Source: Camelus dromedarius (Eukaryota). Taken from it: a stretch of DNA of 64,000 nucleotides. The notes beneath the pieces were generated by a model. That model was not told the origin of the DNA, made no database searches, and saw only the letters and a list, made by a program, of their open reading frames with translations. Positions 1 to 64,000 of this stretch are shown piece after piece. Each line of letters starts with the position of its first letter. Position 1 is the first letter of the stretch. Position numbers and translations under genes: made by a program. Location: contig NC_087447.1 of NCBI RefSeq assembly GCF_036321535.1, positions 13,144,001 through 13,208,000 on the forward strand, read 5' to 3'.

Positions 1-37
1 TTAAATGTTGGCAATAATTAAAGGGAAATAATTAGAA

Positions 38-830
38 AACACATACAATCCAGGGGGAATGTAAATTAGGATATCTACTTTGGAAAATTGTTTGATTAGT
101 ATCTAGGAAAAGAAAAGAAACCAGCTCTGTGTGATCCAGAACAGGCATGCACAGAGAAAATTTCACAGAACGAGGACGAGCGTGCCATGCAGCAGATACT
201 AGGGCAGGAATGTTCACAGTAGCGTTTCCATTAAAGACAAAAGGAGTGGGATTGCAGGATCATATGAGGTTCTATTTTTAGTTTTGGGGGGAACCTCCAT
301 ACAGTATGTAATCGGCTGCACAATTTACATTCCCACCACAGTGCATAAGTGTCCCCATTTCTTCACATCCTCTCCAACATTTGTTATTTGCAGATTTTGC
401 AAAGAGAAGAGGGAGGGGCAATTGAGGGGTATCAGATTAAGAGATACAAAATGCAATGTATGAAATAGATAAGCAACAAGGATGTATTGAATAGTCCAGG
501 AAATGATAGCCATTACCTTTTAGTAACTTTTAGTGAACTATAATCTGTAAAAATTACCTAAAAATATTATAATAGTGTAAATCAACTGTACTTCATTAAA
601 GAAGAGGAAATAACCAAAGCCCATTAGCAATAGTATAAATTAACAAATTAAGGTATATTTATTTTATGAACTACTCTTCACAGTAAAAAATGAACTACTG
701 TTACAGCTAGTCATGTAAATATTCTTTTAAAATAAAATGCTGAACCAGAGAAGCCAGACATTAGGGAAGATATATTCCAATTTTTTATTTATGTGCATTT
801 CAAGAAGAAACAAAGTTAACTTTTCTCATT
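38..830 (+). mobile_element. Old L1 (L1M-type) ORF2 end/3' UTR fragment, interrupted at about 241-600 by a younger L1
   Basis: GAATGTTCACAGTAGCG...AAAA (before 241) continues as GGAAATAACC...GAAGCCAGACA (after 605), matching the remembered L1M 3' region. Approximate bounds. Confidence 0.5.
241..600 (+). mobile_element. 5'-inverted L1 fragment: inverted ORF2 piece (241-~397) joined to a sense 3' UTR (~408-600)
   Basis: 241-397 is the reverse complement of the L1 ORF2 NNKCW...IPLL region. 408-600 resembles an L1MA/artiodactyl L1 3' UTR ending in GTACTTCATTAAA. Confidence 0.6.
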
Positions 831-1408
831 TTGTAACCTGTTCTCATGAGTTGTAGCTGAAAATGAAAGTTTATGAGTAACACAAACTCCACAAGGGCAT
901 TGGGTCCTCATGGGATAGAGAGGAGCAGGGACCAGGAAAGTGCTCATGGAGATGCTGCAAAGGGCTGACAGTGCTGTGTCTGCAATTTCTCAGAGAGACT
1001 AACGTACAGGATTATTATTCAGAATGACTTGTCTACCCGCTTGTCATATTCATGATTTGAGAGAGAGGAAGAGAAGGGAAGAGAACAGAAAGGAGGGGAA
1101 GCAACCGTGGAAGGGTAGCAATTTCCAGGTTCTGGGGATTAGGACATCTTTAGAGGACCACTGGTTAGCCAGTTACACTCTGAGGGTGAGGCATGAACAG
1201 AATTTTCTTTCTTGCCTTTTTTTTTTTTTAAACTTTAGCCTGCAGGTGATTTTTTACAGAACAGTATGATTAAATAAACACAGATGTATACACATGATCT
1301 AAATTTCTGAATACATTTTATCCCATTATCGAAGAAAATTTAATAATCCAATGTATAAAGCACATTTAAAAAAATAACTTTCTCTATTCATATAAGGCTA
1401 CATATGTG

Positions 1409-1425
1409 TATATATATATATATAT

Positions 1426-1464
<39 letters not shown>
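1409..1464. repeat. Compound (TA)n(CA)n(TA)n microsatellite
   Basis: Seen directly; ends about 10 bp beyond the stop codon of the first OR. Confidence 0.95.
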
Positions 1465-1468
<4 letters not shown>

Positions 1469-1473
1469 CAAAA

Positions 1474-2421
1474 TTACATTGCATGAGAAAACAGTTTGGT
1501 GTTAATTAACCTTCTGGCTGCCTCCTTCACATCATTATTTCTAAGGCTGTAGATAAGGGGGTTCAGCATGGGGATGACAATTGTGTAAAACACAGTGGCT
1601 ACTTTGATGAGGAGCCATGAGCTTATGGAGGTGGGCAGACAGTAGAGAAGAAGGATGGTCCCGTGGAAAATGGTGATGGCAGTCAGGTGGGAGGCACAGG
1701 TGGAGAAGGCTTTTCGGCATCCACCAGTGGAAGGCATCTTGACAACTGTGACAACTATGAAAACATAGGAGGAGGGGATAATCAGGAGACTACATGCCTC
1801 ATTGAATGTAGAAATGATGAAACACATCATCTGACTGAAGTAGGGGTCAGAACAGGCTAGAGAGAGGATGGCAGAATATCCACAACCAAAGTGATTTATG
1901 GTGTTGGAACCACAGAAGAACAGTCCCAGAAGAGAATATGTGATTGTTAAGGAACACATCCCACCCCACGTGTAGGATGCAGCTACCAGGAGGGCACAGA
2001 GCTTACGAGACATAGCCACTGTGTAGAGCAGGGGGTTACAAATAGCCACAAGTCGGTCATAGGCCATCACCGCTAACATGAACATTTCTGTAATCACAAG
2101 TGAGCAACCAAAGAAAAATTGCATCATGCAACCCATATAAGAGATAGTCTTTGTGTCCACAACCAAGATCTCTAAGAGTTTGGGTGTAAGTGCCAAAGAG
2201 TAACAGAAATCAAGAAAGGAGAGATTGCTGAGAAAAAAGTACATGGGTGTGTGGAGTGTGGGACTGACTCTGATGATCACTATCATGCCCAGGTTCCCCA
2301 GCACAGTGACTGTATAGATGGCCGAGAAGACCAAGAAGAGGGGCGCCTGCAGGGGTGGGTGTTCCGAGAAGCCCAAGTGGACGAAGGTGATGCCAGCGCT
2401 CTGATTCCCCTCATCCGTCAT
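1474..2421 (-). CDS. Olfactory receptor, family 5 subfamily D-like (class II), 315 aa
   Basis: Intact ORF with N-terminal NQS sequon, [39 protein letters not shown] and [12 protein letters not shown]. The TIFHGTIL and FNE motifs are typical of OR5D. Splice acceptor TTTTCTCCGGCAG|GAACCATA lies just before the ATG (intron ends at 2430). Confidence 0.95.
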
Positions 2422-2863
2422 TATGGTTCCTGCCGGAGAAAATCAGAGAATTCATCCTCAGCAATCAAGTGTGACAGAAAGAGTGGGAGTTTGTTTCTTT
2501 TCCAGGCTGGATTCCGGGCTGGAAGGGAGACTCATCCAGGGGGGTGGGGTCTGGGGTTTCCTAGGAAGGCCAGCAGGGTACAGTTGGAGATGGGAGGGTT
2601 CACTGAGCGTCTTCGGGTGTGGGGTAACAAGTATGGGTCCTGATGGATGGACTGGGATGAACTGAGTGCCATAGATGGCTCAGAGAATGGCCCTGTTTAT
2701 AGTTGTTTATAAGACATAACTTGGGTATAGGGTTAAGATTAGAGTTTGGCTTAGTTCTTTTAAAACATTGAAGATAATTCCACATGTAGTAAAAGTCCCC
2801 TCTCCACCACCATTTACTTCCAAGACATTATCTGACATACATCTCAAAAATGTTCTCCTAGAA

Positions 2864-2998
2864 NNNNNNNNNNNNNNNNNNNNNNNNNNNNNNNNNNNNN
2901 NNNNNNNNNNNNNNNNNNNNNNNNNNNNNNNNNNNNNNNNNNNNNNNNNNNNNNNNNNNNNNNNNNNNNNNNNNNNNNNNNNNNNNNNNNNNNNNNNN
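2864..2998. other. Assembly gap/masked run, 135 N
   Basis: Seen directly. Confidence 1.
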
Positions 2999-3078
2999 CT
3001 TGATCTCCAGAATATATAAGAAGCTCATATGACTCAATAAGAAAAAAACAAACAACCCAATCCAAAAATGGGCAGAAG

Positions 3079-3234
3079 NNNNNNNNNNNNNNNNNNNNNN
3101 NNNNNNNNNNNNNNNNNNNNNNNNNNNNNNNNNNNNNNNNNNNNNNNNNNNNNNNNNNNNNNNNNNNNNNNNNNNNNNNNNNNNNNNNNNNNNNNNNNNN
3201 NNNNNNNNNNNNNNNNNNNNNNNNNNNNNNNNNN
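3079..3234. other. Assembly gap/masked run, 156 N
   Basis: Seen directly. Confidence 1.
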
Positions 3235-3559
3235 GTGACAAATGCTGGAGAGGCTGTGGAGAAAAGGGAACCCTCCTTCGCTGCTGGTGGGAATGCAGTT
3301 CAGTGCAGCCACTGTGGAAAACAGTATGGAGATTCCTCATATTTCTAATGCTGTTTTTAATGAATTTACTTTGAATCTGAAAGACATGAGTGCAAAATAT
3401 CCTAGAATGTAGCATCAGCTACAATTTTAGGAAGTAGGAAGTGGTGCAAATAGGGAATGGGAAGTCGAAAAAGGCTGCAGACACAGAGCAGAAATAGCTT
3501 TCTTTCCTGATTTCTCTGTAATGTTTCCTCCTGTCTTAGGTATACATTTCCACTCACTT

Positions 3560-4150
3560 AGGGCAGAATGAAACTATTCTTCCAAACATGCTTCCATCAT
3601 TATTCCTACACTATCATCCATCTGCTCAGCTGGGGAACAATGATCTTTATTTAGGCTGCCTACACCCACCCTTCAGGACTAACTTTCATCAAATTTCATT
3701 TTAAAATCGTGCTCCAATGCTTATACATTTTCAAAATCACCTTCTTACAAATTACCTGAAATCTTGAATTTTACTTTCAAATTTACCTGTCTGGGTTTCT
3801 GTCATCTCTAATGTCACTACACTTTCCAGACTGTTTAATTTCTATTCCTTTCATATCAATCACACCAGCAATTTCTATCTTTTGTGCACAAAATACATTC
3901 TTGTGTAACATAGTATCTTTATCACATTAACTCTTCCAACTAACATGCCCTCTGCCACCATCAGATTTTAAGCACGACCACATTTTAATATCCAATGCCA
4001 GGCTATGCTCTTCCAGATAACTTTGGTGATTCATCCAGACCCCAAAGTTTCTTTACAGCTCTGACTTGCTTCCATCTACGTGGTTTTAAACTCAAAAATT
4101 TTATGCAAAATCTGGCATATTTATCTACAGTTTTATACATTTCTTTTAAT
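3560..4150 (+). mobile_element. Degenerate L2-like LINE fragment
   Basis: Pyrimidine-rich sequence resembling the remembered L2 body. Approximate. Confidence 0.35.
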
Positions 4151-4437
4151 ATTTACCTAAAATATGTTTCAAATTGAGAAAAAATAACATTACTTGAAGG
4201 TCTACCAACTTGACTAGAACATTATTAAACTACATAAGCAAGAATCAAAGACAAATGCACACCAAATATCTTAAAGATGTAAGAAATAGAGTTAGTAAAC
4301 TCTATTATTCTCAGTGGAATTAGATGGATCCCACTGAACTGCAACTACGATTGCATAGATGTTTCTCTGGCAAACATACTTCTGATTTCAGTTTCCCACA
4401 GCAGAACTAAAATACGTCATTTAGTTTAAGAACTCAC

Positions 4438-4780
4438 CAGAAGTCAGATACTCTGTATAGACTGATTTCCTGAGGTCTTCTTTGATTTAATAAGATTCTT
4501 GAAAATTATTTCACAAAAAATAAAACTTTTCATAAAAATTGTTGTAGCCTGTAATTAGGATATGGGAACATCTTCCAAAATATATTCCAGGAAAGGCATC
4601 AAGAAAATTAGATTTTTCTCATTAAAAAAAAAAAAAAAGAATCAGGGACAACACAGACAACCTCTCAAGGGTGAGCCAGACTAATAAGCTGAATTGAGGG
4701 ATGGTGTTGTGTGTTTACATCCACCCGAGAGACCTTGGGAATCATGCCCCAGAGAGTTTTGATTGGGATATTTGCCATGA
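4438..4780 (-). promoter_or_regulatory. Putative promoter and non-coding first exon of the OR at 1474-2421
   Basis: O/E(EBF)-like sites TCTCAAGGGT (4663-4672), ACCCGAGAGA (4723-4732) and GCCCCAGAGA (4746-4755), a TAATGA homeodomain core near 4619-4624 (minus strand), and a consensus minus-strand donor CTG|GTGAGT with the exon ending at 4438. OR promoters are known to use O/E plus homeodomain sites. Confidence 0.4.
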
Positions 4781-5244
4781 GCCAAACGCAAGACAATTTA
4801 AAAACACCTGTATTCCTAGCTTAGAATAGAATTTATTTTAAATCATTAAATCATATGGGAAGGTTGGACACGTTTGTCTTCTGACCTTAGAAACATAACA
4901 GTAACAATCAGCCGATCATTTGAGTTATTATGTATTCGTTATGGAAAACATGCCTTCCAAAGTGCACAGTGAGAAAAGCACAATCTCTGTCCTGTAAATC
5001 AGACGTGCTACAGCTGGTGTTTCACGTTTCATGTCAGGCTTTCCTCTGAGTGTTTTTTTTAATTTGACCTTTTTTTTTTTTTTTTTGTAAATAACACATT
5101 TCAGTATCACTTTGAATATAGATCTGATATGATGGCCTTTGAAGTTAACATTTGCATCCCAAATGTTTCCCTTTTTTACTAAAATTCATGTTGAATAGAA
5201 TATGTGTTTTTCAAGGAGGCAATTGATAGGTTTCCTGAATACTG

Positions 5245-5850
5245 TGGTGCATTAATGTTCTGTTTCATCATAAGAAACTGCTCCAGATTCAATGACTTAG
5301 ACAACATCCACGTGTTAGTTCACACGTCTGTGTGTCTGAAGTCAGGCCCAGCACAGCCGGTCCATCTGTGTGAGTTATCAAAAGGCTGAAACCAAGGTGT
5401 CATCAGCGTTTTCATCTCGAGTTTGGTTCTCTTCCCAGTTCTTTCATGTTGCTGGCAGAATTCAGTTTCTTGAAGTTGTAGGAGTAGAATCTTGCTTCCT
5501 GATATCTATCTTGGGATTATTCTTCCCTAGACGCCACTCTTAGGTCTCAGCTATGTTTTCTCCTCTCAGATCCCTCTCACACTTCAAATCCCTCCTTCAA
5601 GTTTCTCTTAAACTTCACATGTCTCTTCCAAGAAGGACCCAGCACTTTTCAACAAGTCACCTGATTATGCCAGACCCACCAATGAAGATAATTTTCCTTT
5701 CTTAAGGTCAACTGATTTAAAACCTAATTATATTTGCAAAATTCCTTCACCCAAGCACCCAGGTATATATTTAATTGAAAGGCTAGCTGAAGATATCTGT
5801 GCACCAGATGGTGAGGGCTCTTGAGAGCTGGCTGAGGGTTGTACTCATCA
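5245..5850 (-). mobile_element. MaLR solo LTR (MLT1-type)
   Basis: GCTGGCAGAATTCAGTTTCTTG and CACCTGATTATGCCAGACCCACC match the remembered MLT1 minus-strand consensus. Confidence 0.6.
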
Positions 5851-5929
5851 CTTGTAAGATCAACATTTTTGTCCTCTCTGTATTTATACCTCAGCCTCCT
5901 TGAAAGAGCACCTACTCACAAAAACGTTA

Positions 5930-7145
5930 TATTTCAGAGAAGAAACTTGATGATCTAAGATACTATCTTAAGAAGCTAAAAAAGCAAACACAGTTTCACC
6001 TCTAACTTGGAGGAAGATAAGAGTGATAATCAAAATAATAGAAAATGGACAGTGAAATAGACATAATGAACTGAGTAAATCCAAATGTTAGATCTTTAAA
6101 ATGATACATGAAATTGATTACCACCTAGATAACCTGATTAAAATAAGGGATCAAAACACAATTGCTTCTATCAAGTGAAAATAGGAAACTTCATTACAGA
6201 TGCTCTCAATATAAAAAGATAATTAGTATTATAAACAATATTATTCCAATAAATTTGACAAGTTAAATGAAATAGAAAAATTCCTTGAACTATACAAATA
6301 TGGACCTTACAGAAGCTGACATATAAAATACAAATAGCCCCTAACTTCTTATGAATTTGAATTTTTAATTAAAAATTTTCCCACAGAGAGAACCCCTGGA
6401 CCATATGGTTTAAATGGTAAATTCTGTCAAACATTTAAGTAATAAATAACACAAAGAGTTACAAAAACATTTGAATAAACAGAGCAATAAGGAATATCCA
6501 CAGCATCTTTTTCCTGAGCTTATTATAATTCAAATTCTACAACTGGAAAAAGATGTTATAAGAAAAAATATAGATCAAGATGTCTAATGTACTTAGTCAC
6601 AGCAATATTAGTGAAATACTAGAAAATAAAATACTACAATATATAGATAGTAAAATGTATCATGACTCAGGGGGAGAAAAAAGATAATCTTCATATAAGC
6701 AAACAAGAAATAGAAGAAAGTTCCTTGAACTTGATAAGGGTCATCCACAAAATAACTTAGCTAACATAATGTTAAAAAGCCCACAAAAATGCTAAATAAA
6801 ATAAAATAATTTTGGATTATTTTCACCTAAATCTGAGAATTACAACCATCAAAACAAAACAAAATGAAACAAAACAAAAAGAAAAGAAGAAGAAAGAATT
6901 CTGCTCTTATCACTTTTATACAATATTATATTTTAGATCTTAGTCGAATAAAGAAAGAAAAGTCAAATTATCGAAAAGCAAAAAGTAAAACTATTTGTCT
7001 ACAGCATGATTCTGCATATAGAAAATTCTAGGGAATCTCCAACAAAAATACCATGAAATAATAACTAAATATAGTAATGTTGCATGAATGAGTGTATACA
7101 CGAATATCAGTTATATCATCATAGTCTAATAATGAAGCTATGAGT
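5930..7145 (+). mobile_element. Old L1 ORF2 fragment
   Basis: A-rich degenerate ORF2 with AATAAATTTGACAAGTTAAATGAAATAGAAAAATTCCTTGAA and CCCTGGACCATATGGTTTAAATGGTAAATTCT (PGPDGFTGEF region). Confidence 0.75.
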
Positions 7146-8389
7146 AACTTTTTTGGGGGGTTAAGATGATAAATTTTATGTTATGTGTTTTTTTTAACCA
7201 CAATTAAAACAAACTATAAGAAGAAACCAAATGTAACAAATTAAATAAAAACAAGATCACCAGATAAATTCAAATAAAAACATTAGTTTAAAAGTGGTAA
7301 CATTTTGCTGAAACTAAGTAACCAATGTTGGATTTAGTTACAATTTAAACATGTAATTATAAAAGCATAATAAGATGCTTTTATGCATTTTATGTTGCAA
7401 TTGTTGACCTAAATATTTGATTTTGAGCGTGATGGACAGTCCTTTGATTCACAATCATTATCATTACTATAATTTTTCCTCTCATCAGGTTTCTCATTTG
7501 AAACCATCAGTTGATTATTTTAATTGGTCTAACTCATTTAAAAATGGTTTTCTCCAAAATATAACATTGATAATTATTTTTTTCAAAATCTCCTAACAAA
7601 AGTTCTTCACGGAGAATATCTGCAGTCTGGTATGTCATACAAATGCCCACAACACACACAAATACATCTGCCAATAATCTGAATAAGGGGACTGCTTCGC
7701 CGAGCTGCTTTTGAGTCCAGCCTGTGATACCAAGAGCCCTGTAATGACCCAACTGTCTCTCCCCTTTCCTCTACTTGAACTACCGTAAGCTTCATTTATA
7801 CTGGCGCCATGATTCATTCAGCCTTCACTTTGCATGAACGCATCATCTCTGTAGTAAGTCATCCAGCCTGATTCTTTCCTTTTTAAACACCTTTAACTGT
7901 ACATTTGAAACGTGTGTAGTTTACTGTGCAGGAACCATAAGTAATTTTTTAAAAGTGACATTTGCTAGCTTTGTTCATGCAAGTGTAAGTATTGTCTACA
8001 AACTATTGGCAGCTGAGTCACAATCCCTGAATACCTTAACTAAGATCTCCCTGATATCATTAAAGAGAGAGAAAGAGTGGGTATTTTAACTATGTCAAAA
8101 TCAATACGTAATATCCCTTTGTTGCCTCTCCTTCCTTCAGAAACGCAATCAATAACAGTGGTGATAATGAGAAATAAATCAAATAACAAAGTCACATGGA
8201 TAAAGCAGTGGTAAACTAAAAACCAGCCAACATGAAGTTACCATAATTTCAGAAACGTGTAAAGAGTATGAGGAGTGTAGACAAATGAAGCAGAGAAGGC
8301 ATAGCTTCAGCCAAGAATGCTCTAAAGCCCAGATCTAAAGAAGTGACATGAATCTGAGGGCACTTGAAAGTGTCAGGACTCAGAGGCAT

Positions 8390-10130
8390 GCGGTAAATGA
8401 ACAAAATAAATCCCAAAGTTGGTATGAAAATGAAAAGGGCCAAGAATAACCAGGATCCACTCACAGGGAAGAAAAAGACGACAGAAGTTGCTATGATGGA
8501 TATCATGGTTTATTTCAAAGCTGTAATAAGTAAGAATATATGGGAATGGCAAATACTTCAAAGGGAATGTATAATAAAGACTTAAGGAACTCAGTGAGGG
8601 TGATCAATGATTGAGTCCAGTCATTTACCGTGTCCTTGCATTCATAAGGTTTTTCGTATTTCATTACTGATGCAGCGCATTTCTTCACCTCTGGATTGTG
8701 AGTCCAACCCTGACGTGTTCAATGGTTTGTCAGCAGAAAAGAAAGACGCAGCATTTCTTAGCTTAGGCTTTAAGTGAACTTGAATGTTTTCTCTTGGTCT
8801 ATTGTTTTTCTGGCATTTCCATAAGATAGAGAGCCAACTAGTCTAACGATGATGACAGACACTTGGAGCACTCTGGTGTGAAGCCAAACATTTTTAGTGT
8901 CATAGAAACACAGCCACCTCAGGTGACCTCCAGATCTTTGAAAATAAAAACTAATTGTACTCTTAAGCCATTGATTGTTGGATTTTTTTTCAAGAGCCAC
9001 TGTGCAGTAGCTCACTTTATACTGATAAACTCACATGTGGACCCTCTATGACAAGACTGACAGTGCAGAGTAACATGGAGAGAATGCACTGTTTCCAGTA
9101 AACAGCATGTGACGGTGATATACTCAAACGGGTAAGAATGAAGCAGCAACGTGGGCGTTGGTGACTGCAGCTTAGATGTGCTATCCTGGTGAGGTATGGA
9201 GCTCAGGTTCCCACGTGCTCTCATTTCTCAGGCTGAAGGAACACACACTATTTGTGGTGTGCCTTTCTAGGAGTTGCATAAACTCAAGGAGAAAAGATTC
9301 AAATCTTGAAGGGCACTGAGAGCGCCTTCTAGGATGTAACTTACAGCACATTCACTCATTTTTCATTGTCCCAAGAAATTCGTATGAGAATTATTCTCTC
9401 TCTGCCTACAGAGAAGCACGGCAGATATGAAGAGAGACCAAATAATGTTGAACAAATAAAACAACTTACTGTAGACCCAAACCACACCCTCTACAATAGT
9501 GAACTTTAGGGTGACCCATAGACACAATATAAAAAGCAACAAACAGTCTTGAATATAACATAGACAAATGTACTGCAGACCTTAAAGGTAGATAAATATA
9601 ATCTTAAACATTAGATAAATTACACATTTGACTAAATTAAAATTCAAACTTGCTCTTTATAAAAGGACATTAAGTGGGTGAAAAGCAAATCCAAATTGCA
9701 AAAAAATATTTCCAAGGTACAAAATTGATAAAGAGATTATGTTCATAATATAAACAAAATTTTTAAATAAATAAAAATAAAGACAAATAATTTTAAAGAA
9801 TATTGCTAAAATGTCATACAAAGTCTTTTTAAAGATGAAAAAAATTCCACAGGTGTATTAAAATGTGTCCAACCTCAATGGTCACACTTATTACAATTAA
9901 AAGTACAAATTAAACATTCTATATCAAGTAAATGAGCAAAAATCATATAGTCTGATAATACTGAAAACTGCTGAAGAAATGGGTCATAACTTTAGAATTT
10001 TCAAACATTGCACTTAGGGAGCCTACATTGATACAATCACTTTGACAAATTGAGAACTAAATAAATGTATAATATTTCTAGGTATAAATTCATTCTAATG
10101 AGTATGTATGTGCAGCTTAGTAGATGTGAA
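8390..10130 (+). mobile_element. Old L1 (L1ME-like) ORF2 3' part, interrupted by MaLR LTR pieces at about 8860-9400
   Basis: TGAAAATGAAAAGGGCCAAGAATAACCAGG and later ORF2 C-terminal-like A-rich sequence, with MLT1-like LTR sequence between them. Confidence 0.55.
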
Positions 10131-10539
10131 TGGCATTGACTGACATGGAGAAAACCGGTAAGTTGAAAAAGTTTACTGAGAATGGATGATTAAAAATTAC
10201 ATTTTATATTAATCTTGGTCTTTGTATCACTGAGTAATTGATGTGTCTCCTTAGAAATAAATTTAACTTCTTCTTCGTATTCAGTATTATTGTCAACACC
10301 TATTACTGAACTATATTACACTGATACTCAAACAATGAGATGCATGTAGAAACTAGCTAACACTTTCATCATCCCACCCACAGATAATTATAAGGCATCC
10401 TGACCACTGAAAAACACGGGAAGTGCAATCTTTAATTTATTTAAAACATAATAATATATTTACCTAAAATAAAGGTGAACTAGTGTCACAAATACATATG
10501 ATAAATTTTTGGACATAATCTGAATGTAAGCAAATATAT

Positions 10540-11499
10540 TTATTTGAATTCTATTGAGTGAGAGAGCAGTTTGATATTTCTGAAGCTCCTGACTGTGTCT
10601 TTCACATCTTTGTTCCTAAGACTATAGATAAGTGGGTTCAGCATGGGGATCAAGACAGTAAAAAACACAGTGGCCACTCTGACCAGGAGCCATGAGCTTG
10701 TGGAGTTGGGCACACAGTAGAGAAGAAGGATGGTCCCGTGGAAAATGGTGATGGCAGTCAGGTGGGAGGCACAGGTGGAGAAGGCTTTTCGGCATCCACC
10801 AGTGGAAGGCATCTTGATGATTGTGACAACTATGAAAACATAGGAGGAGAGGATAATCAGGAGACTACTTGCCTCATTGAATGTAGAAATGATGAAACAC
10901 ATCATCTGACTGAAGTAGGGGTCAGAACAGGCTAGAGAGAGGATGGCAGAATACTCACAACCAAAGTGATTTATGGTGTTGGAACCACAGAAGGACAGTC
11001 CCAGAAGAGAATATGTGATTGTCAAGGAACATATCCCACCCCACGTGTAGGATGCAGCTACCAGGAGGGCACAGAGCTTATGAGACATAGTGACTGTGTA
11101 GAGCAGGGGCTTACAAACAGCCACAAGTCGGTCATAGGCCATCACCGCTAACATGAACATTTCTGTAATCACAAATGCACAAACAAAGAAAAACTGTGCC
11201 ATGCATGCTTTGAAAGAGATAGCTCTGTCGTCCACAACCAAGATCTCTAGGAGTTTGGGTGTGAATACACTGGAATAACAAATGTCCAAAATGGACAAAT
11301 GGCTGAGGAAAAAGTACATGGGTGTGTGGAGGTTGGGATTGATCCTTATGACCACAATTATGCCCAGGTTCCCCAGCAGAGTGACCGTGTAGATGGTCAA
11401 GAGTGCTAGGAAGAGGGGCACCTGGAGGGGTGGGTATTCTGAGAAGCCCAAGAGGATGAAGGTGGTCACAGAGCTCTGATTTCCCTCATTCAGCACCAT
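10540..11499 (-). CDS. Olfactory receptor, family 5 subfamily D-like, 319 aa
   Basis: Intact ORF with NQS sequon, [42 protein letters not shown] and [16 protein letters not shown]. Kozak-like GCCATGG. Confidence 0.95.
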
Positions 11500-11513
11500 G
11501 GCTCTGGATTTTT

Positions 11514-11576
<63 letters not shown>
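11514..11576. repeat. (TAAG)15 tetranucleotide microsatellite, followed by degenerate (ATGA/ATAA)n
   Basis: Seen directly; begins 15 bp upstream of the OR ATG. Confidence 0.97.
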
Positions 11577-11577
<1 letters not shown>

Positions 11578-13033
11578 TGAATAGATGAATAAATGAATAA
11601 ATGAATGAAAAGGATTGATATTGAGCAGCAGAACATGAGAAGGTAGAGTAAGAGGAACTCAGGACAGCTCAACCTAAACTAATGAAGGCAACATGGTCAT
11701 CGTGTACCCACAAGGGTTCTGAAAGCTTCCATTTAAAGTCTTACATGACAACTTAACTGAATTTGATTATGGGCAATTCACTTTATCCCTCCAGAACTTT
11801 AGTTTCCTCATCTGGAAAAGAAGAAGAAAATAGTAATTATGAATAGCATTATTTTATATAAATGATTTCTAAATGTAGGTGATACTTAGAGCATTGAATA
11901 GCCCCATGATAAAACAAAGGAGACACAGTGAAATCAAGAAAAAAAAAAATTGAGCTCCATGATCATGGCAGAAGTGACCTTAGGAAGAGTCAACACTTTT
12001 AATACATAAGGAAGAACATGTTTAGTAAATTTCTTTGGAGAAAGAAGTATTCTCCATTCACAAGTCTGTATTGGTAGATTGAATGTTTAGCTGTTCTAAG
12101 TATATCCCATTATTAAGGACTCATAGAACATCTACTTAACAGGATCTACAAGTGGTCTCCTCAAAAACTCCACTAGTAACTAAGTTCTCTCTCCCACCAA
12201 ATGGTCATTTATAAGGCTCAAAATTAGGAAGCATATTCCTAAATTAAATTAATTTAATTAATGCTCATTCAGCCTTGGTCCCTTATTACATATGTAGCTT
12301 TAGCAAACTGTTAATTTTATGAACCTCAATTTTATCATCTATGAAATGCTAACAACAGGACTATCCTTGGTCATTTAATGCTTAGTGCAGAAGTCTCAAA
12401 TCAGGTGTGCCTTTAAATTATTTGAGAACATGTCCTACACTTAGTTAAAGCTCCCTTCCACCTGAATTTTCTAATGTTGTTTTTTCCAAGAAAATGCCAT
12501 CAGTTCCAAGTGTTTAAAATGTCTTTCCATGCACATTTGCCATGTGATTTTAAGAAGGGTTTTATATCCTGGATTCCTTTTAAATTTAGATTTTCCCTCA
12601 ATCTGAGAGTCACGGTTGTCTGCATTTCTAATTTACCTACATGTAGTCTTCATTTTCCCCTGGTTTTCCAAACTCCATCTTGTTCTGTCTGACTTTTTTT
12701 GTCATTTCATATCTTTGACTGTGGGAAAGGCAATCAGAGAAAAATTCAAAAGGAGAAATTTTCAACGTGTATCTCCTTCTTTATTTACATTGTTATTAGC
12801 TATCTAATCATCCAGACATAAGGTTTCCAACTATCCTATCAACCACAGTCCAACCTATAAGATTAACTTTAATGACTTTCTTAACCTGGTATGTAAAAGT
12901 ATAAGTACTTTTGAAGGCATTTTAGGCTAAATGAATCAAATTAAAATGTTTCAGCTTAGATTTCTGTAATACTTCTAGGAACTACCTAACCACATCCTGT
13001 TGTCAATACAAAACTACTTACCTCATAGAAGTA

Positions 13034-13164
13034 TTATTTTGGGGGGTTGGGTAATTAGGTTTAGTTATTTACTTAATACTTTTTTTTTAATGGAGGTACT
13101 GGGGATTGAACCTGGGACCTCCTGCATGCTAAGCATGCGCTCCACTACTGAGTATACCCTCCCC
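13034..13164 (-). mobile_element. tRNA-Ala-derived camelid-type SINE (Vic-1-like)
   Basis: Reverse complement reads GGGGAGGGTATACTCAGTAGTGGAGCGCATGCTTAGCATGCAGGAGGTCCCAGGTTCAATCCCCAGTACCTCCA, then an A-rich stretch and the AAACCTAATTACCC tail. Confidence 0.85.
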
Positions 13165-14686
13165 ACCCTATTTTAAACCTTTATTGTACAAAACCAAGTC
13201 ATTCACATCTTCCAATCTTCAACCATTTATCCCACTGAGATCCCACTTTTCCCCCCATTGTGTCACCATTTCACAAATTACTACCTAACTCTTCCAAGAA
13301 AACTTTGCTGTTTAAATGTTTCTCTTACTGCACTTTCTTTTCACATATAACATCATTATGTTTACACAATGCCTAGCATATTTTGCTATTTATTATGTGT
13401 GTATGTGTTTCTGTGTGTATGCATGCACATTTGAATGTGCATTAGCTTTTTCTCTGAATAATATCACTTTTTTAGGATAAGACTTACACTTACCGTTTCT
13501 TCTATTAGCCCCTAATGGGCTTAACATAGCGATCAGAGACATATTTTCAGTTTTAGGACAATGGTCCTCAGATAATAAAAGTAGAAATTAGCCTACTGAA
13601 CATAAGCCATGAACTAAGTAAATATTGCTGTGACTCGGCTCACACACATTTCCCCTGCCAAGAATTTGCTGGATTCCAAAATCCCTGAGATCAGAATGAA
13701 AGATGATCCCAAGCTGAATCAACTCACCAAATGCCATCTTTTCCTGATGTATGTTTATTGATGGCTTCCTTGCTAGGATGAATAAGCTGCATACATACTC
13801 TGTCTCAAAATTGAAAATTTTGTTTAAATATTTCCAGTCTTTTAATCAGAAAGTTGATGATTCTTACAAAATGTAATTAGTAAAGATACCAAAAAATGTC
13901 GTTTTTCCAACTATCAGGAAATTGTGAAAGGAGCAGGGAGATACCCTTGAGGAATAGACAGACCTAGAAATTATACTCTATGATTGTGTTATTTGTTTTA
14001 TATCTAACTGCCTAACCTTGGGGACATAGACCTTGGAGAATTCTGACAGAGTTTACTGTCATGAGGTACAAAGAAAATAATTAACGCAAACTTCCTCTTC
14101 TTCAACTTAGAGTGTAACTGACTCATTGACATGTTGCCTATGCCTTAAAAATATTGATCACTATATAGAGATGATACTTCTTAAAATCATAAAAAAATTT
14201 ACAATATATTTTCTAATGACCTTAACATAATTGTGGCTGATAGGATGTGTTTATTTAGTCTTATGTCTGGATGTGTATTTATATAGATTCGCAATGTTTT
14301 TTGTTCCATCCGGAATGCGCATGCTTTCAGCTGGGGGTTGATAGAGTTGGGGGTTGGGAGGGTGGGGGTATTTTAGGCATCCTGGTCATGGTCGTGGGTC
14401 CAGCTGTCTCCCTTCAGGACAGCCACAGAGGCTAAATATTGACCCAATGCAATTACACCACACACTTTCCTGATTAGGAAGTCCTGAGATACGTGCATAC
14501 GTAGGGGCGTCGGAAAACAAAGGTTACACGTATTGTTTAAAGGGGTTGATAATTCTTCTGCAGCTAATACTGAAAGGTTAAACCAAAGTGGTAGTCCACA
14601 ACTCAGCACCTAATTGAGGTTCACATTTGCAAGTGTAAGCTATTTTTAATATGGAGTGGCTAAGAAAAAAGACAGTATCTGCTTAC

Positions 14687-15240
14687 CTGCTTGAGCATCT
14701 CTTGGTTGGCCTACGTGAAAGCAGTTGATCTTTCAACTAAAAGCTTGTCAGGGATTAAATCATCAAAAGTGCTTTTAAATCCAACCAAAGGATTATTTTT
14801 AAAAAGATCACTTGAAACAGAGACTTTTTTTTCTATTTACAGATTTTTTTTTCTTTTACAAATTTCTCTATCTGCATTAGAGAGCAAAACCAAAAGAGTA
14901 AGATAGCTGAAGTCCATGTGGGCAGAAAAAAAAAATTAGTGCAACAAGTCCTACTTTTAATACTATTGATTCTATATATTGTCATGCTATAATTCTAAAT
15001 TTTCACCCTCCAAATTTTGTTCAGAATTGCATGCAGGTTTTAGTTAAAGAAAGAACTGTGTGTGTGTGGTACTAACTTGTTTTCATCCTCCAATGCGTGG
15101 TTTTGTTAAAGCTTCAAGACCTTAATTTCATAAGTTCTGATGGTGTTTTTAGATTCAGAAACCCAGACTATGGCTGTCCCAAGAGAGGGTTTGGGGATTG
15201 CATTATCTAAATAAATAAAAAAATGGATGTCTTAATTATG
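14687..15240 (-). promoter_or_regulatory. Candidate promoter/first exon for the OR at 10540-11499
   Basis: Near-consensus donor CAG|GTAAGC (exon ends 14687), O/E site TCCCAAGAGA (15177-15186) and TAATTA (15233-15238). Other strong minus-strand donors exist near 13493 and 13728, so the exon structure is uncertain. Confidence 0.3.
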
Positions 15241-16689
15241 TGTAATATGCTATCTTTGTGTGTTAAAAATATAGAAATATTTCAATAAAGTACTGCAAAA
15301 TTCAAAAGTTAAAGATTTGTTGAACCAGTGGGTGCCAAATATTCTTGATCAAGTGATAAATGAGAAAATGCATTTATTTATAAAATTTGTCTTTTTTTCC
15401 TTACTGCAGCAATAGGCTGCAGAGAGAGAAAACAAAGGAGAAATTAAAAGAGGGGAAAATTAAGCTGTAGGACATTACTTTTCAGGAGACATGTTGAGGT
15501 TCAAAGCTAGAGAGATATTAGAAAAAGTATATGAACCCAGTCAAATTGCTAAAAAAAAAAAAAATGTTTTCAAAAGGGAGCTATCATTTGCCTGGGATAG
15601 AAAAATTGACTATAACCAAAAGACTGACAGACAATAAAGGGAAATAGCAAAGTAGACTGGAATGCCAGGGGTACCCCAGATCTCTGCAGACCACATCATC
15701 AATAAAATTATTAGCACATGTTGAGAAGTATATAATTTCTGACACATAATTTTATCATAATGAAATTTAGGAAATTTTCTCAGTGGCTTAGAAAAAGGCA
15801 GATTCTTTGGGGCTATCAAAAATATTTCAGGTTCTCTTATGGTTAATTCTGCCAAAGTTTTGATGCCCAGAATTTTGGATTTTTTTTTTTTTCTGTAAGT
15901 TCTCTAGGGCAATCAGAAGAAGCCAGAATCCATACCCCTCTCCTTCCCATTTCTTGTGGCCACCATGTCTTCCATGACAAGAATTCTGCATCAGCTACGT
16001 GATTTTTTCAAGATATTTCATTCAGGGACCACTATATCACAATCATTCAAAAGGCTAATTTAATAAACCATGCTGTTACTACAGACTATGGGTTACTGGA
16101 ATTCCATTTTTATTTGCATGGTGCTTAGTACTGCCTTCAAGGCCAAGGATATGTCCAAATACTCATCTTTGAAGGTTTATTTCAAAAAATTACCACTACT
16201 AATCTGGGCTTATTTGGAAAATATAAACCTCACCAGGAGGTTATGAAAGGAAATTATTTAAGCATGTGTTGAAAAGTTGATTTAAAAAAGAAAAAAGAAA
16301 GAAACCTGATATGACACAGTGATGATTAGTGCAGGAAAGAGCTAACTTCCCTAGAATTGGGGATGTTCGAATTAACAGAATATAGAAAGATGGAGACAGG
16401 TGTCCTAGATCAAGAAACTAACAGAACCACAACACATGCATCTCTTCTTACTCTTTTCTTGTAAATCTTTATCATGATTGGTAACACACAATTAGAAAAG
16501 GCAAGTTATTATATTTAATTTCAACCAGTTATTTGCTTAAAGCAATCCAATGATCTATCATTTATTTTAAAACTTTGGTAAAACCTATCATAGTCATGGA
16601 TTATCTGTTATCTGCATTGAGTTATCTGACATTATCAAGGAAGGATGTTTTTGATGAGGTAAATGCTTTCATCAATCTTTCGCAGATTT

Positions 16690-17105
16690 TGAGCTGAATT
16701 CTTCAGGTCGCCCTATACTCCTGGCCCATAACATTTCAGCTCTACCAGAAGCAGATAACTATGTTGCAGCTTAATTTTGGGCTTAGCCACATGGTTTTCT
16801 TTGACTCATAAAACATCAACAGGTGAGACTCCAAACAGGAACTTGAAATATTATTTTGTTGTCTGAGATAATTTAATGTGACTCAGCTTTCAACATAGGC
16901 CATTAGCCAAATGGTCCAAGGAAGATGACGTGCACACAGGTGTACAGAGTGAAGACTGGCTGATGCAGTCAGCTCGGCCTCGATGCACAAGGGGCTCAGC
17001 CAGTCTCAGCGGAGCCACCTCAGCGCAGCCAGGGATTCAGAAGGATTCCTACTGCTGCCTCCTACTGGAGCTCACAATTGTTTTCTTTCTATCAATAAGT
17101 AACAT
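16690..17105 (+). mobile_element. Old MaLR LTR (MLT1-like) remnant
   Basis: Similarity to the remembered old MLT1 3' half (CAGCCAGTCTCAGCGGAGCCACC...TTTCTATCAATAAGTAAC). Confidence 0.35.
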
Positions 17106-17937
17106 GCTCAGTTAGATCTGTGTAATGTATCTTGATCAATATCATGGTTACCACATTGTACTATCATGGGGAAAACGGTAAAAGATATTGGGATCTCTCT
17201 ATATTATTTTTTTACAACTTCAAGTGAATCTAAAAGTATCTCAATCAAATTTCCAATAAAGAAGTAAATAAAGTAAAACCACATTGACTTAAGTGGAAAA
17301 ACCAGATTGATGGGCATATAGCTCCAAAATGCGCATCATTTTCTTGCACTAGCACATAGTGGCACTGTGGTTATGGTTGCCAGTTATAATTTAACTGTAC
17401 CGTATCTGGATGTTTTATGTGAGATATATTTCCGATTTATTTATTTATTTTTTTGCCTGGGAATCTTCCACTACCAAAATTATTCTTGTGGAATTAAATA
17501 CACATTCCTTAAAAGATATTACTACACATCAATACAAATAAATGAATAACAAAAAAGATATTTAGTGTTTTATGTCAAACTGCTCGTAATTACTACATTC
17601 ATATTGAGAAGTAAGCTTCCTCATTATAAGCTCTAACGCTTCAGATCATCTGAAAAATCCTACACTTCACATGACTTAATTGAATGAAAATTGGTCCAGG
17701 ACAATCACACGGTCATGTGTATTAACATAGAAACCTTTATGGTTCATAATCTGAAACAAAAATTTACTTTGAGAAGTCTTTTATTCCTACTATTGTCATT
17801 TTAAAGTGATTTCATTACACATAAGAGTGAACATATCTTGGACTTTCAGTTGCAAGGTTAGCAAGATTTGTGTATTGATTTGCTACTGAAAAACCCTTAC
17901 AGTACTCTCAAAAAGAAATAATGAATATCTTCTAGCT

Positions 17938-18915
17938 TTACACTTTTTCACAGAACAATTTAATATTGATTAATTTCTTCACTGACTCCTTCACATCTTT
18001 GTTCCTGAGGCTGTAGATCAGAGGGTTCAGCATGGGGATGACCACGGTGTAAAAGACAGAGGCCACCTTGACCATGAGCCATGAACTTTTGGAGTTAGGG
18101 ACACAGTAGAGAAAAAGGATGGTCCCATGGAAGATGGTGACAGCGGTCAGGTGGGAGGCACAGGTGGAGAAGGCTTTGTGGCGCCCCCCAGTAGAAGGCA
18201 TCTTCATGACAGTGATAAAAATGAAAACATAGGAAGTGAGAATGATCATCAGGCTGCTTACTTCATTGAATGTGGCAGAGACTAAAAGGACCTCCTGGCT
18301 AATGTAGGGGTCAGAGCAGGAAACAGCAACAATGGCAGAGTATTCACACACAAAGTTATTTATGATGTTAGACCCACAAAAGGATAAGGTCAACAAAAAG
18401 TATGTGTACGTTAGGGAACAAGCCACACTCCAAGAGTATGACACAGCCACCAACAAGGAACAGCGCTTCTGAGACATCACAGCTGCGTAGAGAAGAGGGC
18501 TACAAACGGCCACAAATCTGTCATAGGCCATCGCTGCCAACATGTAAGTCTCTGTCACAACAAACATGCAGGCAAAGAAGAACTGCAGGATGCATCCTGT
18601 GAAGGAGACAGTTCTGTCTTCTACAACCAAGTTTTCCAGCAGTTTGGGTATAACCACTGTAGAGTAACAGAAGTCAGCAAAGGACAAGTGGCTGAGGAAG
18701 AAGTACATGGGGGTGTGGAGACTGGGACTGAGCTTGATGGTCAGGACCACGCCCAGGTTGCCCAGCACCGTGACCGTGTAGACGGTCAGGAACACCAGGA
18801 GGAGGGGCAGCTGGAGTTCCGGGTACTCTGAGAAGCCCGAGAGAATGAAAGTGACCTCAGCACTCTGATTCTCTTGGTTCCTGTGGACAAAATATGAAAG
18901 TTGGTTCAGTGACAT
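17938..18915 (-). CDS. Olfactory receptor, family 5 subfamily D-like; true 5' end uncertain (325 aa from the first ATG; possible two-exon CDS)
   Basis: All 7-TM OR motifs intact ([53 protein letters not shown]). The ORF-track start at 18924 is TTG; the first ATG is at 18915, upstream of an apparent splice acceptor at 18881. Confidence 0.9.
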
Positions 18916-21900
18916 GAGGAGCAAAATTTGGACATGGATGGCTAAAATGAGGAAATGTCGAGAGACTTGGTGAATATCTGTAAGTAGTGTTGTGGAAAAT
19001 ACTTGATTTCAATTCTTAAACTTATTTTAAAAGCTAGAATTTACTAATGTCACCATTATAGGGTGAGTATAAAATTTGTGCAAATGGAAAAAGAAGTTGA
19101 GAAAAGTGGAACAATGGAGTTGACCTGTTATATTTCAAATGATCAGATCCAGTCCCCTCAGAGGCAGCTGGTTTCATGAGACAGATCAGTGTATGAGACA
19201 TGAATGAATATGAGACAGCTAAAGTCCTGCTCTTGAAAGAAATGTGTATCATACATTTTTACAATTTCTTCCTTGCCTAACTTATTTAACTGTGAGAAAT
19301 TAGAACTCAAAAGAGAATTATTGACCCAGCACAATGGTCAAGTTACTTTATTTTGCTTTTTTTTAACTACGGTTGGTGTAGCTATTACTGAATTTACCTT
19401 TCCAGTTAACTACTTAACACTCAGTCACATTTCTCTCCTCATATTTTAGAAATTTCCTGCAGAAGAATAATGTACTTCATCAGCTACATTTATCTAATTA
19501 TCAAAATTGTAAAATCTGTTACTGTTACGTCTTGTTCTATCAAGTAGTTAAAGAGACTCATGGTAGAAATAAACTTAATTATATTCTCTTCACACTATTT
19601 TTCTTATGCCAGAGAACTTTCTACAACATCATTATTAAATGGTCAACTTACTCTAACTCAAAACTCCCAAAGATGGGGCACTGCTTTCTGATGTATGATT
19701 AGACCGTGGTTTTCTACTGAGTTAAAGATTTTCTTGCTCTGAGTAGGTTTCCACAGACATAAAGATAACTCTTTCAGTGCCCTATACTGTTATCTTCATG
19801 ATCTTATCCAATAATTTTCTCTCTACTTGACCGATGGCCATGGTCCTACTCCGTCAACTATTGTCAGCCCTCAAAAATGACAACTTCAGCCACATCTGTA
19901 ACCTAGTAGACAATGTACTTATTTTCTGTCATTTACCATTTTATCATTGTCTGTTCCACAGAAAAATCAAATTCATGCAAACAAAGATGGAAGAAAGTAG
20001 GCACTCAATAATATGCATTGAATAAATAAATATATGAGTATGTGAGTGAGTAAAGTCTAGGTATATAATAAGCATATTGGGGTAAAAACTCTCATAATAC
20101 TCTAATTGTAATAATATTATAATAATATTAAAGAAGTTAGACTTGCCTACTAAGGCAGCAGCATGCTGTGAACTCACAGTGCACTGAGACACACCTGGAG
20201 TCCTAGGAAACAGCAGCCACTGTGCAAACTTCCTGGGCCCTGAGCTTCCTGAATTAGCATAAAATAAAGATACGTATGGAGATAAAAGGACGCACTGAAT
20301 TCTTTTTTTTAAAAAGGCCTGTGTTCCTCCAAAACGCTTCAACTGTCTTTTTTTTTTTCTTTTTACAGTAATTTTTTGCTATAATTCATTCTTCTCAAAG
20401 CCACTTCCAAATCTTTCTGAAACCTAAAATGGCACTTTGCATAAAGGGATGTTCATTCCACACAGAATTCTGTAAAAATCCTGTCTTATCAGGAGCTGAA
20501 ATCAAACACTGTTTTGTTTTCCAGTTATTACACCTTTACCCTCTCTATGCACACTTGAGGTTTTCCTGTACATACAGAAGGACATCATTCACATAGCCCT
20601 GCTTTTTCTTCTTCAATTGTTCCTTTACTGTCCTTTGATTTGACACTTGTGATTTAATCCCTCATCACATTTATGATTTCCTGAAAGTATATTTCAGTTT
20701 AACGTAAAACTCTTTTTAAAAAGACTGAGTTTTAAGTTAAATACTCAAACACAGAATGCAGATTCTGTAACTGAAGAGACTTTTTTCCCAAATCTGTGTT
20801 CATCCCCTGTGGTGCTTGTAAACAAAGTCTGAGTAGCCAGGACTGAGAAGGAAATCACCGCCATCAAAGATAAAGACATTTCGCCATGCATATTCAGTTC
20901 CTCCTCATGCACACATCTTCCCCACACCTGCGGCTCTGCGTTTCACCTCCTGCACTCTGTGTTTATCGGTGGCCAACGTTCACAATCTTGCATTTAGCCC
21001 CAGGAAGTGTCGATCGTGTTCAGCTGAGAACACGAATGTCCTGTCCACTGTTTCTCTCCCTTCCGGTGTTATCTCTCCTGGAACGATTTTCACATCGTAG
21101 ACCCACTATGCACTCAGTACTATAACAGGCTTTTCAGAAACTATACAATTATAAAACACGAGCCTCATTCTCAGTTTTTTTCCTTACGAGAAACATTCCA
21201 GGGAATAATGCATATAAGCACAAAAGACACATTGAAACACACATTTCTTATTTGTTATTTAAGTTTGTGTGGATAAAGTAAAGGATAAGAACATTGCAAT
21301 TGAGAAAAACTGAAACATTTCTCAGTGATGTAGGCTGGTGAATCGTAAGAGATAAATGTGGTGAAAGATAAGGAACTGAATACTTCTAGTGAGCTGCACT
21401 AAATAGGTCACCTGGCCATTAGTTTTACACATGTGCTATTTTCCTTTTAAAATGAAATAGGGATTGAAGCAACTCACCGGAGTGCAGAATTTGACTTATT
21501 CATTTAATGGAGTTTGTTTGCTAATATTAATGGATTCCAGAAAAATTCCTGCTGAGAATTCTACTATTTTTAGTATAGTAATAAACCTGAAAAAAAATAG
21601 GAACAGAAATCTACAGTATACTGCAATGAATATTTCAGGAATAATGACTTTTTCCTCTAATCTATTAAAAAATAAACTCAGAGATGACAAAGAGAAAAGG
21701 AGACAAAAAGCTGACCCCTAACACCAGACTGCTACGTTTATATGCCATCAAAACCTTAGGGAGCTTAACCCTGGAGAATATTGTTGACTCTCGCCTTGGG
21801 GATGAGAAATAGAGCAATTAGATGAAGCAATTCCCTGTGTGATGTTTTGGTCATATTTGATTTCTTCTGAAGATTGGGGAATAATTTCATCATAAACTCT

Positions 21901-21948
21901 AATCAATTGTCTTTTTAAAATGTTGAACAAGATATCTTTTGTCTTTAA

Positions 21949-22038
21949 TTTTTCTTTTTAATAAAGGTGCTGGGGATTGCACCCCAGACCTCAAGCGTGC
22001 TGACCATGCACTCTACCACTGAGCTAAATCCACTCCCC
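21949..22038 (-). mobile_element. tRNA-derived camelid-type SINE with target-site duplication
   Basis: GGGGAGTGGATTTAGCTCAGTGGTAGAGTGC head on the minus strand; TSD TTTTGTCTTTAA at 21937-21948 and 22041-22052. Confidence 0.85.
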
Positions 22039-22499
22039 TATTTTGTCTTTAAACACTGGAAAAATACAGAAATGTACAAAAGAAAAATCAGCTATTGGGC
22101 GACAATCCAAAGATTCTTACTCATTGTTGACTTCCGGGTTTTCCTTTGCTACATGAATATGTATTCATCAGTGTGTATCTGGAAATAAAACTTATACAAT
22201 ACATGCCATATTATAGTTATAGTGTTCATTATCCTTTCTTTAATTTAACATTGTGTTGTGAGCTTCATTTTCTATGAAAACCACCGATTTTGAGATAATA
22301 AGGTTTGTATTACTCTCCAAACATGAACACAGTTCTATTTAATTCTTAGATTTATTTTTGAAATTGAAAAAAGAGCTGGCACTCTGTTTTTTAAATTTGT
22401 AATCTAAGTTTATGGGAAGGAGAATGCATTTATTTTTTTGAGGAACTACCATATTTTAACAGATAAACATCTCAATTCCAGTGACTTGATTTAATAGAA

Positions 22500-22671
22500 C
22501 AGGTACAGCAAACTTTTCCTGGAAAAAGCCAGACAGTGTATATTTTAGGTTTTGTGGGCCATGTAGTCTTAATTTCAACATGTTGATTCTTCATCCTGAG
22601 GCACGGATGCAGTCACAGACAATACATGAACCGATAGGCCTGGCTTATGGGTTGTAGTTTGTCAACCCGTG
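22500..22671 (+). mobile_element. hAT-Charlie MITE (MER58-like), internally deleted
   Basis: Ends CAGGTACAGCAAAC...GTTTGTCAACCCGTG; 8-bp TSD TAATAGAA/CAATAGAA (22492-22499, 22672-22679). Confidence 0.75.
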
Positions 22672-23487
22672 CAATAGAATTTACTTCTTGATTATTCAGG
22701 GTGCAACCATTGTTTCCAGAGCAACAGGCTGATGCCCTCTGAGTAGGGATGTAGGCACCTAGGCGTCTTCCAAATCGTGGGTCGCAGCAATGTGGTTATT
22801 ATAACCCGATTATAACACCCTGGGAGAAGCAAGAATTTGCTTTTAAAAATCCTATGCCTTTCTGCATTGCGAGCACATCGAGGGTGCTCTTCACATGTTG
22901 AGATGCTTGAGTAATGTCCAGGGTATTTCCTGATTGGCAAAATCATGATAGGATTTTGAACTTTGGGTTGAACTATAAGGTTAACGTAGAATTGCAGGGT
23001 TAAGAAAGAAAAACAAAAGGCTTTTTAATCAGAAAAGATAGTCTGAGCCAAGATAGGAATTTGAATGTTCATGTTTCTATCAATCACTTAGAAATTGACT
23101 TTATGCAGTTAGCAGTACTAGAAAGAGTGGAGAACCAGCGGGTACCAGTTGCAGAAAGAATGTAACTGGGATCAGTGCCAGGAGTGGAACCTTGTGGCAG
23201 GGCTCCCCGCCAACAAGACAAGTGTGTAGTAATGAAGCGGTGGTGGTTGTAAACAGGTGTAGCCGTTGTGAAAGAAACTCATTCAGTTCTATTATTATAA
23301 TCATGACATTCAATTTGGTTGCATTACAGTAGTTTACGGAGACAGAAAGACGTAGTAACCATTTTCATTTTAGTTCAGAAGGGAGCATTGTGTTCTTGAC
23401 AGCATCTCACTGCAATTAAGTCAGTGGCTCCCGGTAACCATGAATAATTGTATACTCCCTTGCAATATGAAGTAATTATAGGTGAGA

Positions 23488-23563
23488 TGTGTGTGTGTGT
23501 GTGTATATATATATACACACATATATATATATAGTAATTATAGATGTATGTGTATATATATAT
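23488..23563. repeat. Compound (TG)n/(TA)n microsatellite
   Basis: Seen directly. Confidence 0.9.
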
Positions 23564-24806
23564 GGGAGATAGAAGATCTTACAAACCATCAAGGGCCTGA
23601 AGGTGTCTGAAATACAGAAGAAAAACAAAAGGGGACTCCAACCAGTGTATTCAAATATTTTCAAGGCTAAATTGTTTGAGAAACCCTGGTCTCTTTCCTG
23701 TGTCTTCAAGGCAGAAAATTAATTAATTTAAAAAACCCCACAAGAACATGATTTCAGAACAACAACGACAGAAGAGCTTCCTCCCCATAGCACCCAAACA
23801 GAATAACATGGATGACCCCGCGCCTCTGGGCTGCTCAGTACCACTAAAAGGGTATAACAAGGGGCGCTAGAGATGTCAACTTTAACGTAAATAAAAGGCA
23901 GGGGCGGCCTTTCAGGAAGAACGCAGCCAGAAGTAAAACTCCACAACAGCTCTCTGCATGTCCCATCTTCCGTGACTAATCCTTATACTGGTCTAGAGAT
24001 CTCACTAAGATCACCTCACCTTTGGTATTCTCAAAGTGCTCTGTTGTTTTTAAATTATCTGTGATTCTCAAAACCCAGAAGTTGTACATATCTAACAGGT
24101 TGTTTTAACCGTCCACCCAAAAAAATAACTGTTTCAGTAATTAAACAGTTACTCTAATCGTCCTAACAAGGAAGGATTTGGTTCAAAGCAAGCTTTTTAA
24201 ATCCTTGCCTGAAAACGAGAAGATCATTTCTGCAAGCTTACATGAGTATAACACAATCTAAAAATAAGGAATGCAATTCAAAATAGCCTCCCAAGTCCAG
24301 GATTACCTATAAAGGCGCAGTTACAGAGAGATGGAGGCCTACGGATACGCAAACCTCTGAGAACGGAAGGTACACAGTGCAGCCCGTGAGGACTGCTCTG
24401 TTCTCCAGGGTAACTCGACGAGATTACAGGCGATTTTCTTGATCTTTTTGATCTGCTCTAGGTCTCCAGCCTGACACATATTTCAGAAAACATGGACGAG
24501 CCCAGGTAACTGTGATAACGGAGCTCTTCAATCCCAGTTCACCGTTAGTTCTCACCACGTAAGAGGCGGCGCGTTTGTTTTTAAGTTTATCCTACTTTGA
24601 CGTAAGGAGAAAGCAGTGTTGGTTTTACTTTTCCCCAACACTCCCATTTTGATTCTCCATTTGTGGTCTCATTCTCAACCAAAATACATGGTAATTGGTA
24701 GAACATTTTTCAAAGGGTCTAATAATAATAATAATAAAAATTTCCCTGAAAATTAGTAGCAATGCGTATGAACTTCTTTCTCTTAGAAGCGATACAAACG
24801 GAGCAT

Positions 24807-24819
24807 CCACTAGGTGGCG
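24807..24819 (+). promoter_or_regulatory. CTCF core motif
   Basis: CCACTAGGTGGCG matches the CTCF core consensus CCASYAGRKGGCR at every position. Confidence 0.6.
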
Positions 24820-25485
24820 GGGTGACACCATAATTTACGTCAGGACCCATCTCAGTGTATTAATGCCTTAGGGAGGATTACAGACAGAAAACAAGACATT
24901 CATGATTTGAATATAACCTTGAAAATTGTTCATTCCATCTCCTTTTCTTTCAAGTAAAAGGAAACTCATGTTCAAAATGGTAAGTTATTTGATCACATTT
25001 AAGCATCAACCCACCTTTGATTTTTATCTTTGCTTTTCCAATTTTTAATTTTGAGCTAGGAATGATGTACTGGTTCTTGATCACTTACACAGTCACACAG
25101 TTTGGGTAATAAAGAGTGTAATCAGTTCATTTCAATTTACTTATAATAAATAATACACAAATAAAAATGTGATTAATAAGATACACAGATATTCATATAA
25201 ATATTAAAATTCTTACAAAAATATAAATATTCCTAAAAGCAAAGAGCAAACAAAACAAACAAAATGCTAAAAAGCCACTTATCTATTAATATACACATAC
25301 GTGAGTGTCATATATCCATATACGTATGTATGCATGTACATGATGTAAAAATATCATGTATGTGACAAAATATTAAAGAACTATACTAGAACATAATGAT
25401 TATATTAATAGAGTTAATGACAAAGTTAAACCTGACACTATTCTATATACATGAGAAATTCATAAATAAAGAAATTCAGTAAAAT

Positions 25486-25623
25486 GTATTCATTTATTAT
25501 TCTATTATTTTATTTTGGTGGGGGGATTAAGTTTATTTAGTTTCAAAGGAGGTACTGGGGATTGAATCCAGGACCTCGTGCGTGCAAAGCACACACTCTC
25601 CCGCTGAAGCTATATCGTCCCCC
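25486..25623 (-). mobile_element. tRNA-derived camelid-type SINE with perfect 16-bp TSD
   Basis: GAGGTACTGGGGATTGAATCCAGGACCTCG body; TSD AGAAATTCAGTAAAAT at 25470-25485 and 25624-25639. Confidence 0.85.
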
Positions 25624-25679
25624 AGAAATTCAGTAAAATTAAAATTACAGAATGAGCTAGTGATTCCTAAACTGGTTTC

Positions 25680-26150
25680 ATTTTTGTGAACAGAAACTAT
25701 TCTGAATGATTTGAGTCCTTTGAAATTTGCTGTGGCCTGCTTTATGATTCATCAAATAATTGATTGTGGTGAATTTTATATAGGCACTGAAAAACATCTG
25801 TGTGCTGTTTTTGTTGGGAGTCATTCTATAAACATTAACTAGGTTAAATATGTTAATTATGTTATTTAAAACTTCCACAACCTTAGACATTGTATTGCTT
25901 GTTTATTCACCAATAGAAAAAATATGTTAAAGTCTTCCATGATGATAAATGACTTATCTATTTCTTTTGTATCCCCAGAATTTTTCTTTACCTATTCTGA
26001 AGGTCTGTTACGTGCATTGACACTTGGATTGTAACCTCTTCATAGAAGGTGGCCATGTGTTTCATTATGAAATTATCTTTAGTAATTTTATTGCATTTAA
26101 AACCTACTATGTCTTATACTGTTATAGATGCATGAGATTTCTTTAGAAAG
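25680..26150 (-). mobile_element. Old L1 ORF2 endonuclease-domain fragment
   Basis: ORF 25678-25890 (NLVNVYRMTPNKNSTQMFFSAYIKFTTINYLMNHK) aligns by eye to the L1 EN segment DLIDIYRTLHP...TFFSSAHGTFSRIDHMLGHK. Confidence 0.75.
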
Positions 26151-26169
26151 ACTTTACTTTGTATATATT

Positions 26170-27320
26170 TTTACAATGCCTAAAGTAGATGAACACATGC
26201 ATAACTTACTACTCATAAATTTTACCCAGGTCTATATCACACGGAAGTATTTGTTTATGTTCACCAAAATATAACAAGATTCTTTGAAATACTACTATTC
26301 ATAATTTTTACTGAAAAGTTAAAAAACAAGAACAAAAGAAACAGAAAATCATGAGCATTTTATGTATACAATTTGGGGTATATTCATAAAGTGAATACTA
26401 TAGCAAAGAGAATAAAGAAATTTGCAAGCGACAAGAATAAATCTTATAAATACAATGATGATCAAAAGAAGCCAGTTACCCTGTGGAGAAAGGGGAACCC
26501 TCCTACACTGCTGGTGGGATGCAGTTTGGTGCAGCCACTGTGGAAAACAGTGTGGAGATCCCTCAAAAGACTAGGAATAGACTTGCCATATGACCCAGGA
26601 ATTCCGCTCCTGGGCATATATCCAGAAGGAACCCTACTTCAGGATGACACCTGCACCCCAATGTTTATAGCAGCACTATTTACAATACCCAAGACATGGA
26701 AACAGCCTAAATTTCCATCAACAGTTGACTGGATAAAGAAGATGTGGTATATTTATACAATGGAATACTATTCAGCCATAAAAACCAACAACATAACACC
26801 ATTTGCAGCAACATGGATGTTCCTGGATAATGTCATTCTAAGTGAAGTAAGCCAGAAAAGAAAAATACCACATGAGATCTCTCATATTTGGAATCTAAAA
26901 AAAAAAAAAAAAAGAACATAAATACAAAACAGACACACTCATAGACATAGAATACGAACTTGTGGTTGCCAAGGGGGAGAAGGGTGGGAAGGGACAGACT
27001 GGGAGTTCAAAATTTGTAGATACTGACAGCCATATGTAGAATAGATAAACAAGATTATACTGTATAGCACAGGGGAATATATACAAAATCTTGTGGTAGC
27101 TCACAGCAAAAAAAAAAAGTGACAATGAATATATGTATGTTCATGTAAAACTGAAAAACTGTGCTCTACACTGGAATTTGACACAACATTGCAAAATGAC
27201 TAAACTCAATAAAAAAAAGTAAAAAAAAAAAAAAAAGAAGCCAATTACCAAAAAAGTGTAATATATAGTTTTATATATATAAAGTTACAAAAATAACTTT
27301 AAAATGATACCAGAGTTTTG
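26170..27320 (+). mobile_element. Old L1M 3' region split by the young L1 at 26481-27232
   Basis: ATCAAAAGAAGCCA...AAAAAGTGTAATATATAGTTTTATATATATAAAGTTACAAAAA rejoins across the insertion as the L1M GAAAGAAGCCAGAC...TATATAAAGTTCAAAA segment. Confidence 0.5.
26481..27232 (+). mobile_element. Young 5'-truncated L1 (camelid-type): ORF2 C-terminus, 3' UTR and poly-A
   Basis: Translation [10 protein letters not shown]...IPLLGIYP...MFIAALFTI...WIKKMWYIYTMEYYSAIK, A-tail, and a 17-bp TSD AAAAGAAGCCA(G/A)TTACC at 26464-26480 and 27233-27249. Confidence 0.95.
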
Positions 27321-29433
27321 TAGAATTTTTCCTGGCTTTTGCCCTCCCCTCTCTGGTGTGATGGTGGTGGTTTTGAAATTGTAGCCTGCATTCTTCATAT
27401 GGGATTCTAGATCCTAGTTCTGGATGGTGTAGCATCAACCATATTTGCAAAATATTGTGTATGTCTATTGCATTCTTTCTGGAGTCTACAGATAGAACTG
27501 TCGCTAAGTGCAAATTCTGTTTCACTTAACATAGACATATCAGGCCAGAAAACATTGGGCATTGCTTGAAAACACTGCAAGATAAATAACAACTCACTGA
27601 TGCCTAAGGCTTAGAACAAAAATCAGGGGAGAGTTTATTTGGGAAATTAGGACAGTCACAAACACTTCTGTATATAGAAGAATTAAGCAGCTATGAGCAT
27701 GCTCAACATAGATTAGAGGACAGAAGGGAGGGGGGGACTGGGAGTTAATGGGCACACAGTTTCTGTTTGGGATGATGAAAATGTTTTGGACATATATAGT
27801 GGTGATGATTGCACAACATTGTAATTACACACTTAAAGTTGTTAAGGTCCCTTTTTTTATATATAAACATCTTTGAGGAATGTGGTCTGTGGAGCTTGGA
27901 AAAATGCTGTTAGAGAAAACACTGCCTCAGAATGTTACTGAGAAATAAGCTAAACATAAGTCATAACAAAACGACTTGGTAACATCCTCTGTCACAGGGA
28001 TGATGTTTATAAGGGATTGATTGGATGAATTATTGACAGAAAAATCAACAGCCAAGGACATTGAGAAAGAAAGGACAACAGATTGTGGTGACTTTTTAAA
28101 GAGTTTTTATTAGACGACAGGAGATGCATGCTGGACCATCCAGCATCCTCCACAAACTGTAAACTGATGCAACATTAATGTTTTCCCTTTACCTGCAACC
28201 CAGTGTTCTTCTCTTTTTACTTCTCTTTTTTTCTGAGGTGTGAGTATTACAAACTTTCTTTCCAGGTCATTAGAGTTTTCTGGTAACTGTCTCCATATTA
28301 AAATGGAAGCTGCCCTGCACTTAGTTTCCATATACACATAGGAAAACATGACTTGATTGATACAGTTATTTTTAGTTCTTTGAATAATGGTAAAAAAAAA
28401 AAAGTTCAGCTTCACTTCGGTCAAATTATCCTGATGGGAATTTGCAAACTCACAGAGATACTGCAATAAATGTCTACAAGTTCAATATCTCACAGGTAAA
28501 GCTGTTTGGAGATCAGACAGGAACCGTGTATTGCTTTTGTTTGCATTTTTCACCAGAGAATGTGATAAATGTGCTATTTGCAGAGAAATAAATAACTTTT
28601 GCCAACATAAATGTAGAAGTTACCATTCTCTTCTCTTAAATATTTAAATAAAACTGGGAAGCCTCTTGAAATTTGTTTTAGAAAAAAACTGGACACCTTA
28701 CCTTAGAGAGCTGGTAAGTTCTTTTTGCAGGATGCTTCAGAATTATTTGCATTGTGAGACTTATTAATGTATATACATTTACTGAATTCATTGATCATTT
28801 CTGAGTGTGGTGTATGGCACTGTGAAGCATTACACGTACCTAGATTTCAGCCAAATATCTGGTGAGTTGGACACATGATAATTTTCACTTAATCAACCCA
28901 CAATTAATCACTGTCCTTAGGTCAATAAGAAATGTATTTTTAAAACTTATTATTAAAATATCAATTTAACAATTATTGGTACCTTGACTAATGTTTTTTA
29001 GAAAACTTTAGCCACAGTTTACATATAATCAACTTTTGAAATTGTTGCTCTATGTATTTAGTAATATAAAGCATCTCTTGTGGCTGCCTATTTTTTATGT
29101 AATTCATACATAACTTACACTCTGTGCCAATTGCATAAAATAATTAAAAACATGACAGTGATAAATATTCTTTCACAACTTGGGGAATGTTAAGAGGTAG
29201 TAAATAAAACTGATAGTTGGTGACCGATACTTCAGTAAAGGATATAGAAAATCTGAAAAGGAAATACTCAAGAAGGACAGACAGGGTGTGTCCAGTGACT
29301 CTGTTCCTACTTCCTCTGAATGAGTCATATTTGTAGTTTGAGTTTCTCTGCCTATTCTATTACGTCCAGCCAAACCTGAGCTATTTGTTAAAATACGAAA
29401 TTAATGAAGATGATGCAAACAGCCCTTCAGAAT

Positions 29434-29472
29434 GAGTGAAAGGGTGAGGAGTGAAAGGGTGAGGAGTAAAGG
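29434..29472. repeat. 15-bp tandem repeat GAGTGAAAGGGTGAG x2 plus partial copy
   Basis: Seen directly. Confidence 0.85.
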
Positions 29473-30637
29473 ACAGGCAAGTTTAGTTCTGTACATAGTG
29501 GAGACCACCAAGGCTGGAGACCACCAGGGTTTCAGGGAAACTGACCCGAGTTTTAACATAAAACAATAGACTAAGAAACGAGGGAAGGTTACAGGGATGG
29601 GTTTATGTGACCTCCAAATGATTTTTGCTAACAGGATACCAGTAAAAATCAGAAGACTCTTTCTCAGTGGCTCTCTCTGTGTCTCTCCAGCTTTAGAAGT
29701 AAATTTGATTATAAACATTCTGTAGTTTTGTATCTCTTCAATACATGACAAAACAATTATAACGATAGTGATATATAATTAAAATGAACTTCCATTTCAT
29801 TCTATCAAACACTGAAGGTAAATTTATTCATTAACTTGGCAAATACATATTGAATACTTAAAATGATCAAAGTGTAGAGTGCAGATACTAATAATAAAGA
29901 ATAGAATTAATAATTTAATTCATGGTCATTGATCTTAACTCTCACACACTAGGTAGATTTGTATTTTGTCTCTTCAAAACCCTGCTTTATGTACACACAT
30001 TTAAATGGTAATTCCACTGAAAGGGAAAAAGAAGGTGGGAAGTGTTACAGTTTTGAAAATAAATTGTAAATATATTGGTGCTGAGGTTATGAGTAGATGC
30101 ATTAAAATATTTTAAATACTAAGGTTCAGTGTTTTATCCAGTTGAAGTAGAGAATTTACGGTGTGATTCAGTGGAATGGCTGCTTCTCAGTGGCTCCCCC
30201 TTGGCCTGTCTATGGTTCTGGAAGTTCCACCAGCAAACAGGTGTTCATTTGTCCTGAGGTATTTACTAGAGTTGATCTCACATTACATGATGGCAGGAAC
30301 TAGGACGAGGAGGAAATAAAAATACTGGCGATGAAAGAGAGAAGAGTCAGCCTGAGAGACCAAGACTGATGACGTGGAAACTGAACAGAGCAGGCATTTT
30401 CAGGGTGGCTGATCAGGGAGAGCTGAACAATTTGTGTGTGTCAATTAAAAATAAGCCAGTTTATGCAAATGAGTAGGGCACTGTGTGAGATTAAATTTCA
30501 AGCTATATGTACTATTACTATCCTCAGATGTCCTGCTGAATGTCAAAAACAAACATTTTTGAAGTCTGAGATAAAAAATAGAGATAATTATATTTTTCTT
30601 GTTATCCTTTTCATTTACTATAAACTATAATATTTCA

Positions 30638-30705
30638 TCTATAAATTAAGCATGTTTGTAAATTACTTATATTTGTAAATTACTTATATTTGTAAATTAA
30701 GTATG
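30638..30705. repeat. 17-bp minisatellite, 4 units (two identical TTTGTAAATTACTTATA, two diverged)
   Basis: Units at 30638, 30655, 30672 and 30689. Confidence 0.85.
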
Positions 30706-31221
30706 ATCGTGATTCCAAATTAAAAATTTTTTTTCTGTTTATCATCTTTCCACCTAAAAGAGATGGCAGGAAATTTCTCACATATAACATCTACATATTA
30801 TACTTCATATATTTGCACTTTTTGCATTTTCACTCAATGCTCCACTTCTGTGTGCATTTTCTCCATAATAAATAGTGAGAATAGCAAAGAGATATCTAAT
30901 TTTTTTTCTACAGAAACATTTCTTGAATTTTATTAGGGCATAAGATCCAATTGTATTTGATAATACATGTTAATTGAATGCATATGGAAATAGACTGTAC
31001 TCTCCATTGCCAGTCAGTAATGTTTTCAAGAAAGGGCCAAAAAGACCTCAAGGAAAGCCTGCCTAAATGAAAATCAAATTTCTATTTCTGCAGTGTTTAA
31101 CCCTTTCCATTATAATCTGCCCCATGACAAGAAATGCTATGTATCACCATGTTTAATCCGTATTTATATCATAAGAATTGATAATTGTCTAATTTCAGGT
31201 GGCTACAAACTTCTCTGAGTC

Positions 31222-32154
31222 ATGGAAAACAGGAATAACGTTACGGAATTTATTCTCTTAGGACTTTCTGAGAAAAAAGAAATTGAAGCTCTCTGCTTTT
31301 TGCTATTCCTACTTTGTTACATTGCAATTTTGATGGGAAACCTGCTTGTCATGATGTCTATCACCTGCAGTCAACTTATCAAGCAGCCTATGTATTTCTT
31401 CCTGAGTTACCTCTCGCTCTCTGACCTCTGCTACACCTCCACGGTGACCCCCAAGTTGATCATTGACTTGCTGGCAGTAAAGAAGATTATTTCCTACAAT
31501 GGCTGCATGGCACAGCTCTTCACCATGCACTTCTTTGGGGGGATCGAGGTCTTCATCCTCACAGGGATGGCCTACGACCGCTACGTGGCCATCTGCAAGC
31601 CGCTGCACTACACGGTCATCATGAGCAGGCAGAGGTGCGGTGCCATGATGGCTGCTTCCTGTGCTGGGGGCTTCCTGCACTCCTTTGGTCAGTTTGTCCT
31701 GGCCATCTTTCTGCCCTACTGTGGCCCCAATGAAATAGATCATTACTTCTGCGATGTGTATCCTTTGCTGAAACTGGCCTGCACGGACACAAGCAGAATC
31801 GGTCTCCTGGTCATTGCCAATTCGGGCCTGATGGGCCTGGTGACGTTCGTGGTGCTGTTGATATCCTACGCTGTGATCTTATATACCATCAGGTCCTACC
31901 CCGCGGATGAGGGCCGCAAAGCTCTCTCCACCTGCAGTTCCCACATCACTGTGGTGGTCCTTTTTTTCGCTCCTTTACTCTTTGTTTATATCCGACCAGC
32001 AACTACTTTACCGGAAGACAAAGTGTTCGCTCTGTTCTACACCATCATTGCCCCCATGCTCAACCCTCTGATCTACACACTAAGAAACACGGAGATGAAG
32101 AATGCCATGAAGAAGCTATGGTGCCGTATCATGGGAAGGAAGGAAGTAAACTGA
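31222..32154 (+). CDS. Olfactory receptor, family 4 subfamily P-like (OR4P4-like), 310 aa, intact
   Basis: NVT sequon, [75 protein letters not shown]. Acceptor TTGTCTAATTTCAG ends at 31198. Confidence 0.95.
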
Positions 32155-34769
32155 AAAACATCCCTGATTTTCATAAGGAGCTTGTTAAATACATGACTTC
32201 TCTACTCTGAAACCTTTACAATGCATAGGGCTTGCCTATTTTTCTTGTACCTAGCAACTCAAGTATGAGCAAAAGTTTACAGTTCCCTGGATTTATGCAG
32301 ACTCTCTGCTATGCTCTGATTTTCTTACTTATCTCTCCTCTGCCCCACGATCCTTGGGCTGTGTAACTAATTTAGCTACTTAGCAGCCGCCTATGGAAGG
32401 CAGCGTGCAACACAGATCAACACCGAGAGCCCATGTAGCTAATTCTTGTGCCTCACCATGCTCAATGAAGCTAATTCCAGCCGCCAACTAATGAATTAAA
32501 AAATAATTCCAATCTTTTACTTGTTTTGCTTAGAGAATATTCTAAAAGATCTAATTTAAGACCCACAAGATTTCTTTAAAAATTCACTTTTTTTTTCTAA
32601 TAATTTTGTGGTCAGCTGCATTCTGGAGCTTCTCACATGCCCAAGCCTCTCCTAAGCCCCACATCGAACTTTTTCCTTCTGTTCTCGTGCACTTTCACTT
32701 CCAGCCCTGTTCATGTATAAATCAGCTGCCACTCTCTGGCTAATTCTAGTACCTTATAAAATACAGGTTAAAGGCATGAGTTCTGGACCCAGCATTGATT
32801 ACTAACTATGAGGACTGGGACATATTCCCAACAAATCATCTATTACATGGTAATATTATTATGTTAGTTATATGTGTATAATTATGTATATAGCACTATA
32901 CATTACTATGTATAATAATGTATAACATATATTTTCAGAAAGGACTTTGCTGTACAGAGATAAATTGGGAAGCTATCTGCTCATGGCAAGAGAACCCGTG
33001 GGAGCATATGGGCTTCCTGAAAGCACTGTTGAAAGAATAGCAGTCTTTTTCCAAGCATCATCTAGAAATTCCAATGCCTTAGCAAGCCTTTTTTTTTCCC
33101 CTGGGGAAACTTAAATCTTAAACCCTCAGCCTACGTGCTATACTTCTAATCCAGGCTATAGGCTTCTCATGTGTTCCCCACTGCAGCTCACCTCAGCCTC
33201 CCTTAGATACCTAATTCCGCTCTGTCCTGACATACAAGCATCACACACAAGATTTCCTCATGGTCCCCGTGTCTCATGTTTAATCTCAGTGTTTTGGATC
33301 CTGATGCATTAGGGAAATGTAATTAGGAACTTTGGCATAACTATTTATTAGGGAGAAATTGAAGCTGTGGTTTATATCTTTGGCAAAGTATACTGATGGG
33401 AAATTTCTAAGGCCTCAGAGATATTGAGACAAATCTTATATTCCCATTTTCTCAGAATTTGCCTTAAATGCCAATTAAATATCAAAAAGAACATATAAAG
33501 TTATCTATATTTATATATGTAAATATACATAAATTTTCTCTAAAGACAAAGGTAAATAAACATCAGAGAGACACTTCTTTCTTTTCTAGAAATGGAAAAA
33601 TAGTGCACTAAAAAAGTCTCAAATTTAGTTCAGTTTACCAAGTGTATCTCTATTGACGGAATTCATAAGAATTCTCCCATTAGACTTCATGCAATCTGAG
33701 ATGTATTATTGCATAGCAATGCTGATTTTTTTCAATTCTGATTTTTCTTGGGTGTGAAGCCTCAAGCTTAGAAGAAATCTGCCTGATGAGTTTAGCAGCT
33801 GGTAAATTCAATCCAGCTCATAAATGTATGAGTGACTTTCCTTAAAAAGAGTATTTAAGTCATGCAGATTGTATTTATAATCTAACCCCTCAAATAAACC
33901 TTTTGCTGGAAAAATCTAGAATCATTATAAATGCTACTTCTACTATGTGAGGAAAGCTGCTTTCAACTATGATGAATTGAGTTTTGTGCATCAGCTCTTT
34001 GAGTTATCAGTACCATATCTCTCAGCCACCAAAATATTATTTGATTTACTCATTTAATCATATCATTAGCTCTTTGTGCTCCATGATGAAAAAAAGCTGA
34101 ATATGAAAAAGATGCACTGGCCCAGCAGATCAGTGGACAGAATTTCAGTGAAGGGACTGAATACAAAATGATTAAAAATCAGAATACCAGTATGCTTCTA
34201 AGACAATGCAGAAGCAAAAATATATGGCAAAATTTTCAATCAATCTACTTGAATGCCTAATATCTACGTGGTAGGTTTCTTTTTCCTAAGTTTAGAGCAT
34301 TATTTTTTTGAGATGAAGAAAAATTATCAAAGGGGAATATAAGCATCTAATTTGGGTAGGGCTAATAATCCAAAGGAGAGAAAACAAAAACATTAAATGG
34401 CTGAAATAAATAAAGTTTATCTTCAGGTTTGTAGGGAAGTCCAGACCAGGAGGGAAAGATTTTGCTTAATGATAGAGTGTTTCCCCAATGTGAGGAACCC
34501 CAGCCTTCAGGTAAGAAAGAACAGATTGTTCATGACCGAGAAACTATGCTTTTTCTTATGTACCTTTCTTTATCCCACGTTAAAATAGTATGTATTTTTA
34601 ATGAGCTGTTCAAAATTTGTAGTAAGAATAATACAATAGTATACTATTCTTAATTCACATATACTCATTGATACAAACATGTATAATGTTAATGAGAAAT
34701 ATTTCCAAAATGTTTAATCTTAATATATATCAGTTTTTGTCCTAAGCTGTTACATAAATGAACTCATCA

Positions 34770-34900
34770 AATCCTTACAACAGACCTCAAAGTTAATTAC
34801 CATATTACTCATTTTATAGATGAAGAAATTGATGTTACATATTTTGTCCATGATTATGCTCCAAGTGAACTCTGGAGTCAGTATCCTGTCTCATTTTATG
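34770..34900 (+). mobile_element. MIR SINE remnant
   Basis: CTCATTTTATAGATGAAGAAATTGATG core. Confidence 0.5.
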
Positions 34901-35319
34901 TAGACTCAGAACTCATCATCTTAATTGCTAGAATCTACTACCACTTGGATAGCTTGAGGACCTCCTAAGTTTATAACCGTATAGGGGTTCTGAAGAGGAA
35001 GGAGGTAACGAAGATGTTTTGAGCATTGAGTTTCCTATGTATAAATGTGTTCACATTTCACAGGAATCCTGTAAATTAAGCACTGTGATGCTCACTTTAA
35101 GGAAGAAGGGGAAAAAATGTTCGAGGTGTAGACTCTTGCATTTAAGAATCAGAGCTGAGTTCTGAAATGAGCTGTCTCCACGTTTCTGATATTCCCTGTG
35201 GTGCACAGCAGACAGTACAAGACATGATTCCTGAGCTGATGTACTTATATTTTCCCCACTTTTGGGCTTAGTAATCCTAGAGGGTGGCTAATATTTACTG
35301 AATGTATAATACTTTCTAG

Positions 35320-35440
35320 GCACTGTTCTAAGACATTTCATAAATAGTAATTTTTAATTCAAAAAAATCACTATACACAGAGGTATTATCTTTATTTCAA
35401 TTTTACAGATAGGTAAACTGAGGCACAGAAATGAAACTGT
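35320..35440 (+). mobile_element. MIR SINE remnant
   Basis: ATTTTACAGATAGGTAAACTGAGGCACAGA core. Confidence 0.65.
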
Positions 35441-37704
35441 CACTTGCCGATATTGTAATTCTCATAGTCCCAGTGTACCACGTGGAGCGGGGAAGGCAGG
35501 AGGGAGGCAGACAGGTGTTTTCCCCAAATTGATGGAGACTCGCAATCGGAATCTGGGGAGATCTTCAGAGATGATCTAACCCAGCTCCTTTATTTTATGA
35601 ATGGAAGCCTGAAATCCCAGGGAGCAAACAATTAAACAACAACATGGGAGAAAAAACTAGGTATCACTGTCCACGGATACAGTGTATTTGCTAGATGATT
35701 ACCTGGAATGGAAGTATATCTAAGTGTATCTGCTTCTATTTGAAAGAACTGAAGTGATTAAATTCTTTTCATGCTTGTGTGGGTGGATTCTCTAAAAAAG
35801 TAACAAGAGGAAATGATTGAGAAAAGCAGGCTACATCATTTTTATTGTGTTGTGTTTGTGAGAACTATTTTGGAATTAGCGGAGCCCACTCCTCTGTATA
35901 CTATTTCCAACCTAGGCAACCATAATTGATTGCCTGATAAGATGCAATTCAGGTAACTTTTTCTGAAAATTAACTTATTTTGAAAGAGTAGATAGGCAGA
36001 AATAAATGAGAAATTAAAGAAATACATTTATATTGCTGCTCATATTCTCTACTGCACACCCAGGGTCAGTATTGTGGCAACAATATTCAAAGTTATGTAA
36101 TGCTTTGGAATTTTCTGAGTCCTGGTTGGTTTGTTTTCCATTGCCAGACCTTTGGTATTTTTAAAATTAAAATATTCTTATTTGTTTAGCACATTTGAAC
36201 AGAGCATGCAGGTCTTACCAACCATTCAACTGCAAGAAACCTGAAATAATCAATGCACTTTTGTTTCTCAGTAAATTTTCACTTAGGGTTTATATATTTA
36301 TAATTATGAACTCCTGGTCTTAGCTTCCTATAACAATCTAAGTGGGCTTCCAGACTCTAATAGGCTAGGCCCTATTCTTAAATATTTAATCTTCATTCAA
36401 AGGATAAATGGATAATCATATTTATAAAGATACTTTCAAGTTAATTTAAATCACTATCATTAGTAATGTAAAATACATTTTTATTTATAAAATATTCCTT
36501 TCTTCTAAAAATAAATACCAGTATGAACTTCCAGTAAAATTTTTGGAAAATAAAAAGGAACATAAGTTGGAAAATTAAAATTCCCAAGTTTAACCATCAT
36601 AAAAAAGCCATTTTTAAAAGTTTATTTAAATATTTAAATGAATTTCTCTTGGATATAACATGATAGTTAAACAAAATAATTTTTGAACTTTGGATATTTC
36701 CTATAAGGAAGGAACACTGACTATAATGTAATTCTAAAATTTAAAAAAGTAAATTTTTTTCAACTTGATGTCTCTTAATGAGCATTAAGTTTAATTTTGC
36801 TTATAGTAGCAATGCCCAATTTAATATAAAAAGCAAAAGGCATCAATGATTCATAAACATGTTTTAATTCATTTAAAATTTATTGAATCAAAAAAATCAA
36901 AAAGGAAAAAAAAAACCGATTGAATCCAAGAATGAAGTTTTAAAACTAAAACTGACTTTACTATAGCTCTGTAAGAGAAATACAGGCAAATAGAAAAAGC
37001 AGAATTGTAGACAAATTATCCAATACATGCTGCAAATAACTGTAAAGAAACGTAAAAGTCTCATGGAGTAATTTACATAGCTATTTCCTCTTCCAAGTTG
37101 AAAAAAAATGAGTCAGTTTATAACTTCGTTCCTCACTTCCATCACGAATTACTGACTAATGGATGATGGTCATTTCTAACATTGCACTATCCCTTCAGAA
37201 TCATAGCACATTGTCTACTTTGCATTTTTTTATTTAATTAATATTTATTTGACATTGACTATATGCCAAGCACTGTAAAAACCACCTGTATGCCCTACAC
37301 TGATTCTGTGATCTCATTAGGTGCTATTTAATCAGGTAAGTTCTGTGGTTACCTCCCTGGTACATCCTAAAATGGATTATGTGTTCACCCTACTCAACAC
37401 TATGAAAAATTATCTCAGTCTCTTTATTCTTGACAAAGATAATTTCCGGCTTCCTCACAAAATAATTTACATTACACACAGCCTGGAACTTGGTCACTGT
37501 GCTCGTAGCCATTGGAAGAGTCTTGGCACTGGATGTTCAAAAGAGCTTTGTAATGTGAATGAGTGATTCCAGTGGAGCTCGAAATGACATAGATCTTTAA
37601 AAACGCATTCGTGCCATTTCAATTAGATGTTAGCTTTCCATTTTCTCATCAACGATTTGCTTCATCACTCTGTCATTCCAGATAACTTTCTTGAACATCA
37701 CAGC

Positions 37705-38644
37705 ATGGGAAACAGAAATAATGTTACTGAATTTATTCTCTTGGGACTTTCTAAGAACAAGGAAGCCCAGATCCTCTGCTTTTTGTTTTTCTTACTCTGC
37801 TACCTCGCTCTTTGGTTGGGAAATTTGCTCATCATGGGTTCTATCACACGCAGTCAGCTGATCAACCAGCCCATGTATTTCTTCCTTAATTACCTTGCAC
37901 TCTCAGACCTCCTCTATACCTCCACCGTGACGCCCAAGCTTATGACTGACTTACTGAATGAGAGGAAGGTCGTTTCCTATAAAAACTGCATGACACAGCT
38001 TTTCCCCACACACTTCTTTGGGGGCATCGAGGTCTTCATCCTCACAGGGATGGCTTATGACAGCTACGTGGCCGTCTGCCAGCCCCTGCACTATGCCGTC
38101 ATCATGAGCAGGCAGAGGTGTAAACTCCCTTCTCATGGCACCAGCTGCAGGGGGGTTTCTGCATTCCCTTGGCCTGTTTCTCCTGACGATCTTTCTACCC
38201 TTCTGTGGCCCCAATGAAATCGATCACTATTTCTGTGATGTGTATCCTTTGTTGAAACTGGCCTGCACTGATACGCACAAAATTGGCTTTTTAGTCATAG
38301 CCAATTCCGGCCTGATGGGACTGGTGATCTTCGTGGCTTTGATGGCCTACTACTTTACGATACTGTATAATGTGCGCACATATTCTGCCGAAAGCCGCCA
38401 CAAAGCCCTTTTCACCTGCAGTTCCCACATCACGGTTGTGATCCTCTTTTTCGCACCGGTCATCTTTGTTTACATTAGACCTGCCACGACTTTACCAGAA
38501 GATAAAATGTTTACACTCTTCTACACAATTACTGTCCCCATGCTCAACCCTCTTGTCTACACACTGAGGAACAGGGAGATGAAAAATGCCATAAGGAGAG
38601 TTTGGTGCAATGAAAAGCTTTGGGAAAGGAAGTCAGTGATTTGA
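37705..38644 (+). pseudogene. OR4P-like olfactory receptor pseudogene (single +1 frameshift)
   Basis: ORFs 37627-38217 and 38135-38644 are the two halves. Removing one A from TGT AAA C (38122-38124) restores [13 protein letters not shown] and a 312-aa receptor. Also has MAYDRY>MAYDSY. Confidence 0.9.
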
Positions 38645-38828
38645 AGGCCGTTCATCTTTTGATGCCAACAGCTGACTCCTCATCACACCCACTGTCCTTG
38701 ATTCCGTCCTGCCGACGGGGAACTCAGTCAGGACGAGGGGAAAGCCATGCCTTCATCAACAGCCTGCCTTCAGCGATGTCCCTCTTTCACACGTCTTTTT
38801 TCTTGATGTGTTTCTCTCCCTCTCTCTC

Positions 38829-39000
38829 TTTTTTTTAATTGAAGCATAGTCAGTTTCCAATGTTGTGTCAGTTTCTGGTGTACAGCACAGTAGTGCAGTC
38901 ACACATAAACATGCACATATTTGTTTCCATATCCTTTTCACTATAGGTTACTCCACAATACTGATGTAGTTCCCCGTGCTGTACAGTAGAAACTTGTTGC
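38829..39000 (-). mobile_element. L1 3' end fragment (artiodactyl-type)
   Basis: T-run followed by AATTGAAGCATAGTCAGTTTCCAATGTTGTGTCAGTTTCTGGTGTACAGC. Confidence 0.85.
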
Positions 39001-40689
39001 TGTTCTTCCCTTGATTCCATATTTCACTGCATTTTAAGTTCCATGAAAGTAGGGATCGCGTTATATTTATCCCACTGGTCATTTCCTGGTAGCAGGCCAA
39101 GTGCACGGCACAAGTTAGGAGCTCAATATGTATACGTATTGAATGAATCTGTGAATATCTTGTCCCATAGCTCTGCTTTTCATCCCTTTTAGGAGTCACC
39201 TTCATGGTTTAATTACCAGCTTGGACACTAAATGCCACCCTTTTGCTGATAAGTGTTCCTCTTTACCTATTTCTCTACTTCAATATGTTTTCACTTCACA
39301 CAGACAGACATGACTGAGGACAAGAAAGGATTCCACACTGGATCCAATCAGCCAGATGAGACACCAGAGACCAGGAAATATAGTAGAGGACTGGGTTCAT
39401 TCTTTCAGATTTATTCATACAGTCTCGTTTCAGTTTTCCAACAAAGTTTGAATATATGATAAGTTTGTTATTCATAAAGTCCTTTCTTACAAGAAAAATA
39501 GCCAGTTTATATGAAAATAGTCAAATCACAGACACAGAAGTACACACAGACAGACACATACACAATCTCCAAATTAAGACTGCTAACTGAATTTCTTTTT
39601 TTTTCCCATTGGTGCTGAAAAAAAGCTGTATGACAAAAGACAGTCTATGTGCCTTTATAGTTTAAAATTTTTATTTTAAAACATTCTATCTCAACCAACC
39701 TTATATTTTTTCTATAATGCAAATCACTACATAACTTTATATGAAACAATGGTAGCTTAAAATATTGAATAGTCAGTAATAGGATTCAATTCTTCCAAAT
39801 TATAGACCAGTGATTTGTTTCTTTAACCTTAGACTTCTCTCTATAACCACTTGCCCTAGAAATAGATCACCATTTAATAACTATATCTACTTTTTATTTG
39901 GCATAATTTTTGCAATATAGATATGTGGTTATAAGAACGTCATTTTTCGGGCAGATATTGTCTTCTTTATTTCACATTAAAGCTAATTAGAACATGTTAT
40001 TTTAGATAAGTAGCCAGAATAGTCAGCTAATACACCTTACCCTGAGGTGTCTCACACATCCAGTCCCAGGCCATGCTAGACCCTCCCCAGATGCCCTAAG
40101 GAAGGGCAGGGGCAGGAACTGTCTCTTGAGGGGACCACAGAGCAGAGGGCAGAACAGCACCCAGGCTCTGCGGGCCAGCACATCCAGAAGAGAGAGGAGA
40201 GCCCACAGCCACAGACACTCTGTTTCTTCTAAACTCATCACTCAGGGATTTCCTCCTCTTACCCTGGGAAGGAGAAATAGAGGGCTTGCAAGAGAAAATA
40301 GTTATTTGATTCTAGCTGAAGACTCTGACACAGAAAAACATACTCAGGAAAACAGTTTCTCTCCATTCCCTCTTTCCACCCACTCCCACCCCACAAAAAT
40401 ATCTAGCACCTTTCAGTGGAGAATTCTTCCCTTTCTCCTGTTGTGTAATGCCATCGTTATCACCATCACATTACATATTCTGTGGACTATTTCTGGCCTG
40501 TCTCTTCTCCTCCACGAAACTACAGTAGCAGTAGAACGAAAGTGGTAACGCTATTGTGATACACTGTTGTGTTTCACTTTCTGGGAAAACGAATCCTTGC
40601 CTGCACCCCCCTTTTTAGTTCTTGTTGTTGTTGTTGTTTTTCTCAAATTGTTGTAGTTACTATTAATTGTTTGTCCTCCAGATGCCCTT

Positions 40690-41100
40690 TAGGGCAATTG
40701 TGTCAAATTCCAAAAATAACGATTGGGATTTGATAGTTATAACTATCCATTGATTTGGGAGAAATTGACATCTGATTGTCTTCATCCATCCAAGAACATA
40801 CTATGCATATGTTTATTGAAGTCTTATATCCAGAGGTAAATATTGTCACTTATTCAAATAAATCCTGTGTACTTATAATTAAGTTATTCTTAAGTATTTC
40901 ATCTCTTTTGTTGCTACTGGGGAAGCAACATTTTTTTCCCATTATGTTTCCTCATTGGTTATAATCATTATCTAAAAAGTAGTCATTTTGAGATATTTAG
41001 CTTTATACATATGTGTGTATCTTTCATATGTTGATTTATTCTTGGCATTAATAGAAGAATATAAAGTCACATCGCATATGCATTGGGCTCTAAAGTCAAT
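40690..41100 (-). mobile_element. Old L1 ORF2 fragment
   Basis: GATTTGGGAGAAATTGACATCT...CATCCAAGAACATA matches minus-strand L1 RT-region sequence. Confidence 0.6.
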
Positions 41101-42199
41101 GTACGAAATGAGCTTCGAGTGTGGTCAAAATGATCCAACATCAGTCACTCAGCTAGTAAGTGGTCAAGACTCAAATACCCAGCTAGGCAAGATGCATGTG
41201 CCCTCAGGTGTGCCTAAGAGCTGAAACCCACCTGAGAAAGAGCAGAAGACCATTCCACATTGCTCGCACATGCCGGCATGTCGGGTGGAACGTTGGGCGG
41301 GGCAGAACCTCCCATACTATTCAAATTATTTTCCCCGTTACCTTGTTTGCCTACTATCTTTCCCAAAATCTATATTTGTGTCCTCACATGTTCAATATGC
41401 CTCTGAGATGACTGCACTGTCCTGCTTGGTAAGTCATGGAGGCTGGATTCAGGCTAGTTTAACAGGTTTGACATTAACTATATATATATGATTAAGGACT
41501 AAACTGCAAGTGGCTTTTCTACAAAGAGGAAGAAAATAAAATCATCAAAATAAATGATTTTCCTCAAAGTAAAAGATTTTTTTCTTACTTTTCAAATAAT
41601 CCTGAAATAGTATTTGACAGAAAATAGAGTAGATTTAGTGATGGAGTTTTTTGAATTACACCTTCTCATAGAGAGGAAATTGAGATTTAGTTATTGAAAA
41701 ATTTTTTTTACAAAGGGAATGATTATAATCACATATTTATGAATTTTTCTCAACACCAGTGTTAAATTTTCTTCTTAAATTCTAAATTTATCACTTTTTT
41801 GGCCAATGCAATTACTTTTTTTTGCAGTCTATATTTTCCAGTAGCTGAATCTTATGTTTTTAGGGATTTCTCACTTAGAAACATAAAGTTCTTCTTGGAA
41901 ATCTTTCTTCCACCCTTGCTACTGGCTTTAATGAGTAGCTTGCTTCATTATCACAGTAGTTTTACCTTCTCATAACGTTGATCTCTTCTCTCGTTCTCTA
42001 TTATAACTAGTTTATTCCTTTGCCAGCCACTTCTCTATTTCATTTCCGAGTATAGGAAACCCCTTCTCCTCAACCTTTGCTCTTTGTGCTAGTTTTATTA
42101 TGTTACTTTTTCATTCAGGATTCCTGGAGAATCTCTGAATTTGCCTGTAAAGAAGCTGAAGTTTCTTTATTACCCTCACAATGTATAAGAGAATGTACC

Positions 42200-42770
42200 T
42201 TTGTGTCAAGCTATGGGAATCAGTCCCTAGAACTGAGAGCTAGTGTTCCACAGCGTGCCCACTGTCAGCCAGTGAGACCCCAAAACTCAAACTTTGCACC
42301 CCTTCCTTGTAAGGCTCACCAGCAGTAAGCCTGGAGTTTGGGGGTTCCTCTCACCACTTCTAAGCATGGATAAACATGAAGCTGTGGAATGTGAAGTCAT
42401 CAATCTGAGGGCCCTTGAAAGAAATAAATGATGCAATTCAGAATCCATGAGTGAAGGTGAACACTGAGCAAGGAGAACCAAGGGGTGGGATCGACCCAGG
42501 CAGACAAACTCCCTGTCATTCTCTTGCTTCCATGGCTAGTTTCCCTGTGCGGTAGTCCTTGCCTGCCCTCTGAGCCCTGATTAGAAAGTTGTGTGTGATG
42601 TAACGTTGTATTTAGCTCTGTAACACCTTCTGAGTATGGGTTCTCCTCTCACCCCGACATCACTTCCAGTTTCCCTCAAACCTCGTTCCCTGAAATGACG
42701 TTTCTGAATAAACTGTTAGCACATACATTTTGTCTCAGGTTTTGTTCTCTAGGGAATCCAAGCCAATTAA
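42200..42770 (+). mobile_element. ERV (ERVL-class) solo LTR
   Basis: 3' end TGAATAAACTGTTAGCACATACATTTTGTCTCAGGTTTTGTTCTCTAGGGAATCCAAGC resembles old ERVL LTR termini, with an internal AATAAA. Confidence 0.5.
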
Positions 42771-45700
42771 GAATACTTAGTCGGGGAGGGGGGTTAAGAA
42801 TATTCTTGTCATTATGAGAATTAGGAGGCGTATTTTACAATGGGTTAAGCTTTCACAAAATCACAACAGCTCTTCGATAATAAGAGACTTTGGGTTAAAC
42901 TGTCCATTTTAACTACAATACGGCTGTGAACAATGAAATCATATCTGAAGGTGGTCACACCAGTGGTTGAATCTATCTTGATTCTGTGGGCAGTATGAGC
43001 CCTCTTAGTTTGGGTGGCAGAACAGTTATTTGCACAGAGGTGCAACAGCGGTTGGTCATCCTTCTGCCAGCACAAAATTGGATAAACCAGGCCTTTATTT
43101 TTGACTATGTCAGAACTACTTCATTTAAAGGCACATTTCATTTAGTTAGGTAGGATAAGCCCCTCACTGAAAGGTAAAGTCTGTACTTCACTTGTGAAAA
43201 GAGCACCCACAAACCCTCCTGGGACACTCAGAGCTCGCGGAGTGCCAGCTTTAGAGGCAGTAACAGATTTTGCTTGTTCAAGGGCAGGCCCTGAACTTTA
43301 AGATCTTCCCCCAAGATCTGGAGGATGAGCAGCCCCGTCAGCACTGAAGCTGAACAGGGGAGGCAGCCCTCGTTATGAGAGATAGTGATACGGGTAAAAA
43401 CATTTACAGCAAAATAGAAACAAGCACATACACAGACTCCTTTCAGAAACTATATACCTGGCCTTATGTCCTACAGCCCTAGATTTTTTTTTTTTTTACC
43501 AAATAAACCAGAGTTGTGTGTGTGTATATGTTTGTAAACCACTGTTACTGTACCTAAGTGAGGAGAACACACAGATCCAAGCAGAACATCACAGTGTGAA
43601 GCCCAGTCCCATCGTCTACACAGCACGTGGCTGTGAAAAGCAAGTCACGTGGGATCTGCTTGTGAAACGCCGTCCCTGACACACACGCATATTGGAATGT
43701 ATAACTCACGCTATCTTAACTGGTTCCACATTGTCTATAGGACCAAGGAGTGAACAAACCACAACCGGCTTTACTACAAGAAAGAAGGAAATATAAATCT
43801 TTCAAAATAAGTGATTTTTTCAAAGTAAAAGATTTTCACCTACTATCTAAATCCAAGCTTAAAATAATCCTAAAATGACATGTGACATAACACAGCTCTG
43901 ATTCAGGGACTGGGGATATATAGTTATGTGAGAAAGTGAGAGAAAATGGAATTTTTGAGCAATTTTCTGATGAAATTTGATGGAATTAAGAGTATTTTTG
44001 GAGAAATTGGAGTCATTCACCCAATGTGTTTTGCTTAAAAATTAAACCAGATATTCCTCAGTTTTATCTAAAAATTGCATCCAATTCTATCTTCTGCTTT
44101 TTTTCCTGTACATGCCACTACTGAGAATGAAATCTTTGATCTGGCCTTTATGCAGACTTCCCACTTGCTGGCAAGCTTGAAATACAACTTTGATGGTTGC
44201 CATCAAATTTTATGAGATTTTAAAAATTCCGTTAGCTGACTGCTTAACTTTCTCTATACTTTGCAGTTTGATGCTTAGAAAAATTTTAATCTGCTGAGTT
44301 TCAGCTTACCCATCTGTAAAATAAAGCAGATAACTAGGTCATTATTTCAAAGGTAGAGTTCATAGAGCTTTTTAAGACAAAAACTTATCACAAATATCTT
44401 GTGTTGATTGAAATGCTATTTTATTATAATGTTGCTTAAACATGAGTGAACATAAGCCACAAAAATCGTCTGCTTATAGTTCTAATGTAATGAAAACATT
44501 ATTGTACAAAATGAATGTTTGTGTTAAAATTCTTAAATGTTTCACAAAAGTTAATTTACAGATATTAAAATAATAAGAACAATAGCAAAATGATTTTGAG
44601 CAGTTTCTGTTCTAAGAAAAATACTGCTCATTTTTTTTTCAGCATCATAATTACCTTATAAGATACTTACTACTAGCTGTAAATTACAGAGGAACAAAAA
44701 GAGGAGGAAAACACAGTTGCTTTTCCAGGGCCCCTGAGCTCAGAGGATGTTATTCATCAGCTGTCACCAGCTTCACATTTTTTATTTTCAGAGTGATGCA
44801 TCATTTGAATCGTCATTGCCATCTCTGCCATTAGTTTAACTTTCTAGTAACTCAATAATTTATAATAACCATCATTTTATAGGACAATAAATTTCAGTTT
44901 AACTCAAAATGAAGTATTAAAAATAAGACCTTTGTTAACAATTTCCTCATTGCTTCGAGTTACCTTTAATGAAATAATGCAAACTGGCGTGCATCATGGT
45001 GTAGACGGAATAATAATTTCACTAAAGATTCCGTTAGGTTATTAACTGCTCTAATAACAATTCCTACGCAAACATGCCCCTTAAAAGGACAAGTCTCCAA
45101 TCATATTTCTCCATCTGAACTTCTCTAAAATGTTTTATCACACACTGTGCTAGGACATTATTTTATATTTTCGTATGTGTATTCATTTATATATTCAGTT
45201 TGTTTGTACTTTTTCTCCTTCACATGTGCAACATAATACATCATTCCACCCCATCATGTTATTTTCATGATGTCCAGTGAATCCCATTTTATGAAAGAAT
45301 TAATAAAAAGAGTTATCTAATTCAATTATTTGTAAAAACTTCTCAGTTCTATAGATATCTGTGGATATCCAGATGTGTAGAAGTTCTATAGACACTGGAA
45401 ATTTGTAGCCTTCATTTTGATGGTAATGGAAAACAAAATTAAGCATACACTAAACTAAGTAGTTTCAGTACCAGCGTTTACGTTTGTTTTTACAATCCCA
45501 TTAGCTTCAACTAAGATTACATGCAGATTCCACAGTGTCCCCGCCACTAACCTTTTCACTACTGTCCACACTTCTCGTTGAAAAGTAGGCAGACATCTTA
45601 CTTTCCTCAAAAATCCCATTTTATGTCTATTATTTCAGCATAATTCTTAATAGGACTCCCCTTTTTACATCCAAATTGTCTCAATTTGGACAATAAATTA

Positions 45701-46398
45701 TATGGCTACCCTATTTATTCCTAAAATACTTTTTCATTACTATATGAAGGAATTTTTAATAGTAAAATTTTATATAATTATTAATATTTTGTAGTTTTAA
45801 AATGATTTCACTGAAATCACTTTAGAAAAATCTTCCATTTTCATATAGTGATTATTTCTTACATAAATCATGTTTTATTGTTTAGATCCTACATAACTAA
45901 CTTTTACTTTTTAAGTAGCTGCAGTGAATGTGGGAAATCATGGGCTGAGTAGAAAATATGACATTAAATTTCTGATGCTCTTTTTTGATGAGAGATCAGG
46001 GGGAATAACCAGGTCACCTGGACCCTTTTGGTCTGGGATGCGCAATACGAGTGTAGCTTACGTATATTTGGAGATTCATTCATGGAACTAAATAGGGAGT
46101 CTGGAAAGGTGACTTTCAGTTCGCAACTTAAGGAAAAAACCCAAAGGGAAAAAAATATCAAAATAAAATGTAACAGAGTTTCAACAAGGAAATGATGACT
46201 CAGATTACTTAGGTAAGATGTAAATAAGAAACAGGGATGGATAGAAAAAGAAAACAGTGCTTCAATGTAAATTGTAATATTAATGAACCGACGCTAGTGT
46301 CTATGTCTGTTTTCCCTACGGCAAAGTTCATTGTTTAATAAACTTAAGTAAGCAAATATCACGTGAATAAAGCATGTAATGAGGAGGGAAAGTGCCTT

Positions 46399-47331
46399 TC
46401 AGATGATATGCCTTCCAAGCAAAAATGGTTTCTGGCACCACACTTTCCTCAAGGCATTTTTCATCTCCGTGTTTCTGAGGGTGTAGATCAGAGGGTTGAA
46501 CATGGGGGCAATGATGGTGTAGAAAAGAGCAAACACTTTGTCTTCTGGCAGAGTGGTGGCCGGTCTGATGTAAATGAAGACAACAGGCACGAAGAACAGA
46601 ACCACAACTGTGATGTGGGAGCTGCACGCGGAAAGCGCTTTGCCACGGCTCTCTGCGGGGTAAGCCTTGACGGTGTATAATATCAAAAGGTATGACAGCA
46701 TCAAGACCACAAAGGTCACCAAACCCATCGTGCCTGAATTGGCAACCACTAAGATCCCAACTCTGTAGGTGTCCGTGCAGGCCAGTTTCAGCAAAGGATA
46801 CACATCACAGAAATAGTGATCTATTTCATTGGGGCCACAGAAAGGTAAGTTAATGGTGAGGAGACACTGGACAAAGGAATGCCGAAATGCCCCAGCACAA
46901 CAAGCAGTGACCACGGCATAACACCGCTGCCTGCTCATGACGACGGCATAGTGGAGGGGTTGGCAGATGGCCACGTAGCGGTTGTAGGCCATCCCTGTGA
47001 GGATTAACACCTCAATCCCCCCAAAGAAGTGCATGGCAAAAAGTTGTGTCATGCAGCCAGTATAAGAAATCATGTTACTTTCAGCCAGCAAGTCAGTGAC
47101 TAACTTGGGCGTCACTGTTGAGGTGTAGCACAGATCTGATAGAGCAAGGGAATTAAGGAAGAAATACATGGGTTGGTCATTTAGCTGACTACACGTGATA
47201 GAAACCATGATAAGGAAGTTTCCCATCCAAATAGCTATGTAACAAAGTAAGAAAAGCAGAAAGCACACGTTTTTAATTTTCTTATTCTGGGAAAGTCCCA
47301 GCAGAATAAATTCAGTGACATTGTTTTCCAT
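46399..47331 (-). CDS. Olfactory receptor, OR4P-like, 310 aa, open but with a DRY>NRY change
   Basis: NVT sequon, [61 protein letters not shown]. Acceptor CTTTTATTTTCAG (intron ends at 47364) and a candidate donor CTG|GTAAGT with the exon ending at 49320. Confidence 0.9.
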
Positions 47332-47529
47332 GGACTAATGCAGGGGAAACTCAGCAGGTTTTCCTGAAAATAAAAGTTAATAGGTCATCATAAGGAATCT
47401 TGACCAAGCATGATGTGAATCAGAGTAAGTGCTGTAGAAATGAATTCACTTATGGAATCAGATACCTATACTCTAGTTTAAAATAATTGATTCTGAACTT
47501 TGTTGGGATAGGCTTACCATATAAATTAC

Positions 47530-47591
47530 CAGGTTAATTTCTAGAGTGAAAGGGAATAATCAGGTTAATTTCTAGAGTGAAAGGGAATAAT
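47530..47591. repeat. Perfect 31-bp tandem duplication CAGGTTAATTTCTAGAGTGAAAGGGAATAAT x2
   Basis: Seen directly (47530-47560 and 47561-47591). Confidence 0.97.
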
Positions 47592-47987
47592 ATTAATAGG
47601 GGCACTTGCTCAAGGCATAAACAAAGCCATATATTTATCTTCTATATAGATGCAGAGTGAGCCAAGGGAAGATACATTTATTTTCCTGGAGTAGCTCGCT
47701 TGATTGACAGGGTAAAACGTCTGGGCTCAAAGTGAAACAAGTGAGATGAGTCGTAAAACTTCAATCTTTTGTTTTTAAACTGTGAAAATACTGTACTTCA
47801 ATATTATTTGTATGTTTATTTTTGCTACAGCTATACAGCAAAAAACAACATTTATTATAATAAATACTTATTAAAATAAAATATTATTTTGTATTTTTCA
47901 AATATTTCACTTAAATATTATCTTGATCATTGAATTGTTTGCACACAAAGCAAGTACTTCATTTACCTCCGCTTAGTCCTGATGCTG
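47530..47987. mobile_element. Possible old hAT-Tip100-type DNA transposon remnant
   Basis: Left end CAGG..CTAGAGTGAAAG...GGCACTTGCTCAAGGCA and right end GCACACAAAGCAAGTACTTCATTTACCTCCGCTTAGTCCTGATGCTG look like degenerate inverted termini. Confidence 0.3.
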
Positions 47988-50079
47988 GAAACATCACTGT
48001 ATGTTTAACAGTATTACAGAGAGCAATAAAAAAATATGGTATCAGGTGAAGCTTAAGTCCTTAAGTCTTTAAGTCAAAAGAAATGAAAACATAATAATAA
48101 TTAAATACATAAAATTGAGATAATAGTTGCCTCCAATACTAAGCCAGAACAATACATACAGATGTGAGTGGCACTTATGTGACACAGATTGGACCTCAAT
48201 CATTGTTTATAATGAGCGAAGGATTGCACGAATTGGTAAAATATGATTTCACTCTTTTCTCTTGTTATTTTTAGAAGTGACTTGATGATTTCTTTTAGAA
48301 ATAATGATCATTTTATACACAGTACATCCCAAGGAATATTTTTAGAATATCACATATATACTTCATAATTCTGTAGTCAGAAATAATACATAAAAGTTAT
48401 TTTTAAAAGGAGCTTTAGTTTTGGTCGAGGATAATTTCAATTCCAATTACTTTGCCAATGTGCTTCTATAGTTATAAGACACCTTAAGTGCTTTCCAAGG
48501 ATCTAAAATCACTTTAATACTTAACTCACACAGCCCTTGAAGAAAAGCATATTTTTATAGGGGAAAATACAAGTAGAAAAATTCCATTAATTCATAGGCA
48601 GGGAAGTTTGAAACTCTGTTTCTCTAGCCTTCTCTTTCAGGTTGACTAGATATCCTAGAAGCAGTTTTAAACATTTCACATGTATTGAATCATCAGTCCT
48701 AACACGGGTCCAGTGATCTTGTTATCATCTCACTTTAATGAAAATGAAACCAAGTACCCTTTACAATTTCGATAAACACTGATTGATACTAAAGGCTATT
48801 TTAATGCATCTTTTAATTATTTTCTCACTATCTCACAGTATACTTATTACACACAGTAGCAGAGGAGGCAGGGGAAGAGTAATGAATCTCCACTCTGGTT
48901 CATTCCTTTCATTTATTTTAATTTGTACCTATTTTTCTTTATTATTCTTCTTTTCTGCCTAAAATGTAGGACACACATTTGATTCAGCTATCAATACTTT
49001 TTACTTTTCTCTCACATACCCCATATGTGACATGAATGCTATAACTTCTTCAAGAATTCTACAAAATCATACCCCACCAAAAAATCTACGTCATTTTGAC
49101 ATCTACCGAGGCATTGGACACCAATTATTCATTACATGTACTTAAGTAGTAGAAAGTTACAATATACAATGCTTGTACAACTTGAAGAAAAAGGGGAATG
49201 AACATACAAAATCAGCATATTTATAGGTAAGTGTTTAATTTATCATGTATATACAAACTTTTAATTTTTTGTATGGAAGTAATTATTATTTACTCTAGGT
49301 CAATTGGGTTGTTACTTACCAGACAATTATGTCATTAGATAAATTCCTTTATCTCTGAGTAAAAGGTGGCATTCAGTATTTTGGATACAGTCAGAATCTT
49401 AACTTCATTGCTAAAGATTAATGAATTTCAGCATGAAATCAGCTCGTCTGAATCCTGGTTCTAGGACTTTCCTGTTTTCCTAATGGAAACTAGCATTCTC
49501 TCCTGATTTGTGAAACTAAAATGAAATAAAATCATCACTGGCATTTATGCTGAATAATGCTTCTGTTCTCTACCCAATAGTTGTGATTCTGTGGCTGAAA
49601 ATGTATATATAAGCTTTCTGTTTAATTTCCAAGTGGCATTTAAAGTAGATTGCCTGGGAGATTGCCTCAAACCTCCCTGTCACTTTTTCTAAGGGATGAA
49701 ACAGCTCCCAAAAGAAAAGCTGATCAATTTACAGCTGAAAATGATTTACTTGCTCTCATGTCCTTAAAAAGCATTTATGCCACAGTTAATAATCCCTTAT
49801 CCACTGAGGAGTCTGAGCACAAACCAAGCACCTGCATTCAATGTTCAGAAGCCATCAATCCTTTTTATGGAGACAAAATCTGAAAAAAACACTGGGGAAC
49901 AAGGTTGAACAGAGGTAAAATTAGAAAATACCAAAGAGAGCAAAGGTCACTGAAATCAGAACCAAGTTTTGAAGTTTGGTTTACTACTGAATGAATTGTT
50001 TGATAAGTGAATTGAAATCTTCCTGTGTGTAACCTCAAATCTGAATTGCCCTGCTACCCCCCTAGTACCCAGTAGTTGC

Positions 50080-50900
50080 TTTAATACCTACTTTTAAATT
50101 TTTATTTGTTTAAAATATCTAATTACCTTACTGCTGTAGATATTTAATTCAATTGCATTATCGTCAGAAGAGGTGGTCAAAGTAATGTGAATTTGGAGAA
50201 AATTAATTTATAGCATAACATGTGATGTTTAAAAATTAATCTCTGTGTGCGTAAACGGAATGGACACTCTGGCATCTCTGGTTTAGGTGAGTTATACCTG
50301 TCCGTGAGATCTCATCAAATCAATAAATTCTATTTACGCACAAGCTTAGAATTTTTATGGATTTCTAGTTCATTGAAATGTAATCAACATTATTGACATA
50401 TTTTTGTTCATTTTTTTCTGACCCGAATACAAACACTGTCTCTCTTTTGATTAGTACTTGTCTGATCATTTTTTATCCTTCCTTTTAACCATTCTACACC
50501 TTTACTGTTTAGGTATGTCTCTTTACAATATATTGCTGAATTTTAAAATCTAGTCTGACAGTCATTGACTTTTAATTCAATAATTTATATCAATTGATAA
50601 ATTGTGATTACTTATATATATATTAATTTATTTCTATGGTTCTGTATCTGTTTTCCATTTGTTAACGTGTTTTTTAAAATGTTATTTATTTATTCAATCT
50701 GGATTTTCTGATAATTTCTTTTTTAATTTTATTTTTAATTGAAGTGTAGTGATTCAATATGTTTTTGTTTTTAATCTGTCCTCTTTTCTTTTTTTTTTAA
50801 GTAACATTTTATTTTTTCTCATTTTGTTTTTCTCCTAAAATCTTGGAAATTTTTATTTTTGTCATTGCTATAAAGATTTGTTATATGTATAATCCAATTT
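50080..50900 (-). mobile_element. Old L1 ORF1/ORF2-start region
   Basis: T-rich minus-strand L1 sequence (GTTTAGGTATGTCTCTTTACAATATATTGCTG...AAATCTAGTCTGACAGTC). Confidence 0.55.
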
Positions 50901-52858
50901 ATTATTGAAAAACAGGAGAATATTTTTACTTTCTCTAGCTTCTGTGGCAATCCATACAATTTAGGGCATAACCTCCATTGATATTGCCACCAGTTTAGGG
51001 CTTGGTGATGGTAGCGGACATTGTAACAAGAGGTTTAAAGAATGAAGTAAACAAGGATTCCATGTGAACAGCAATTGATGACAGGTCAGTCAGTCCTAAG
51101 AAGTGGACTCCTTTATTTCAGTAAAAATGATGGGATCCTGAAGTGGTTGACCTCAATTGACCTCAAGTCTTTGCTAGAGACAAGGTGGTCCAAGCCCATC
51201 TTATAGTGGTCCCAGTGGGAACATAGACCCACTCTGTGTTTATGTCTGGAGCTCCAAAGTGCGTAACAGAAATAGGCATTCTTGGTGACAGAATCCTTGC
51301 ATTGGTTTTCTGCTTCTTTCTATCTCCAAGTATAAACCCACGGAATATAATTTCCCTATCAGTATAGTGTAGCCAAACTAACAGTGCATCTCTGATGGTC
51401 ATGCATGGATTAAGGTTACCATAAAAACTTGGAAGATACAGAAATGTTAATTTCTATTACATGTTCTACTCAATTTACTTGTTTTGCCTGAAGGTAGATG
51501 TATCCTGGACACTGACAATGACGTTTATAAATTGTTTAGGTGATGACTTCAGCTGTACCTCCTGTTTCAGATTCAGTAAAGTGACTGAGAAAAAAATTAT
51601 ATCAGTGTCTGAGAATCCAGGCTCTGAAACATAACAGTATCGGCCCTCCCAAGTGAAGGACAAGATGGTAAATCTACCACTACTAAGAAACTCAGTGCTT
51701 GAAAGGACTTTTGAATTCTGGAGGCAACACTTAGCAACATTTAAGTTAACTGCTCTGACATGTTAACTGAGTCAACCAAAAGGCTGCCAGTTTTGAGAGG
51801 GATTCAGTGTGAAAGATTCCCATGTTCAGATTGCTGTGAAAATCACTTTGCTATATTTGTGCTTTCAAGCCCAGAAGACCACACAGAGATGCTAAGTGGA
51901 GCGTCAGTAAAGCCCAGGTAGGAGGATTACAGCCAAGATACCCACAGTTTTGTAGCAAATTATTACACTGTTTTTGTAGGCAATTATTCACCTTTTTGAG
52001 AAATTGATCCTGACTAGATATTAAGGCCTAGTAGAAATCAAAAACCTGAACCTAGGGCATCAAACAAGCATATTATGTGAATTGATCATCATAATACAGG
52101 TTTTATCTTATCCACCAAGTTTGGAAGTGATTAGCAGCAACATACTATCAAGTCAAAATGAAACCAAACAGGTTGGGTTTGAACAGGGCTGGTGGCTCAA
52201 GAAATGTTCATGAAACTCCTACCAAATTGTTTTTTTTTTCCCCTCAGTCAACACTGTGGCCATATGGGGTTGTTGGCTGAGGAGGAAAAATATAATTGCA
52301 TCTGTCTGCATTTAGTTCTACAAGAAAATTTGGCATTTTTTGTTACATGAAATGTTACAACATTAAAGCCTTAGACACGAATGTCCCCAAAAGATGGAGG
52401 TTAAGAAAATCTTCTCAAGTATCAAAAAACCTCAGCCAATGCACTTTATTGTCTACTTTGTATAGACCAAGAGATATGCAGATGCATGGATCTATTCCAG
52501 TCCATGGCATTTGCCAGTGCTTTCACTGGATGTTTAAGGATTTAGACAGCATAGGGCAGAAGGTGTGAAAAAGAGATATAAAGATAAACTTGATTGACAA
52601 AATGAGAAAATATCTGATTCATACAAATCCTCATCAAATGGTGTGCAGTTCAGGGGAAATTCTCCATGATGGTAGACAAGATTATATGTTTTGTGAATTT
52701 GAGTCATCCTCTTTTCCAGGTACCCACTTTCTTACTCATTGATCTAGTTATAAAGTGACCATGGTGGTAAGAATAAAGGCTATTGGAAGGTCTGAATAGC
52801 ATGAAATTTCTCACACAAGGGTTCATCTGGCTTCTGCTACTACTGAGTGCCAAATACA

Positions 52859-53435
52859 TGTAGTCAGTATGGCTGTGTAACAAACAACCCCAAGCTTAGT
52901 GATGTAACAAACCAACTTACTATGCACATAGACTCTGTGGATCAGGAATTTAGACATAATGAATACAGCTTGTCTATGCTCCATGATGTCTGGGGTCTCA
53001 GCTGGGAAACTCAGAGGTTGAAGGTGCAGGCAGCTGCAATCATCTTAGGCCATATAGAATTACATGTCTGGCAGTTGGTTCTGGCTGTATGCCGGGACTC
53101 AGCTGAGCTCTTGGTCATAAAATTCTGTATCTGGCCTGTATGCACAGTCTTTCCATGTGGACGAGTTTGGGTTTCTGTACAATATGGAAGCTGGGTTTCA
53201 AGAGTGAAGACCCCAAGAGAACAAAGTGAAAGGGCATGTTTATAATAACCACCCTCGGAAGTCACACAAGTTTACTTCTGCTGTGTTGTATCGGTTGGAG
53301 GCTTCACCCACGTTTAAGGAGAGGACTCAGAGACCCCACCAACTTACGGATATAGTGTCAAGGCCACATTGTAAGAAGAACACATGGGATGGGAGATACT
53401 GCCTTGGCCACTTTTGGAAGCAACTATCTGTCACA
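52859..53435 (-). mobile_element. MaLR solo LTR (older MLT1-type) inserted in the ERV-L integrase zinc finger
   Basis: TGTAGTCAGTATGGCTGTGTAACAAACAACCCCAAGCTTAGTG matches the minus-strand MLT1 end. Confidence 0.75.
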
Positions 53436-53753
53436 CCAGCAGTGGGAGCCTAATATGTACCATTGCTCAGGGAGACTACTCAGTCCCGCGGTGGCAAGTT
53501 GACTACACTAAAAGCCTTCCATCAAGGAGGGGGCAGAATTTGTCCTCACAGAAACACATACTTATTCTGGATATGGATTTGCCTTTCCTGTTCATGATGC
53601 TTATACCATCAACACAATCCGTAGATTTATGGAATGTCTTATTCATCATCATGTTGGCTAGTATAGCATTGATTCTGATCATGTAACTTGTTTCACAGTA
53701 AAAGAACAGTAGTGAAAACTACATGAGGAATTCATGGATCCTGTGATGTACCC

Positions 53754-54157
53754 TGTTATGAACTGAATTATGTCCCTGAAATTCATGTGTTGAAGTCTTA
53801 ACTCCAAGTTCTTCAGAAGTGACTGTGTTTGGAAATGGGGCCTTTCAAGAGGTATTTAAGTAAAAATGAGGCTATTAGGGTGGTCCCTAATTCAATCTAA
53901 TTGGTGCCTTTATAAGAAGAAAAAATTTGTACCCCCAGAGAAGCCCAGGGATGTGGTGCATAGAGGAAAAACCATGTGAGGACACAGTCGGGAGGCAGCC
54001 ATCTGCAGGTCAATGAGAGAGACCTCTGGAATCACTAAACCTGCAGACACCTAGATCTTGGACTTCCAGACTGCAGAACTTACAAGATATAAATTTCTGT
54101 GGTTTAAGCCACCCATTCTGTGGTATTGTGTTATGGTAATCCTAGAGAACTAATACA
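53754..54157 (+). mobile_element. MaLR solo LTR (MLT1A/B-like) inserted in the ERV-L integrase core
   Basis: TGTTATGAACTGAATT...TTTAAGCCACCCATTCTGTGGTATTGTGTTATGGTAATCCTAGAGAACTAATACA; TG...CA termini, about 400 bp. Confidence 0.85.
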
Positions 54158-54796
54158 TAGATTTGATACAGTGGAAGAATGATGTAATAAACTTTCAAAG
54201 TGGCAAATTCAGAGACAACACTCTGAAAATTTGGAGTTGTATCTTTAAGAATGTTTTGACCAATGTAAAATGTTTCTTCTGCAGTTAATAAATAGCCGTA
54301 ATAAAAAGTTATGGAAATCAAAGGATGCAATGGCAAGTACCTCCTTTCATGATTACACTAAAATCTATTTAGAGAAATTTTGCTCAGGTGGTTTACAGGT
54401 CTTAGTTATGGAGACAGTGCTTACATCAGGGAACTTGGCAATTATTTTATTGAACTGGAAATTGAAATGATCACCTGGACATTTTGATAGAAAAAAAAAA
54501 AAGGTGGCTGGAGTGATTGGTACTGATGACTAGGGTAAATTTGGTTGTTGTGCCACAGTGAGGAATGGGTGACCAATATCTGGAACCTGAGGGATTCTAA
54601 AAGGCATCTCTTAAAATTTCCATAACTAATAAAAAATTAATAAAAAATTAAAGCATCAAAAATGACAAAATCTTTAAGGTGTCAGACTTTAAGAGATGAA
54701 CATTTGATTCACACTATTAGATAATGGAACCCAATTGGCTGAAGGGTAGGCTGAGGTCAAAGCAAAGGTGGAGAAAAATTACAGGAGATAAAGTTA

Positions 54797-55586
54797 TAGC
54801 CAGCCCTCCATATCTGTGGGTTCTGCATTTGCCAATTCCACCAACCACTGATCAAAAATATTCGGAGAAAACAATTTCCAGAAGGTTCCAAAAAGCAAAA
54901 CTTAAATTTGCTGGGCACCAGCAACCATTTACCTAGCATTTATATTGTATTAGGTGTTTTAAGGAATATCTCAGAGATTTTTGCTGGTTCAATTCCAGAC
55001 CACCACAATGAAGCGACTGTCACAACAAAGGAGTCACACAAATGTAAAAAGTCCTTTACACAACACTGTAGTCTTTTAAGTGTGCAGTTAGCATTGCATT
55101 ATGTCTAAACAAAAATCAATGTACGTATCTTAATTTAAAAATACTTCATTGCTAAAAAATGTTAACCGTCATCGAGCCTTCAGGGAATTGTAATCTTTTT
55201 ACCATAGTAACTTCAAAGATCACCAATCACAGATCACCATAACAAGTATAATAAAATGAAAATGTTTGAAATATTGCGAGAAGTACCAAATGTGACAGAG
55301 ACCACACAGTGAGCAAAATGCTGTTGGAACAATCGTGCCAAGAGACTTGCTTAATGCAGGGTTGCAACAAACCTTTGGTTTGTAAAAAAGTGCGACATCT
55401 GTGAAGGGCAATAAAATGAGGTGTGCCTGCATACATAATCTAGAGGGGGTTCAAAGCATATGGGAAGATGTGCACAGGTGATAAGCAAATACTGCACCAT
55501 TTTATGTAAGGATTTGAGTATCTACAGATCTTGGTATCCTCAGAGGGTCCCAGAACCCATCTCCCACAGAGAGTGAGGGATGACTT
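54797..55586. mobile_element. MER2 (Tigger-family MITE) split by a nested Tigger1 derivative
   Basis: CAGCCCTCCATATCTGTGGGTTCTGC at the left and TTGGTATCCTCAGAGGGTCCCAGAACC...GAGGGATGACT at the right match the MER2 ends. Confidence 0.75.
54961..55429 (-). mobile_element. Internally deleted Tigger1-type DNA transposon with both termini
   Basis: AAGGAATATCTCAGAGATTTTTGCTGGTTCAATTCCAGACCACC and GCAATAAAATGAGGTGTGCCTG match the Tigger1 terminal repeats (CAGGCATACCTC). Confidence 0.8.
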
Positions 55587-56304
55587 ACTTTATAGATATT
55601 CACTAAAATTTTAACAAGGACCATTGTAGTAATGTATACTGTTCATATATTTAATTGCATACTAATTTCAAAGTTCTTGTTTCTTATGTTATACTAAGAG
55701 GGTTTTGAGTATTAATTTTACAGTCAATTCTTAGTGTTAAAGATCATTCAAGGATTGTAATCTGAACTAGAAGAGAAACTAACATTGAAATGAACATTTT
55801 GCAGAATGTTTAGGATGTTGTATTTCCTTTTTGGGAGGAAAAGAGTGAGACCACCTTTGTAGAAGTGTCTTGTTCAGTGAAAGCATATGGATATTATTGT
55901 TTTTTATATGGAGGTTCAAATATATATAGGCGAGTATTAGTAAGTACTGATTGGCCAAAGGAGTTAAATAAATATGCCACTCATTCGCCTATTATCCTCA
56001 GCTTAAAAATCCACCTTTAAATGCTCTCCTCTGAGATGCTGGGAGTGAAATCTAACTACATTTTTCCTCTAATAGATGTTTTTCTATGAGCTTCTGTTAA
56101 TAAGAGCACACCAGAATGAGACTGGTAATCAAAAAGAGGGAATTAGAGAATTAGCTATATGGTATTGAAGACTTTATATTTCAATAATTAAGGATGCTTA
56201 TTCCGTGTTAAATTTTGGCCTAATATTTTAAGGATAGACAAAATTATTTTACCCAAATCTAGTAAGTCTGAATAAATTTTTTTGACTTCTTTTTTTTTGC
56301 TCTT

Positions 56305-56513
56305 TGTATTTTTTTATTGAAATATAGTAAGTTTACAATGTTGTGTCAATTTCTGGTGTACAGCACAATGCTTCAGTCATACATGAATATACATATATTC
56401 ATTTTCATATTCTTTTTCACCATAAGCTACTACAGGATATCAAATACAGTTCCCTGTGCTATACAGTATAAGCTTGTTTATCTATTTTATATATACCAGT
56501 CAGTATCTGCAAA
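56305..56513 (-). mobile_element. L1 3' end fragment (camelid-type)
   Basis: T-run then TTGAAATATAGTAAGTTTACAATGTTGTGTCAATTTCTGGTGTACAGC; the reverse complement of the 3' UTR at 27000-27230. Confidence 0.85.
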
Positions 56514-57000
56514 TAAAATTTATACCCACTTCTCACCATTCTCCACCTACCCATTTCCTGTAAAATTCAGCATTTCAGAAAAAAAGACTTTTTGGGGGGA
56601 TGGCCTGTTAATAATGGACCACTAGATCTTTTTCAGATTCCTAAAGCATATCATTAGAATTCCAATGTTCCATAAATTGTATATTTCAAAAAGGGAAGAA
56701 AGAAAAGACTTCACTACACATTCAAAATAAAATATCAGATTAAGGAGGACTTAAAACAGGTATGCAAAGAGAGTAGAGGAAAAATGAACATGAAAAGATA
56801 AATTAAAATTGTCCAATCAGGAGAGGTCTGAGAAAATTCTAAAGATTCTGAGTTCCAACCCATTACTGGCTTTTCCAATCACTGCATATTCTTTGTATGT
56901 CATTCCATATTATTTCTAGGGCTTTTAATATTTCTAGCTCTAAAGTGAAATTCTGAAGTGTTTTTCATGTAAGTTACTTCCTTTCTGAAAGCAACTGATG

Positions 57001-57903
57001 CTACAACATTTTCCTCACAGCATTCTTCATCTCCAAGTTTCTCAGCGTGTATATCAGAGGGTTGAACATGGGGGCAATGATGGTGTAGAAAAGAGCAAAT
57101 GCTTTGTCTTCTGGAAAAGTTTCAGCTGGCCTCATGTAAATGAGGAGGACTGGCCCAAAGAACAGGCCCACGACTGTCACGTGGGAACTACAAGTTGAAA
57201 GAGCTTTGGCACGGCTCTCCGCAGGGCAACCCCTGATGGTGTGCAACATCAGAAAACAGGACCCCATCAAAATCACAAAAGTGACCAGAGCAACCAGACC
57301 TGAATCAACAATTGCCAGGAGACCGATTCTGTATGTATCAGCGCAGGCCAATTTCAGCAAAGGATACACGTCGCAGAAGTAGTGATCGATCTCATGGGGG
57401 CCACAGAACGGTAAAAAGATGGTGAGAAGAAACTGACTGGCAGAGTGCATAAACCCCCCAGTACAACAGGCTGTGATGATTGCATTACACCTTTGTCTGC
57501 TCATGGTGACGGTGTAGAGCAGGGGTCTGCAGACGGCCACGTAGCGGTCATAGGCCACCCTGGTGAGGACAAAGATCTCAATGCCTCCAAGGAATTGAAG
57601 GATAAAAAGCTGCGTCATGCAGCTACTATAGGAAATGGTCTTCCTTTCTGCCAATAAATCAGTTATGAGTTTGGGCACCACTGTTGATGTGTAGCAAAGG
57701 TCTGAGAGTGAGAGGTAATTAAGGAAGAAATACATGGGTTGGTTAATGAGTGGACTGCATGTGATAGAAATCATTATGAACAAATTTCCCATCCAAACAG
57801 CAATGTAGCAAAATAAAAATAATACAAAGCAGAGGATTTCAATGTTCTTGTTTTGAGATAAGCCCAAGAGAATAAACACAGTGACATTGTTCCTATTTCC
57901 CAT
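57001..57903 (-). CDS. OR4P4: Olfactory receptor OR4P4-like, 300 aa, C-terminally shortened and possibly decaying
   Basis: [37 protein letters not shown] and [12 protein letters not shown] closely resemble human OR4P4 as I remember it; one-to-one orthology is not established. The ORF-track start 57915 is TTG; the first in-frame ATG is 57903. Confidence 0.85.
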
Positions 57904-60900
57904 GGTCCAGTGCAATAAAAATGCATAGCAGTCCCCTGAAAAGACATGATGCGTAAGTTGATGTCAGAAACGTTCATGGAGAAAACTGGTGCTAACACTG
58001 ATCTTATGAAGCTATGTTTAATGGACATGATCCCTGTGTTTCACAAAATGAAAATGTGGCATTTAATACATGTTTGGTTTCTGATTAGTCTCATGGTGAT
58101 TTTCACACGTCAGTCTTTCAGGACATCAGGTTCAATCTCAACATTAATAAAAAATAAATGCATTTATCTGATCAGTAAAAAAAACATTTAAAAATATTTA
58201 TTAGTTTCAAAATACTTTCCATTTCTAAACAAATGTACAGCTAAGTTCTTGAAAAGAACATTGCTCCATATCTCTACAAACTCAAATTTGTTAAGGATGC
58301 AGGTATACGTCATACAAAGTTTTCCTTTAATAATATGGAAGCCAATATAAGGCTTAACAATGGTCACTAGTGGAATGTCTGCTGCCTCACAATAAGTTTA
58401 GAATGAGGGAGAATACAAAATTAAATATTTATTTATATAATGATACATAGATATTTACTAAGTAGAAGCTAAAACTCTCTGCAAGAGGCCAATGAGATGG
58501 GTTTGAATAATTTTTGACTGCTTATCTTTTTTTAGTGATTTGGAAGAGCAAAATTCAGACATTTTATGACCGAAATATAATTCAGACATTTTATTTCTGG
58601 CACATCAATAAAAAGCAAATACTGAATGAACCACAGGATAAAGCAAAAATTAAAACTAAAAAAAGAGAAGCAGAAGGCAGATTTGCCTTCATGACTTTGC
58701 TCTTAACTCAGGGTATCGTATTTCACAAGTCAGTTTTTTTTCCTTAGTGCTTTGAATTAGAGTATGAATTTCTGTTCTATATTTGCCCAGTTTAAGACTT
58801 TTGTCAGAACCCGTATAAAATGTTAACACTGTATAGCTCAAAGAAAAAAGTTTATGGGAGATTTTGGGGAAAAGGTTTTTATGGGAAGACACACAGTTGG
58901 GACCTAGGCTCCATTATGAATTACACTATAATGTGTGAATTTGGGTCCTAATCACTTTGTTTCTCTGAATTTCAGTTATCTCGCTTATAAAATGGTGAAG
59001 CCTACTTAGACTTTGTCACATAGTCAGGGTACTTAAACAAATCAATAAATAGTTATCACTTTATTAACCATAGAATTATTAATTGATGATTTTCTTATCT
59101 TAATTCTTGTTACTAAGTCAGTAAAGTTCTCAATAATAAGTTCACTAAGTATGACTCCCATAGAGAAAATAAAATTTTAAAGTCATTAAATTATTTTGTA
59201 CTGGAAGAAAACTTTGCAATCTACTAACCCAATTCCCTAGTTCTAAATAGAAGGGATTTGAATTAAATGCTTATAGAAAATAGATAGAATGAGTAAGAGT
59301 AGTTTGAAACACCTCATAAGCAATTATATTAAATCAACAGGATTTGAGATATGAAAATATAGGCAAGTCATTGGGGTTGACCATAGCATCGGCTAACTTA
59401 GTTTGTATCTCATTGCTAATGAAAAATTAACATAGAACTGGTAACATATGGTCCAGTTATTTTTTACTATAAATTTTGATCCCACAATGCATTATGAATT
59501 TTTAAAATCTTTACGTAAAATGTGTTAACCTGTAGCTACATTTTTCAACAATTAGTTTGTAAATTCTCTGCTCATCATTCTCTTTAATAGACTATGTTAA
59601 CTATGTCACCTTCCAAATAAAAATTTCCTTTACAATGGAACTTTAAATTATTTGTATGGTGAATATGAAGATTTAGAATTAGCTTATTAGCCACTGAAGA
59701 GTAAGGTTTCATGCCTCCAATCGTATCGTGTAAATTTTTCCTGACCTATAAATAAATCAAAACTGATTTTAAAATAATATTTAAAATATTGGTTTGGCCA
59801 ACTTTTAAAGTAACCACTTGTTCATTTGACTAGACATAAACAAAATCATTATTTTAATTATGGACATGGAAATAAACAATAATCTGAATTTTTTTCCTCC
59901 CCAAAATTATAAACAAGAAAATTTTGGCTTACACATAAAGAATTCTGAAGAATTTAAGGTTGTTGCAATCCTTAGACAAAGCCAACTGTTCTGTCTCCAT
60001 TTCATATACGATTAATTTCCTTGCTAATTATATGTGGTCTGACCTTCTAATAAAACATTTTTGCTAATTATGTGTTTAAATTGCCAATCTTCTCCATTCT
60101 CAAGGCCACAGATAATTCTTGATTTTCCTTCCTGGCAATATTCTCTTTTCATTAACTTCCTCATATACTTATAGTTCATCATGTATAAACTACACTTGTA
60201 TTTCTGGCTTTTTAACTTTAGAGTGGGAGAAGATTTCTAGGTTCCATCCTTGAATCAGTCATCAATTTTAAGTGTGAACCCTTAACTTCATTTCCTTCAA
60301 CACTTTTCTGTATCTAAAATGTAGAGAAATAGTTTCTCCCCTAAATAAATCAGAGAGTTATGAGATTCAAATTTAAAAAGAGATGAAGAACTTTGAAAAA
60401 AGTAAAACACTATGCAAATGAAAGCAGTTTTAAGTTCAGTTTGATGTACGTACTAGAGTAATAACACCCTACAGTTAGTTGAGGCTTTCCGGATAAAGTG
60501 TACGTAGACACCTACCTAGTATTTAGCAAGCCAGAGCTTGAAACCAGAGTTATCTGAGTCTAGAGCCTGAGTTCATACATAAAAACTGTAGATTCAAAGC
60601 AACAGCATAAATTTAATGTTAAAACCCTACCTTTCCCCCAATTACCTATTATTTCATGTAAAACCAGGTAACCTCCAAAGTTACTGTCCTTGAACATTTC
60701 AGCTATTCTAATTTTGATATGCAGATTAACAAAATGAGATGAGAAATCAAGCCAACTTCTCTGTCTGTAAAAATATAGGTACTACTCAGACAAGACCACC
60801 AACTCAGTCTCTTCCTCTTACATATGGATGGAACCCATTTATAAAAAGAATGTTGTGTGGACGCCCATGGACAAAACGCACTGAATCTCCTCACACTCTC

Positions 60901-61299
60901 AGACATGAGCCACGCTACCACAGCCACTAGCAGTACCTCTGAAAGAGCATGGTGAGAAGACAAGAGTGTAATTTGCTCTTAGCACAGCCCTTCGTTCATT
61001 TTAGGAACTTGTATTCTCTTACCCTGTGGTCCCTATCTTTAAAATAATGAATTCAGTCTTTATGATTTTTAAGATATGCTTCAGTTAAGATTTTGCATAA
61101 ACCTTGGGCTCTCCACTATGATGAAAGATAAAGTTGGGGAAAACATTAAACCTAATGAAGTGGACTTGCCTGGGTTTATATTCTGGTTTTGCTAAGAATG
61201 AGCATGTGACCTCAATGTGTTATTTAACTCCTCTCACAATGGGTCTGATAGTTCTTACGTTAGCTTACAATGGGGGCGTTCTCATGTGCCTGACGTTCT

Positions 61300-61480
61300 T
61301 CTAAACATCACATAAACATAAACTTTTTAATCTTCTCAGTAACTCTAATAAATAAGAAATTAGTAGTAAATCTATTTTATACAAGGGGAAATTGAGTTTT
61401 AGAGGAATTAAGCAATTAGCCCAAGACCATAGACTCAATAAGGGGCAGAGTCAAGATCTAAAACGTGCATGTCAGTTAGC
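61300..61480 (+). mobile_element. MIR SINE remnant
   Basis: ATTTTATACAAGGGGAAATTGAGTTTTAGAGGAATTAAGCAATTAGCCCAAGACCATA core. Confidence 0.6.
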
Positions 61481-63434
61481 AATACACTTAGCAAAACGTT
61501 ACACACTGTCACAGTTCTTGATACATACTGCAGACTCAATAAATATGATACTATTATTACTTGAAACAGAGGGTTTTGCTGACCCCAATATTTAAATTTT
61601 TATCCTATGCCAAAGTGCACTCTGTACATCTTTAATTTGCATAACCCTAAATTTCTCAAGGACAGAAAGGCATCTTGCATTCTGCTTTGAATTATTAAGA
61701 AGCGTTTGTTACACATTCCCTAATTTTGAATTCCAGTCACTCCTCCATGATCTGCGTGATTTCTGGCATGTGCTGTGTTTTTTTTTTTTTTTTTTTTTGG
61801 ATTATCACACTGCCAATGGGTGAGTTCATTTAATTAGATAAAATATATGAGTCATTCAATGCAATAAATATTTCCAATTATTTTCTTTGTTGTGTCCCTG
61901 GTCAAATATGAGATACCATTTATTTAACCAATAATCAGTAGATGTTTATTGAATGATTAAAATAAATAGCCTCAATGTTTTAGATGGTAAACAAATAAAG
62001 TATTCAATCATTGAAATCTTCACCATCACAATTATTACAGGCAACAAGTCCAAGCAACAAACTAAACTGAGATAAAGCAAACAGAGACCCAGATTTTAAG
62101 GAATCTCCATTTGGTTTTTAGTGACTGCCAAGGGTCTTTGCTTAACTTAATTCTTGGGATAGTGGTTACTGCAGGGTTTTTTTGGTTTTTTTTTTTTTTT
62201 TTTTTTGGATTTGTTTTGTCTCACTTTCTCGGTAGACTCTAAATTTCTTATTTTCTTAATCAATCCTTTGCCAACTTTCTGCCAAATTTCTAATAATATT
62301 TTTTCTTATTTGAAACTTGCTATTCAGCAAAGCATCAATTCCCTGTCACTGCCTGACCATTCCTTTAGAACATCATGTCACTCTCAACAGGCAACTCTTT
62401 GAATTTATTACTGCCTTAACCTCAAAACAAATTAGTCTGTACATTTCAGAGAAAATGCCTATATTTAACTTTAGCAGGCAGTCAATCTGTTGTCCACACA
62501 GTGAAGGGAAGAATATATTCAGCTCTCACCCAGGCAGGCAGGATAATCGGAAGGAGGTGAAATAATTCACCACACATGTTCTTCCACTTTAATTGTGAAT
62601 CCATTCACATCCCTTCCTGTCGGAGTTGTCATTCTTTCCTCATTGAGATTCTGGTCATTCACCTCCTGTTCAGAGTATTTCATTTCACTCAGCACTGTTC
62701 ATTAGACATTCATAGGGAAAAAAAAAGTGTGTCATTTTAGAGAAACTGACACCTGTCACTCAAGCAAAGAATAAGAGTTCATGGATTCAGAAAAACTGTT
62801 TCAGGCAAGTGGAACACCATGAATATCCAAATGAGTCAAATCACAGACTATATTTTCAATCCTAAAATTATTCCTAGAGATTTTCTGGTTTACATAATTA
62901 AATATTTAATAACTCTATGTTCTAAAACTGCATCTGTTTCATTCCAGAACCTTGACTGTTCCTTACAAGTTGTTTGGATTTACATTCCCAGGTCATAAGC
63001 TCACCAGGTGGATTTCCTTTAGATCCAAGTTATCAGATCCATGGAAGTTAGGATTGAATCTGGATTATAAATACTATGCGAGCCATAATTAACATCTGTG
63101 TGTGATTTAGGAATCCCAGTCATTAGACGCTCCTCTTGGGCCCCAGTGACTGAATTCCCCTGCACTTTACTCAAAGAGTTTTGTGATTAAAAAACATATG
63201 TGGGGCTTTTGCCTTGAGGGCCTTATCCTTTCCATAATTCTGTAATCTGACTGCGAAATAAAGGACAGCTCTGGACCTTAGGATCACTAATGGTCTTCAC
63301 CTCTTCTCAAAAAGTCTTTATCGTATTCTCTGAGAGCATTAGAATGAGTTTTAGTTTATTTCCAAGTATTAGTTTCCTGGAAGATTATAAACTAACTAAT
63401 CCATTAAGGAACTATTAACTCCTAAGGAAACTTA

Positions 63435-63725
63435 TTTTTTTTAAACTTTATTAATGGATAATTGATGAATATCATTGTATATATTTAAAGTGTACAACGT
63501 GATGATTTTATGTACATATACATTGTGGATTTATTACCAAGATTAAGGGAATTAACACATTCATCACCTCACACAGTTAACTACTTCTTTTGTATGTGGT
63601 GAGTCTGGGTAAGATCTACTCTCAGCAACTTTTAGGTATACAAAACCATCGATTAATGATAGGCACCATGCTGTGCATTAGATCCTCAGAACTCTCATGA
63701 CTGAAGACACATACCCTTTGACCTA
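63435..63725 (-). mobile_element. L1MA-type 3' end fragment
   Basis: T-run, ATATTTAAAGTGTACAACGTGATGAT, AATTAACACATTCATCACCTCACACAG, CACCATGCTGTGCATTAGATCCTCAGAAC. Confidence 0.8.
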
Positions 63726-64000
63726 GATCACCGCATGGAAAGCTGTTTGAAGACGTATTCTTCTGAGATGCCTCCTACGGTCAAGGTCATGTTTTCACAA
63801 TTATTCCTGTTACTAATTTGGAAGAACTTCCATGAGATCCCCTCTGGCTTCCCCTTCTCTGTTCTTGCAGACATCCTCAAGGCTCTGCTTTGTGTCCCCT
63901 GCCCCTGGATCTTTCTAGCCTTACTTCCTCCCCAGGAAGAACAGTTTATTCCTGTGGCTCTTCTATGCTCCAAAGTGAAAATACCCAAATATGTCTTGCT

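Follow-up and report, generated by a model that had tools for sequence, protein, structure and literature searches.

A short upstream exon as the probable translation start of an OR5D3-type olfactory receptor gene in the dromedary

INTRODUCTION

In most olfactory receptor (OR) genes, the upstream exon is non-coding. The locus analysed here, in a window of 64 000 nt of Camelus dromedarius DNA (the whole stretch under analysis, to which all positions refer), raises the question of where translation starts in a gene that departs from this arrangement. The first-pass annotation had remarked that the third OR5D gene of the window (gene 3) lacks the start codon of its paralogues and that the only nearby in-frame ATG (18915) lies on the intron side of the acceptor, and it had suggested that the coding sequence may be split across two exons. 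Verification on the sequence confirmed the missing start codon, the acceptor, ATG 18915 and all coordinates and sequences that had been given.

Genes of this type are known. In Barnes et al. 2020 (PMC7055050, BMC Genomics 21:196, Suppl. File 3), human OR5D3P appears together with mouse Olfr1174-ps/1175-ps/1177-ps among the split ORs curated with RNA-seq, which bears out the suggestion in the first-pass annotation that OR5D members beside OR4P genes belong to this class. OR5D3P (ENST00000641440) codes for 323 aa, has an intron of 2161 bp at aa 9 and is expressed in human olfactory mucosa (counts 19–269); the three mouse genes code for 319–320 aa, with introns of 1540–3470 bp, also at aa 9 (PMC7055050). 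Our literature search found no description of gene 3 in camels.

RESULTS

The main exon of gene 3

Gene 3 is encoded on the minus strand, with its stop at 17938, and contains no ATG 3′ of the acceptor CACAG|GAACC. The acceptor reads ctttcatattttgtccacag|GAACCAAGAGAATCAG, so that the intron would end at 18881 and the exon start at 18880. In the open stretch 5′ of this acceptor 18915 is the only in-frame ATG, and there is an in-frame stop 156 nt upstream of the VTFIL motif. Exon 2 holds all seven transmembrane segments and the OR motifs (PMYFF at residue 66, MAYDR at 126, KAFSTC at 244 and PMLNPLIY at 291, in spliced numbering). Its protein is 100% identical to the NCBI dromedary record P0001, and it was through this identical record, for which the precomputed Pfam domains are PF13853 (7tm_4) and PF00001 (7tm_1), that the 7tm_4 olfactory receptor match was obtained. 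The gene 3 protein aligns over its full length to receptors of other orders (76–85% identity), and comparison with alpaca gives a dN/dS of 0.205, which points to purifying selection on the camelid ORF.

The gene next to gene 3 (31222–32154, plus strand) is OR4P4-like ('olfactory receptor 1178-like') and lies in divergent orientation. The arrangement is the same in mouse, where Olfr1177-ps (minus strand) adjoins Olfr1178 (plus strand), an OR4P-type gene (PMC7055050). The gene 3 locus is colinear with those of Eulemur (L002), Glossophaga (L003) and musk deer (L007).

A candidate coding exon 1

Joining ATG 21503 and the donor CCG|GTGAGT at 21478 to the acceptor yields MNKSNSALR|NQENQS; exon 1 would encode M N K S N S A L and the first two bases of Arg-9, with an NKS sequon within it (Table 1). 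The joined CDS (21503..21478 + 18880..17938) measures 969 nt and 322 aa, with one stop, at its end. A caution in the first-pass annotation that in-frame matches can arise by chance proved well founded: there are 255 right-phase ATG...GT combinations in the 12 kb upstream of the main exon, and the second phase-2 candidate that it had pointed out (ATG 21213, donor CTC|GTAAGG at 21188) does exist in the sequence. The donor matches at least 4 of 7 consensus positions in 40 of these 255 combinations, and 6 of 7 matches are reached only by donor 21478. At this donor the camelids have C, not A, at exon position −2, and ATG 21503 itself, with T at −3, lies in a poor Kozak context. Paralogues of exon 1 were sought in the camel genome and in the window, and only exon 1 itself was found; nor did this search show, upstream of genes 1 or 2, any non-coding exon homologous to it. 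Since an in-frame match alone means little, the case for a split start was built on conservation.

Table 1. Coordinates of features at the gene 3 locus (positions in the window)
Feature	Position	Strand	Basis or content
Exon 1 coding part (candidate)	21478..21503	−	ATG AAT AAG TCA AAT TCT GCA CTC CG
5′ splice donor GTGAGTTGC, exon side CCG	21469..21477	−	GT(G/A)AGTT kept in 8/8 loci
Intron (predicted), 2597 bp, phase 2, splits codon 9	18881..21477	−	joined-sequence check
Polypyrimidine tract and acceptor ...ctttcatattttgtccacag|	18881..18905	−	YAG|GAA kept in 8/8 loci
Exon 2	17938..18880	−	last base of Arg-9, NQENQS..., stop at 17938–17940
Probable 5′ UTR of exon 1 (upstream limit putative)	21504..21720	−	conserved at 0.72–0.75
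Promoter-like block	21737..21821	−	5-species alignment and motif positions
Homeodomain-type site CTAATTG	21821–21815	−	in promoter-like block
O/E-like site ATTCTCCAGGGTT	21779–21767	−	in promoter-like block
TATA-like CATATAAA	21744–21737	−	in promoter-like block
Rival start ATG, single-exon model, 325 aa	18913..18915	−	inside branch-point/polypyrimidine region of intron

Conservation of exon 1 and of the splice junction

Eight loci from five orders were aligned, namely those of Camelidae (dromedary and alpaca), Moschus (two genes), Eulemur, Glossophaga, Castor and Trichechus. The region 21420–21700 (minus strand) can be aligned with the coding exon 1 that is annotated in Eulemur (L002), Glossophaga 'OR5D3' (L003) and Castor (L004), and likewise with sequence in alpaca (L005) and musk deer (L007) where no such exon is annotated. 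The first candidate of the first-pass annotation is the orthologue of coding exon 1 in the lemur, bat, beaver, musk deer and alpaca loci. The conserved ATG and donor for which it had proposed to look are both invariant in 8/8 loci, as is the in-frame TAA preceding the ATG. Exon 1 phase is preserved, because the sole indel in its coding part is of 3 nt, the camelids being one codon shorter; at the split codon the camelid change AGG>CGG leaves Arg unchanged.

Mean identity was also scanned in 40-nt windows along a 5-species alignment of 22000–18800. The top window is centred on 21486 (0.863), and the value for exon 1 and its donor is reached by none of the 2457 intron windows. Mean identity is 0.889 at the donor (21469..21477) and 0.81 over the acceptor stretch 18881..18905, versus a background of 0.58. 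The intron itself is colinear with those of musk deer, lemur and bat (65–72% identity). The main exons of alpaca, Castor, Trichechus and musk deer P0059 are without any in-frame ATG, and yet the camelid ORF is constrained; an upstream start would therefore be needed.

At least 26 protein models, from primates, rodents, lagomorphs, bats, artiodactyls, Afrotheria and Tupaia, begin with M[NST][KH]S..S..R|NQENQ. All of them fall in one clade (106 rows, support 97) of a tree from which gene 1 was left out and in which gene 2 lies outside that clade. With Peromyscus P0099 as the query, a protein search gave matches in Acomys (319 aa, MNTSEFSASW|) as well as Cricetulus (320 aa, MHYSEAHVFR|), and the names listed included neither Mus nor Homo. 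The exon 1 models of other species begin exactly at the ATG, which suggests homology projection rather than transcript support. If projected, these models are not independent evidence, whereas the DNA conservation is. Judged from the alignments, the split structure of the OR5D3 clade is common to the placental orders sampled. The idea of two discrete exon 1 types (K-type and H-type) tracking the exon 2 tree was rejected, the types being intermixed in the tree, perhaps through gene conversion.

Sequencing runs labelled RNA contained 52–58% of exon 2 words and 35–69% of the words of 21300–21620, which is mostly intronic flank. They look genome-like and say nothing on splicing, since the intron flank was represented about as well as exon 2; given this intron-flank content, they were discarded as expression evidence.

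Competing starts

ATG 18915 would give a single-exon gene of 325 aa if the sequence 5′ of 18880 were retained, through an internal start site or the acceptor 18942, either as the only form or as a second isoform. The dromedary itself does carry this ATG, the reading frame is open from it, the C. ferus record P0003 starts there, musk deer gene P0044 has an ATG at the equivalent position, and OR genes with both split and single-exon isoforms have been described (Barnes et al., PMC7055050). However, only Camelus and musk deer P0044 have the ATG; lemur, bat, beaver, manatee and musk deer P0059 lack it, as does alpaca, in which the frame is moreover shifted by a 2-nt gap. One-nucleotide indels likewise break that frame. 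The would-be coding stretch 18942–18906 is conserved at background level only (0.608 versus 0.577), and its 'YFVHR' residues are translated polypyrimidine tract plus AG; acceptor 18942 is not kept outside camelids, and an out-of-frame upstream ATG (18935) opens a 9-codon uORF overlapping ATG 18915. Asked whether they conserve the peptide or the acceptor, as the first-pass annotation had put it, the orthologues favour the acceptor (AG|GAA in 8/8), and we regard a single-exon gene as distinctly improbable. It is unlikely that Camelus, and not alpaca, gained ATG 18915 as a second usable start, so that an ancestral split form (MNKSNSALR...) would coexist with a lineage-specific single-exon form arising by intron retention or from an internal start site; if true, one camel locus would produce two receptors differing in their extracellular N-terminus.

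For dromedary, alpaca and Bactrian camel, NCBI currently models an 8-nt coding first exon (ATG 23749, ATGTTCTT|GT) that is spliced to 18880 to give MFL-NQENQS... (316 aa). This N-terminus occurs in three camelid records (P0001, P0002 and P0005), and both dromedary and alpaca have the ATG. The donors are weak, however (GTGGGG in dromedary, GTGTTT in alpaca), the orthologous musk deer locus reads AGC in place of the ATG, and lemur, bat and beaver gave no BLAST alignment to the MFL-exon stretch at the threshold used. The alpaca gene range begins exactly at the MFL ATG, so that the model includes no UTR and gives no hint of transcript support, and we consider this start extremely unlikely. Other upstream exons can be proposed, with ATG 19177 and donor 19125 (C. 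ferus, MKPAASEGTGSDHLKYNR|NQ) or with ATG 21213 and donor 21188 (MHYSLECFS|NQ), or else the gene could have no usable start and be a recently dead pseudogene. Both of these exons are in phase, as are many other candidates in the 12 kb, and the first of them is an NCBI record (P0004); however, the GT of neither donor is conserved: in the aligned species the first site reads CTTAAAGG or CTCAGAAGG, the second CAGGGCC or AAGAGCC. A dead gene is at odds with an ORF that is intact in four camelid records and with the low dN/dS versus alpaca, and this whole group of explanations appears very unlikely. The starts at ATG 21213, 19177 (MKPAAS) and 23749 (MFL) were rejected as not conserved. It is thus the tiny exon at 21503 that most likely supplies the start of gene 3, as in its human and mouse relatives.

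The 5′ end of the gene

Around the promoter-like block, conservation peaks in windows centred at 21758 and 21831. A promoter function of the block 21737..21821 (Table 1) is suggested by the known make-up of OR promoters. No ATG occurs in the camel stretch from the TATA-like element to ATG 21503. Within the probable 5′ UTR, a conserved TTTTTTCAG|G at 21597–21586 could instead be an acceptor; beaver has lost it.

DISCUSSION

Gene 3 very probably belongs to the OR5D3 / Olfr1174-1175-1177 clade of split class II ORs: it lies beside an OR4P / Olfr1178 gene and falls in the split-type clade. Several criteria for a split OR can be considered here: (i) an intact ORF of >300 aa over two exons, which gene 3 has; (ii) an initiator methionine at the same relative position in orthologues, where the ATG is found in 8/8 loci; (iii) a junction conserved in orthologues, as it is for donor, acceptor and phase; and (iv) the lack of a conserved downstream methionine giving a full-length single-exon ORF, ATG 18915 being missing in 6/8 loci.

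In the course of events that we propose, the main exon of the clade would have lost the ATG that paralogues such as gene 1 have just 3′ of the acceptor CAG|GAACC, and the AUG of the upstream exon would have taken over as translation start. Transcription of gene 3 would probably start at about 21710, 3′ of the conserved homeodomain, O/E and TATA-like block, and the first AUG of the transcript would be that at 21503. Exon 1 would end at 21478 (CCG|GTGAGT) and, after removal of the 2597-bp phase-2 intron, be joined to exon 2 from 18880; the predicted product, of 322 aa, would be a receptor carrying NKS and NQS as its two N-terminal glycosylation sequons. The sequence features themselves are demonstrated here, as are their orthology, their conservation and an intact ORF under constraint. 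We infer that these splice sites are used, that the transcription start lies where indicated and that camel olfactory neurons express the gene.

The first-pass annotation had anticipated that a single-ORF annotation of gene 3 would have the wrong N-terminus. Public camelid records indeed give one gene three N-termini, MFL (316 aa), MSLNQ (325 aa) and MKPAAS (331 aa), none of which is the conserved one, and their gene models probably have the wrong start. The musk deer orthologue is annotated as single-exon despite an intact exon 1 upstream. Pipelines that are limited to single-exon ORFs, or that patch in a nearby ATG, will mis-start or misclassify the whole clade, with effects on OR repertoire counts and on any expression construct derived from the predicted protein. 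The value of the present result lies mostly in annotation correction, the biology being ordinary: gene 3 is a camelid addition to an already described class of split ORs, and the principle is not new.

Comparison with known OR5D genes

Gene 3 resembles OR5D3P and Olfr1174-1175-1177 in its subfamily (OR5D) and its place beside OR4P / Olfr1178 genes, in a main exon without ATG after the acceptor and an ATG in a short upstream exon, and in an intron in codon 9–10; its predicted intron (2597 bp) is inside the reported 1540–3470 bp, and its ORF (322 aa) compares with 319–323 aa. It differs from them in that the camelid exon 1 has 26 coding nucleotides, not 29, with CGG and not AGG for the split Arg. 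Olfactory RNA-seq underlies the human and mouse models, whereas the camel model is based on conservation only, and the link of gene 3 to the human and mouse genes rests on the tables of Barnes et al. (PMC7055050) and on synteny; its one-to-one human orthologue may be either OR5D3P or the neighbouring OR5D2P. In the camel, exon 1 encodes a peptide of the 'MNKSNSS' kind, like those of lemur P0069, bat P0038 'OR5D3' and beaver P0100, and not of the 'MNHSNASVFR' kind of Old World monkey P0024.

With the OR5D genes that have a single coding exon (genes 1 and 2; OR5D13/14/16/18), gene 3 shares the class II OR fold and motifs. Gene 2 differs in its place outside the split clade. Gene 1, which reads ttttctccggcag|GAACCATAATGACGGATGAGGGGAATCAG, has the same acceptor CAG|GAACC as gene 3, but in gene 1 an ATG is found 8 nt 3′ of the acceptor (GAACCATAATG), and its upstream exons would therefore be non-coding, whereas gene 3 has lost that ATG (GAACCAAGAGAATCAG).

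Proposed structure of gene 3

Gene 3 has retained an acceptor like that of gene 1 (ttttctccggcag|GAACCATAATGACGGATGAGGGGAATCAG in gene 1; ctttcatattttgtccacag|GAACCAAGAGAATCAG in gene 3, intron end 18881) but no longer has the ATG that follows it there. Upstream of the acceptor, the open reading frame contains a single ATG in frame (18915), within the polypyrimidine tract and branch-point region. The first-pass annotation proposed a coding sequence split over two exons, and every element it named was found at its stated coordinates on checking the sequence. Joining ATG 21503 and its donor CCG|GTGAGT (exon 1; last exon base 21478) to the main exon (exon 2) yields MNKSNSALR|NQENQS at the start of a 969-nt, 322-aa coding sequence with a single terminal stop; the protein carries NKS and NQS sequons and the OR motifs PMYFF, MAYDR, KAFSTC and PMLNPLIY, and the predicted intron is 2597 bp. 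Translated exon 2 matches NCBI 'olfactory receptor 5D13 [Camelus dromedarius]' (P0001) at 100% identity. The caution voiced at first pass about chance matches was justified: the 12 kb upstream of gene 3 hold 255 in-phase ATG...GT combinations, so an in-frame match is by itself no evidence. Donor 21478 is the only one of this set with 6/7 consensus positions. We consider it highly probable that gene 3 is a camelid member of the known OR5D3/Olfr1177 split-OR clade, with a CDS of 21503..21478 joined to 18880..17938.

Features of the Camelus dromedarius window (source coordinates G000:C12:13144001-13208000)
Feature	Position	Strand	Remark
Gene 1, OR5D-type	1474-2421	-	ORF
Gene 2, OR5D-type	10540-11499	-	ORF
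Gene 3, OR5D-type	17938-18924	-	ORF
Conserved promoter-like block	21737-21821	-	5-species alignment; ~230-320 nt 5' of ATG 21503
OR4P4-like / 'olfactory receptor 1178-like'	31222-32154	+	nearest OR4-type gene to gene 3

Three OR4-type genes follow the OR5D-type trio in the window. Immediately 5' of the gene 2 start codon is a (TTAC)n microsatellite of ~17 units (11520-11590, minus strand), a stretch in which no counterpart of the gene 1 and gene 3 acceptor can be seen. Two N runs 5' of gene 1 (2864-2998 and 3079-3234) restrict the search for an upstream exon of that gene.

Conservation of the upstream exon

Loci were fetched from Eulemur (L002), Glossophaga (L003), Castor (L004), alpaca (L005), Trichechus (L008) and musk deer (L006 and L007, two tandem genes). 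Camel 24493-18130 aligned colinearly, intron included, with L007, L002 and L003. The exon 1 ATG, an in-frame TAA immediately 5' of it and the donor GT are invariant in 8/8 loci (alignments A1 and A3), which bears out the first of the two candidates named at first pass; the acceptor AG|GAA is likewise kept in 8/8. The coding part of exon 1 is 29 nt long in all loci but the two camelids, which have a 3-nt deletion in common and an AGG>CGG change that keeps the split Arg codon. When a 5-species alignment of 22000-18800 was profiled in 40-nt windows, the top window was centred on 21486 (0.863) and the second-best was the start of exon 2 (0.844); none of 2457 intron windows reached the value of exon 1 plus donor. 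The exon 2 dN/dS between dromedary and alpaca is 0.205, which indicates that gene 3 is no relic.

At least 26 of the 120 proteins closest to gene 3 start with the ten-residue M[NST][KH]S..S..R followed by NQENQ, and these span primates, rodents, lagomorphs, bats, artiodactyls, Afrotheria and Tupaia. The exon 1 peptide is MNKSNSSAFR in Eulemur, MSKSNFSALR in Pteronotus, MSKSNSSTLR in Glossophaga 'OR5D3', MNKANSSVLR in Castor and MNHPSASVFR in Trichechus. The remaining clade proteins have ad hoc N-termini, such as ones translated through the polypyrimidine tract or taken from arbitrary short exons. The tree places both sets in a single clade (106 rows, support 97) from which the classic MxxxEGNQS receptors and gene 2 are excluded. 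Since the exon 1 models of other species begin precisely at the ATG and may be homology projections, they were not counted as independent evidence. Exon 1 peptides are of two kinds (MNKSNSS.. and MNHS.ASVF..) that do not sort into separate groups on the exon 2 tree, perhaps because tandem copies underwent gene conversion; muroid proteins suggest that the two kinds correspond to the mouse genes of 319 aa and 320 aa.

Alternative starts

A single-exon protein of 325 aa starting at ATG 18915 may exist as a minor isoform beside the split form. Among the loci compared, this ATG is confined to Camelus and musk deer P0044; it is missing in Castor, Trichechus, a second musk deer protein (P0059) and alpaca, where a 2-nt gap also shifts the frame, and its position reads AAT in Eulemur and ATT in Glossophaga. 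Its tract has 1-nt indels in Eulemur and Castor, and 18942-18906 is conserved at background level only (0.608 versus 0.577). Moreover, a 9-codon uORF (MSKFCSSCH, then stop; 18906-18935, minus strand) begins at the out-of-frame uATG 18935 and overlaps ATG 18915. The first-pass test of whether orthologues conserve the peptide or the acceptor thus came out for the acceptor. The alpaca main exon contains no in-frame ATG at all, so camelids need a start in an upstream exon. Reading gene 3 as a split gene, as first proposed, is well supported. Musk deer P0044 (Moschus berezovskii, L007:6001-6972) is annotated as single-exon from the equivalent of ATG 18915; ~1.8 kb 5' of it (L007:~4190-4225) is an intact exon 1, MSQSNSTTLK, with donor CAA|GTGAGT, and the record probably has the same mis-annotated start.

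Other upstream starts were rejected. NCBI models for dromedary, Bactrian camel and alpaca use an 8-nt coding first exon, MFL, from ATG 23749 (316 aa; 23742-23749, minus strand; L005:8001-8008), whose donor (GTGGGG or GTGTTT) is weak; musk deer reads AGC at this ATG. The donor GT is not conserved for ATG 19177 (C. ferus MKPAAS, 331 aa), nor for ATG 21213 with donor 21188, a second first-pass candidate that exists in the sequence. Camelid records give gene 3 three different N-termini, an inconsistency in public annotation that the split model corrects.

Putative promoter and RNA-labelled data

In OR promoters, homeodomain and O/E sites usually occur near the start site. Of the motifs in the promoter-like block, CTAATTG is of homeodomain type and invariant in 5 species, ATTCTCCAGGGTT is O/E-like and CATATAAA TATA-like, a combination that makes the block a lead as an OR promoter. 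From the TATA-like element to 21503 the camel sequence is free of ATGs, so an mRNA that begins near 21710 would have the conserved ATG as its first AUG; in 3 of 4 other species the only ATGs sit within ~20 nt of the element. Alternatively, a conserved TTTTTTCAG|G at 21597-21586, lost in Castor, may be the acceptor of an internal exon.

RNA-labelled runs with exon 2 words contain the mostly intronic flank 21300-21620 equally well; they therefore look genome-like and say nothing on splicing or expression. Runs X1-X4, X6 and X28 (transcriptomic RNA-Seq, 'reproductive system metagenome') contain about half of exon and intron words alike, and their contigs resemble genomic DNA of the host, not spliced RNA.

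Relation to known split ORs

The proposed split structure of gene 3 is of an already known kind. Barnes et al. (2020, BMC Genomics 21:196, PMC7055050) took conservation of the initiator Met and of the splice junction as criteria for split ORs, and their tables confirm the first-pass suggestion of split OR5D members by the OR4P cluster: Olfr1174-ps (320 aa, intron 3114 bp), Olfr1175-ps (320 aa, 3470 bp), Olfr1177-ps (319 aa, 1540 bp) and human OR5D3P (323 aa, 2161 bp), all with the intron at aa 9 (Supplementary File 3). The three mouse genes are exactly their example of 'pseudogenes' rescued via an upstream-exon ATG (Figure 5a), and OR5D3P is expressed in human olfactory mucosa (Supplementary File 6). 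The human gene order is OR4P1P, OR5D2P, OR5D3P, OR5D17P, OR5D13, and in mouse Olfr1177-ps(-) adjoins Olfr1178(+) (Supplementary File 1). These tables and synteny make OR5D3P, as opposed to OR5D2P, a candidate orthologue. With its intron in codon 9, 2597 bp long, its 322 aa and its Olfr1178-like neighbour in divergent orientation, the camel model fits this group.
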